Assembly: GCA_965645245.1 (NCBI GenBank)
Contig: OZ287084.1
Coordinates: 558,001 to 622,000 of the forward strand
From: Massalongia carnosa
Lineage: Eukaryota
Reading direction: 5' to 3'
DNA: 64,000 nt
Below the pieces are notes generated by a model. That model was not told the DNA's origin and made no database searches. It saw nothing but the letters and a program-made list of their open reading frames with translations. Of the stretch, positions 1 through 64,000 are shown piece after piece; the stretch's first letter is position 1; the number at the start of each line of letters is the position of its first letter. The position numbers and the translations under genes were made by a program.

Positions 1-1249
<1,249 letters not shown>

Positions 1250-1497
1250 AACACAGTGTAATGGAGTGAAGAGGGTATTTACAAGGTGACCACTGGGATT
1301 TGGAGCGAGCCTATCACTGTATGCCTACAGGCGCAAATTTTATAGAATCTGGATCTTAAAATTCGTTGGCCGTTCAAATGTTATCGATAACGCGGATGGG
1401 CTAACTTGACAAGTTCTAGCTTATTAGCTTGCCTTAACTACCACTTAAAACTTTCGAATATTTCTTCTCTGATGCTATTCTATTACTTTGAGCAATT
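1250..1497. promoter_or_regulatory. Compact divergent (probably bidirectional) promoter shared by DIM1 and PRP6
   Basis: Only 248 bp of AT-rich sequence separate the two divergent ATGs (1249 on -, 1498 on +). Confidence 0.6.
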
Positions 1498-4494
1498 ATG
1501 TCTGGACGTAAGGATTTTCTAAGCCAACCGGCACCTGAGAACTACGTTGCTGGTCTTGGTCGAGGCGCTACCGGATTTACTACTCGATCGGATCTAGGGC
1601 CAGCCAGAGAAGGACCCAGCGAGGATCAAATCAAAGAAGCTCTTGCAAAACGCGCGCAACAGCTTGGAGCTGCTCCACCAACTGCTTACGGCGCAACAGA
1701 GAAGAAGGAAGATAATGACGATGACGATGAACGGTTTCAAGATCCGGAAAACGAGGTCGGGCTATTCGCAAATGGCGCCTACGATAGGGATGATGATGAG
1801 GCGGATAGGATATACCAGGAGGTAGACGAGAAGATGGATAGGCGACGGAAGATAAGAAGGTTGGTTTTCCCTTTTCCTCTCCCCAAGCCCACCTCGTTAG
1901 TAAAGCATATGGTTTATCATATACCCGGGCATTGGATGAACAGATTACCGACTTGAAACCGTTCGATACGTATAGGGAAGCACGTGAAGCTCAGGAGCGA
2001 AAGGAGTACGAGGCCAATAACCCGAAGATCCAACAGCAGTTCGCCGACTTAAAGAGAAGTCTCGCCAGTGTCTCCGACGAAGACTGGGCAAACATACCTG
2101 AGGTCGGAGATCTTACGGGAAAGAACAGGCGTACAAAGCAGAACCAACGGCAAAGATTCTACGCTGTTCCAGACAGCGTAATTGCCGGAGCACGAGATTC
2201 TACCCAGTTTGATACAAGCGTAACAGATGACGGCTCTCAGGCAAATGGATCAGGTGCAGATAACATGGATGGTACGATGACGAATTTTGCAGATATTGGT
2301 GCTGCGCGGGACAAGGTCTTGCAAGTTAGACTTGACCAAGCTGCCTTAGGATCAGGCTCGGATTCTACAGCGGGTACCTCCACGAATATTGATCCCAAGG
2401 GATATCTGACTAGTTTATCAAAATCTGAGATCAAATCAGGCGAGGCCGAGGTTGGCGACATACAACGAGTCCGAGTTCTTCTCGAGTCTGTAATCAAGAC
2501 AAATCCGAAACATGCCCCCGGTTGGATTGCTGCGGCAAGACTCGAAGAAGTTGCTGGGAAGATTGTGGCTGCAAGAAACGTCATCGCTAGGGGCTGCGAA
2601 GTCTGCCCTAAAAGTGAAGACGCCTGGCTGGAGAATATCCGACTGAACGACAACCACAACGCCAAAATCATTGCGGCTAGAGCTATTATGAACAATGATC
2701 GATCTACGAGATTATGGATTGAAGCCATGAAATTGGAAACTGATCCGCGAGCGAAGAAAAGGGTTCTGCGTCGTGCGTTAGATATCATGAAAACTTCCGT
2801 GGCAATCTGGAAGGAAGCTGTCAACTTGGAGGAAGATCCTGCTGATGCCAGGTTATTACTTGCCAAAGCCACCGAGGAGATACCGTTATCGGCTGAGCTG
2901 TGGCTTGCCCTCGCGCGACTTGAGACCCCTGAGCAAGCTCAAAAGGTGCTCAACAAAGCTCGTAAGGCAATCCCTACTAGTTATGAAATTTGGATAGCCG
3001 CCGCAAGGTTACAAGAACAGATGGGAAATGCCAACAAAGTCAACGTTATGAAACGTGCGGTCCAATCACTTGCTCAGGAATCTGCCATGTTAAAGCGGGA
3101 AGAGTGGATATCAGAAGCTGAAAAGTGCGAGGACGAAAGAGCCATCCTTACCTGCGGAGCAATAATTCGAGAAACACTTGGCTATGGCTTAGATGAAGAC
3201 GATGACCGTAAAGAAATCTGGATGGACGACGCAAAATCGAGCATTGGAAGGGGTAAATACGAGACCGCGAGAGCTATATATGCCTATGCTCTTCGAGTCT
3301 TTATTAATAAGAAATCCATCTGGCTGGCAGCTGCTGACCTGGAGAAAAACCATGGCACTAAAGAAGCGCTCTGGCAGCTACTGGAAAAGGCTGTAGAGGC
3401 CTGTCCCCAAAGCGAAGTTCTTTGGATGCAGCTTGCCAAGGAGAAATGGCAATCTGGGGAGATCGACGACGCCCGCCGTGTGCTCGGTAAAGCCTTTAAC
3501 CAAAATCCCAACAACGAAGATATTTGGCTCGCAGCGGTCAAACTCGAGGCCGATAACCAGCAAACGGCGCAGGCTCGGGAGCTGCTCCAAACCGCGCGCC
3601 AAGAAGCGGGTACTGATCGCGTGTGGATCAAAAGCGTGGCCTTTGAGCGGCAACTCGGCAATGTGGTCGCCGCACTCGACCTCGTCACCCAGGCGCTACA
3701 GATATACCCTAACGCGGACAAGCTGTGGATGATGAAAGGCCAGATCTACGAGGCCGAAAACAAGCTCTTGCAGGCGCGGGAGGCCTACAACACCGGCACC
3801 CGCGTGTGCCCCCAATCGGTGCCGCTCTGGCTGCTCGCCTCTCGGCTCGAAGAAAAAGCCGGGGTGGTGGTCAAAGCCCGCTCAGTACTCGACCGTGCAC
3901 GCCTGGCAGTGCCCAAGAACGCGGCGCTCTGGACCGAGAGCGTGCGTGTAGAGCGGCGCGCCCGTAACGTAGCGCAGGCCAAGAATCTGATGGCCAAGGC
4001 GCTGCAGGAGGTTCCCGACTCGGGCCTGCTATGGAGTGAAAGCATCTGGCACCTGGAGCCTCGTACGCAGCGAAAGCCGCGCAGCCTAGAGGCCATCCGC
4101 AAGGTGGACAATGACCCTACGCTCTTCGTCACCGTGGCGCGCGTGTTCTGGGGCGAGCGCCGCTTGGATAAGGCGTCGAGCTGGTTTGAGAAGGCGATTT
4201 TGCTGGACGCCGACTTGGGCGATACGTGGGCGTGGTACTTGAAGTTTTTGAGCCAGCATGGAACGGATGTGAGTTTCTTAGAAGCTTTTGGCTCGGTCAC
4301 CCCTCATCTGTTACGTTTCAGCTCGCTGACTGTTCCCTTTGCCACCGCAGGAAAAACGCGAAGATGTCGTCTCCAAATGCGTGCTCAGCGAGCCCAAGCA
4401 TGGCGAAGTCTGGCAGGCTGTGGCCAAGGACCCCAAGAATGCGCACAAGAGCACCGAGGAGGTTTTAAAAACGGTGGCGGCGTTGCTGGAGTGA
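1498..4494 (+). CDS. PRP6: U4/U6.U5 tri-snRNP pre-mRNA splicing factor Prp6 (S. pombe Prp1), HAT/TPR repeats
   Basis: Exons 1498-1859, 1976-4268 and 4351-4494. N-terminal PAPENYVAGLGRGATGFTTRSDLGPA, then NPKIQQQFADLKRSL, DPKGYLTSL, TNPKHAPGWIAAARLEE and many HAT repeats. C-terminal EPKHGEVWQAVAKDPKN is followed by TGA. Confidence 0.97.
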
Positions 4495-5778
4495 AGAAGT
4501 TGTTTGGATTTTGGAGAAGGGGGGAAGGGGGAGGATGAGGAGGGAGGGGTGTGATGATCAGCTTCTGAGGAAAAGGATGGAATGGTGGCGACATACTATG
4601 ACACTATTATTAATACCCCATGCTTGAAAATCACTTTCTTAACCCTTTTTAACTTCCCTTGTCTTTCTCTACACACCAAACCCCCGATAATCGACAGCTC
4701 CTATTATAAACATCCACACATAAAAACCTCATCAAACGAATCCGGAAATCACTCCCCCGTCTCTCCCCCGTCCCTTCTAGGGAAGAATGCAAAGATGCTA
4801 GCAAAAGGGATATCCCTATGTATATATGTATGTCAACGCCACCATACCAGCTAGATCGCGTCCATCCATCCATCCGTCCATCCATCCCCCCCCCCCCCCC
4901 AAAAAGCCTTCTCGAACCCCAAACTCCTACACCAAAAAAAATAGCATACCAGACCGATCGAGAAAGGTTCTGCCCTCCAAACTCCAAAAACCAAGCAGGC
5001 TAAAGACGGTAAATAAATGAAGGGGAATTGGGGAGGGGTTATCATGTTGTGCGCGCTGCTAAACACCCCCATTAACGCCCAGGACAACCTAACTGCCAAC
5101 CAAACGCCCAAAACAAATGTCTCTGTGCAATCTGAACCCCCCCCACACCAATGTCGCCAGCCAACCAGCCAGCTAGCCAAGATGAACAATTCCCCCGCGC
5201 CTAGATTGCGTACCATGTATGCCGTGGATATAACAAGCGCGAAAATTGGCTGAGATAGTCGACGCCGGTGACGAGAGGAAGAAAGGAGGGAGGGAGGGGA
5301 GAGAGTTATCCACCGAGAACAATGGAAAAGCAGAGCTGGGAAATTGAAAAAAAGACAACTCCATAGGTATGCCAACACTGCTTTTGTCGCGACACTTTCC
5401 CACCTGCTTCTCCTCTGAGGTTGCTTTTCCCGAGATATTGTTGTGAAGGGGGGATCACAGACTGTGTTCTTTTGTCGGAAATACGTATGAGATAATGACA
5501 ACAAGCAGCCGCCCATCCTGCTCGTTGTTCCGTCGTGCTAGATATCATCCCTTTTTGTTTTGATGATCAACTCCTTGACTTAGCTAAAGGGCCTGGTTTT
5601 TGCGTGAGTACGGGGGAGACACAGAAAGGTCGCTTATATTCCGTGAGCGGTGGCTCGGCGTTTCACGGGCGTCTGCAGATCGCTTGTAGCTCCCCTTGAG
5701 ATGTGTACTTTCCTGTGTCTTGCAACAAACACCGTATCTCATCATAACATCCAGATTTGAGCCGGGGCATTTGCAGCT

Positions 5779-7379
5779 TCACGATCCGCCAGCCAAGACA
5801 CCGTCGAGCAGGCATCCCAACTGCGCACGATCGGCCGACCCTCCACCGTCCCACCCCCAATCTCGGTCGTCGACGTCGTCAGGATCATCATCCAGGACAG
5901 GACCACCATTCGTAACGCCATTCGTCCGTGCGCCCCCCATTTCCATCCCCTGCACGCCCACTTCTTGGTTACGCACCGCTCCCACCGCCGGCTTTGTTCT
6001 CCCCCAACCCTCGAGTACACCTTCTTCCCAACCACCCATGATGCTCTTGACTATGCCCGGCATCTGCCCTAGTTCACATCCCCCCACCCTAACCGCAAGC
6101 CTTAGATCGCCCATGCCGAGCCCGCGCCTCATGCTTGCCTCACGCGCTTCGATAGGCAGCAAACCATTGCTTAGCCCGCGCATCACCTCACCTTTCTGTA
6201 ACCCCTCCTCTTCGCGCTCTAGCTGTCTTCGATACTTGCGCGTCGATATGCCGTTGCCGCCTGCAGCGGGGATGTTGCTACGCGTACGCGCAAGGATTGA
6301 GGACAATACTGCTTTGATAAATTGTTCTGTGGCGGTGGCCATGAGCTCGGCGCACGTGGGGGCGCAGCCGTTAGGGAGGGATTCTTCGTAGCAAATGGGA
6401 ACCATGCGGCCGTAGATCGCGTCGGCATCAGGAAATTCGCCAGTTTCGGAGGCGAGGGGCTGAGAATACCGTTTGCGGATTTCGAGATCCCAATCTTTTG
6501 AGTGGAGGGTGAGGTCAGTCTGTGGAGATTGGAAGAGAGACGGAAGGGAGAAGAGGAGGTTTGGTAGGGGATTACTTGTTTTGTTTAGACCGCCCGCACT
6601 GGCGGGGACGGTGTCGGGTAGTCTGATCTGCTTGGCAAGATGGTATTCGGTCACCGACGTTGCTATACCGTGCGCCAGTAGATCAGTTACTTCAAACTGC
6701 ATTGAGATGATGGTATTAGCCATAGTAGGCGTAGAGAATCCGTCAAGCAGTTTGAGCGCTGCTCTCCTTGCATCATTGCCGCTCGCGAGAGTACACAAGT
6801 GACTCACATCAGGAACTTCTTTTAACCTCCGCCGTTCCCGGGCCGGTAGCTGCATGACCTCTGTCTTCAACCTCTGTTCAGCAGCATCCCCGGACACCGG
6901 TTTCGATAACACCATCGGTTTATCGTTCGCAGAAACCCATGGCGCAACCCCCTGGTCGGGGGGGTCTCGTATGATGTTTCCATAGATGGCAACTATAAGC
7001 TGATTGTGGAGATGTGCAGTTGATGGATCCGCGGTAACAAAATGGTCGATTCGTAAGGAGAGCTCATTCTGATTGAGATGGCCTGTGGGTTCGCATTAGC
7101 CAGCTTATGCATGCTTGGAAGTCAAGCTTGCCGGCAATATATACCCAGTACGAAGAGACTGATAGCCTCCTTGTAAGTCCCCCATTTATCTCCTATGGCA
7201 GCTTTTAGACATGTGTATAGAGGTTCGAGGTCAATGCGCTGAGCGCTATTGGAAGGCTTTGTCGTCTTTACGGACAGGGGTACAGTAGATATAACCGACT
7301 TGGAACCGAGCAGAGAGGTAGAGATGGACTGGGAAAACGTGTCTAAACGGCTTAGAGCAGCGGGATCAATGTCGGGCAT
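5779..7379 (-). CDS. ADA1: SAGA complex subunit Ada1/Hfi1 (SAGA-Tad1 family)
   Basis: Exons 7379-7145 and 7082-5779, intron 7144-7083 (GTATAT..CAG). Motifs: RIDLEPLY..LK..IG..W..YK.AISLFVLGHLNQ.EL, HLHNQLIVAIYGN, PLASETGEFPD..I.GRM.PICYE. Confidence 0.88.
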
Positions 7380-7879
7380 CGTGGAGGCTGATGCTCCAGC
7401 AGGATGCGCCTGGGTCTTTCACGGCCGCCGGCGCCGCATGAATCACTACAACTAACTTGATACAGAGTTTGAAGGGGGTTTAGTGAAGGATGATGGCAAT
7501 GAATAGGTGAGGAAGTTTATGGTTTATCACTGATTGTATCTGTAATTCAGTACTAGAGGGGGAGGAATACGAAGTACAGATACAGCATTGATACGGATAC
7601 AGGTGTTTCATAATCTCGCACTCTGACGTAATTTATTCCTTGCCTGTAGTAGGGCTGAGCTATAGGACCAAATCGAAAGGGTTTCGGATCATCGACAAGT
7701 CTTAATCTTAGGGATTTTATATCTATAAGTTATCCTTCACACCCTTTTTCTGGCACGAACCGCATAATATCGGCATGATTTCAATCAATATCAACGCTAC
7801 ACAGCAATGGGAAGACTCATAATATGGGGTATAATGCGAAGCGGCAGTCCTTGTACATTTTCTTCTTCCTCCTGAACAA

Positions 7880-10800
7880 TCACTGTAACTTCAACATATC
7901 TTCATTCAAATTGCCAAATAGGCCTTCAATCTCCTTTCCAACTTCACGGATTTCCTTCGAGAGCTGTCCTGTGACCAATGCTAAAACAGGCCGCTGAGTT
8001 AGTAGGTATTCTAGGGGTAATGGAGAGCAAACTGACCGTAAGCATACAACAGAGCAAAATCCTTATCAGTGGTACCCGGCTTAGCGTGATTGCTCCGACG
8101 GAAACGGAAGATCTTTGCGAGCAATCGGTCCCGTGCATGGTCGGTGCTGGGTAGAGCCTCATTCAGAGGAAATTCGAGTTTCATCGATGATGCCAAGACT
8201 TGGGTCACGTTAGCGAAAGGCAAGAATCGAAGAATCAGAGCTTCTTGCCTTGCAGCAGGTGACTGATCCTGGAGCAAAGCTGGGCCCGTTCATCTATGGT
8301 ATATCGAAGAATTTCCGCCTCGCCCTCTGACGCTCTGGGATCTCTCATGATCACAACATTCATGGCATGAAATGCGTCCAACATGCTGGATGTACTTTTT
8401 AGTATCCTTCCATACGCTGCGTCTGGGAATGGCCCCCGAAGATCGATCTCCGAGGCTGCCGAACTCCGAAGATTTTCCAACCGAGTCAAAAAACGATGAA
8501 GCTCAAACTCTTCTCGAAGGTTCATGTAAGGATTAGCATGCTCGCCCTCGATAAGTGTTGCAAGAGGGTCTCGTTTCCAGATTAGGCCCATTCGGAACCA
8601 CAGAAGACTAAGGCCATCCTTGAATTTCCGTCTCGCGCTAATCGGCCAGATGAGGCGGGTAACAATAAGGCCCCAAAGACAACCGCTCAAAACGGCGACC
8701 ACACGGTGAAGAGCGATTTCAGTAATAACAGGATCAATGCCACCTTCGTCGTCGTCGTCGTCCAGATCCTTCACAGACAAGGAGTATGCGTAAAGAGCTG
8801 AAAGGTTATATGTAAGCATGATGAAGCGACCCATAGGACCCTTTCCTTGAGCCACGATAACATATGCTGTCCAGAGGGACATGAGCCAGCCGAATGCAGC
8901 CAAAGCAAACGGATTGCCCTTAGATACAGTCCATGCGGCGATAGCACAGATAGCGCCTATACATGTTCCTCCAAACCGGGCGTATCCCGTTGTGTTTGAT
9001 GCTCCAATGGTCATAGAGCATACCAGCATGTACGACAAAAGGCCCCATTCACCCCGCCAATGCTGATAGAAAGGTCGGGTCGATATAAGAAAAGATGGCA
9101 GGGCATACAATGCGGCACCTGTACCAACTTTGATTGCAAACTTTATGTCGTCCCGGCGGAAAACCCCCAGTGCTCTCCACAGCCGGTAACTATAAGAGTC
9201 GCTTTGATAGGTATTGCCAGACCCAAAGAAGAGTTCGGCTTTGGTTGTAGTTGAGCTAAGAATTCCACTGACATCTGATCCATCATTTTGATCAATGAGG
9301 CTGTCCCTTTCTAATATTCATAAGTCGTGATTGTCTAAATAACTCAGTAATTAATGGGGGTCATACCAGGATCTACCTTTGGTTCACAACCCTTGACTCT
9401 TCGGATCCTGCGCCAAAATTTAAGCCATTTCCAGGTCCTACCGTTGGGTCTTCCGTTCAGCTCGGTTTTCAGATCTTCCAGGATATCGAGATACGAATTG
9501 AGCTCATTGGCAAAGTCCTGAAGGGAGAAACTAAAGTGTCCACAACTCGCCGCAACTTCTTCAAAATCTGCCTCTAATTCCACAGGGCGTTCTCTGTTAA
9601 TGTCTTTGGTTTTATAAAGCAAAGCCAAAGACTTCTCTCGAGCGTTGGCGTACAGCGCAATGGCTTGAACCAAGCTTGATTTGAAATGGGCATTTACCGC
9701 AATCTGATAATCTGGTCCCGGTCCAAAAGGGAGTTCATCTAGGATTTGTTTCAATGTGATCGCCAGCGATTTCTTCAATATGAAGTCAGCTAGACAATAT
9801 GATCTCGGTAAAACACCAAAGCTTACCATAGACGGCCCGAGGTGTACAATGAACCTTGAAAATATATCTGCTGGGGTATTGAGGGTAGGAAGAAAGCTAT
9901 CATCATCTGAGGCTTCTCGGCCTCGATTCATTATTCCTCCCAAACTCCGGCTGTACTCTGAGGACTCATCAGTTGACATTAGCCCTGCAAAATGTTCAGA
10001 CGGCGACGTTACAGTATCGTCCAGGAATGAATGTAACGTATTGATCTGAGCAGACGAAAATATCGAGCTAATTGGCGTTGCTGCGCCTGCGTTTGCAGGC
10101 TGTGCTAAGAGGAGGAACTGAGTTGTAGCAGCACTACGAAGGCCACCAATATTCTGCGCAAGACGCTGCATACAGTTGACGAGCTTAGCCTCCAGGTGAT
10201 ATTGATTTTCAGTGCCCATAAAGTAATGTTCGAGCTTGGCTTCTTTCAAATTCTTAGTCAAGGATGTAAATACTGCTCGGTACTGACTTGATGCCCGCAA
10301 GGCTTGATCTTGTAGAAGTTCGTCCTCGGATCCCGTGAGGAAGCTTCGAGTAATCAATGTGAGCATGTCTGCAAATGAGTCGGTAACCTGGATCATATTC
10401 TCCCGCAATTCATTTCTCGCAGAGACTGGACTGATCAAAAATGAAACTGCCGTGGTCATAAACACCCCCATAATGATCATACGCATTACCTGCTTGATTT
10501 TGTCATCGGAGAATAAAGCAGCTTGTACCGCTCCCTCTTTGGTTAGCACCGTGATGATGGCTAAGCTGGTCAGCGAGCATGAAATGTTGACAAGTGGGTT
10601 GCCCAGTCGTTGTTTCACCCAGCCTACGAAGCCAAGGCCACCACCACAAAATACGATCAGAACAATAATGTGGCCCACAACTAGCAAATGAAACCTTTGG
10701 CCAAACAATATTGATACTCCCATACTCGTAAAGCAAATGAAAGCTGCATATACAAACGCAAGAACGGCCATAAGGATTGCTTCGAACATGCTCCCTTTTG

Positions 10801-11309
10801 ATCTCGCCGGATGAAAATACACTGTGATGGTGGCCACCATATGCTTGCCATCCTGCTGCCCAAGGATTTCTGCAATGAAAGGGACGAAGGTGGCCAGGCT
10901 TCCCAAAAAGTATGCCACACTGCACTTGAAAACCCCCCTTCCAGTTTTTGAGTTTGCAAATGTCCATGCCTGCTCCATAAGACTTGTCCAACTCTTGACA
11001 ACCGTTCTCATCGGCCCACGTTCCGAGTGCTGAGAGTTTTGATCTCCTAGCAAAGCTGAGCGTTCCGTGGAAGGTCCACTGCCGTTGGTGCCATGCAAAG
11101 CTGGTCGGTCCCCAAAAGTCACCGCTCTCTTCACGCGTTCTCCGGTTCTTGGGATAATTAGAGTTGCTTGACGAAGCTGCCAAAGCATCAGGAGTCAACT
11201 TGCTGTAACTATCAAAGATCCCATGAGATGACCACCGACGACTTACATTAGGCCTATACGGCCTCCGTGTTTGCGGAGCCACATGCGGTCCGTTAGCCTT
11301 AGATGCCAT
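7880..11309 (-). CDS. Multi-pass membrane protein, aromatic acid exporter / fusaric-acid-resistance-like (ArAE/FUSC) family
   Basis: Exons 11309-11247, 11176-9827, 9772-9367, 9310-8249, 8198-8037 and 7980-7880. Two hydrophobic blocks (KCSVAYFLGSLATF..HMVATITVYFHPARS and DDIKFAIKVG..WRGEWGLLSY..TIGAS) are separated by helical soluble regions. Intron 8248-8199 is GC-AG. Confidence 0.85.
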
Positions 11310-14300
11310 CGCAGGCCAATCATGCCATGGGCACGATCTCTGCAGCTAGACACGCATGTTGAGGGCGGAGGGGCGTTCAGATGAGAACTGTAGTGTTGTG
11401 CGTGACAGCGGCAATCCAGCACTAGCGCGATTTAAAACTTAAAAACGTTAACGAAAAGTAGAGACTTATGCTCAGTGGATACTACCGGTCAATACTACAT
11501 GATCTAGCTCTCTTTACGGCTAATCATTGGGGAAAAAAAAGGCTTTCACTACGGCAGGAAAAGATTCGGGGCACAATGGCCGAGATCCGGATGCATGAAG
11601 AGTTCATCCATACCCCTGATTGGTAGGAAAAGGAAGGTAAAGACAACCTTAAGACAATCGTATTTAGGTATCTTCTTTCTTTCCCTTTATCAAATGCGCC
11701 AGAACAACTAACGCTCATTGGATATAAAACACTTCAGAAGTCCGTAGCGCCACAATCATTGTGTTTCCTCCTCCGGACCTCAATCCTAGGGTTGCTCCAA
11801 TTGTGTTGTGATGAGCATGATCGGTCTGATGCAGACAGCGAAATGCAAAAATCGCTAGCTTTGTTATAAGATATTGACACTTCGCTTCAGGGAATTCTTG
11901 ATTTTGGAATAAAATCCATCTAGGGAGTACTACGAAGAGGGATGGGACGGACGGACGGGAGGGAGGGCTTCAGAGCAAAGCGGAAACAAGAAGTTGATCT
12001 AAGCTCGATATGGAGTGAGATATTTTTCAGTCCCTCTGGAGCCGACGAAGTCAGTTTTGGCCCAAATTGATTATGTTCGCATCTCGGGTTTCTAGAGTTA
12101 GATGACGAAATTTACAACCATTCATATTGTGATATCCGTTCCACAATCTGAGTTATCTCAGGCCTCGGCGTCAACCAAGAAAAAAAGAAGACAACTCTTA
12201 CAAGATCATCTTGAACCGCGGAACAGCAAACTAACGGCATGGCATCATTGCATGATTACTATCGATGTAGACAGGTAAGAGATTTCTGCCTACATCCCCC
12301 GGGAAAACTAGGTATTGCTATGTAGCTAAAGAATCATGGCTTGGAACAAGTTGCGGTTCAGGACGTATCGACCGCTCCGAATTCCTTATTCATTTTTATA
12401 TCTACCTTATGGGTGTTCAGTCCAACCTATTATGTGTCTTAGAACAGTTCTTTCTTTCCTTAAGTCTCCACTATGTTAGGTCCCATGGGCTTGAGCTCTG
12501 TATTTTAGATTGCTTTATCCAGCTTTTATTCATTGCAACCGCGTAGGTAGACAAGATGTATCCTTCCGTATGTATCATGCTCCTTCGCACGAGTTGCTCT
12601 TCAGATAATAGATCTTACGTTAAAGATCCAGACGACCGAGAAATTCTACATGCTGTTCGAAAGCACTGCTATTTTTCCTGGAGACAGTAACTTTATCGCC
12701 CTGAAAAGGAGGTACACGATTCATATCGGCTTTTCTTCCAGCGATTCTGCCACCCCACCCCAATTCTCCGGTAAAAATGGTAGCGTTGACAACGCAGCCT
12801 TTCCCAACACGAACGACATCAGCGCGTAGATCTCCCCAGCAGTCTTTTTCAAGCCGCCGAGCAACCCAATAGGATGAACACGTTAGAAGGTTTTTAGCGA
12901 TGGGATTATTATCGACACGACAAACGGGTACCAAGGTGTATCCTAGGTTTGGAGGAAACGAAGGAGGAAATCGAGGCGCAGCAACTTCCCTGCATAGATA
13001 AAAGCGCGAACCCCATTGAATCCCTTCCACACGACTCTACTGCCCCAAACACATGTTTGGTGGTTCATGATTCTATGCCAGTACATTGCCACCGTTTCTA
13101 GTCCCGTCCGTCAACTCCTTTCATCAGCTCCACCATCCTTCTACGCCGCCTGCCTCAACATAATAATGGCGGTGAAGACTCATGGAACATGAGTTGGTGC
13201 TACGTAGGCCTGATCTATAGATAGTCCTTTCCATCATCATCCATCTTTTCCTCTCCATCTTCCTTCCCATTCCATCCTCTCCCAGTTATTCCCCCCCTCC
13301 TCGCAAACCCAAAATTCCAACACCTCGGTTCTCCGACCAAGCACCAAGGAACAGTCAACTTGGAAATTAGTTATGAGGAGAAATCAGCTACCTGGCCAGC
13401 TTCGCGAACAACCAGAAACGGAGAAGCGCGAGGAGGATTTAACTAGTTTTGGGAATGTGACTGGGTTGGGATGCAATCCACCGTCATCACGAAGATGACG
13501 ATAAAGATGTTTTAGGCTTATCAAAATAATGAAATCGGTGTACTTGGAGAGAACATTCAGTTGTTTGACTATGACGTTAGCGATCGGCAAAAGGTTTTCT
13601 TGTGCTCGTGTGTCCTTTTTCCTGTTCGGGACCCATCTTTCGGCCATTGGGACGACCCAGAGCGTCGGGTGTGAAACCTCATGCCAACACTAAATCATGT
13701 AGGATTATACGATGAGGAAAGTTGAAGAGTATACAGCGTCGTTAGGGGCAGCATCCTAACTATCCTCTGACAGAAAGGTCTTCGCCAAGAAAGAAGGATA
13801 GACGTCTACTTGCAATACGTTGCCATTCTCTAATTCCTACTCCGTCTTCAAAGCCAACGGCTTGGAATACCTCGAAAGGGAGCATTCTCGAGATTGCTAG
13901 ACCTTGAGAGGTTTATAGGCCCGGCGAGGTGCTCGACGTCAATCCAGCTGCTCAGAGATGGTCATCTCATTCATGTATCTACTAAATGAAAAGCCGTCGA
14001 CATGCAGCAAACTCTTCTCGGGTTTGCCCCCCTGCGGTATCTTGACCTGGTTTAGAATCTCGGTATTTGCCTGACATGGCAAAAATGCAGTGAAACCCTT
14101 CGCGAACGATACTTTACATATGCACCCTCCCCGAGCCAGCTCTCGGACATACTCGCAAGCCTTGTCGTCACTTTCTCGATGCATCGTCGATACTGTACGA
14201 GCGTGTATCTTACCGGATTCCATCTTTCTCGTTATGCATCTGCATAAGACGGCTTACCTGTTGTCGAAGGTACCGAACATGTCCTTTTTCTCTTCATCCC

Positions 14301-14510
14301 CGTTCATGCGAAAAGCCTTGGAGTCTACTAGTTCAAACCTATTGGCTTATCGGGGGTAGAGCCTGTCAAGCATGAAAGCAAGGCGACTCCTTTGGGGAAA
14401 GCATTTGCCCGAGGCTAGGATATAATATCTCATGCCCGGATCCTCATATGGTTATCATTTATCCTATAGTACTTCGTTTCGGGCATATATATTCAAAATC
14501 ACACTATACC

Positions 14511-15647
14511 ATGTCAGTCACAACATCTCTGAACGTGCCGCTTCCATCCCCACCTTTCCTATCTGCCGATGGGGTCTACAATCTACGTGATATTGGCGGC
14601 TACCCTATCGGCTTAGGCACTTCCCGCTCTGTCCGCCGTCATCTTGTCTTTCGAGGCAGCGAACCCAGTCGTATCACGCCTAAAGGAGAATCCGAACTGC
14701 ATGCTCTCGGCATCAAGAAAACTTTCGATATACGTGGGCCAGCTGAGATCCGTTCAGCGTTTCAACCCAACATCAGCCCTGACACTCCGAAGAGCAATGA
14801 TGATACCAGGACAGCCCAGAGCGAAGACCCAAAGCCATACTTATTCAACGTGCCCATAAAAGAAGTTGAGGGCATCGAGCGTGTACACTTGGATCCTACA
14901 CTGCCGGAGGAAGTTGCAAATATCAAAGCCGTCAAACAAGCCGTCAACCACCAAAAAGACTACAAAAAGCTCCCTAGATTCACCGTCGAGGTTCGTCCCG
15001 CTGTCACTTTTTCCGATGACCCAAAGATACCTTTGTCGCTTCCCATTGCCCCAAGATTCATCCCTCATAGTATCATGACACCTGATAACCCCCTCCACAC
15101 CCAACAGCGCTTCATGGCCAAATGCGTCGAAACCGCCGAGCACGGCCATGCCTTCCTCCCCCTGTTCCAGCACCTCTCCTCCCCATCCCCAACCCCCTGC
15201 CTCATCCACTGCACGGCCGGAAAAGACCGCACCGGTGTCCTGATCATGATTCTCCTGCTCCACGCCGGCTGCACACGCGCGACCATCGCGCACGAATACT
15301 CGCTCAGCAACGCCGGCCTGCGCAACGAGGGCCCCGCCCTCGTGCGCGAGCTGGTGCGCAACCCGCTCATTCGCGTCGACCAGGACACCGCCAACGTCAT
15401 GCTGGACGCCAACACAACCTTCATGGCCCGCTTGATTGACTGGCTGCGGGACACGTATGGGGGGACGGATGCATACCTGAGAACGGTCGTTGGATTGGAT
15501 GAGTGCGAGGTGGAGCGGTTACGCGGGAATTTGAGGGCCAGGGAGCCGCCGATCTTTGGGGAGGGGGAAGGGGAGGGAAAGAGGGATGAGGAGAGCGGGA
15601 TGGGGTGGTGGAAATGGCTAGGGAGTTGGGTGTGGGTTGATTCATAG
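14511..15647 (+). CDS. Protein-tyrosine/phosphoinositide phosphatase, PtpB-like (Y_phosphatase3) family
   Basis: GVYNLRDIGGY N-terminal motif, catalytic P-loop HCTAGKDRTG, IAHEYSLS and YGG..AYL...GL. There is a probable 117-nt in-frame intron at 14991-15107. The alternative upstream ATG is at 14448. Confidence 0.9.
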   Translation: MSVTTSLNVPLPSPPFLSADGVYNLRDIGGYPIGLGTSRSVRRHLVFRGSEPSRITPKGESELHALGIKKTFDIRGPAEIRSAFQPNISPDTPKSNDDTRTAQSEDPKPYLFNVPIKEVEGIERVHLDPTLPEEVANIKAVKQAVNHQKDYKKLPRFTVEVRPAVTFSDDPKIPLSLPIAPRFIPHSIMTPDNPLHTQQRFMAKCVETAEHGHAFLPLFQHLSSPSPTPCLIHCTAGKDRTGVLIMILLLHAGCTRATIAHEYSLSNAGLRNEGPALVRELVRNPLIRVDQDTANVMLDANTTFMARLIDWLRDTYGGTDAYLRTVVGLDECEVERLRGNLRAREPPIFGEGEGEGKRDEESGMGWWKWLGSWVWVDS

Positions 15648-16678
15648 CTGCTGGACGGGTATCGTTCGGAACTTTGGTTCTGCCCGGAGAGAGCGCAGCA
15701 CTTTTTGGAAAGAGGCCCATCCATACCAGAGATATCCATCCATACCAAAGACATCAATTCATATCCGAAACATTCATTCATACCTGCCCCAAAACATCAT
15801 TTCCTATTCATTCATACATCACCACACACACTCAATCGACTAGCTACATAACCCCCAGATACATACTCACGGATATCTTGCTGTCCCCGCCCCCGCGTGT
15901 CTGAACCGTGACAATGATACGTATGAAACAACGAAAAACCAAAAAACCGATCTTTTACTCCGTATTCCGTAGAGCAATCAGCAAACCATCCACGCTTGAG
16001 TCAGAAAGTGTTGATGGCAGCAGCTACGTTAAAAACGGTGAGCCTAATAGACAAAGGTCAGGCAATTAACTGATGAACTGCTTTGACGGGAATATGTAAC
16101 TAGGATCAATCAACCTAGGTCTAGAATTGGGTGGGGGAGGGGAGGGGGAGGGGGTTAAAAATAACACCCATAGCACCTCCCCAGGTAAGTAGATAATACT
16201 AAATCAATATTCCTACAACAATCGCATCAAGTGATTTATTTGGTTTGATTGAAATTCCACCCACCCCTTAAACAAGAAAAATATGAACCCAGGTTATTAT
16301 TATAACTTGGTTAAAAGCGGGTGGAGAGGGGGGAAGGTATGCATGCATGAAGAAAGACATGAAGAAACAGGGAAGAAAGTTTGTAGAAAAAAGCCAATTT
16401 CATGCATGGAAAACTATATGAGTTTGGAAGGTGTTTTTGTTTCTTCTGGGTTTGGGGGTTTTTGTAGATGAGTGTCGATGGTAGCTATTTTGTTTATTTA
16501 GCTTTGTATTGGGAGAAGCGCGGGTTTTGCTGCAGAACTATCGGGTTTGGTGATCCAATGTTTCTGTATGTTCGTTTATATCATGCAGAAGAGATTGGCA
16601 AAGACTTTCATCTATCATTGCTCTTACAAGGTTTTACTCTCAAATTACCCATAACAAAATCCCAACTCCTGCAGCCTG

Positions 16679-19600
16679 TTAGATCGTCTCCTGGGTCTCC
16701 GTCCTACTTGCTAATGACCCCTTCCTCCACGCTTCCTGCACATCCCTTCGTTTCACCACCTTGCTCTCCTCTCCTGCTTTCCCCCATCCGCCTCCTCCCG
16801 GTGTCATAATAATGATTCTTTCTCCCCTTTGCATACTTGCCGTGTTCTTGCCCCCAAGATTGATGTGTCGCTCTTCCCACTGCTCGGCATCGTCACCTCT
16901 ACCCCCCTTTTGTACTTTACGCACCCACAAGTTCATCCCGCACGCAGCATCTTCGCCTCCTGCGAGTCCATATGGGTGATAGACCCTTCTTTCGCTGAGA
17001 ATGCTAACTTCGACAGGGATGCGGAATTCGATGTCACGGATCACCCCTTCGCCGCCCGGATGCTGTCCTTTGCCCCCGCTACCGCTCCGTAGACCAAATT
17101 CCCGCAGCAGAACCGGGTATCTCCGCTCAAAGACCTCTGCGTCCGTGATTCGAGTGTTAGTCATATGCGTATGTACGCCGCTAGTCCCATCCCATGTGGG
17201 TCCTGCACCAGAGCCGCCTGCGATGGTTTCATAGTACCCAAAACCCCTCGTAGGCTCCGAGGATGTTGACAAATTGCCGCCGAAGCCAAAAGTAAGGTTG
17301 TTACAATCGCCCTGAGAGGCGGCGCAAGCATTGAAGCAGCGGAGAATGACGTCTGTAACGCGTTGACTCTATCGAGAAATCAGCAATTCTTCTTCCTCGA
17401 GCCGAGAAATTGGATTCTTACCGTGAGAACGTTACCGCCAACCACCGCGGCTTTATCGGAAGGAGATAGGAATGATTGGGGGGGGATTCGGACGTCAATG
17501 GGTTTTAGGCAGCCCTGGTTCAAAGGAATGTCCTCGGAGATCAAGCATCGCAGGCAATAAATGATTGCTGAGTAAGTGACAGCTTCTGGAGCATTTATGT
17601 TTCCTGAAAAGCATTAATCCTAGATGAACCAACATGTATTATGGGCATTTACCATATACTTCAGGACCCGTCCCGTCAAAATCAAATATTGCCTCTCCTT
17701 TTTCAGCATCAATCGTGATTTTTAGCTTGATTGGACTTCCATCATCCATGTGATCGATAGCACTCAGGTCTTGGCCTTGGAATCGTTTGCTGACATCCTT
17801 TAGCAGGTTCCTTACGCTCAACTCAGCATTATCTTGGATATTCTTCATGTAGAACTGGACCACGTTCTCTCCATAATCCTCAATAAGGGTATTGATAAGA
17901 TTTATACCCTTTTGGTTAGCTGCAATTTGCGCTTTAAGATCATTTAAATTGTCTGCTAAACATCTGGTACCACTGCACCCAGGATACTTTGCTGGCTCAT
18001 CATACAACAGTTCGATCATCCGTGTTTCGTTGAATAAACCTTCTGAAACAAGCTTCTCTGCTTTTATGGCTGCCCCTTCTTGATAGAGTTCGCGAGAATG
18101 TGGTGGCATTGAACCAGGCAAAATACCTCCAATATCTGCATGATGAGCACGAGAAGCCACGTAGAATATGATATGGTCACCGCTGAATGCAGGCGTGATA
18201 ACCGTTATATCTGGAAGGTGAGTCCCTCCGAACTCTGGATGATTCGAAACGACAACATCGCCGCGCTTCAGTTGTCCCTTCCAAATTTCTGCTTGCGTAC
18301 GGACACAGGTTGACATACTTCCAAGATGGACGGGAAGATGTGGTGCTGCCTTTTTATCAGTGACGATAGGGGGATAGAAAACGCATAGAATACATACCGT
18401 TAGCAACCAATCCTCCTTCAGAATCAAACAAGGCACACGAGTAATCTAACCTTTCTTTCACGTTTGTGCTAACGCTAGTCTTCTGCAGCGCTCGACCCAT
18501 TTGCTCCGCAATAGCCATGAAACGATGAGCGAAAATACTGAGCATAATAGGGTCAACCTTTTCAGCATTTACAGCTGTCCCCTGACCTTCTCCAGTGCCG
18601 ATGTTAATCACTACATGCGTCTCGATGATTAAAGCTGTTGCTCCCGGTGTGATCACTAAAGTTTGGGTATCGTCAGCTAGAATTGCAGGGCCTCGAACAC
18701 GGTCGCCGACGCTTAAGTCCTCAAGTTTGTAGATCGGAGTCTCTTGACGGCCGCCTTCAAAGTAAACCTCAGACAAGCCATACCGCTTTTCCTTTCCGAG
18801 GTCATGTGCCTTTATATCTTTCAGCTGTTCGTCAACAGTTTTCTCTAGGCCTTCGAAACTTTTACCGATCCCCCTGGCCCGAATATCATCTACAATGATA
18901 TCACGATCTGGTAGAGTGAACCCAAACTCCTGTTCATGTTGTTTGACGAACGCCTTTCCAAATGCCCACTTATCACCACCAAAGCCTTCCTTGGTCTCCT
19001 TTTCCCCTGGCTTCACTACCATTAAGGCGGATTCTGTGCCTCGATATCTCATATTTAAGTATTCTTCAAAATTGATTTTTTCTGTAGCGAAGCCTTGGTC
19101 TCGAAGTTTAGCCGAAGATTTTTGCTTCAACTCCTCCATCTTGTTTCTCAGTTCGGCTATAGTGTCCTCATTCTCTGACCATACCTTGGACTCGGGTACT
19201 TGGCTCTCGTCCACCACATCTGCTAAAGCCATTCCGTACGCTGAAAGAACAGAAGAATAACGGTGGACCAATATTTGCTTGATCCCTAAGCTCTCTGCAA
19301 TCGCGACCGCGTGTTGCCCACCAGCGCCACCGAACGTTGCTAAACGGTGTTGAGAGGTGTCATGGCCCTTGGCTTCTGTCAAAGACCTGATGGGCCGGGT
19401 CATGGCTTCATTTGCGATTTTTATAAAGCCATATGCAACCTCATCCATAATCATCTTTTCGTTTTCATCTTCCACAAAATTCTCGTTGTTAATCTGCTGC
19501 GTCAGTTGGCGGAACAAAGCCTCGCTAGCTTTCATGTCCAGTCCTTGATCTTCATTTCTCCCAAAAATTTTAGGGAAAAAACCAGGCAATAGTCTACCTA

Positions 19601-20937
19601 AGAAGAGATTTGCATCCGTCACAGTGAGAGGTCCTCCTTTTCTATAGCATGCCGGCCCCGGATCGGCTCCTGCGGATTCTGGTCCAACAATAAACAGACC
19701 GTTACGGAAGAAAAGACGGGAGCCCCCCCCCGCAGCAACTGTGTTAATGTCTAGTTGTGGCGACTGGATTGTTACCCCGGCCGTCGTCGTTTCGAACACG
19801 TGTTCATATCGTCCCAAGCCATAGCGACTGACATCAGTGCTGGTGCCACCCATGTCAAAGCCAATCACTGGTATTTTGGTATTAGCATCGTAAGAGGTCA
19901 AGGCGTATCCCACCACGCCTCCTGCAGGCCCAGACAAGATAGCTCGTAAACCAGAAAATCCATCCACATCAACCAAGCCCCCATCCGACTGCATGAATTC
20001 GCATCTTGCGCCTTTCCCTCCACGTTCTTTCTTAACGCTTTCGAAGCCCAAGCCACCCTGAAAGCCGGCCTGAAAGCCTGCGATGTATTTTTTGATGGCT
20101 GGAGTAAGATAAGCATCTGCACAGGCCGAAGTAGCACGAGGAACAATTTTAATCATGGGCATTAACTCGTGACTCAAGCTTACATGCTGAAACCCAATCT
20201 CGCATGCCAGACGGCCAATAAGTGCTTCATGGTCAGGAAAAGTGTAGCCATGCATCAAACAAACGGCTATGCTTCGAAAACCTCGATTATAAATATCCTG
20301 CAACTGAGATCTAACATCGCTTTCCAGTGGTCTCTTGAGGATTCGTACAGCTTCAGAGGAAAGACCACGAACGAGGTCAGAATCTTTAGGTGAATCGCTT
20401 TCCGTATTGGTTAAACCCCTTTCCGGATCTTCAGCGTAGTCTTCAAGCGTCACTCGCTCATCAATCTCAATCACCTCTTGATACAGAACTTCTGGCTTTC
20501 GTATGGCCAAGTCAAAAATCTTGGGCCTTGATTGATTACCGATTTCTAAACAGTCCTTGAATCCTTTCGTGACCACCATTGCAATCCTTTCCCCTTTTCG
20601 TTCCAGGAGGGCGTTGGTTGCTACTGTGGTACCCATCCGTATACTTTCAATCTTGGATGTATCCAGAGTCTCTCCCCGCGGAACATCTCTGCCAGTGAAT
20701 TTTGAGAGCAAACGACGAATGCCCTCCAGTGGAGCATCTTTGTAATTTGCTGGATCCTCCGACAAAAGCTTGATGATTACATCATCCTCCATCTTCCCAC
20801 TGCCTGGATTGCCAACGCAGTCCGTGAATGTACCTCCCCTCTGAGTCTATTAGTCTATCGAAAATGAAAGTAGCACGCCGCTTAAACGGTCTCACATCAA
20901 TAGCAATGCGAATACCGCGTTCCATGGTAGATCCCAT
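16679..20937 (-). CDS. OXP1: ATP-dependent 5-oxoprolinase (hydantoinase A/B fusion)
   Basis: Exons 20937-20896, 20840-18398, 18345-17653, 17603-17422 and 17368-16679. Motifs: [111 protein letters not shown]. Confidence 0.97.
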
Positions 20938-21999
20938 CTCCAATCTAGTAAAATACACGTGGCCTTTGATAGAAAAACGAAGACGGTCTCTCACAATAGC
21001 TATCCCTTTAGCTGGGTAGATAGATCAACAGCCAAGCTCCGTTACATTCAAGGCTTCTTAACTGGATTTTAACGGTAAGTTGAAGGATTGATAAGAAATA
21101 AAGAAAAGGCGCATCCTAGAAGGTTTTAAGATGCTTTCAAAGCCCCATGAGCTATTATTTCCGGAATGAATTCGATCAGATGACATGGACGAGAAAGATG
21201 TAATACAATGATATGATTGTCGACATGAAAACAATGACCTATGACGTTGTCTAGAGGATCCCGTCCTACATGTAAAACGCCAACTAACTTCACTCAGTTA
21301 GTTGTTAAGGTAAGCGACTTGATTTGGGATTTCTCGCAGATCGATCAGGAAGGGGGGTTACAGAGTAGGTAAAATAAAAAACCTGGGTATCAAAAATGGC
21401 GAATATCTCAGGAAAGACAAACAGCGAGAAATAACTATCAGCCCCAGAGAGCGGGAACCCGGGGGCGATGGGTTACCCTATCTAACTTAGATGTAATCCC
21501 GTATATCTCCCCACACACTTCCCCCAAGGAAAGAGAGGAAACCGTTCCGTCTACTCTGGCCCTCCTCTCCACCCTCTTGATCCTGAAAACACACAAACAC
21601 ACACACCCCATCCTCTCCTTCCGCCTCCTCTGCCCAACTCCCTACACCATTCACCCACCCGCCCTAGCCACCTCTCCTTCTAGTCAAAATGCCTCTCATT
21701 AGCCAAAAATGCAGCCATCCAAATATTCCAACCCCATACTCAATATTGGAATACTCGCTTAGCCCCATTGGCTTTAGCTCAGCCCTGCAGGCTGCCATGA
21801 CTGCTCTAAGCAATACGTTCCCAGTTCGCGGGCGCTTTAATAGGTAAGAAACAGCTAGCGGGGCCTAGGTAGGAAAGAAATCCTAGTGGGTAGAAAAGGG
21901 CATGGCAAGGGCTGGGGGAAGCGCTCTGATGTAGACCTCAAGCCTGCAAGAAGACGTCCTCGGGACAGAATAACAACCCCGCCCCCCCAACAAGCTTCT

Positions 22000-23814
22000 C
22001 TAAACCTCCCCCCAAGCACCCATAACCCCGCTACCAGGAGCCAAAACCCCACTCCCAATGCTCCCCCCAGCAGCGCTAGGCCCACCCAAATCCCAATAGT
22101 TCCTCGAACTCCCGCTACCGCCTCTCCTACCCTTCTGCACACTCAGACTTTTGCAGCTACTCTCCGGGCGGCGGAACAAGAGGGATGCGGAACCTGAACC
22201 GCCAGTGCCGCCGCCGCCGCCGCTCAAATGAAGGTGATGGTGGTGAGAGTGGTGATGATTAGGATAATCGCGGAAGCAGGTGCCAGCTCCAGCTCCACGG
22301 CTGCGACGCGCCGCTGTGGCTCGGAAGACGAGTGGATGGTGCTGGCGAATCAAAGCTGCACGGCGGAGGGAGGCGGTCGTGGTGGTCGTAGCTATATTAG
22401 CTGCCGTGCTGGGGGCAGTGTTGGGAGCTTGATGTGAGGTGGAGAAGCGGCATTGGAGGACGCGGAATATGTTGCCGAAATCGGGGAGCTGTTCCCAGTA
22501 TTCGCGGTCCTGGGCTGTGGGTGAGGAGGGGGGCTGTTCTTCCTCGATCCCCCAGAGGGCGGCGTGGCTAGTATCAGACGTGGAGGTGGATGGGCGAGAG
22601 GGATAGACTCCTAGGGTGGGCTTAAAATGCGGGAAAGTGGAGGAAGTCGGGCTTGTTTGAATGAGTGGCGGTGAGGGCCGGCGAGGCATTTGCTGTGAGC
22701 TTGGAGACGTTGTAGGAATCCCGGCATAGTCTAGGGCTACTGGGTTGAAGGGGGTATTGAACGCGCCGGGGTGATCAGTGAGATATCTTACAAGGATTCC
22801 TAGCTCATGGGCAAGCCGATCCAGGAGGCGGCTATCCCAACCAGTGTCGGTGAAGCTATCGGGCGACTCGCCCGGCAGTCTTGAAGCTGAACCAAAAGAA
22901 GTGACAGGGGTCTCAGAAGGGGAGGTCTCTATAGGCAGCGACTCGCCGAAGATGACCGAGAGTAAATTGTCATCCATACCTAGCAGAGTGCGGATGATCC
23001 GCCGAGTGATGCGCTCCCATAATGATTCGTTGTTTTCGATGTCCTGGCTCCCTTTTGGCGTGGTGTTTCCTTGAGATGGGTGGTTAGCTAACCTACTTTC
23101 TTTCCCTGAGGAAGTGCCACGCTGCGCCTGTCCCGTTGATGGGCTTAATTTTCTTCTTCTGATTTTGCTTTCAATCCTATCCAACAGCAATTTCGATTGC
23201 TCCATTCTCCATACCTCAATCCTGGCAATCCTTTCACCCTCGACCTTTGCGCCATCGTTGTCCGTTACAGCATCCAATTGTCTCAGGACACCTGACCGCC
23301 TCCTGTGGTGCCCAGCTGAGTTTTTGCGAGGATTGAAATGTTCAAAATACCATAACTGTTCCTGAACAGGCATGCTCGAGGGCGGAAAAATCCCCAAGCC
23401 ATCATGGGTAGGCAATATGGACCCATTCTGATCAAAAAAGTGCGGGCTTTGGGAATTTAAAGATTCCTGAAAAGCGTGGAGTCCCTCATCCAAGCTATCT
23501 AACTCCTCGTTTTCTCTTTCTAGGTCGTTTGCAGGATCGGAGACATCACTACCCTCTTGACCGGATCTACCAAGTGTATTTAACGATCCAAAATCACTTA
23601 ATCTTGACAGCCCAACAGTTTTCGATGTACATGCTGTGGATGTTGTCTGCGTTTGCGAGGAATATTGGGCCTGAGCAGGGGAGAAGAGGACCCATTCTTG
23701 GGAATCTTCGAGTGCTCTTTGTGGCGCTAGGGACAAAGTATCTGCAGCCGCGTATTGTGATTCAAGGACGTGTGCTTGACGTGGAGGAGCAAACATGGAT
23801 TGGCGGAATGCCAT
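22000..23814 (-). CDS. Hypothetical protein (~604 aa, largely disordered, His/Gly-rich C-terminus)
   Basis: Long uninterrupted ORF from ATG 23814. Islands of complex sequence (EDSQEWVLFSP, LDSLDEGLHAF, LPTHDGLG, RIEVWRMEQS, SRNYWDLGG) look like conserved blocks. Confidence 0.8.
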   Translation of the reverse strand: MAFRQSMFAPPRQAHVLESQYAAADTLSLAPQRALEDSQEWVLFSPAQAQYSSQTQTTSTACTSKTVGLSRLSDFGSLNTLGRSGQEGSDVSDPANDLERENEELDSLDEGLHAFQESLNSQSPHFFDQNGSILPTHDGLGIFPPSSMPVQEQLWYFEHFNPRKNSAGHHRRRSGVLRQLDAVTDNDGAKVEGERIARIEVWRMEQSKLLLDRIESKIRRRKLSPSTGQAQRGTSSGKESRLANHPSQGNTTPKGSQDIENNESLWERITRRIIRTLLGMDDNLLSVIFGESLPIETSPSETPVTSFGSASRLPGESPDSFTDTGWDSRLLDRLAHELGILVRYLTDHPGAFNTPFNPVALDYAGIPTTSPSSQQMPRRPSPPLIQTSPTSSTFPHFKPTLGVYPSRPSTSTSDTSHAALWGIEEEQPPSSPTAQDREYWEQLPDFGNIFRVLQCRFSTSHQAPNTAPSTAANIATTTTTASLRRAALIRQHHPLVFRATAARRSRGAGAGTCFRDYPNHHHSHHHHLHLSGGGGGTGGSGSASLLFRRPESSCKSLSVQKGRRGGSGSSRNYWDLGGPSAAGGSIGSGVLAPGSGVMGAWGEV

Positions 23815-25031
23815 AAGTAAACAAGGATTCTGGATTCGAGGTAGACAGGAGATGGGGCAGGTTCTCAACCGACAGTGCGAAAGTGAAATGCGTACAATCT
23901 AGGCTCCTTTGCAGAATTCTTCTTTCCTATTAGTGTCGTCTGCTGCGAGATATGCTAGACAGCATGGATAGAAGTGCGTCGCGTCATTCCGTCCTGTTCA
24001 CGATCTATGGCCGACCTGTGGTTCTACATAGGAGTGCCTGTAGCGTGCTGCTGCTGGCAGAACGAACGACTGATGAGCTGGGAAACAACACAAAGTACGG
24101 AGTAGAATTAACGCTTTAAGTCGTCGAAGATTTTTGTGAGTGACGGGATAGAATATCATCGGAAATATCGTCATCTAGATTGTCAAGTACATCGGTACAA
24201 AGGCAGAGCACACACGGAATCTGGAGTTTGTCACCTTGACTTTATCAGGATGCCTGCATGGCATCATCTTCATGCGATGCGATACGTACCCACGGCACCT
24301 GATAAGCTTTAGCGCCTTGCTAGTTACATGCATCAGTTAGTGCCTCTCACGCATAACTTATGAAGAGACACTGATGGCTCAGGAGGTTGGTCCAGAAAAC
24401 AAACTACCACTTCGCCTTTGGACCAGCGCTAGCAGGAATCGAACCTATTATGATAATTAATGAAATCAGCCCACTGGTCCCAGCGTTGTCGGGCGGCTTA
24501 AGGGTCACCCTTTCACGACCCTCTAAATTGAGGTTCATCTGTGGCAGGCACTGGCAATAGCCTCAGTGGCACGATATTAAAAGTAAAGATATTCCGTAGG
24601 TAATCACCTAACTGGTAAGGTCTTGTAGGTTATACTTTAACTTAGATAAATGATCGGATAAATAGCTTCCACCAGCAAAATATATCGCAACATATCCATG
24701 CAACTAATGCAACATTCACCCATAAGAAGATCAAACGCCTATGCTCGTTACCACTCATGTCAAGAAGAATAAATCCAGGTCCAACCCAGCGTGTCGGCCC
24801 AGCATGATGAAAAATAACCCTCCATGTCCAACCATCGCCAAGCGAGCGCATGCAAGCATGGACGTAATACAGCGAAACCCAATGCCATCCCTTTTCGTGC
24901 CTCCTCATTGGCCTAGGACCACTAAAGGCTGCTCTTCGTTCGTCATCGATTTGTTCTGAACACCACCATCGTCTTTAAGCCTCGTTGCGGCCCGAAAAGC
25001 ATAATTGACAGATCTTCACACGCTTGGTAAC

Positions 25032-28000
25032 TTAACACAAAACCCACTCGGTCCCTTTCTTGATGAACTTCTCCAGCATTGTACTCACATCATTGAGCAC
25101 AAACCGACAGACATAGAATCCAAAGAATTCGGCCGCATGTCGCATGCTAAGCTCGAGGCCGACATGCGTTTGCGAGGAATGCTTCAGTCCCGGATCTTCT
25201 ACTTGGCGGGCAATTTGATCTGCAACAAAGGCAAGGATTAGCGACCGGGTGCTAAAATGACGGCAACGACTTTAGAGGAGCGAAGAACTTGGCTTACCCA
25301 GCACCTGTACAGCATCACACAGTTTCGCGAGCGCAGCCATATAATTCGAGTTGGGACCGGTGTATTGGATTCGACTGAAATCTCTCTTCGAGAATCTCGG
25401 GTCAGAGATGCTCGTCATGGGCAGAGATTCCATGGTCAGGCCTTCTTTCGACCCGTTTTTGGAGGTCATTGTTGTCAAGCTTGGAGGGGCTCCAGAGCCC
25501 ATGGAGTTCTTCGACCGCAATTTTCGCCAAGATGAGAGGTAGGACTTGGTGCTGCTATTCGTACTTTTAGATGTCGTGGCCTCAGAATTTGACAAAGCAT
25601 CGTCAAAAGGGCTAGAATTTTTGAAGAGTGCAGAAGCACTCAGGACGCCCACCTCACTACCTAGTTTCTTGGACAGACTGGCTTGTGCCTGGTCCATCAC
25701 AGTCTCTAGAAACTGCATTTCTTCGAGAACAGAATTGGCATTCAATGTGTCAACTTTAGATAGCTTGAGAAGAGCCGCTGAGAGCAAATCACACTGTGAG
25801 ATTTTCTCATCGAGGTTTTTAAGCTTGATGCTCTTGACCCGCCATATGTCTCTTGGTACGAAAAGCTTCGTGGAAATGTAGGCGCCTCGTGGATGGGCAA
25901 TTGTCTGATAAATGCACCTGAGAAACCAAAAGGGCCGGAGCAAGGGTGATTCAGGACAAGGCTCCAGAGGCAGCGGAGCATTTGCAGTGGAAGGGTTTGG
26001 TAAGCCAGGAGTTATTGGAGAATGAATCTCGTTCTCAAATAAGTATATTCCATCTGCGGGCAGTCTGTCAACGATAAAACCCGCTCCTGTGGGTGGCGGC
26101 ACTGCTATCAATGGGCCTCTGCGCTGTGGTGCAGTGGCGGACGTGCTTTGAGCGCCTTCAAAAATATCTGAACTCGAGGCAGTCAAGCTTCTGTTTCTCA
26201 GGCTCGAAGATGAGAAGTTCTTTCTCAAACCTACAGCTTTGGAAGCGAAACGTCCAGGCGAGCTCGGCATCGGTGGCGCGCCGGTCTCGCTGTCCGCAGA
26301 CATCACTTTAGTTAGTGCTGGTGTGGCAGGAACCACACTGGCTGCAGCATCCGTTGAACTGGAGCCAACTCTATGAGGGAGTTCTTTGCGGTGCAGAGGC
26401 TTGGGGGCTGCGGCTGATGGAGAGCCAAATGATAGGTTTGGTAGCGTTTGTTGTGGCGGGGAGAATGCAATGATAAGTTTTGGTGTTTCGTTTATAGAGG
26501 TTATTGACAACGAGATAGGAGCCGGAGGTAAAGACTGGTCTCTGACCGGGGAGGGCTCAGCAGTACTAGGTGATCTAGAGTTTGCGTCGATCTTAAGTCG
26601 CTTTACGTTGGCGCCGGACAATCGACGTTCTCGTACACCTGAGATTGTCTTGATTACCAGACTTGGAGGTCTCGAGTTAATTCTATTTGAGACTTGGGAG
26701 AGGGCCGCATCTGCTAGTGCGCCAGGTGGAGGTGGAAGTGCTCCCATGGGAGGTGGATGTGCGGGTGGTGGCATTGGCTTGGCCTGCAATTGAGTAGATA
26801 GTGATGGGAGGATTGAAGCCTCGGCGACGGTGAATAAGGACGTTCCTGCAGAAGTAGGATTCGAGCCGATTGAGCTTCCCCACGTTCTGCCGGAGAAACC
26901 GCTAGAATCAGATTGTCGAGGAAGAGCAGATTTGGATTGAAGGTCATACTCGGAATCATCCATTATGTAGTCTTTTGTCATTTCTTCTAGCATCCGCTCT
27001 TCATCTTCTTCATCATCTCCGTCGTCCATGTCAACGCTATCTCTTTGCGCAAGCTTCTCCTGCAGTCTTCTTTTTTCTCGATCCTTTGCAAGTAGAATTG
27101 CTGCTTCTCGTTCAGCTTCGCGGACCATCTCCTTTGCCATTTCGACATTTCTTCTAGCATCCGATACGTATCCCTGTTCACCCCATGGAAATTTACGGTC
27201 TTGACAGGCCTGATCGTTCTCATAATCATCAGGTTCAAAACCATCGTCGTAGGCGGCCTCAACAGCAGCGTCAAGCGCTGCATCAAACTCAGCCTCGGTT
27301 GCGCCGCTAGCAGCACGTATGCGCTTCCTTCGAAGTCCAATTAAGGAAGTTCGAGAATGAACAGAAGATGACGACGAGCCACCTGATTCATCAATAGTAT
27401 CAAGCCATGATGTGGACTCTGCAGTCTCATATTGGGTTTCATGGGCTTGGTTTTGATCGTCGCTTGGAATCGAAGTTGTTGTTGACTTCATAACCAGGTT
27501 AGTATTTCCTTTGTCGTCCACCACATGGACGGGCGATGAAGGGGTTTGAGATGATACTACTAGACGCAAGGACTTTTCTGATATTAGAGGTTCTATAGCC
27601 CTTGAGGTTTCAGTGATACGGTCTAGATGGTCTGAATTTAAGTTTGAGTAATATGATGCCTGCTGCTGCTTTTGGGCTATCTGCAAGGCTTTTGGTATCT
27701 TATCTTCAACATTAAGAGCATGAACTAGTGATTTTTGTTCTCTAGGTATATCTAATCTTGGTGGGGCTGATGGATCCCTCGAATGTGGTGGCATGCCTGG
27801 AGGATCCCAACCTTGTGGTGCGGTGGCTCCTGGCCTCATATTTGCAATATCATTCTCCTCGTCACCAAAGGGCGACAAAGCATCTTGGTCCTGCGAATCC
27901 CTATTTCTTGGGGGTTCTGGCAGTGCCTTTCCATCTGAACCTGGAAACATTATATCGGTGTTTCGCAGCTCCTCAATCCGGTTTGAGTAAGTGTTACGCT

Positions 28001-29219
28001 GTTTCACCACCGTCAGTTTCAACATGTACTAGAACTCTTCTGATCCACTTACAACAGCCTCCAGCTTCCTTCGGTCATCGTCAGTTGAGCTCCGAGACAT
28101 AACCTGCTTTAACAATGCGCAGGCATCTCCGTATGCATCCATAGCTCCCTCAAAGTTTTGAGCGTTGTCTAATACCACTGCATGATTGGCCTTTTGTAAG
28201 GCTTTTGAAAGCATAGCCTTCTGAGACGGTGGTTTTCGTTTTTGAGCTTCGGGAACGCTTCGAGCTGAGGAAGTTGAGCTTTCACCCTCGGTCCCGGCAC
28301 TGCCTTTGCCAGCTCCTTCACGGTTCCTAGAATGACGGCGTCGTGATATTTGGTACTTTTCCGGATGTTTCAGGCGAGATGAGCCACGTACAGAATACAA
28401 TGAAATAGCAGGATCGGTTGAAGCTGGGAGCCGAGATGATCCGGATCCTGGAGACTGAGCGGAGTATTTTGGTGACGATGGTCTTGTAGCGAAGGATGAC
28501 AGAGCAGCTGCTTGCTGTAGCGGGTGTTGGTCTGATTGGGCCAAGGATCTTTTCCACCGTTCCCCAAAGTAGTCTGGCTCAACAGAAGTCGATTCAGAAG
28601 TATAGAGCATAGTGGTTGTCACTGGAGTGATGGTTGCAGCGGTTGACGGCGAATCAGAGGCATCTGTTTCACGAGCCAGGGACTGTAGCGTGACGATAGG
28701 AGGGAGCTTTCTTATGGAGCGGGTAGGTGAAGCTCGTGCTGGGTGGTCCTGCGGATTCACACTCGGCGATAATCTTGGATTTCTCGGAATTTTTCTGTTT
28801 GGGGAGATTTGCTGGGGGTTTGTCATACCACCAAACGAACCAAAGGAGCCTGAAAGGCGCTTGGAAAAACTACCCTTCCGGTTGTGTGTTGCAGACGATT
28901 TGCTTGACGCAGTCGATTGTGACCATCGATTTAGATTTCCAACGCCTTCCCTGACTCCATTCCCACTATCAGTTCGATGGTAGATGGTGCTTGACCTCCT
29001 CCTAGCATCAGGCGATAAGGTTCGAGCAGAAAGATGAGTCGGGACCAAATTCTCCTCGTTTGGACTTTGTGACCTTAGGTTTGAAGGATTTGGGCGTACA
29101 TGGTTCCGTGACGTTATGGATGCAGCTCGCTGTACGGTGATTATGGACGATGAAGAGGCGGAATTCGAGCGTGAGGACTGGCGTTGATGTAGTGGTGGAT
29201 TCGTCAAGGTCGAGGCCAT
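25032..29219 (-). CDS. MIT-domain-containing protein (large, low-complexity, conserved C-terminal domain)
   Basis: Exons 29219-28053, 27998-25298 and 25219-25032. MIT helix bundle MLSKALQKANHAVVLDNAQNFEGAMDAYGDACALLKQVM..DRRKLEAVRNTY..RI; C-terminal LRPFWFLRCIYQTIAHPRGAY and HAAEFFGFYVCRFVL. The start codon is uncertain and an upstream exon is possible. Confidence 0.87.
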
Positions 29220-30852
29220 TTTTCTGCAACCGACGGGGTATCGATAACAGGCCCTGTCCGATTCTCGATTTGGAGAGTATGCAATGCACACACACGCATA
29301 AATGCCGGCCCGCAAGTCTCGATTGTGTTCCCTTGATGCCTTGAGCTAACACGCAAGCACTTGTCATCCGCTTTCGGACATGATATCTGCACGGTTGTAA
29401 ATAATTTATTCGTAGATGTGACCAGTCCAGCAGATCTGAGTGTAACGCCAGGCACCACGCGGGATGTTTTAGCCTCCTCCTATACCTTCTTGGCATACAG
29501 GGATGAAAAGTCTATCGCTGAGAAGATCTCAAAAACCCAGAGCGAGCGCTAATCTTGTCCCTAACGTAGAGACCAAATCCTATACAGTCCTGAAATCTGT
29601 CACAAGCGGGAACAGGATATTTCCCAAAAACTCCATATAAAGCGCAAATCCACGAGGTAACACGCAGAAGTCTCGTAATGTTCCTTATACACCTATTCTT
29701 TCAACGGCAAGTTATCAGGCTGAACCTTCGCTGTGGTCCTGCCACACCATCTCAAATGGTTGTGAATTCCGTACGTACTGCAGCGAGGCCGCCAAAGCGT
29801 AAAATATAACTTCGTTTCCAATTTAAATGGGAGTGAGGATCCGCTCTCTTCGGTCCTAGCTAGAGCAGCTTCGCTTTTAACAGAGTATACCGTAAACGTC
29901 GCGTACAAGAGCGTCTTGCTGAGATGTCGAGATTAAGGTTACGTTGTCAATAAGAGATGGTTGGCGCCTGAACGAGACCGATCGAGAAGGTGAGCGTGCA
30001 GGTTGCTCAAGAGTCCAGGCAGGTACAAGGTCAACTGAACATTAATCACCAATTCCTCCTGGCAGGAGATGAATAAAGCCTATGCCGCAGGGAGGCCGTT
30101 ATGCATGATGATGTTGATGATCAATCACGTTACACGATACGCAGGATGCACAGGCTCTGCCACAGCTATGCCAGAGTCGGACTGTCAGCAGATGGGCTTG
30201 TTCACGATGGGTATGATCCTGCCTTAGCCACAAGCTATGAGTCGAAGTAGCCCAGCTATGATGGCAAATGTCGATTGTGGCACGAGGAGAGAGGTATTGG
30301 ACGAGGGAGATGTGTTATGTGGTCAAGTAAGTTTTCCGTTCCTCGTTCCTCTCTATTAAGGCGCACGTCCTATCCTAAGTTAGAGGTACGGGTAACCCCT
30401 ACCTAAGGTGTATCCTAGCGGCAGTAGAGCCGTACTTAGTATAGAATAAGGAGAGAAAATACAATCGACAACTCCTTCACGACAGAGATCCACTTTTCAT
30501 TACTCCATTATTAGAAAGGGTTTTGATGAAATAAGACAAATCCCAAATTCTTTTGCTGAATTTCGACACTTGCCTTAGGTAGCCAGCTGCTAAGGGGAAT
30601 GGGGGATGGGAAATCACGTAACAGTATTTTCTTCTAGACCAATCAGCCTCATCGTACAAAGTACCCCGCAAATCCACTCGAACCCCCTGGAGGCGCGTGG
30701 TTCCGACTAGCATAGATTTTGGTTTTCTTTTTTACTCGGCTTCGGAATTACGAAAATACTAGTGTCTGCATTTATGACTAATGAGAGCCCGAATTCGATA
30801 CACTAAGAGCCAATCATTTCAAAACGCTAAGAGCTGCGGTGGCCCCGTTTTT

Positions 30853-30904
30853 TCCTTTCATAATCCTTTCATAATCCTTTCATAATCCTTTCATAATCCT
30901 TTCA
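30853..30904. repeat. 11-bp tandem repeat (TCCTTTCATAA) x ~4.7
   Basis: Four exact units plus TCCTTTCA, read directly. The array ends 42 bp before the transposon's left end. Confidence 0.95.
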
Positions 30905-30946
30905 CTATTCACTTAAACGTTCAGGGCAAAAAAGCTGGTGAGGGGG

Positions 30947-31054
30947 CACGCGGGTGAAAAAAAAAGGGCAAGGTGAGCCGAAACTCCCCAACCAAAACTT
31001 ACCCCTTTTCTTCCCCTTTTTCTTCCCCGTCTTCTTCCTCATTCAACATTTCAA
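30947..31054 (+). repeat. Left terminal inverted repeat of the Tc1-like element
   Basis: Reverse-complement match to 32184-32289 with a few substitutions and homopolymer-length differences. It ends immediately before the transposase ATG at 31055. Confidence 0.92.
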
Positions 31055-32148
31055 ATGCCATCCCACTACGATACACCTCAAAAGGCCAAGGTGCAGGGAG
31101 CTTATGAATTTCTTCTTGCAAAAGGCATTTCCATCGATCCTCGAGAGATTTTCAGCATTTTGGCATTCGAAGCGAGAGACAGGGCTATAAGATCATTCGA
31201 AACGGAGCATCTTCTAGAAGAAGACATCATTCAACGCTCGTTGAGACACGCGGTCGCAAATCAAAAGTCACGGAAGCACAAATACAGGAGGCAGATCACA
31301 TTCTACAAGATGAGGGGCTACAGTTGGAAGGAAAACGATACACATGGGAACAATTGGCTATGGAGATTGGGGCCGACGTTGTCGGTCGTACAATGCACAA
31401 TGTTATGTCGGCTGCTCTAAACTATGAGAAATGTCTGGCCTGCGTCAAGGGATGGCTGGCCGACCCACCTATGGAAAGACGGGTCGAATTTGCTCACATG
31501 ATGCTGACCAGATATCCCAAACCGGAGCAATGGGATCGCGTACGATTTAGTGATGAGATTCATTTTGGATATGGGCCGGAAGGACAGTTACGAATCATTC
31601 GTCAGCCCGGAACACGATATCGTTGGGATTGCATACAGCATCGTGACCCGCCTCCTGAGAAAGATCGAAAACGAAAACATTGCTGGGCTGCAATTGGCTA
31701 CAATTTCAAGTCGGATATTATCTTTTATGACGTGCCGGGCAACAGCAATGACAAAATGACTCATCAGGTGTATATTGAATCCGTTCTTGACCCCGTCGTC
31801 AAGCCCTGGCTGGAGCGTGGGGATGACTTCGTACTTGAAGAAGATGGAGACTCTGGTCATGGCACGGGCAAGACAAGAAATGCCGTCAAGAAATGGAAGG
31901 AAGGTCATCATTTAGAGCATTATTTCAATTGTGCCTCATCACCTGATTTGTCCCCTATAGAAAATTGCTGGCAGCCAGCGAAGCAGCATGTTCGAAAGTA
32001 TCCTCATTGGGACGATGTCAGCTTGAAGCAGCTGATTAGGGATGGATGGGAATGGGTGACGCAGGAATTCATCAATGAAAGAGTTCAATCAATGCCCAAA
32101 CGATTGGAAGAGGTAATTAGGGCTGAGAGGGCGATGACTGGCTATTGA
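31055..32148 (+). pseudogene. Tc1-like DDE transposase (DD38E), interrupted by a single 1-nt frameshift near 31149-31153
   Basis: Frame 1 reads MPSHYDTPQKAKVQGAYEFL..REIF. A second frame continues QHFGIRSERQGYKII..ETRGRKSK..YTWEQLA..VRFSDEIHF..LEEDGDSGHG..SSPDLSPIENCW..SMPKRLEEVIRAERAMTGY*. Restoring one base gives ~364 aa. Confidence 0.9.
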
Positions 32149-32183
32149 ATAGAATGTATGTAGAATTTCAATGGTCATACGAA

Positions 32184-32289
32184 TTGAAATGTTGAATGGG
32201 GAAGAAGATGGGGAAGAAAAAAGGGAAGAAAAGGGTGAGTTTTGGTGGGGGGATTTCGGCTCACCTTGCCCTTTTTTTTCACCCGCGTG
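32184..32289 (-). repeat. Right terminal inverted repeat of the Tc1-like element
   Basis: Reverse complement of 30947-31054. Confidence 0.92.
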
Positions 32290-32648
32290 GGGGGGCTAAC
32301 TATACTTAATGGACCCTGCATGGCTTCACCATCCCGTCAGATGAATTTCTTCTTCAAATCCTTCCAACTCCAATTTATCTTTCTTGAATCTAGCCCTTTT
32401 GGTATAAGATCTCATTCTTCTCTCCTCCGGCTTGCTTCTGCTCTCGAAACTCACGACCAGCAAAGCTATATTTTCCTCTTTACAAAATCGATAGACGAAC
32501 ATAATAACAACACTCATAATCAAGGTATCTTCGAGACAAAAACAACAAACGCCGGCCAACTTCAAGCCTCTCGATGGGTGATAAATTTCAAGCTTTTAAA
32601 TTTCAAGCTTTTATGTCCCCACTGGAGATCCCATGCAGTCTACTTTGC

Positions 32649-34371
32649 TTACTTGTTCCCCTTCGCCAGCCCATTTGTTGGCCCATTAGTCTTCCCTTTT
32701 AGTTCTGCCACTGCCAAGGCCTGACTCCTTTCTGCCGCGGGCATCTGTGCCAGCCAGCTTGGAGGGACAATGCCAGTCTGGTCATTAATGGTGCTAAGTA
32801 ATGGGGGAAGGCTCTGCAGGAGGTTGCGAATGGGTGCTGTGGAGTCAGAAGAGGCACCTTCGCCAGTGTTCCAAACGGTAATCTTTGGTTGCAGGCCATT
32901 GATTGCTGCTGCGTTGGCTTTAGCTAATTTCTCGTAAGTATTGCTTTGTAACATCATGTATTGAAGCAATCCTTGAGGCCCCCCAAGAACGTCAGACATA
33001 TGTCCGTATGCCTTGGCCATTTCCGTTATTGCTTCGGCCTCTTTCTTCTTTGAGTAAAAGTTTGCCTCTGCCTCTTTCGTAGCACGGATGAAGTGTGCCT
33101 CTGCCTCCTTGGTAGCGCGTATGAAGTTGGCTTCTACTTCCTGTTTTTCCTTGTATAGATTACCGTCAGCTCCTCGAGTGTCGCTATAAAATTGTGCATC
33201 GGACTTTTCTTGCGCTGACTCCTTCGCGATCCTGGCGGACACGAGATCTGTTGCTCTCCGCCTCTCTAGCTCCATTTCGGCTCTCTTTGTTTCTACTTCT
33301 CGTTGCAATTCTGCGTCTTTTGATTCGGCTTGTCGAGTTGCTTGAATATTGGCTAAGTTAATGCCCATGTTGAGCTTAGTTTGGGTCGTCGTAAGCCTAG
33401 AATGCACAAATCAGCCCAAAGGATAGATAAGTTTATGAATTGACGGATCATGGTCTGGCATATACGAAGCTGATGAAAGAAGGCAATTTGAAGATAATAG
33501 GAATGTGCAAAGAGATTCTTACTCAGCATCAGCTTCAGCCTTCTCACTCTTACGTTGAGTCTCGAGAACAGCCGTGAGTGCATCAATCTTGCTGATTTCT
33601 TGCCTAGCCCTCCCCCGCTTTTCAGCTTCCCCAATCTCGCCAATCATTCTCGCGTTAGCGACATCGACTTTCGCCTGGTTGGAAGCACCTTCGTGGGCTT
33701 TTCGGCTGAGAAATTTGAAGTATTCGCTCCCTGCTGTGTCTTGCAGCTCTTTCACATTGGCATTGTAGCTGGGACTTGGTTAGCCAAGGTCAAATGGAAG
33801 GCAGGCTCGAATTAACTTACATCCTCAGACCAAACTGGTTGAGCTCGCTCTGAACATTCTCAATAACTTTTGTCTTAAATACCTGGCGTTCCTTGAAGAT
33901 CTCTTCCATGGTCATTCCCGACACAATACTTCGGGTTTCACCCTCAATAATGCCCTTCACAATATCCTGCACATGGGTGCGGCCAGAGGTACCGTGATGT
34001 GCATCACCCTTTCCCGTAAGAATTTTGGCATAATTCTTGAGAGCGTCTGGCTCATCATCTGGACCGATGGTGAAGACAGCGGGTAACGCGAATTGAAGTT
34101 TTTCAATGGTCATGGCCTGAAGGGTGATTTCAAAGTCAAATGGACTAATCGAGATGATGCCATACTAAACGCCGATTAGCTCCAGCTGACATCGACGCTG
34201 ATGCTTTAGATATACATACCTTCTGCCCTGGAAAGACCCAGGCCTTCTTCGCTATCCTCACATCTTCAACACCCCAACCAGTAATGACCAGGTATGAGTT
34301 GGCATCGCTCACGTGATACCTATTTCCTCGTTAGGATGGGAGGATCCAATAGTGGGAAGGACCATGCACAT
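32649..34371 (-). CDS. Flotillin-like SPFH/Band-7 domain protein
   Basis: Exons (34371-34370), 34319-34220, 34164-33821, 33768-33523 and 33396-32649. Motifs: YHVSDANSYLVITGWG, QAMTIEKLQFALPAVFTIGP, IVKGIIEGETR, MTMEEIFKER, QFGLRIYNANVKELQD, a coiled-coil EA-rich region and INGLQPKITVWNTG. The first 2-nt exon is inferred. Confidence 0.92.
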
Positions 34372-35442
34372 ATTGCAGAATTTGACGAGTTCTCTAGTAT
34401 TTTCGACCAAGATAATGGAGAAGCAAACACAGGGAGTCTCGTAGGAGATTAGGATGACAGAACCAAGAACTATTAGTATAAGTAGATAATACAGTCACAC
34501 AACACCAAGTTAATGTCGGTAGCAACCTGAGCAAGTGGCCTCAAATTTTGACAAATCAAAGAAAGGCATAGTGTCTCGATGTTTCTAGTGAATCAAGGTA
34601 TAGGAAGGAGCTCTCTCATGATTATATAGCAAGAGGACCTTCGCCATTGACCCACATGCTTCAAGCAGCCTTGAGGGCAAGGTGACTGAAATCCAGCATG
34701 TGGCCATCTTTTATTCGATGTCAACCTAGGGTCCCTCGATGCTGGAATGAGGAATGGCTAAGCTGAATGATTGACGGGAGAGCAATGCGATTCTTTCCTG
34801 TAGAACGAGTACTACATACCCTAGTCCGCCTTGCTCAGCCTTGCATGCTATTATATCCCACCTACTCCAATCTTCTCGCTTCAATCAATACATAAAACGC
34901 GCTAAATCTCAAGCCATACATCGAGCCTTAGGTTGATCAAAGGCTGAGATTTAGTATTCAAACTGAGTTACAATGACCCTTCTGTGAGGCGGAAGCCTCG
35001 TCGATCAGGAGGGGCTGTCAGATAACTTCTAGGAGTGTCGGAGTAGGCGTCTTTCAGCCTACTGTCCCAAGGGAATGCCTTAGCCTTTATATGTGTCTTA
35101 TAATCGGATGTTTTCAAAGAAATAAGAGAACAGGTGATAAGGCATGGTGATTTCACGGCATCATTCATTGTCAGCCTCCTTCAAGCATCGTTGTCAGGCT
35201 CAGCTCCTCTCACCTTTCGGAGCGTTGGTAGTATCTTGACATTTTGAATCAACAAGCTTGAGAAGGTATCAGACGGGAGAGCAGAGCCTCTGAAAACTAG
35301 CGGCAGTGACTACTATCTCCACCTTCAGAGTACGACGGATTTTGCTTTGCGACAAACAAATTTGGACTACCCTAGCCTCTCTGAATAACCCACAAATCGA
35401 GTAGGAAAAATCACAAAATCCTCTTATTGAAGATATTTTATT

Positions 35443-36135
35443 ATGAAAGACGCTTCTTTCCCCTCTTCCTTCGACGTCTTACCCTCTTATTCCGAAAGTG
35501 CCCAAACCTCCTCACTTTCCACGCTTTTCTACTGTGTCAATCAAACTCGTACCTCCAACATCCAAGCCCTTATCTCCACTTACATTCACCCCCACCTCCA
35601 CGCCTGCGCTATCTCTGGCCTTACAAAAACAACCCTTATCCTCATTCCATCCAATGTCTCCTCTCTCCAACCTAGGCTTTTCTCCCTTTATGACAGGAAC
35701 GACTCAAACGGCATCGCCACAGATTCCAAAGCAGAAGATAACTTTCTGGGGGAAACAATTATCGGCTTTCCCGCCTCCGAAAACCTCTCCCTCGTCCGTC
35801 TGCACGGCGCTGGAAACACGCTTGAGTTCTGGCGCCAAGAGGCCGTGATCAGGGAGTTAGGCATGCAACTGAAGGACGACCTTCGGAAAGGCGGTCATCA
35901 AATTTTGGAAGATGCTAGGGAGGGATCAGAGGAGCTGACAGGACCTCGAGGTAGCCGAGGGTCGACGAAAAAAAGCGCGGAGTGGAGATCTACAAACGAG
36001 GTGGTGGTAGGGCCCGGTCAGGTCAAGGTGGGCGTCAAGTTCCAGGAGGTAGCTCTGAGGGTAGAGAACACGATGAGATTATTTGAGACAAGAAATGGGA
36101 AGGCGGTTGTGGTTCGAGTTGAGGTTGGGGGATGA
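35443..36135 (+). CDS. Hypothetical protein (230 aa)
   Basis: Single ATG-initiated ORF with globular-looking segments (TTLILIPSN, LVRLHG..NTLEFWRQ..VI.EL, EVALRVEN.M.LFETR.GKAVVVRVEV). Confidence 0.72.
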   Translation: MKDASFPSSFDVLPSYSESAQTSSLSTLFYCVNQTRTSNIQALISTYIHPHLHACAISGLTKTTLILIPSNVSSLQPRLFSLYDRNDSNGIATDSKAEDNFLGETIIGFPASENLSLVRLHGAGNTLEFWRQEAVIRELGMQLKDDLRKGGHQILEDAREGSEELTGPRGSRGSTKKSAEWRSTNEVVVGPGQVKVGVKFQEVALRVENTMRLFETRNGKAVVVRVEVGG

Positions 36136-36339
36136 AGACATGGGAAATAAGGCGGGGGAGAAGCTATTTTCCCTTAAGCTTTGCCAAAATGGTCATATAC
36201 AGAGTTGGACTTACCTATACAGCTAACAGGTAATATGTCCCGGGAAAATGACCCCGTCTTCCTGGCGCCCATTCATCACAAAATGAAAGTTTTATTACGC
36301 GCTTTTAATCTCAACAACTTCATCTTTTAGTTTCATATT

Positions 36340-37200
36340 AAGTGAGGGAGCCATGGAGCTTCTCCTAGAGAAAGTTTCTACGAATCAAGACTAGCGTGTC
36401 AACGCTGCTTAGCTGTACGCTGTTTGATCGGATACTATTTATTCTTTTAAATTATGCTCGATCCCTCATAAGTTCGTTTCTCTCTCATCGCCACGTCCCT
36501 GATGCCTAGTTGACATTATCGCTTTCCCAACCTTCAATTATGAAAGCTGCTATGGTCGAGTAACTTCATCCAACTTAGTTGCTGGCGTCGCCTCCCAGAC
36601 CTTTTGTGATAAACATTTTCTTTTCGTTCCCTTCAAAATGAATCCAATGATAACGGTATTCAACAAGTCATTTTTTTTACTTGGTCCTTTAAAGTATTAA
36701 CGTTGTTTTTTAGTGGATGATTGTTATGTATCGTTCAAGGCCGGATGCTCTTAAACCTGTACGGTCGAATGGCCAGATTTAGAATTAAACATAGATCAAT
36801 AATGGACTAAACTGAAGCTGGGAATCAGAAATATCTCACTATAGCAGATAGACTGATAAGAATGCCCAAAATCTCCTCTGTCGATCTTTGGTTTTCTATA
36901 CAATTCATTTCATCCTGGTCTCGTAGAGTTTTCTATCATTACTTCCAACGTTCTTGTCCAACGTTCTAAGTTTCTGTCCCCCTTTCTCCGGAAGTATGGT
37001 TAAAGACAACGTAGCATAAGATCCTGAAAGAGAGTCGCCTGAACGCGATAAGAAAGAAATAGAGCTCTAGACAAATTGAGATATAAATAGAAACTGGGAC
37101 TTGAAGAAATAGGTAGTTGAATCATATTCTCTGGTTCTGTCACCAGATTGGCGTTGATACTAAAGTCTCCATAACTATCCTTTCTGAATGGGTCAGATAG
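36340..37200 (-). pseudogene. Possible highly degenerate coding relic (unassigned)
   Basis: AT-richer segment. One minus frame reads protein-like (YHWIHFEGNEKKMFITKGLGGDASN*VG*SYSTIAAFIIEGWESDNVN*ASGTWR*ERNELMRDRA*) but has frequent stops. Confidence 0.25.
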
Positions 37201-37720
37201 CCCCAAACATTTAGTACGATTAGATGAGGACTATACTTAGAGTAATAGCGTGTCTTTTTTCCTTCGATTCACTAATATGCTTCTTCAGTGGTGATTAAAC
37301 CCATTCTAGTGCGGAGTTCTGGGATTTAAAGTCTAGCAAGAGCTCACGTAGGTATGTAGTTAAACGAGCAAAATTGCAATTCAATTCGTTTCAAAAGTAG
37401 TAATTATGTATCGGAAAATCTATCGAGGTCTCATGACGAATCTCTTACACTTCCTTGTTCATCTTGTCCTCATTCCCTCTGTTCATTTTTATCTTTCTTA
37501 GCCTTTCTCCGACACGGTGCTGATTTCGATGTGCATCTAGGTCCGAGTTTCATGAGCTATTGACAAGAAAAATATTTGTGTTAAGTGTCGAGGCTTTAAT
37601 TGTTAAAGTTCCAGGCTTCTTCGGAATAGAGGGTGTTGCAGCACCAACTAAGGGGTGTAGCGATAGCAGGATCCTACATGATTCTCACGATATACAGCAT
37701 ATCGGCTTACTGCTACTGAT

Positions 37721-38532
37721 CGAGCAGATTCGGGACAGACCCCAGCTGGCAGACCCCTCGTAAAGTTCTACTGCTTATTAGGACTAGCTTAAGCCTCACC
37801 CTCACACTAAATTAATAGTCCATCTACTAATGCAACGTCCCTCCGCAAGCTTCATATACCCAGTCACTTGCAACATTACTTATTGCTGTAGCCAATTCAA
37901 ACATCACACGTAGCTAGCCTCGGATTATTTGATGAGGGGTAATCATCCCATATACGCTGCGGGAGAGGGAAGGCCGGGGCCGGAAGAGGATAAGGAAGAG
38001 GATAAGGAGGAGGTATGGGGGGAGGGTGAGGATGAGATGGAAGAGGAGGATGAGGAGGAGATGGAAGAGGAGGATGAGCAGGAGGTGAGAAGAAGGAAAG
38101 GCGAAGGGGGAGAAGTGAAGAAGGACGGTGATAGATATCGCCGCGGTGGAGTTGATATGATGCAATCTGCAGCGTTTGAGTCAATGGATTTGCACAAATC
38201 AATGGAAAATTCACTATCGAGATGAGGAGTATGCTCGAGCATACGTAGCAAACAGCGCCAAATTCAATCAACAATGGCTGAAAAGGGAGTCGGCTAGATC
38301 TCTTATCTCCACAACTTTCCCTGATGAAATCCGACCGAAGGAAAACCTCAGGTGGAAAAAGGGAGGAAGTCGTCGGCGTGCTTACACTGGCCGCGAGGCA
38401 GCTGAGGCAGATGAGGCCAATCAGCGATGTGCTAGACGTAGGGACTCGATTGAACAAGGGATAAGCTAGTCCTAATAAGCAGTAGAACTTTACGAGGGGT
38501 CTGCCAGATAGGGTCTGTCCCGAATCTACTCG
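37721..38532. mobile_element. Non-autonomous Mutator-like element (MULE), 812 bp, 71-bp TIRs, 9-bp TSD
   Basis: 37721-37791 is the reverse complement of 38462-38532 (3 mismatches in 71 by hand alignment). The flanking direct repeats are GCTACTGAT (37712-37720) and GCTACTTAT (38533-38541). Long TIRs with a 9-bp TSD are typical of Mutator. No full transposase is present inside. Confidence 0.82.
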
Positions 38533-39436
38533 GCTACTTATTCCAGCCAGCAATATGAAGCGCCTTCATGGAATCGTCGCTTGATAGGAAATAACATTTG
38601 TACTTCCTAACTAGTTGATCTTACAGTCAATTGATTCGGCTGGCAACCTACTCGAATGATCCAAGTGCAACGTTGAGTCGCCAAAAGAAAAATACGAGAG
38701 GGCGATTATGGCAGTCGTAAGAACATTGATGTGCCGATAAGAAACTAAAGATTGCTTACCAATCTTCACTTTGAGCAGTACGAAAAGAGTCTTGATTACC
38801 TAGGTTGTTAACTTTACCTATTTGGAGACACTTCCGAAGGAGCATAAGAGCAATATGCTTACTCCCGGTCTTGAGCGAAACACTGGCGGGAGAGATCCAC
38901 TAATTGGGTCTTTGAAATGTCACCAAACTCAAAGAAAGGTATGTCACCAACTTCGGTCGTTCATAGCCGATGTAACTAAGCTAAAATGTGGAAGGTTATT
39001 CGAATCGAAGATGACGTGACCATGCAAGCTTCATGCAATTGGGGAATGCAGATTGTCTTGACCAAAGAGGCAGCTGCTTTTGCTCCTCAACTGGATGGAG
39101 GTGTAAGACGTATGAGTAGTTATGCTCCGCTGGAAAAGCATTTCTCAACTGAATAGCCAATCCTTAATTGGTTTCTTTGCTCCATCTATCGCACAACAGT
39201 TTGACGAATAACGCTAGAACCAGGCAGTCGAGGTGTGATAGAGAGGGCAAGGAAGGTAGGTACGGAGCAAAGCAGGGCTATGGAAAGATAATGAGCTAGA
39301 AGCTATGATGTTGTGAATGCCAGATCACTCTTTATATCGCTGCACCGATCCACCTGTTATCGCAAACCTTGCTACCCGGACAAATTCTCAACAGGTTGAG
39401 AATCTTCAGCCATTATTGTTATTGGTGCAAAACGTC

Positions 39437-41793
39437 ATGATGAACGACCGTGCAAGCTCGCTGGCAGAGTAAGATTTTGAAAACCTTGACGCACATTCCT
39501 GGCTGGGGAAGCTAATGTCTTCTAAGAGTTCATGCCACCCAGCTTCAGCCCCGAAAAGGAAGTACGCAGAACATGGCGAGAAACCCTATATCGAATAATT
39601 CCAACGCGGAACCGATTGACTTCTCAGACGAGAAGAAGGAGATCTTTTCACCCGCCAGTATCGCTTCTTTTGACAATGATGAGCCGACTGAGGAGGAAAG
39701 AGCTACTCTACGCTTAGTCGCTGACAAATTGCCATGGTCCACTTTTCTCGTAGCAATGATTGAACTATGCGAACGGTTTACCTACTATGGTCTTTCAGGA
39801 CCTTTTCAGAATTACATTCAGAATGAGTACAATGACCCTAAAGGTCTTCCAGGCGCAATTGGTTAGTTTTAGCCCTGTTGCATTTGCCGAATAGAAGAAA
39901 CTGAGAAATTCTAGGCCTTAAGCAGGTTGGTGCCACGGGGCTGACAGATTTCTTTCAATTCTGGTGCTATGTCACGCCAATATTTGGAGCCATCGTTTCA
40001 GATCAGTATCTTGGAAAGTATAACACAATTGTGTACTTTGCATTCATCTACCTTACTGGCGTCTTGATCCTCTTCCTTACCTCTTTGCCAGTGGCCATTG
40101 AGCATGGAGCTGCGCTAGGTGGCATTATTGTCGCTATGATAGTGATTGGCCTAGGCACAGGCGGCATTAAAAGCAACGTAGGGCCTCTGATCGCAGAGCA
40201 GTATGTTCATCGATGTCCCTTCTCCATTTTCTTGACCGCTCAACGCACTTTTAGGTATCAAAACACCAAGCAAAGGATTCGCGTGGAAAAAAACGGCGAA
40301 CGAGTCATCGTTGATCCCGCAACCACAATTCAGCGAATTTATATGGTAGACTTGTTCCAAAACTTCCTGACAACCGAGTCTAATATTGAAAATAGATATT
40401 CTATCTGTGCATTAATGTCGGTTCTCTCTCATCCATCGCAACCACCGAGATGGAGAAAAATACCGGCTTCTGGACGGCCTATCTACTCTGTCTGGCCATG
40501 TTTGTTGTAGGGATTATTGTATTGATTGCAGGAAAGAAGTTTTATGTTGTACGCCCCCCAAAGGGTTCGATCATTATCAATGCTTTCCGAGCTTTGTGGG
40601 TTGGCCTTGTCAACAGAGGAAATATGGGTGAGTTGGAAGATTTTAAGGTCCTGAGAGGGGGGGCTGTACTGATGAAACGAGCGCAGACGCTGCCAAACCC
40701 TCATACCAGGAGGAACATGGCCGGAAGCACAAGACACCCTGGAGCGACCTTTTTATCGAGGAGCTCAAACGTGGCCTCGTTGCGTGCAGAGTCTTCGTCT
40801 TTTACCCTATATACTGGGTAGTTTATAGTCAGATGCTGAATAACTTTGTATCTCAAGGTATATACAAGTCTTCCCGGTCTCTTCCAATTGTAACTTCTAC
40901 TAAACTCTATAAGCTGGCAATATGCAGCTTCATGGCATTCCTAACGATATCATGCAAAATATCGATTCCATCACTATCATCATCTTCATACCCATAGTGG
41001 ATCGTCTTGTGTACCCAGCCCTCCGCAAAATGGGTATCCCATTCCGCCCCATTACCCGTATTACCATGGGCTTTATCTTCGCCGCCTTAGCCATGGCGTA
41101 TGCGGCCATCGTGCAGCACCTAATTTACGCTGCCGGACCTTGCTACAAAGCCCCACTTGCCTGCCCGGCTGCTCACGACACGGAGCCGAATCACGTCCAT
41201 GTGGCTGTTCAGACCCCAGCATACTTCCTCATCGCGCTGTCCGAGATCTTCGCCAGCATCACCGGACTGGAATATGCCTTCACCAAAGCCCCGCCAAGCA
41301 TGAAGGCGTTCGTCATGTCCATTTTTCTTCTCCAAACCGCCTTTGGCTCCGCGTTCGGCATCGCCCTGGCGCCTACAGCCAAAGATCCAAAGCTTGTCTG
41401 GATGTATAGTGCGTTCTTCATTTGAAACGCAATACCCACCCCTTCCCCTTCACCTTCCCGCCCTTGCCCCCACCTCATTACTCTCGTCCGTCGTCCTTTT
41501 TATTTATTCCTTTCTATCAACACAAGGGACGCTAATTCCCTCCTAAAACAGCGGGAATCTGCATTGCTGCTACCATTACGGCCGCGCTCTTCTGGCTCAT
41601 CTTTCGCAAGTATAACGCAACCGAAGAGTCGATGAACAAGCTCGAAGATAGCGGTGACGTGGCCGTCCGGGCCACGGAGATTAACGCCCGCGGCGAGGTC
41701 AAGGATGGCGTTACACCTGTTCCAATCTCGAGGTTTACGGATGTTCATCACGGCGGGGAGGGCGGGAAGGGGACGGGCGCGGATTTGGTTTGA
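39437..41793 (+). CDS. PTR2: Proton-dependent oligopeptide transporter (POT/PTR family, Ptr2-like)
   Basis: Exons 39437-39468, 39527-39861, 39915-40200, 40255-40345, 40396-40627, 40687-40857, 40914-41408 and 41552-41793. Motifs: ELCERFTYYG (ExxER), GTGGIKSNV, FYLCINVGS (PTR2 signature), IPNDIMQNID, SEIFASITGLEYAFTKAP. Confidence 0.95.
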
Positions 41794-44700
41794 AACTTGA
41801 ACGAGGGAGTGGGGGGGGAAGGAGTTTAAACCCCCTTTTTGAGTGGAGGGTAGGGTCTTTAGGGTATGGGTGGGAAAGAAGGAGCAAGGATCCAATACCT
41901 ACCTAATCAACCACCTAAGTCGTTTCGCATTGAGTATTGGGGGGGTTTTGTCACTCGCTCTTCAGTCCCGCTTGCAACGAAGAAACGCGTGATGAATACC
42001 TTTTAATGCTGCAAATACCTCCCTACTTATGTACCTCTTATATACATACTTTCGCTTTTAGTCAACCAAGCGCATCTTAGTGAAAGAAAGAGACAAGAAC
42101 GTGAACAATACAGACCCAGCTATCCGTCCAACAAATCCCAGCCGGTCCCAATCCAACCGGTTTTGGCCACTTTTCGCCCTAGTGTTCTTTTAGCTTTTCT
42201 TTTCTTCTTTTCTTCTTCTGTAAGTAGGTATCGTTGAAGACGGTGGGAAGGGAACAAGAAATAGGAGAATGAGGAGGAGGGGAATGGGGAGTAGACATTC
42301 TGGTTTCGGGAATTCATTCCCCCCCCCCTTCCCCCGTTTCATCCCTCTTCCATTTGTCTCTATCTATCAAGGAGATTCTAAATTCAGAGCAGTAGGTATG
42401 TAAATGCCGCTATTTAAGAGGGTGGGGAAGGGGGGGGAGTCAACATTTTATGCTGGACTTGGGTGCTTCCAAGAGGCGGCGGGTCTGGGGGTTTTGGGTA
42501 TTACTGTTAGGGAGGGAGGAATGGAGGGGTGTGAAGTGGGAGTAGGAAGTTTGGGGATGGGGAGGATATAGTGGGTGGGGTTGGAGAGGAGATGTAAGGA
42601 GGTAGGATAAAGTGGCTAGGTAGATTGCAATTTGATTTATCTATGCAAGGTAACTAATCTATCGTGACCAGTGCACTGTTTATTGTTTCCGGTGTTTGTA
42701 GATTCCAGATTCCGTGTATGCTCCGATATTGCCCTTTTTTCTAGACCCAGTATTTGGCGAGAAGCTGGAAAAGCATCGGGTTTTGGCGACGGTTCGGAGT
42801 GATGATGCGTTGGGGTAACGAAGATAGATGAAGCTGAATGGGCGGGTTGGAAGTGAAGGGAGACGAGAAGAGAAGGAAAGAAAAGATTTGTTTGGGTTGC
42901 AGGAAACGGGAAGGATTGGTGGCCTGTTTGAGAGGTGACAAGTCCGCGCCGCTAGACCATCATATCATGCCCGTTGCGAGTGATTTCTCATTGCCTGTTA
43001 AAATAGGCCCTGTTAAAATAGGCCCTGTTTTTCTCGCTGATATTTCCCAAGCTATGGCAGGTTAAGGAGGATGTTACGAGTGTTAAGCTATTGGTCAAAT
43101 TTGTGGGTAAAATTTGGAGTCTTGGTTCGGTTCGAAGAGAAAATTTATGAGGTAGCAAGTTTTGGGTATGTTAGGACGTTGTGGCTGGAGGACTGATACC
43201 AGTCAAGTTAACGTCTTTGGCGATAGGTGCAAGAACCAACAGCGATGTCTCGGTTGCAGAGCACGCTTAGAATTGAAGATTTGATTTGCGTTTCCAAGCT
43301 TCAAGAGCCTGGGCTGCAAGGTTGACCCAAAGGGGATCACTTGCGCCCAAGCTTGGAGACAGGGCACCTATGGTTTAGTGGTAGGAAAAATGGGATTGAA
43401 ATAGTTGGGAATAATAACGAAATTGTAGGGGAGATGTGTTTGGAGAAGAAGCTGGTTCCTTTGGAGGAAGGATGGTACTGAACCCAAAGGAGGGTTTGAT
43501 CAACCCTGCGAATGGACTTAGCATAGGCTAGGTGGAGTGGAAACAACGAGGCAGTGTGAGCATGTGCTCGGGGTGCAAAGTATGGCAATGAGATTGCGTT
43601 TATTCTCCGGTTGCAACACGATTGCAATTCGTGATGGTGTGGTGGGATTAGACGTTTACGTTTGGCGGTTTGTGGTGAGCTCATGACCAGCTGAAACACT
43701 TCTTGTTTTCGCCATACTCAGTCGCCGAACTCATAATGATGGTGATACATAGAGGCCAGACGGTCCGCTTTTCTCGCTGATGTGGAACATCCTTGCGCCA
43801 AAATCCAATCAGTCAAAGATTTTTGCTGTTGGGATGAAGGGGGGCAGCTCAACAGTACTCATTATGTGGTCATCCTGCTTTGTATGTAACTCATTGAGTC
43901 ATGGATGAGGTCGAGAGAATGCTCTTGATTCTCGATTATTGGACTTAATTGATATTTTCCTTTAGGGAAAACATCTTGGTGCAGTAATTAGGATGCTTCA
44001 TTGGGAGTAAATCTTCCCGTCAAGACCCTTCGAGGGACAAGCGAACAAAAGAATGTGCCTTCATAAGTGCCATCATAAGTGCCATCTACCATAGCTTTAC
44101 TCGAACACGACTTTTGGCATCCCTATTCCGGACAGAATACTTCTGTCGCACTCTGTACTCTAGACGATATGCGTGGGCATCGGAAAGGAACTGCACGACT
44201 TCACGTATTTCTTCTCCCTAGCCTACACGTTTCAAACGTAGCCAAGAACTGGCATATCAAAAGTCCTGTGTTGCATCAATGTCATTACGCAAATCCTGCC
44301 ATCCTTCCCTAGTCATATCTTCCGCGTACAAGTAGTCTTCGTGCTGGCTGAAGACGACGCAAGTAGTAAGGGATGCACAATTGGGCAAGGAGTGGCTGCA
44401 GATGCAGGTACCTACTCGTACTCCACCTATAGAGTATTCCTGCAGGCCCCTGGCATGAGTAGGTAGATCAGGCAGATCATTGTTACATCCAACTCACCTT
44501 CGTTTCTCGGCCTCACTGTCGTGTTTTCATCTTTCTGAATACAACAAACGCCATTGGTTTCGTCCCAATCGGATTCTCGCCGTGCGACACCTACAACAAC
44601 GGTTGTGCCAGCTTTCTGGTTGCAATGGCTTGAGATTTCAATTACTCTCATCTGGTGGCACTTGTCAAATGAAGCTTTTGACTCTTGGGTTTCTCCTTGC

Positions 44701-45415
44701 GAAACTCTGCATAGCACGTCTGGTAGCTGTCATTTCTGCAATCTTCCTACCCGTGCATAACAAACCTGTTTTCTTTTTACCATTTCAATCTAACTGGCAA
44801 CGGCTCGCTGCCTGGGGAAACCGGCCCTCATATCTGGATGCTCTGCAAGGACGCATGTCCGAAGAGGCTGTCGACAGTACAGCATCGACATACATGGCCC
44901 TCACTGTGTTACCACTTCTCGTGATACGTCAAAGTCTTTTGGTGACTTGTCAAGGGATTTGGGTTATATGTTTCGACTCATTCGATCGACCTACATCGGC
45001 CTGTGACGCACAACAAACAGTGCTTTGGGCCACTGCAGCTTTCCAATTTCACCGCCGCTCTCCTGTTGGCTGGAAGTTTCCCTCCTATACACCAAATTCT
45101 CCTCTACTCGTTCAGACCGGCGAGCCGTGCATGTCAGACCGCCGAAAAATTCCATTGTCATGGGGAGTACCTTGCTTTCTGAAGATGCTAGGCGTGTCCA
45201 ATCTTTCTGAAAGCGGAACGCAACATCCGGTGGGTTTCAGATGACTGCTTCAAGTGGTTGACTTGATAGAGCGGGTTCTGGCCCTTGGGCTAGAAGATAT
45301 AAAGAAGCTTCAAGCAGCTCCAATATTGCATCTATCGTCGCGCTCGTCTACTTTCGTTCCTTGTCCCGAGCATATTTGACTTTAATACTAACCAAAAAAA
45401 AGGTTTGTGATTAAA

Positions 45416-47419
45416 ATGCGTTCGGCAAGGATCATTCTCTTTGGGGGGCTTTTCGCTCTCTCCACCGGAGAGCCCATACCGGGTAGGAGATTTCTTTTCT
45501 TTGCAGAAACTCCCCTTTTCCATTCATCCTTTACAGCTACATATCGGTGGCATCACGAAGTAAACATGACAGTCAATTCTTCTTAACCGCATTTTCTTAC
45601 CTCAATTGCATATCTGCTAAATCTCTGGCATAAGAAGAAACCATGGGATTCTTAAGTATTTTGGGTCCAACAAACTAACAGTGATAAAGTTGCCTTGCCA
45701 GCTTTGATTGGCCCTCGATGCGCCAACCACACTGATCCTCCTTATCCTTATTCTTTAGGCGATTTAAGTGATGGATCGACCGTTACCCCAACAGGAGGCA
45801 TAGCATCCCCTACAGGTCCTTTAGGTACAGGGAGACCTATTCAGGGCTCAAACAATACTGCAGGGCCCTCAGGATTCTCGGTTTCACCTACTATTCCATC
45901 TGTTTCTTATCCGTACAGCAATTCAAGTATAATCACTACGGCAGGCCCATTCGCAACGGGAGGTACCACCTTGAAGGACAGTCGCTCGAGAATCTCTCCA
46001 TTCCCTACCTCTAACTCTAGCGCACAAGGGACTGGCGCAGTAAGCGGCACTGGCCTGTCGAAACCATACCCCTATGTGCTCAACCACGCCTCATCGGGTG
46101 TCACAGCTAATGGCGTAGGTTCTATTCCAACCGGCGCCATTTTTGTTGCTTCTGGAAGTGTCATATACCCCATCCCCACTGCCAGCCTAAGTGGAAGCGG
46201 GATTGGTCCGCTCAGTACCGGCGGAAGCGCTTCGTCTGTTATTCAAGCTCCCTTTGGCAACTCATCGTCAACAGGACCAATTGGTACAGGGAACGTGATC
46301 GCACCCGCTAGTTCAGCTTATTACATTTACCATTACGACTCGGCAACTTTAACCAGCGGAATTGACGTAGTCAGCGCTACGTCTTTCACTCCTTCCTCTA
46401 ATACATCTGTCGTTCACTTAACCGAAACCATTAGCGGCACCATTAGCGGCACCTTCACCTTGACAACCTTTACCGATACCTCGATGCCGAGAATCGAAAG
46501 CACCTCTGGGCCTAGTGGTTCAAATGCCACAAGTCCCACTAACATCGGCAGTTCCATTACAAATGGCGTTTCCCCTTCCGATGTAGCCTCTGCATCGCCC
46601 ACTCCCCTTATTTCATATCATACTTATGACCCTTCGTCTTCAGGGGCAGAGCAACCTAGCAGCAGCGGGAATAGCCTCCCAAACGCGACCTCCACTGGTA
46701 CGGGGAGTCCAGATAAGACGGGTTCCGTGAGCCTCACCACGGAGCTTCTTCCCTCTGCCACTGGTACAGTGACGGTTATCTCGGGATCTGGTAGTACGAC
46801 TTACACCCCTGCTGTAATCAAAACAGAACCTGCCCCTTTCACAACAGAAACCATTCCAGCTTTTATTGGTACTGGAACTAGCCTCTTAGAATCTGGCGGT
46901 GGGACTCTCACTCCGGTTCAATTCAAAACAGAACCTGCGATTGAAACTGCTCCAGCCGCTACTGGTACTTGGACTGCGATTCCCGAATCCGATAGTAGGG
47001 GAGGCACTCCGGCAACTTCAACCATTAGTCCCAGCGGGACCTCTTACTCTCCCGTGTCAACTAACTCTACTTCTAGCGCACTCAGTCCAGTAGGGACAAC
47101 GAGCGCTTCCCTCAGCAGCATTGGAAGCGTTTCTATACCCTCCGTTGCACTCATGCCTAGTACGTTTGACACCAGCCTCAAGGGTGGCAGAACCACCAGC
47201 CTGAGCAGCGTAACCTCCAGCCTGAGCAGCGTGCCGACCGAATACTACTATCATCACCGCAGGCCACAGAAGAACCAAAATAGCTACAGTAGTGTAAGTA
47301 ACCTTTCAAACATCCACACCAGGTCAACCAAGCTAATTGTACATCCTAAGGCTGGCTCCTATGGCTCTTCCGAATTTGATTTCGACTTTGAGAATGAAGA
47401 CGACAATACATACGGGTGA
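45416..47419 (+). CDS. Secreted Ser/Thr/Gly/Pro-rich (mucin-like, probably cell-wall) protein
   Basis: A signal-peptide-like exon 45416-45482 (MRSARIILFGGLFALSTGEPIP) is followed by GTAGGA. The long S/T-rich frame runs 45690-47419 and has many N-x-S/T sites. There is a probable in-frame intron at 47294-47350. The exon structure between 45483 and 45689 is unresolved. Confidence 0.78.
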
Positions 47420-48045
47420 ATGATATGGTAGGTTGAGGAAAGAGCCTGAAAGTATTCGGGGGGGTTGAGTAGAAGTATTTTGGTGAACCGCTGACGGTTG
47501 GCTACGGTTTTTTTTCTCTTTCGTTTCTCGAGCTAAAGGCTATTTGTTTCCTCGTGCGTAACGAGCCCACTCTTTGCCCCCGCTGCTTGTGTGTTGGCTG
47601 ATTGTTGACGGAGAGAAGCTTCGTCGGTTATTTGTTCTGTTCTAGGCTGGCCGTAAGTGCAGCAATAATACAAATTCCAATGATAGACCCGTTATTTGTT
47701 TGCTTGCTTGCCCGCATTGATTTGGAATCCGTGGGATGAAGTGGGTAGGTGCTGGCGACAATTTCGAATTGCATGCGCGGTGTAGCCTTCGAACATACGA
47801 TACCCTAGAGGAGAAAACGACGCAAAAGAGAAGAAAGAGGAAGAACAGGCAGGGCTCCGACTTTAGCTAGAGGCGGCTTACTACAGTGTTATCTAGACCT
47901 CTCTCATCCTCATTGCTTACCTGTGAGTTACCGTGATACGATCAATAAGTCCTGATCGTTGATTTCTCCTGTTCGCATTCAACGACAGATCCATGTAATG
48001 CCAATTCTTTGCTTTGAATGTTGTTACCACAGTTGATCTACACTT

Positions 48046-48078
48046 TGGCTGTGGCTGTGGCTGTGGCTGTGGCTGTGG
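48046..48078. repeat. Hexanucleotide microsatellite (TGGCTG) x5.5
   Basis: Read directly; lies upstream of the App1-like gene. Confidence 0.95.
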
Positions 48079-48438
48079 GTGGACCCTGCTCGTAACCACG
48101 GTGATCTGATTGGTTCCAGCTCTTTATGACACTGATTCCCGGTTTTCATGTCTCACTAACCATTTTTTGTCCGCGTTGGCTCATCCGTGTATTTTACGCA
48201 GCGTGAAGCCTACAGCAGGGAAGTGACATCCAACTGTGCAGCTGACTGCTATTTCCTTCTTCAAAATTCAAAAATATGTACATATCGCGCGTTCCAGCAG
48301 AAGACTCTTTTTGAGTCTCGAGTTCTTCTATCATTAACAAGCTCTTTTACAAGGCATCGCCATTCTTTCGACTGCACGCGTGGACACTAAAAACTGCATT
48401 GTTTACTCTGAAGCACCCTTGAGCTTTCCGGGATAATT

Positions 48439-50158
48439 ATGGGGTCGACCATTCATTATTCTGCAGTGCTCGCTCTCCTCGCTCTCTTTCCCTTCGCCGC
48501 AGCATCAGCGTTCCCTCAAGTCATTGCAATACCGGATGCAGTAGTACAAAAACAGCCCCTGATCACCCCTTCGCCCACTCTAGACGATCCGACCAAGACA
48601 TACAAATCACGGAGAGGACTTGTTAGCGATCTCACAGGAGATATCGGGAACATCCTCTCGGAGTTGGGCTCTAATATTCCTTCGTACGTGGCATCGGGAG
48701 TACCGAATTTCTTTCAAGGCTTTCCCAGTGGCGACAAGGTGCAGAGTAGCCTTGGACTCGATGATAATCAGGTCAAGTCTCTACCAACACAAGTGTTGAA
48801 TGTACCGTGAGTACCGGCTCTGATTTGACTACAGCATTACTGATATAACTCAGGGGCTATGCAAATTGGACCAACCAAGGCTGGAACTTGCGCTTCCATG
48901 GCAATGTCTACAAACAGCCAAACATTTCTCAATCGAAACTTGACGACCTTGCAAACGTCTTTCTGATCGATACCTCGACTGATAAGCTCCCTCCTGACCA
49001 GGCTGCTCAAGCTAGGAACCTTACTGCCTCCATATATGTGATCCAACAAGGCAACCAGAACGTAACATTCAACCTTGCCCCTGCGCCCTTGGCAGGAGCC
49101 TCGGGTGAGGCAGGAGGAGGAGGGGCTGTCACCCCTGCAGGCGGCAATCAACAAGTCAAACTTCCATATCCTACAACCGGCGAGGGGGATTTTGATAGTT
49201 TCGTCCAGATCAAAGATGCAGGACTAAAAGATGGGAACTCTACAAGCGATGTTCAACGATTGAACGTTTACACCGAGGGCACGGAGACAGGCAACGCAAC
49301 AGCCTACCTCGTGCCCACATCGGGTCTTACGGTGATCTCGGACATTGATGATATCCTCCGCATAACCAAGATATACCAGCCAAAAGAAGGACTCTTAAAC
49401 TCCTTTGCTCGGCCGTTTGTGCAATGGAAGGATATGCCAGACATCTACGCCAATTGGTCGCGCACCGTCCCAGGCATCCACTTTCATTACTTGACCACCA
49501 CCCCTGAACAAGTTACGCGAAATTACATGGACTTCATCTACAAAACCTATCCTGGCGGATCCTTTGACACACGGCCCCTGAACTTTAGTGACGTTGAGGC
49601 TACGCTAAGCATCCGAAAGTTTTTGCTGCAAAAAATATTCTTAACGTATCCTCAGCGAAAGTTTGTGCTTGTTGCGGACACGAGTAATAGTGACGTGATG
49701 AGAGATTATCCGCAGATGGCAACGGATTATCCTAATCAAGTCCAGTGCATCTTTCTCAGAAATACATCTTCCACGGACGAGGGTGACAAGTTTCCCTACG
49801 ATACGAGTGGGTTCAAAAACTTGAATCAGCAACTGTACATGTTCTTCAAAGTTCCTGTAAGTTTAAAACTGTTCTTTTATTAAATCCCTTCTTCAAAACT
49901 CGTCTTAAATTTTCCACTAAACTCGGCTAACTGCATTTTCAGGACGATCTTACCAACCTCAACATTGCCGCTGGTCAATGCGTCAACACGACCGTGCGGC
50001 AAAACTTGACGTTCGGTCTTCAGGGCCTTCCATTCGGCATCAACCTTGGTAAAGGCAAGAAATCGGCGGCGGGGCAATTGCCGACGGCGCTGACGACGTC
50101 GGCACTGGTTCTGGTGGCTATGGGCGTTATGATATTTGGAGGTGGATTGGCATTGTAG
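48439..50158 (+). CDS. App1-like HAD-fold phosphatase (DUF2183 / phosphatidate phosphatase family) with signal peptide and hydrophobic C-terminus
   Basis: Exons 48439-48806, 48854-49856 and 49943-50158. Catalytic-region motifs: GLTVISDIDDILRIT, HFHYLTTTP, YPQRKFVLVADTSNSD, VQCIFLRN. N-terminal hydrophobic signal (AVLALLALFPFAAA); C-terminal SAAG..ALVLVAMGVMIFGGGLAL*. Confidence 0.85.
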
Positions 50159-51694
50159 AGAAGTAAAGGTTTGTGCTGGGACGGATGAGTATGAGGATTG
50201 TTTGTCAATCAACCTGTAGGTCACGGGGAAGATGGTTGTAAGCTTGTACTTGTTATTCTTGCATGTCTATAACTTCCAAAACCCAGCCAATGGGATAGTT
50301 TTACTCCGTACACCATGAAATGTTGGTCTTATGCTATCTTTTCTCCAGGCTCTCTCTCTTTGCTTTTTCGTCGGTGAAGAAGTCCTTGCGAAAGCAAAGG
50401 ATGCAGTGAACTGAAATTAAAATAAAATTTATGGATTGCGAGAAGAATCCGCCAAGGAAAAAAGAATCGAAAGAGCCCGGTATTTCATTGATTCCTTTTC
50501 TCTTCGGCTGGTTATTTGCGCAGGGCAGGGTACGGCACGGCGTATTATATACTCTTTCTTCTCACTCATCGATCGAGTGGTCGAGTCAAATCCCTCCCTT
50601 CCTTTCACGCTAAAATCTCCCTATAACTTCTACGCGCGCGCGCGCGAGAGAATTACTCGAGCAAACGAGAACCGAGAGTTTAAAAATTAACAAAAAAGGT
50701 CCAGGTCGGTCTATCTGGGCTTTGAGTGTGAGTCTGGACTCTGACGGGTTGGATTTTGGTGCCTTTATGGGGGGTGGGGGAGATTTTGAGAAAGATGAGG
50801 GGGATTTGGGGGAGATGGTTTGAGGAGAAGGTAATGTTGATTTGTTGGTTGATTGATTAGGTGGGGAGGGGTTGGAGAGGAGTTAGACGAAAAGAAGTTG
50901 AGAAGGAGTTGGGGGGGAAAAAGAGATAGGAAGACAAGCCATGGGGTTTAGGGAGATCACTGAAGGTGTGTGGGTGTGGGCTGGACTGTGTTTAGATCAT
51001 ACAAGTCGGACTGAGTCGGACTAGGTACCTGGATCTGGAAATCGGGGATATATCAGAGAGAGAGGAGACGTGTAAGTATGTATTTATTATGTATAGCATA
51101 TAACATACAACGCGGACGGATTGGTTTTGGACTTCGTTCAATCGTTGCTCGCTGCAACTACTGCTGCTGATACATATTGTTCTTGTTCTTGTTATTGTTG
51201 TTGTTATAATTTCTGACAGTTCCGAAACGAGAAAACGAACGAACGAACGAAAGAACGAGCAACGGAAAAGGAGAAGATAATAGTGAAAAACAAAGAGAAA
51301 GGCCGAAACTGAGATTCAGATTTGCTGTACAATTCTCGCCCCGCTCCAATCTCCCTCCCACCTAGTTGTTGAGCTGGATATATGATAAACAATGAGCTTT
51401 ATGATGAATTTATATTTACGTCAGAAGAATATCTCTTGATAGTGAAATAGATGATGGATTTATGATGAATCCTCTAAGCCTAAATTTACAAGAAGAGAAT
51501 TTTGTACGAGCTTGTCTCGCTTGTTACATAACTAATCTCTGCCGTTAGTCCGACACGAGTTAGTTCTCAAAGTGTCCGTGATGCGATGAAGGGAAATTAA
51601 TCCCCCTTTTCCTGGAAACAGGTGAGTTTGGGGTGAGGTTGAGGTTGAGGGGGGTTGGTAGGAATATTAGCATGTAGGAGGGAGTGGGGAAAGG

Positions 51695-51714
51695 GAGAGA
51701 GAGAGAGAGAGAGA
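51695..51714. repeat. (GA)10 microsatellite inside a low-complexity intergenic region
   Basis: Read directly. Neighbouring simple repeats are (CG)n at ~50633-50646, (TTG)n at ~51180-51205 and (CGAA)n at ~51236-51251. Confidence 0.9.
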
Positions 51715-54323
51715 GGATATCCCCCCCTCCCTTTTCTCACTCACTCTCTTCTACTCCATAACCACATTAAGTGACGTACCTACGTCATCGCTCGCTCGCT
51801 CACTCCCTCTTGACTACTACTTTAGCGAGAATCTAATAATTACCCAACCTACTAAAACCTACTCATCCGTACATACTTACATACGCTGTATCTATCTATC
51901 ATACACGAGTATACGTTACTAGTTAACACACACCTTCATCCAAAACCCAAACCCTAGAACCACAATCATAGTTTCTCGCTGAAACCTCTCCCCCCCCTCC
52001 TCCCCGAAAAACCGGCACGGAACCCCGTCCCCGAAAACCCAAACCTCGAACCATTCTGACGTTCCGGTTTCCCGATGACGTCCCGCCTGTTCGGTTATGC
52101 TTTCGACTATCGTTTACCTAGTTACATGGAGTTAAGGTGCCTTGGTAGGTTTAGTGGGACGTTTAACCCCCATCCCCGGTAGCCTGGTCGGTCGTTTAGT
52201 TGACACGACTAGGTGATTTTGTGTTGTGGGGATTTCTCAAGAACTGGGAGTTGGGCTCCCCGGCTGCGTGGATGCTGGGCTGGACTCACTAACTAGTTCC
52301 GTGGTTAGTTTCGTTTGGTAACTACGCTATGGATCTAGCGACTACGTTGGAGTAGCGAACCAGGTGGCCCGTGAGCCCTTGGTTGTTGTATGAACGGATC
52401 TGAGGAAACCGGAGTTGGATTGAGTGGGTTCGATTATGCGATGCTGTATCGAGCTACCCGGACGATACTAAATGACGATGGCTTCGTTCCAGCACACTCA
52501 TTTTCAGAAAGAACCGAGACTGGGTTGCCTAATTTGGCTAGGAACGAGTCGTGGGTGAGTCAGAGGAGATGGCTGGGTAGAAGGAGATGGCCGGGAAAGG
52601 ATGGGATTGGAGGGAAATGTAACGTTAGGTAGGTTAGAGTGAGATGAGATGACGGAAGTGTAGGGGAAGATTAATCAGGCAGGGCGAGGCAGATACAGGT
52701 AAGATAGATAGGCAGGCGGGGGTTGTCTGATTGGAGCGTGTGAGGATACAAACTACGTACTGAACTGGGTACCAAGGTTAAAAGTCGTTCGTTCGTCAGC
52801 TGATCGGTGATCACCAAACTAACCGGCCGGTGGCGAGTGAATCGGGTGATCGGTGCCGGGCTAGGTAGGTAGGTAGGGAGGTCCCGTAGAATGATGCTGA
52901 TGGAGAGTCACGCGGACGAATCTGTAAGGGGGAGCCTTGCCGAAGGGATCTACCTAGGCATGTAGGTACCTCCCATCTAGGAGAGAGTAGGGGCAAGCAC
53001 GGTGAGGAGAAGGGGAGGGTGAGTGTCTGAGCCTTGGTGTCTTTCTCTATCGTCGTTGAGTACGGTTGATAGGATCTGACGGTCAGGGCACGCAGGGGCC
53101 AGGCAAGATCTATCTACTGTGTAGGTACTTTGCCTTCCTACCTTCCTGCACTGTTCGTGCCCAGCGAAGGGGATCGGAATGGTAACCCGTAAAACGACAT
53201 TTCACGCACAGGGCACATCGTCTCAAAAAGGGGGTGTGTCATGTATATACCAATGGTGTGTTGTGAACCTTTTCCCCAATAACGAGAGCTTGCGCCTCCC
53301 CCCATTTCCCTGCTTTGTCCCTTCTCTCGTTTTTCCATCCCAGGGCTTCACCAATTGATTCACCCAACTTCGCCGTTTCATATATGCAAATGGTACCATC
53401 GCCCTCTCTCCCGACCCTAAAGGCTCGGCATCTTGCTCCCAGACAGGCCGCCGTTTGTAAAGCTCATCCACTGCTGCTGGAAGGTTGGATCCTTTCCTCC
53501 TTCTGTACCTCTACCACAAATGGCCGTAATCCAGCTCACTTTGGACCTGCTGTAAAATGTGTTGTCAAGCCAAACCCTGAAGCTTGCGGGCAATCCACGG
53601 AATGGAAAGTTCGAATAGCGAGTGCCGTTCGAAGAACAAGTTCCGAGGGGCCCCGATATCCAACCGAAGCGACCAAAAAAAAAAAATTTTCACTACCACC
53701 GCAAGAACCCCCAAAAAATCGAGTATTAACCGCCCGTGCCAATATCGACAAAAACAGTTCCAACCCCCCTAACCGTCGGAGAACGCTGGATCATTCTCGA
53801 CCGTAGACACGTAGTTTGCAAACTTACCCAGGACCATAAGAAAATTCAAGAATCGGTAACAACAGTCACCCCCCCCTGCAAGCCTGAAGCAAACGCGGTA
53901 TCTATCGTTGATAGGTACGAGAACATGATGGTGAATAAACGGCTGGTGGGGGGCACATTTGCCTTTGCTCGGGTGTGCCGAGGTGAAGATATGTAGATAT
54001 AGGATATATGCGGGATAAGGAGATCGTAATGAACGAACAACTAAATGAAGGAAGACCTGATGGTCACGAATGAATGACAAACGTGCGCCGCAAAAGTTCC
54101 AGATTTGCCTTTCAAGGGATGCCGCCCGGGATATACGCAATAAATAAAAGCCTGCCCAGTAAAATACGTAAAGGAAAGTGAAAAGAAGCCAATAGTTGTA
54201 AAACAGCGCCGATGGTGAACAAGTGTGGGGGAGCCCTTGCGTCTTTGGCAAGACGAACATGTTTTGCACGTGGCGGTTTTCCTCCACTAAATAGCCCAAG
54301 AGCGTGATTTAAGGCCCGAAGGC

Positions 54324-57300
54324 TTAATATTCGGTGGAAGAGAACGAACGGTTAAAGTCGTCTTCCTTGAAAACGACTAGTCTGATGGTTTCAAGGATAT
54401 TGGCGTCCATATCGAGCGTTGCGGATATACGGTGGTGTTTACGAAGAAATTTAATTGTACGATCAAAGAGCTTCTCAAGGCGGTCTCGTGGCACCAGGTG
54501 CTTGAGAGCTTTGGACATGTACGTAGTGGCCAAAACCATGATGTTCCCGAATTGCCTTCATTTGTGGTGAACATTAGCATTCAAAGGTATCTGGCCGCTT
54601 GTGTGACAGTCAAGCATGGAAGAAAAAACTTACGCGTGGGCGGTGCCAAAAATGTTCGTAACAATCAGTCGCTGGCGGTCAATAATGCTATCGAATGCTA
54701 TAGTACTGGACATGGCAGCTTGCACACACACTCGAGCGGAGTTAAGGATTTCGGTCTGGGCTTTTTGATCGTCCACATGTCCTCTGGGAGGACCCATGTT
54801 GCCGCTCCGACGCTCGTACGAGCTGTTGGAGTACCCCAAGGAACTGCTTCGAGCGCTCTTGAGAGAATCAAACCTTGGCGATTGAAAATCTGGAGCCTGT
54901 ATCTCACTGTCAAGGGCATGACGAAGGAATGGTCGATGAACGATATACATGGCACCGTAATATTTGGCACGCAATCGAGCGTCATTGATATCAGCAGCAG
55001 GTTCGTCGCCGTCATTCCACTTCATGTCATCCGGAAGCACCGTCCTCCACTGCTCGAGCATATGATTCAACGAATCACGCAACATGATCCTTTGCGTGGC
55101 ATTCTCCACGTCTGTGGGTGAATTTATAAGTACGTGACTGAAAACAAGCATGGTAGGTGAACATACGTTCTGGCGGATGAAGAGTACTTTGAATTTGATT
55201 CAAGACTGTGCGAATGTGGATCTGTCCCGAGTAGTAAAACATCATCGATTTTTGGCCATTCATGTCTCCGAAATCAGCTTGGTCAAGAAAGCCTTTGGGA
55301 TAGCTGACACCACAAACGTCTTGAATCCCGCTCCGAGGAAGATCGAGCTCGGCTAGTATGTCGCTTGGCTTGGTCAACAAGGCGAAGAAACGTGCACCGT
55401 AGGAGTCAGATCGCCTCACCTTTCTAACTGCGAACATGTCCAAAACGCAAATCTGATGAGGTCCGCACGCGCGTCACTCTCTTTCGCCAACGTAGGGCTG
55501 TGGAACCACGTTAGAAAGCCAAAAAAACCCTAGGCCAAGCACGAAGACTCACTCTCGCACAAGATACCGACAGGCTCTGCATGCGCTATTGATCCAAGTC
55601 CAGCTCTCAAAAGTACGGGCCAATTGGCTCGCATACAAGCCTGCGAGCAAGCTGGCTTGCACATGCGCCAGATCGTTTCCACCATGAAGGTTGCCCATTA
55701 TGTCTGTGGCCTGAGCATAATAGGCTAACCCAGGTATGATCTCAACGTTCCTCTTTCCTGGCAGAGAGTCGTCGTTCATTCGTCTTGAACTTGGGGTAAA
55801 TCCACTCAACGGCGAGGCAACTGATGGATTGCCTACTGACTGGGTGGAAGAGATGGGAGACTGCCGTATTGAAATCGAACATGGAGATGAAGGATCCAAA
55901 TTCAGAGGTGATAGAGGACCGGGTAGATCTTCATGCCATTCACAAATATTCCCTAAAGCCATCACCAAAAGAACGATTGCGTTCGAGATTTTCCTTTCCA
56001 GGGGCGGGTGCGTGACCGGCTGGGGTGATGAACCATTGGGTTCCGAGGCAAAGGGCTGGAAATGGCCATCGGAATGTTTTCTCTTTCCTGGTTTTTGCAA
56101 AGCGCCGAACGGTTCCACCCGTCCGTCGAGGGTTTGAGGAGGGGCTGACTTGACGGTGGACAGCCTGGTCGACGAGAGGTACCTGTCGGGATTATAAGTG
56201 GCCGCAAACGTTTCAACCATCTGGTGTAAAGTAGGCTTGTTGAGAAAAGGGTGCAGGATGTGAATATTATCCAGATAGCTTTGGAGGAGGCGCCGAAGCG
56301 TTGGCGTGTCTACGATTAACGTTCCGTCCGTTTTTAGACCTCCGATCTCACTGGTGGGTCTAGCATCGGCGAATTCGGCCCCCCAGAGGCCATCGGATGA
56401 AGAAGCTGGGCTGCGTACGTCAGGCGTCTCGTCGCTACGAGCGCTATTGGAGCTATTCGCTGGACTGGACGGGTGTCCTCCGTCGCCGGCATCATGGCCT
56501 TCCCCTATGCCATAAAGTCGCAGAAGACCTCTACTCTCTTCGAGCGTCATGACATAATCCTCGTTCATGTTCGAGGCTAACTTCGATTTCGAAAGGAGCG
56601 CTTTGATCGATAGCCATCGAAGAAGCCTGTGGGCAGCGGTGGTATGTTCGATAGCAACCTCGACCGGTTGCACAGCGCTCACACCCACGCTGGATGACTC
56701 GGTACCAACCGTAGCATGCGACCCGCTCGGGCTAGCGTCGACAGCGTTGGACTTTTTGTTCGAGGCATGAGCTATCGTTTGATCGGCTGCCGGTTTGATC
56801 TCGTGACCCTCTAACCCATGCGACGGATGATTATCAGCGTTGATAGGCTTACTTTCTTTCCCTGTACTCGACCTGGCGTGCGCATTCAGAGTTACCAACA
56901 AACTCTCGATGTTGTCGAATCTGTCCAGAAATCCCTGCCGCATCTCTTGCACTTCGTTGCAATAGGTATCTAATCGGTCCAGGATTGCTTGATTGGCACG
57001 ATCGGCCCTGTGACGGGTTAGGAGCTCGAAAAGATATGAAACGATATGGGGGAACCGTACTTAGCGGGAGCAACCGTTTGATAGTTGCACGTCATTGAGT
57101 TCTCGGCGCAGAAACCGCAAGATGGTCGGCCTTCATCGCATTTTGCTTTTCTGGTTCGACAAATGTCACATGCCTATGGTATCACATCAGCCGCCGGCGT
57201 TCGAGTCGTCCGTTCACAGCATTACCTGTGTCGCGCGGTTTCCTTTCTTCGGCCTATGCATGTTCTGATGATTGAGATGAGTGGCGTAGGCAGAGCTCCC

Positions 57301-57891
57301 GTACGGATGAGGGATGGCGTGGATTGCCGACGGATTATAATCGCTCGGATGGCCTGGAGCGTTTGGATGTGATGGTTCACTATAATTGGACATCGGAAGA
57401 CCATGGTGAGGATTGCCGTTCAAAGGGCCGTCATGGTTCGGGTACCCTTGGAAATGCCCAGCGTTTTCGATGGGATACTGCTGTGGATAATGTTGTCCTT
57501 CGTTGCCAGCGGCGGTGCTCAACGGGCGGGCGGTGGGGAATGTCTGATAGCCATCCGGAGAGCGCGTAGAACCAGAGGCGCTCCCACGTCGGGAATAGCT
57601 GGGGTCTACCGGATACGGTCGAGGGTCCCGGATGGGAGTATTGTGACCGGAGGGAGATTGAGTGTAACCGTGCGGGGTTGGATCTGGAAGATTTCTGTGT
57701 TCGTTGGAGGCGGATTCGTGATAGGGCGACGGTGGCAGCGGCTGCGGTATGTAGGAGGAGTTTGGCGGTGGAAGGGTGTTGACGGAGTAGTTGTGCGACT
57801 GTGAACTGGGAGGCTGCTGTTGCAGCCGATGCGACACATTATATGAATCTAACCGTTGCCGTTTTGACGTCTCTGATCCTGATCCATCCAT
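54324..57891 (-). CDS. Zn(II)2Cys6 fungal transcription factor (resembles the conserved McrA/VAD-3-like group; orthology unverified)
   Basis: Exons 57891-57226, 57173-57061, 57007-55553, 55497-55420, 55363-55167, 55111-54634 and 54555-54324. The binuclear cluster ACDICRTRKAKCDEGRPSCGFCAENSMTC is in exon 2, which the ORF track misses. Also EHTTAAHRLL, YLDNIHILHPFL, ARLRAKYYGA.Y..HRPFL and IVTNIFGTAHAQFGN. Confidence 0.93.
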
Positions 57892-59380
57892 CTATTCGGC
57901 GCGGTATGACAGCAAACTCCATCTGCTCTGCTGCTCGTAGCCGCCTCGCGCGCTTCGGGTATGCTCTGTTAACCCGGGCACATCACATTCGCAGCGAGTC
58001 ACCACCTTTCATCGGAGCTATCACAAAAGCTTTGCGAATCAAGCCAAGGGGAGGGGTTTTGGAGAGTTTCGAGAGGGGAGGGGGGGGTGAGGGGGCTGGA
58101 ATATGTCTGTATTCTGCACACGAGGACTATCACTACGCCAATTCAGAAGTCAACGCGCGCTCGCCATGGCTGTTGCATAGGTAGATTCTTGCCCCGCCAT
58201 TCACCAATGCAGTGACAGACCCAATCATCACCAGACATTTCTCTTATTGGTGGGGAGATGCACATACGTACCAAGCAGTCGGGAAGGTTAAAGGCGGTGA
58301 GATTGGCGATGCAGCTGATTGGACTTGTGTAGAACGAAAAGTATGAGAGAGTCGGTCTGGACAAGGGGAAATTTCAGTTGATCAGTCGGTAGGGATGGAA
58401 GGAATCAAGAAAGTGAAGTAATGCTAAAAGGGTGTTTGCTACTGCGGAAGTTGCTTTAACGGGAGGGGGGGGAGGGGAAAAAGTATGGTAGACTTTCGTA
58501 CGGTACTGCGTGCATTTGATGCATTATGCTGCACAGACGTACAGAGAATTTGCTGTTGGTAATAGGTGGGTAACTATGCAATATGAAATACAGAAAGTAC
58601 CTTGGTAATTAATATTCAACAATTCGGTTTTCTTGTTCGGACTTTCGACTCCCCTTTTCCTTTTTTTTTCTCTTCCTTTTCCTTCTCCTGCTTATTGCTT
58701 ATTGCTTGTTGCTTCTTCTTCGTCATACCAGCTGCTGTCTCTTCGTCTATGTCTCATCGACTATAGACCATTGATTACTCGATCGGGATCGAGCGAAGTC
58801 GTCGCCGCATGAAGTAGATCTTGGAAACCAGAGAGCACTAGGATCGACATGGCCTGATCGAGATTTACGGTTAGATAAATAATACGGTGGAACGTCTTAC
58901 ATCTGGCCTTGCCTGGAGCAGATTCCCAAGTCCACGGGAATGGAGTTTGGGGCGTGCACATCTTGCAGGGGCCTTCCAACCTCGGCGCACAGAGTTTGAA
59001 GACTTCGTCCCTTGCCAGCCTTAGTTAGGTAAAGTGTGTAAGCTATCGAGGTACGAGGTACGTAGCTATCAAAGTACCCCGCTCCCGTACAGAGTACTCC
59101 GCCGACACTCTGTGACTACCTAGAGTGCTCGGTACCTACTCTGTACCTCCCGTACCTCCCCCAGCCTCTCGGTGCCTGTGACGTGCCTGTGTGACGTTGC
59201 TGCGTTTATACTCGGTACTCGGTACCTACACCTCCAGGCACCTAGGTCTGCTCTCTCTATCATCGCCACCCTGCTCGTCCAACCGCTGGAGGGGGAGAGA
59301 AGAGAGAAGACACAATCTGAAAGGTTTACCGCGGTACCAAACAATGGATTCAAAGGTCATCGAAATGCAGCGCCTGCCTA

Positions 59381-59412
59381 TCCGTAGGTCCGTAGGTCCG
59401 TAGGTCCGTAGG
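59381..59412. repeat. 8-bp tandem repeat (TCCGTAGG) x4 upstream of the Zn2Cys6 gene
   Basis: Four exact units, read directly. Confidence 0.95.
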
Positions 59413-62400
59413 GACGTAGAGACATACATTAAATCGTGTTACCCAGTGGTCGGTTCGTTGGAACCAGAATAGTTTGACGGTTCCCACGTGGTACTAACTG
59501 TTTACTCGACACTAACTTGCCGCGAAGCCCACCAACTGAGGCCGTCTCCTTTCGAGTCTCGGTATCTTGTGAAGTATTTCTTCATGGCATCCATTCTTAG
59601 TCGTTCCGCTCGCGTGACGAAGGGTTTCTGCAGCGTTTGGTTACACCCATGGTTAACGACACTCGTCGCTTCCATGTCTGCAATATTGCTTGCAGAAAAA
59701 GGTTTTTCTTTAAATAGGTATTTTCTCCAATGTATTAGGCGAGTAGGGATTCCCAAGACAAATCAATGGCGTGCTAGTACCCCTGGCGTGCTACTGGTTA
59801 AAAAGGCGAAACTCCGAGAAAGTCAAAACCTAGGCTTCATGGCACCGATGGAGTTACTGGATTTGAAAGTAGTTGTACGAAGTAGTGGGTGAAGAATAAG
59901 GTTGGATATTTCATAGCTCAGATCAGACAAGCTGTCAGGCGTGTGATCCGTCTCCGGGGGGAAGGGGGCTTGTAAAACAGTCCTTTTGGAAGCACGCACC
60001 AACCAGAGATTGAGTTCGGTACTCGGAGACGAGCGGACTGGGATATGAGCAGCTGGAAATTCGCATTTCGCCATGCTATGATGGATGTGGAGGCCCAACA
60101 AGGAGTCAAGGACCCATCCGTGCCAGTCAAGTCCTTGTCTTTTATCGCATGGCAGTCTGCTAGTCCCCCTAGCCCCCCTAGCCACCTTAGTCAAGCCATC
60201 GCTCCACCCCTGTATCCTAGCACCGATAAGTCTGGGTCACGCCACATGTCAGCCAATCAGCATGACAGAGGTTTGCCACTTTCCACCGTCTCCTGAGTGC
60301 TGTTCCATCACTGGGAGGTTTAACGAGTAGCGCCGCTTTCCTATTTGAAGGGAGCTAAGTGAAGATCTCCAATACCTGCTATGTAGTTGTCTATGTTCAC
60401 TCCAACACGAGCATCCATCTTTTGGTCTGGAGTGGCGACCAGTCTTCAACGGACTCGTATCCGTAGTACCAAACCTGACGCTCTCGTGGGGGTTATTATT
60501 ATCGAGGGTTTTCTTGGTAATCTGTTGCTAAACCTAGTTTCTCCGCGCCGGCCTTTCTCGTCCAATCTTCAGATCTTAGGCCTATACGAGCAGGATTCAC
60601 TTATACTCCGTCAACGCAACTGATTGCCACTTGCTCAATTAGGTTTCAGAATAACGCCAAGAACCCGATTCTAACCACGTTCCTCTATCCCTTCGTACCA
60701 AGATTCAACACGTCAAACCCAACTTGCTAGTATCATGACGACGCTAGCCCGAAAGACATGTGTTTGGTACTGAGTATACGGTATTGTTCGGAACCTCAAA
60801 AATACCCCAGGTACACAAGGAGCAATTGCTACCACCCGCATCGTAGGAGAGGCATCCATCCTTCGGTCATGATACGACGAGTACCTTGACTTAATCACCA
60901 GATGACCAGAGACACGGCTAAAGAGGACTTGAAGATCGCAGTAGCCAAGCTGTCACCTTAGCCAGCCGCTAGTGATCAGATCAAAATGTGAGAGGTCAAT
61001 ATGATTGGGCGCCTAAAAGATTTCCCTAACGCCTTGGAATAATGAAGGAGAGTATACGTTCGATCTGAATTCGATCTGCAGACTGCGGTATAGAGTACCT
61101 ACATAGCTTTTAGAGCCTCACCCGAGGGCTATGATTTGTATCTCCATGTCTGGTCAAACTTTTTCTCACCTCCGGAGTGTATGATACTCTACTACTCGCT
61201 GCATCGAGACTGCTCGGCGCATTCCACCTCATTCATCTAAAGAATTTCAGGTGTCGCAAGTACCTACTGCGCGAATCATCCAGAGCAAACCCAAGGATGA
61301 AACATTTATCGCGTTCCCGTTATGTCTAAATCTTCAAGTCAATCCACAGAAGCGTCGGCAGGCTGCCGTCATTTTAAGCAAACGTGTATATCTTACCATT
61401 GGTCTGAACGACTATCTGGTTCTCACGGCATGGCATTTTTTCTTTCATGGTCTACTTACCCGCCTATCACACAGGGGGCTCCTCAAATCTTGAAGTGGTG
61501 TGTAAGATGTAGTCAAGGGTCAAACCAGCGGCTTTGCAGGAGGATTGTCATCCAATGTACGTGCATCTGTACACTGTAGATCATCATCAATGCCTCTCAG
61601 CTAACCGTAGTCGACAAGCCAGCTTTCAAGTGCATCACAATGTTGCAATGACACATTTTTATGTGATTTGGCACCAGCTGGCTGCCAAATTTTACCGAAT
61701 CCGGTGGTTATTCCCCAATTGTTGCTTATTGATTGGTCTTATCAAAAAACTAGTGAAACGAGAGGTATTTCCTTAGATTTTGCAATTTCTGTGCCGTACT
61801 TTTACAGAGTTGTGAATAGGTCTGTGTGTTTCTCATGCTGCATTCTTAGACCTCTTTGCTCCTGCCAGGGTCACATCTTCAATCGACAGCGTCTGCAAGC
61901 TACCGACTTCGGTCTTTGACATGTTAACTAGCATTCGGCGTCGCAGACCTTACGGCTATCCGAGCTTCAATGTTTTCGCTTCTTCTTCTGCAAGGAGGGG
62001 CAGTAAGATGCCACTGTGATTGAGAAGTATTTCTTAAGCTGCAAGGTAAACCTCATGACGCAAATCATTGTCTGCACTGCTCCTGTACGTCTCCTATCCT
62101 TGGGCTACGGATAACTAAGAATTTTCTTGATGGCGCTTTGGACGCTAACATGAATCATGATGATCTCGCATTAAGCACAAGACACCTATCTCAACAATGG
62201 ATAGGAACTCTGTATGGACGCTAACTTCTTGCATGTCAATTGAATCGTCCATCTGCTTGTCCTGCTAAGCTTGGGGTTGATCGAAGATCTGGCAGCTCTC
62301 TCAGGATATTGCATGCTTGGCTTTCCTTTCCCCTGGCCATGTAAGACTCCATGCATCCCATACATGTTAACTAAACTACTTTGGTTTTCCCAACAACCAG

Positions 62401-64000
62401 GTCTAGGCCTCGATCCTACTCTAGGTCTTTCGTTAAGACCAACCGACTAACTTTCGAGTTTGAACAGGTGCTGCAACAACACGATTTTTGAGTGATTTCC
62501 CCGTTCATGGGTGATAGCTTTGAGTTTGGTATCTGCATTCAGTGATCTCTTTTGATCGACCTTGCATGAGGATGCATCTTACCCCTTTCTCCGCGCTTCT
62601 CTTTTCCATCCCTTCGAAATCCTTCCTTGGCTTGTCTTTCCCCGCTCTCCTTCTTATATATGACATCTGCACATTTTGTTTGCACCAGCTCATTGCATAT
62701 AGGAACCACTCCAATGTGAGGACTTAACTGCATCACTGCCTGAAAAGTTATCGCTTGCAATTATCAATGGTCAAAGCGCAAGCGTGCTCACTATCACAAG
62801 TGCATTGTGAGAACTAGGTAAGTGACGAAACCGCATGGTTAACAGGTACTCTACATGACAAATCTCATTTCGGTAGTGCGTATCGGGTTGACCTGGAGGA
62901 ACAACGCGTAAGAAGGATAGAGTTGAGCAAGATTAGAAATCGACAGGTCATGCAGAAAGGGTGGTTAGCCATTGGTCTTCTTCCTAGCTGATTCTCAAGG
63001 TGCGAAACAAGCAATCTTTGTCGAAACTGATATTAAAAATTGATTGCGGTGGACGAACCCTGGGCGATTGGTTTAGCCATTGGTGTTTATGGGCACGTTG
63101 CAGAGAAGGTAAGTCAGCTTCTCCATGGTGCCAATCTGAGTCTGCAGCTTCGTTCGTATACCCCCAGATAGAATAGACTATATTGAGCTCTTGGATCTAC
63201 CACGGTCTTCTCTTCTCGAGCTTTGGACAGCCTTACAGCTCAACAAAATGGTGACCGCCTTGATTTAAGAAAATCTCTGTCCAGAAGCGTCTGGATGGAG
63301 GCTGTAGAGAAGATGGACCCTGTCTCCAACCCCTTCCGCGATCTTGGTACGAGATTCTGCTTTTTCATATAGCGAGGGATTATGAAAAGAAAAAGCGCAC
63401 AAATGTTCATGCCAAAAAATTCTGCTTTTGCTTCATTAAGAGTACCAAACGGCAAACCTTACTACATTTCACTCTATCAAGGAGGTCTTCTTTTCATTCA
63501 ACTTTAACAAGCCCAACACCCATAACTACAAATTCTACAATATGCAACCGTAACAGAAAAAATCTTTAATGTCTGCGCCCTTTACCGGACCTTTTCACCA
63601 CTGCTTCTTCCTCAAGCCGCACAACGCAAAACCTCCCAAATTTCCTACGAAATAAGAAGTCCAGGCCCCCGTCCCTTTCCGCTTAAACAGAACACCAACT
63701 GGTCCCGTCACCGCCAATCCTTTTTGAATAATCTTTTGAAGCGTGAGACCTCATCCCACCCTTAACAACATCCCAAAAACTCCACACACGACTCGAGCAT
63801 CGACAAAACCTCTAATACAATCTCCTTAATTCAATCAATCCGCATTTCCTTTCCAAACACCGCAAGCGCTCTCTTCTCTCCGCATTCTAGCGCACCTTTC
63901 GATGAAGAATGAAATGATCCTCGCATATAACTGCCTAACACGCTCAATACTATTCTACCTAGTCCATGCATACTCTTATCATACACGACCCACTCCACCC

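Follow-up and report, generated by a model that had tools for sequence, protein, structure and literature searches.

The duplication of a TA dinucleotide is used as a defining mark of Tc1/mariner transposons in classification and in annotation software. A locus described as a Tc1-like transposon lying between runs of G therefore raises the question of what its transposase duplicates on insertion. The element occupies 1343 bp, from 30947 to 32289, in the 64,000-nt stretch of DNA analysed here (the window), and direct reading of the window gives ends that are exactly CACG and CGTG. On the left the outer bases GGGGG (30942-30946) are followed by CACGCGGGTG from 30947, where the element starts. 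On the right the element closes with CACCCGCGTG, finishing at 32289, and GGGGGG adjoins at 32290-32295. TA is found next to neither terminus. This agrees with the preliminary description of the locus, in which the terminal inverted repeats had been traced out to CACG...CGTG with G-runs and no TA outside. The 36-nt terminal repeat string given there is found without mismatch at the right end (minus strand) and had no match in 100 shuffles.

The two arms form an inverted repeat of about 108 nt with about 92% identity when aligned with gaps. The left arm (30947-31054, plus strand) starts with CACGCGG, which is followed by an A-run, and its first 37 nt are repeated almost perfectly in the right arm (32184-32289, minus strand); the terminal 36-37 nt of both arms are identical except for one extra A in the A-run of the left arm. 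The similarity stops exactly at 30947 and 32289, beyond which one arm continues with G and the other with C. Each inverted repeat also contains about 3.3 copies of a 12-nt C/T-rich unit (30998-31038 and 32195-32232). These units fall within the part that is conserved between both arms and may be candidate subterminal binding sites. Between the arms, at 31055-32148 on the plus strand, lies a transposase gene of the DDE_3 type that would comprise about 365 codons if intact. It is divided over two frames by one frameshift at 31145-31152 (plus strand), where a T is missing from a T-run. No second copy of the element lies within the 64-kb window. It is situated between minus-strand stop-to-stop open frames ending at 29511 and beginning at 32649, and from this position the copy is probably intergenic. 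No tRNA or structured RNA was detected near the element, three Rfam rows being far under their gathering scores.

The termini can also be read from other copies of the element. Parts of the stretch are contained in six of eight sequencing runs (a lichen metagenome and three organisms), and four public runs (X1, X2, X5 and X6) were compared over the element and the adjoining 1 kb to its left and right. The element has a summed contig depth about 20-30 times as great as its flanks in X1 and a still greater one in X2, depth here not being a copy number. Other copies are represented by contigs that diverge from the window sequence at 30947 (four in X1, five in X2), at 30945 (three in X5, one in X6) and, behind the right arm, at 32289 (two in X5). 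The breaks at 30947 and 32289 confirm the termini independently and leave the true ends where the arms place them. On the left, the termini of the other copies have GC, CC, GG and GG as adjoining consensus letters, and on the right CC, with no TA and no G-run; as agreement in this consensus is only 0.51-0.62, the flanks differ among copies. In the same and in related organisms, the element is thus present in multiple copies whose flanks vary. The window copy differs from the majority of copies by about nine private differences and one indel and is therefore young. X1 and X2 carry the same insertion, since their contigs extend over either junction and cover about 28-30 nt of the element; X2 may be the sample from which the window comes. 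An empty site had been proposed as a means of measuring the duplication; no allele joined across 30947-32289 was found in X1, X2, X5 or X6, the X5 pieces stopping short of the junctions. At the left end of the element (30949-31060) the summed depth is raised in both X1 and X2, in X1 to about 2.4 times the interior value, which may be due to double placement of the two arms or to truncated or miniature derivatives.

The flanking DNA to the left has repeats of its own. About 130 nt from the element a 67-nt stretch (30753-30819) is itself repeated: contig depth is about 7-fold higher there in X1 and X2, and contigs of X1, X5 and X6 leave the window sequence on both sides of it. It gave no tRNA, no Rfam match and only a weak 22-nt second match within the window, and it may be a fragment or the end of another repeat family. 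Closer to the element, 30853-30904 consists of 4.7 perfect copies of an 11-nt tandem repeat. An X1 contig has 22 nt (two units) fewer at this position and a 9-nt gap at 30929, so the left flank is length-polymorphic between samples.

The length of the duplication was derived from related insertions. The terminal repeat pattern had no match in the metagenome collection and none in prokaryote genome contigs; a protein-based scan yielded 80 metagenome loci encoding relatives that are 32-64% identical. Inverted repeats were sought with a script in which the upstream DNA of each gene was aligned with the reverse-complemented DNA downstream of it. At 19 of the 80 loci there was no room at the contig end, which left 61 evaluable loci. 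A clear terminal inverted repeat (score of at least 44) was obtained in 30 of these, and the other 31, which scored under 44 and include many truncated copies, were not used. L044, with a different repeat round a truncated copy, and L031, with no right flank, were dropped, as were L003, L007 and L074, which duplicate the same insertion. The L044 locus (1740-3672) has its truncated transposase copy inside a 124-nt inverted repeat of another kind with palindromic flanks, and this copy may be nested in another element. The final set comprises 25 distinct related insertions, or 26 with the window, of which only one is a copy of the window's own subfamily readable with both flanks, the other 25 coming from the 32-64% identical relatives.

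A perfect 5-bp direct repeat is present at the termini in 15 of the 26 insertions. One further case has a single mismatch in the 5-bp repeat (L065), one has a 6-bp repeat (L020), the pentamer is displaced by 1-3 nt in three (L004, L013 and L021), and no repeat is seen in six (L001, L006, L011, L023, L033 and L077). TA stands on both sides in none of the 26, so its absence from the window copy is a habit of the clade. For 10 of the 15 perfect cases the ends given by the script were left unadjusted. The other five were moved by hand to the family terminus, three by trimming a palindromic flank extension and two by shifting the end out to letters common to three copies of one element. All 15 pentamers differ in sequence, and two copies of one element carry different duplications (CCTCC in L028 and ACTGC in L060). 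Among the controls, one of 650 permuted pairs gave a match and none of 966 displaced comparisons did. With 5-bp repeats in 15 of 26 insertions and controls near zero, the clade makes 5-bp target-site duplications. A 2-bp G/C duplication was also considered and was rejected, the exact repeat length being five in the 15 cases. L011 and L077, two elements of different subgroups in which the 5-bp repeat is lacking, resemble each other in both flanks; it looks as if they sit in copies of another repeat or have been rearranged.

At the window copy the five bases before the left terminus are the same as the five after the right one (GGGGG, 32290-32294), the sixth G at 32295 being unduplicated flank. 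A comparison over six bases fails, with AGGGGG against GGGGGG. The pair thus fits a length of five and fails at six, which indicates insertion into a run of six G with duplication of five of them. The G-only duplication of up to 5 bp that had been proposed for this copy is therefore real and is 5 bp long, in line with the habit of the clade. The window copy is a slightly decayed one, with a duplication that is ordinary for its clade.

The longer frame of the transposase gene matches Pfam DDE_3 (E=5.4e-11, 43 bits versus a cut-off of 28.6), and P0001, an intact relative that is 97% identical, reads straight through the frame change of the window. An extra T behind 31148 is found at a depth of 574.3 of 574.3 in X1, 46895 of 58378 in X2 (8 contigs), 50 of 50 in X5 and 2.99 of 2.99 in X6. 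Since most other copies carry this additional T, the frame break is a private loss of one nucleotide from the T-run in the window copy. A word-indexed protein search returned 478 relatives, the named ones from Dothideomycetes, Leotiomycetes and Sordariomycetes, and in a profile search against clusters formed at 50% identity, E≤1e-30 was reached by 476 clusters, E≤1e-10 by 4267 and E≤1e-3 by 15128. The protein family is thus a large one, and it is fungal. DDE_3 was found in 13 of 13 aligned relatives and HTH_Tnp_Tc3_2 in five of the 13; the latter gave no match in the window's own broken N-terminus. In the model of a further relative, P0002, residues 13-125 are helical. The catalytic D, D and E do not vary among the 13 sequences compared, and the catalytic spacing in the clade is 38 residues. 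The sole sequence match in the PDB is the catalytic domain of Sleeping Beauty (5cr4, E=4.9e-8), and in this alignment four residues are inserted in the clade behind the second catalytic Asp. The AlphaFold model of P0002 (mean pLDDT 79.8) has Sleeping Beauty as its best fold match (E=1.1e-10, target TM 0.74), and its first 16 fold matches are Sleeping Beauty, Mos1 and SETMAR. The Tc1-like character claimed for the element in the preliminary description is borne out by the DDE_3 match, the Sleeping Beauty sequence match and the Tc1-type fold matches.

Elements that belong to the Tc1/mariner superfamily carry a single open reading frame between terminal inverted repeats in about 1.3-2.4 kb, and this organisation is found here, the 24 related elements measuring 1163-1754 bp. 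Insertion at TA with a 2-bp TA duplication, the other hallmark of the superfamily, is not what the 26 insertions show. Nor does the clade have the DD34E arrangement of the Tc1 family in the strict sense, given its 38 residues and the insertion relative to Sleeping Beauty. Judged by sequence and by predicted fold, the transposase is a Tc1/mariner-type homologue that is not canonical in its target-site behaviour.

In view of the above, three other explanations of the G-flanks have to be considered. The preliminary description proposed that G/C homopolymer tracts may have become the target of this family, with G (or C) as the sole duplicated base, and that this could be a way of avoiding genes. 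The position of the window copy in a G6 run would agree with this, as would the alignments of four other copies in X5 and X6, which begin two bases earlier and have flanks that end in GG. The GC-richness of the duplicated pentamers also favours it, and this part of the proposed target bias stands: the 15 pentamers contain 75% G+C (56/75) versus 50% (226/450) in the 15 nt on either side (p=2.3e-5), or 51/70 when the window is left out (p=1.7e-4). A preference for homopolymers is not borne out, as the 15 sequences differ from each other and only four have a run of at least three G or C. The 11 without such a run include ACAAG, GTACG, AGTGC and CCTAC. G/C makes up 73-93% at pentamer positions 1, 2, 4 and 5 but only 40% at the centre, and the consensus of 13 other left junctions has no G-run and an agreement so low that these junctions must be varied. 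Beyond the pentamer, 14 of 15 cases have A or T as the second base on the left, and G/C accounts for 20-27% at the second and third bases on the right; over these 15 sites the pattern suggests a roughly palindromic target. Homopolymer targeting is already largely refuted by these data, and we consider it quite improbable.

Somewhat less probable still is that the element is a normal TA-duplicating Tc1 transposon which lost its TA, or whose ends lie elsewhere, and that the G-runs are coincidental. The window holds only one copy and G-runs are not rare in its DNA, which leaves room for chance and decay. However, the contigs of other copies break exactly at the two termini, and all 48 ends of the 24 related elements have C as their first base, these ends being of the CACG, CAAG or CTCG type and continuing with an A-rich block from about base 11. 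The lack of TA on both sides in all 26 insertions, the contrast of 15 perfect 5-bp repeats with no match in the displaced control, and the few private differences of a young element likewise speak against it. The constant C also disposes of the suggestion that the terminal CA/TG represents a doubly mutated TA. A third explanation, which we regard as very improbable, places the element outside the Tc1/mariner lineage in a Transib-like superfamily, with a merely superficial likeness to Tc1. The 5-bp duplication, the GC-rich targets and the CAC-type termini followed by an A-rich block would be expected from such an origin. Against this, no RAG1/Transib family was matched in Pfam, and both the sequence match and the first 16 fold matches lead to Tc1/mariner-type proteins. 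Moreover, the protein of about 365 aa contrasts with the about 700 aa given for Transib in the available text of PMC1131882.

We therefore favor, with a probability of roughly 85%, the reading that the window feature is one of multiple copies of an ascomycete transposon (from a lichen sample), frameshifted and inserted recently, that its G-flanks are a normal 5-bp target-site duplication, and that the non-TA habit is clade-wide. In this fungal clade, down to 32% identity, the duplications are of 5 bp, vary in sequence and are rich in GC, and in no case is the element bordered by TA on both sides. In the corresponding mechanism the transposase would bind the conserved terminal 36 nt or so, composed of CACGCGG, a few bases and a GACAAAA-type A-run. 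The element would be excised at its C...G termini in a cut-and-paste reaction, and its two ends would be connected with the target strands at a distance of 5 bp instead of 2, the duplication then resulting when the gaps are repaired. At the window locus the element would have entered the run of six G, five of which were copied. The changed stagger and the lost TA requirement may be tied to a remodelled segment after the second catalytic Asp. In the clade this segment reads DGDSGHG plus four extra residues and is nearly invariant across 50 sequences; the corresponding segment of Sleeping Beauty is DNDPKH. The available text of PMC8934666 describes P247 and K248 of Sleeping Beauty as modelled beside the target DNA, with mutants that alter site choice. 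The P0002 model is least confident at this segment and at the loop between the first two catalytic residues. That a large fungal clade of Tc1-fold transposases has a 5-bp stagger, no need for TA, a GC-rich pentamer and A/T two bases outside, coinciding with a remodelled loop, appears to us as probable as its opposite.

For the window alone the result is modest, namely one slightly decayed copy with a clade-typical duplication. If the wider reading is true, a widespread fungal clade with 5-bp GC-rich duplications would be missed or misfiled under TA-based rules, and it would explain elements with terminal inverted repeats that TA-based annotation pipelines leave unclassified. The odds that the 5-bp non-TA habit of the clade is previously undescribed are about even, Repbase and Dfam lying outside the comparison. 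If undescribed, it amounts to an experiment of nature on the setting of target stagger by a DDE transposase. The clade offers a comparison that may reveal which parts of the transposase fix the strand-transfer distance and the TA requirement, a question of relevance to the engineering of target choice in Sleeping Beauty-type vectors.

The closest known systems are the Tc1-type transposons such as Tc1 and Sleeping Beauty, with which the clade shares one open reading frame of about 365 aa between inverted repeats (1.2-1.75 kb in total in the clade), the DDE_3 catalytic domain and, in relatives, the Tc3-type helix-turn-helix. The clade differs in duplicating 5 bp of varied GC-rich sequence instead of TA and in its CACG/CAAG/CTCG-type termini. 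It also differs from Sleeping Beauty after the second Asp, where P-K is replaced by S-G together with the 4-residue insertion. Among fungal elements impala is an example of the Tc1 type. The available text of PMC7731502 also names impala as a fungal Tc1-type example, describes Intruder (DD38E) as mainly restricted to animals and gives TA as the insertion site of Tc1/mariner elements. Compared by description, Intruder has the same 38-residue catalytic spacing but is found mainly in animals and belongs to a superfamily described as inserting at TA, whereas the present clade is fungal and non-TA. TA is reported in the accessible parts of papers on fungal Tc1/mariner elements (PMC2836289, PMC3441728, PMC3227409), and non-TA integration by Sleeping Beauty is already known (PMC5801840, PMC7987939). 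The available portions of PMC11544213, bioRxiv 10.1101/2021.09.26.461848 and PMC5751038 contain nothing on a 5-bp or non-TA duplication. The miniature elements EFT-3m and EFT-27m of Epichloe are described in the accessible text of PMC3227409 as being of unknown superfamily, with ends that start with CTCC and an AT duplication. One subgroup of the clade (L011, L012, L020, L021 and L065) also starts with CTCC; since an AT duplication is reported for the Epichloe elements, a tie to the clade is only a lead.

The wider IS630-Tc1-mariner group includes other cases of non-TA duplications, namely Zator (3 bp), Tc4/Tc5 (TNA) and TBE1 (ANT). These elements are a precedent for a changed duplication length and target within the group, but their duplications are of 3 bp with an A/T core. 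To our knowledge no member of the group has a 5-bp GC-rich duplication. The placement of Zator in this group is given in the available text of PMC7386202. No Tc1/mariner or IS630 element with a 5-bp duplication was found in the literature, a search that had Repbase and Dfam outside its scope.

An examination of the ends of the clade reveals a CAC-type heptamer, about three bases and an ACAAAA-type A-run. Together with the 5-bp duplication and the GC-rich targets, this motif recalls the ends of Transib and the V(D)J recombination signals. In the accessible text of Kapitonov and Jurka 2005 (PMC1131882), Transib is called the sole DNA-transposon superfamily of eukaryotes that has 5-bp duplications, and its sites are GC-rich. 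The similarity to Transib, in duplication length, GC-rich targets and CAC-type termini, is one of behaviour only. No RAG1 chain was present among the fold matches listed (E up to about 0.008), and the RAG1-like transposase of Transib is unrelated to the shorter Tc1-fold protein of the clade. Because the proteins are unrelated, the likeness to Transib and to V(D)J signals is probably a matter of convergence or chance.
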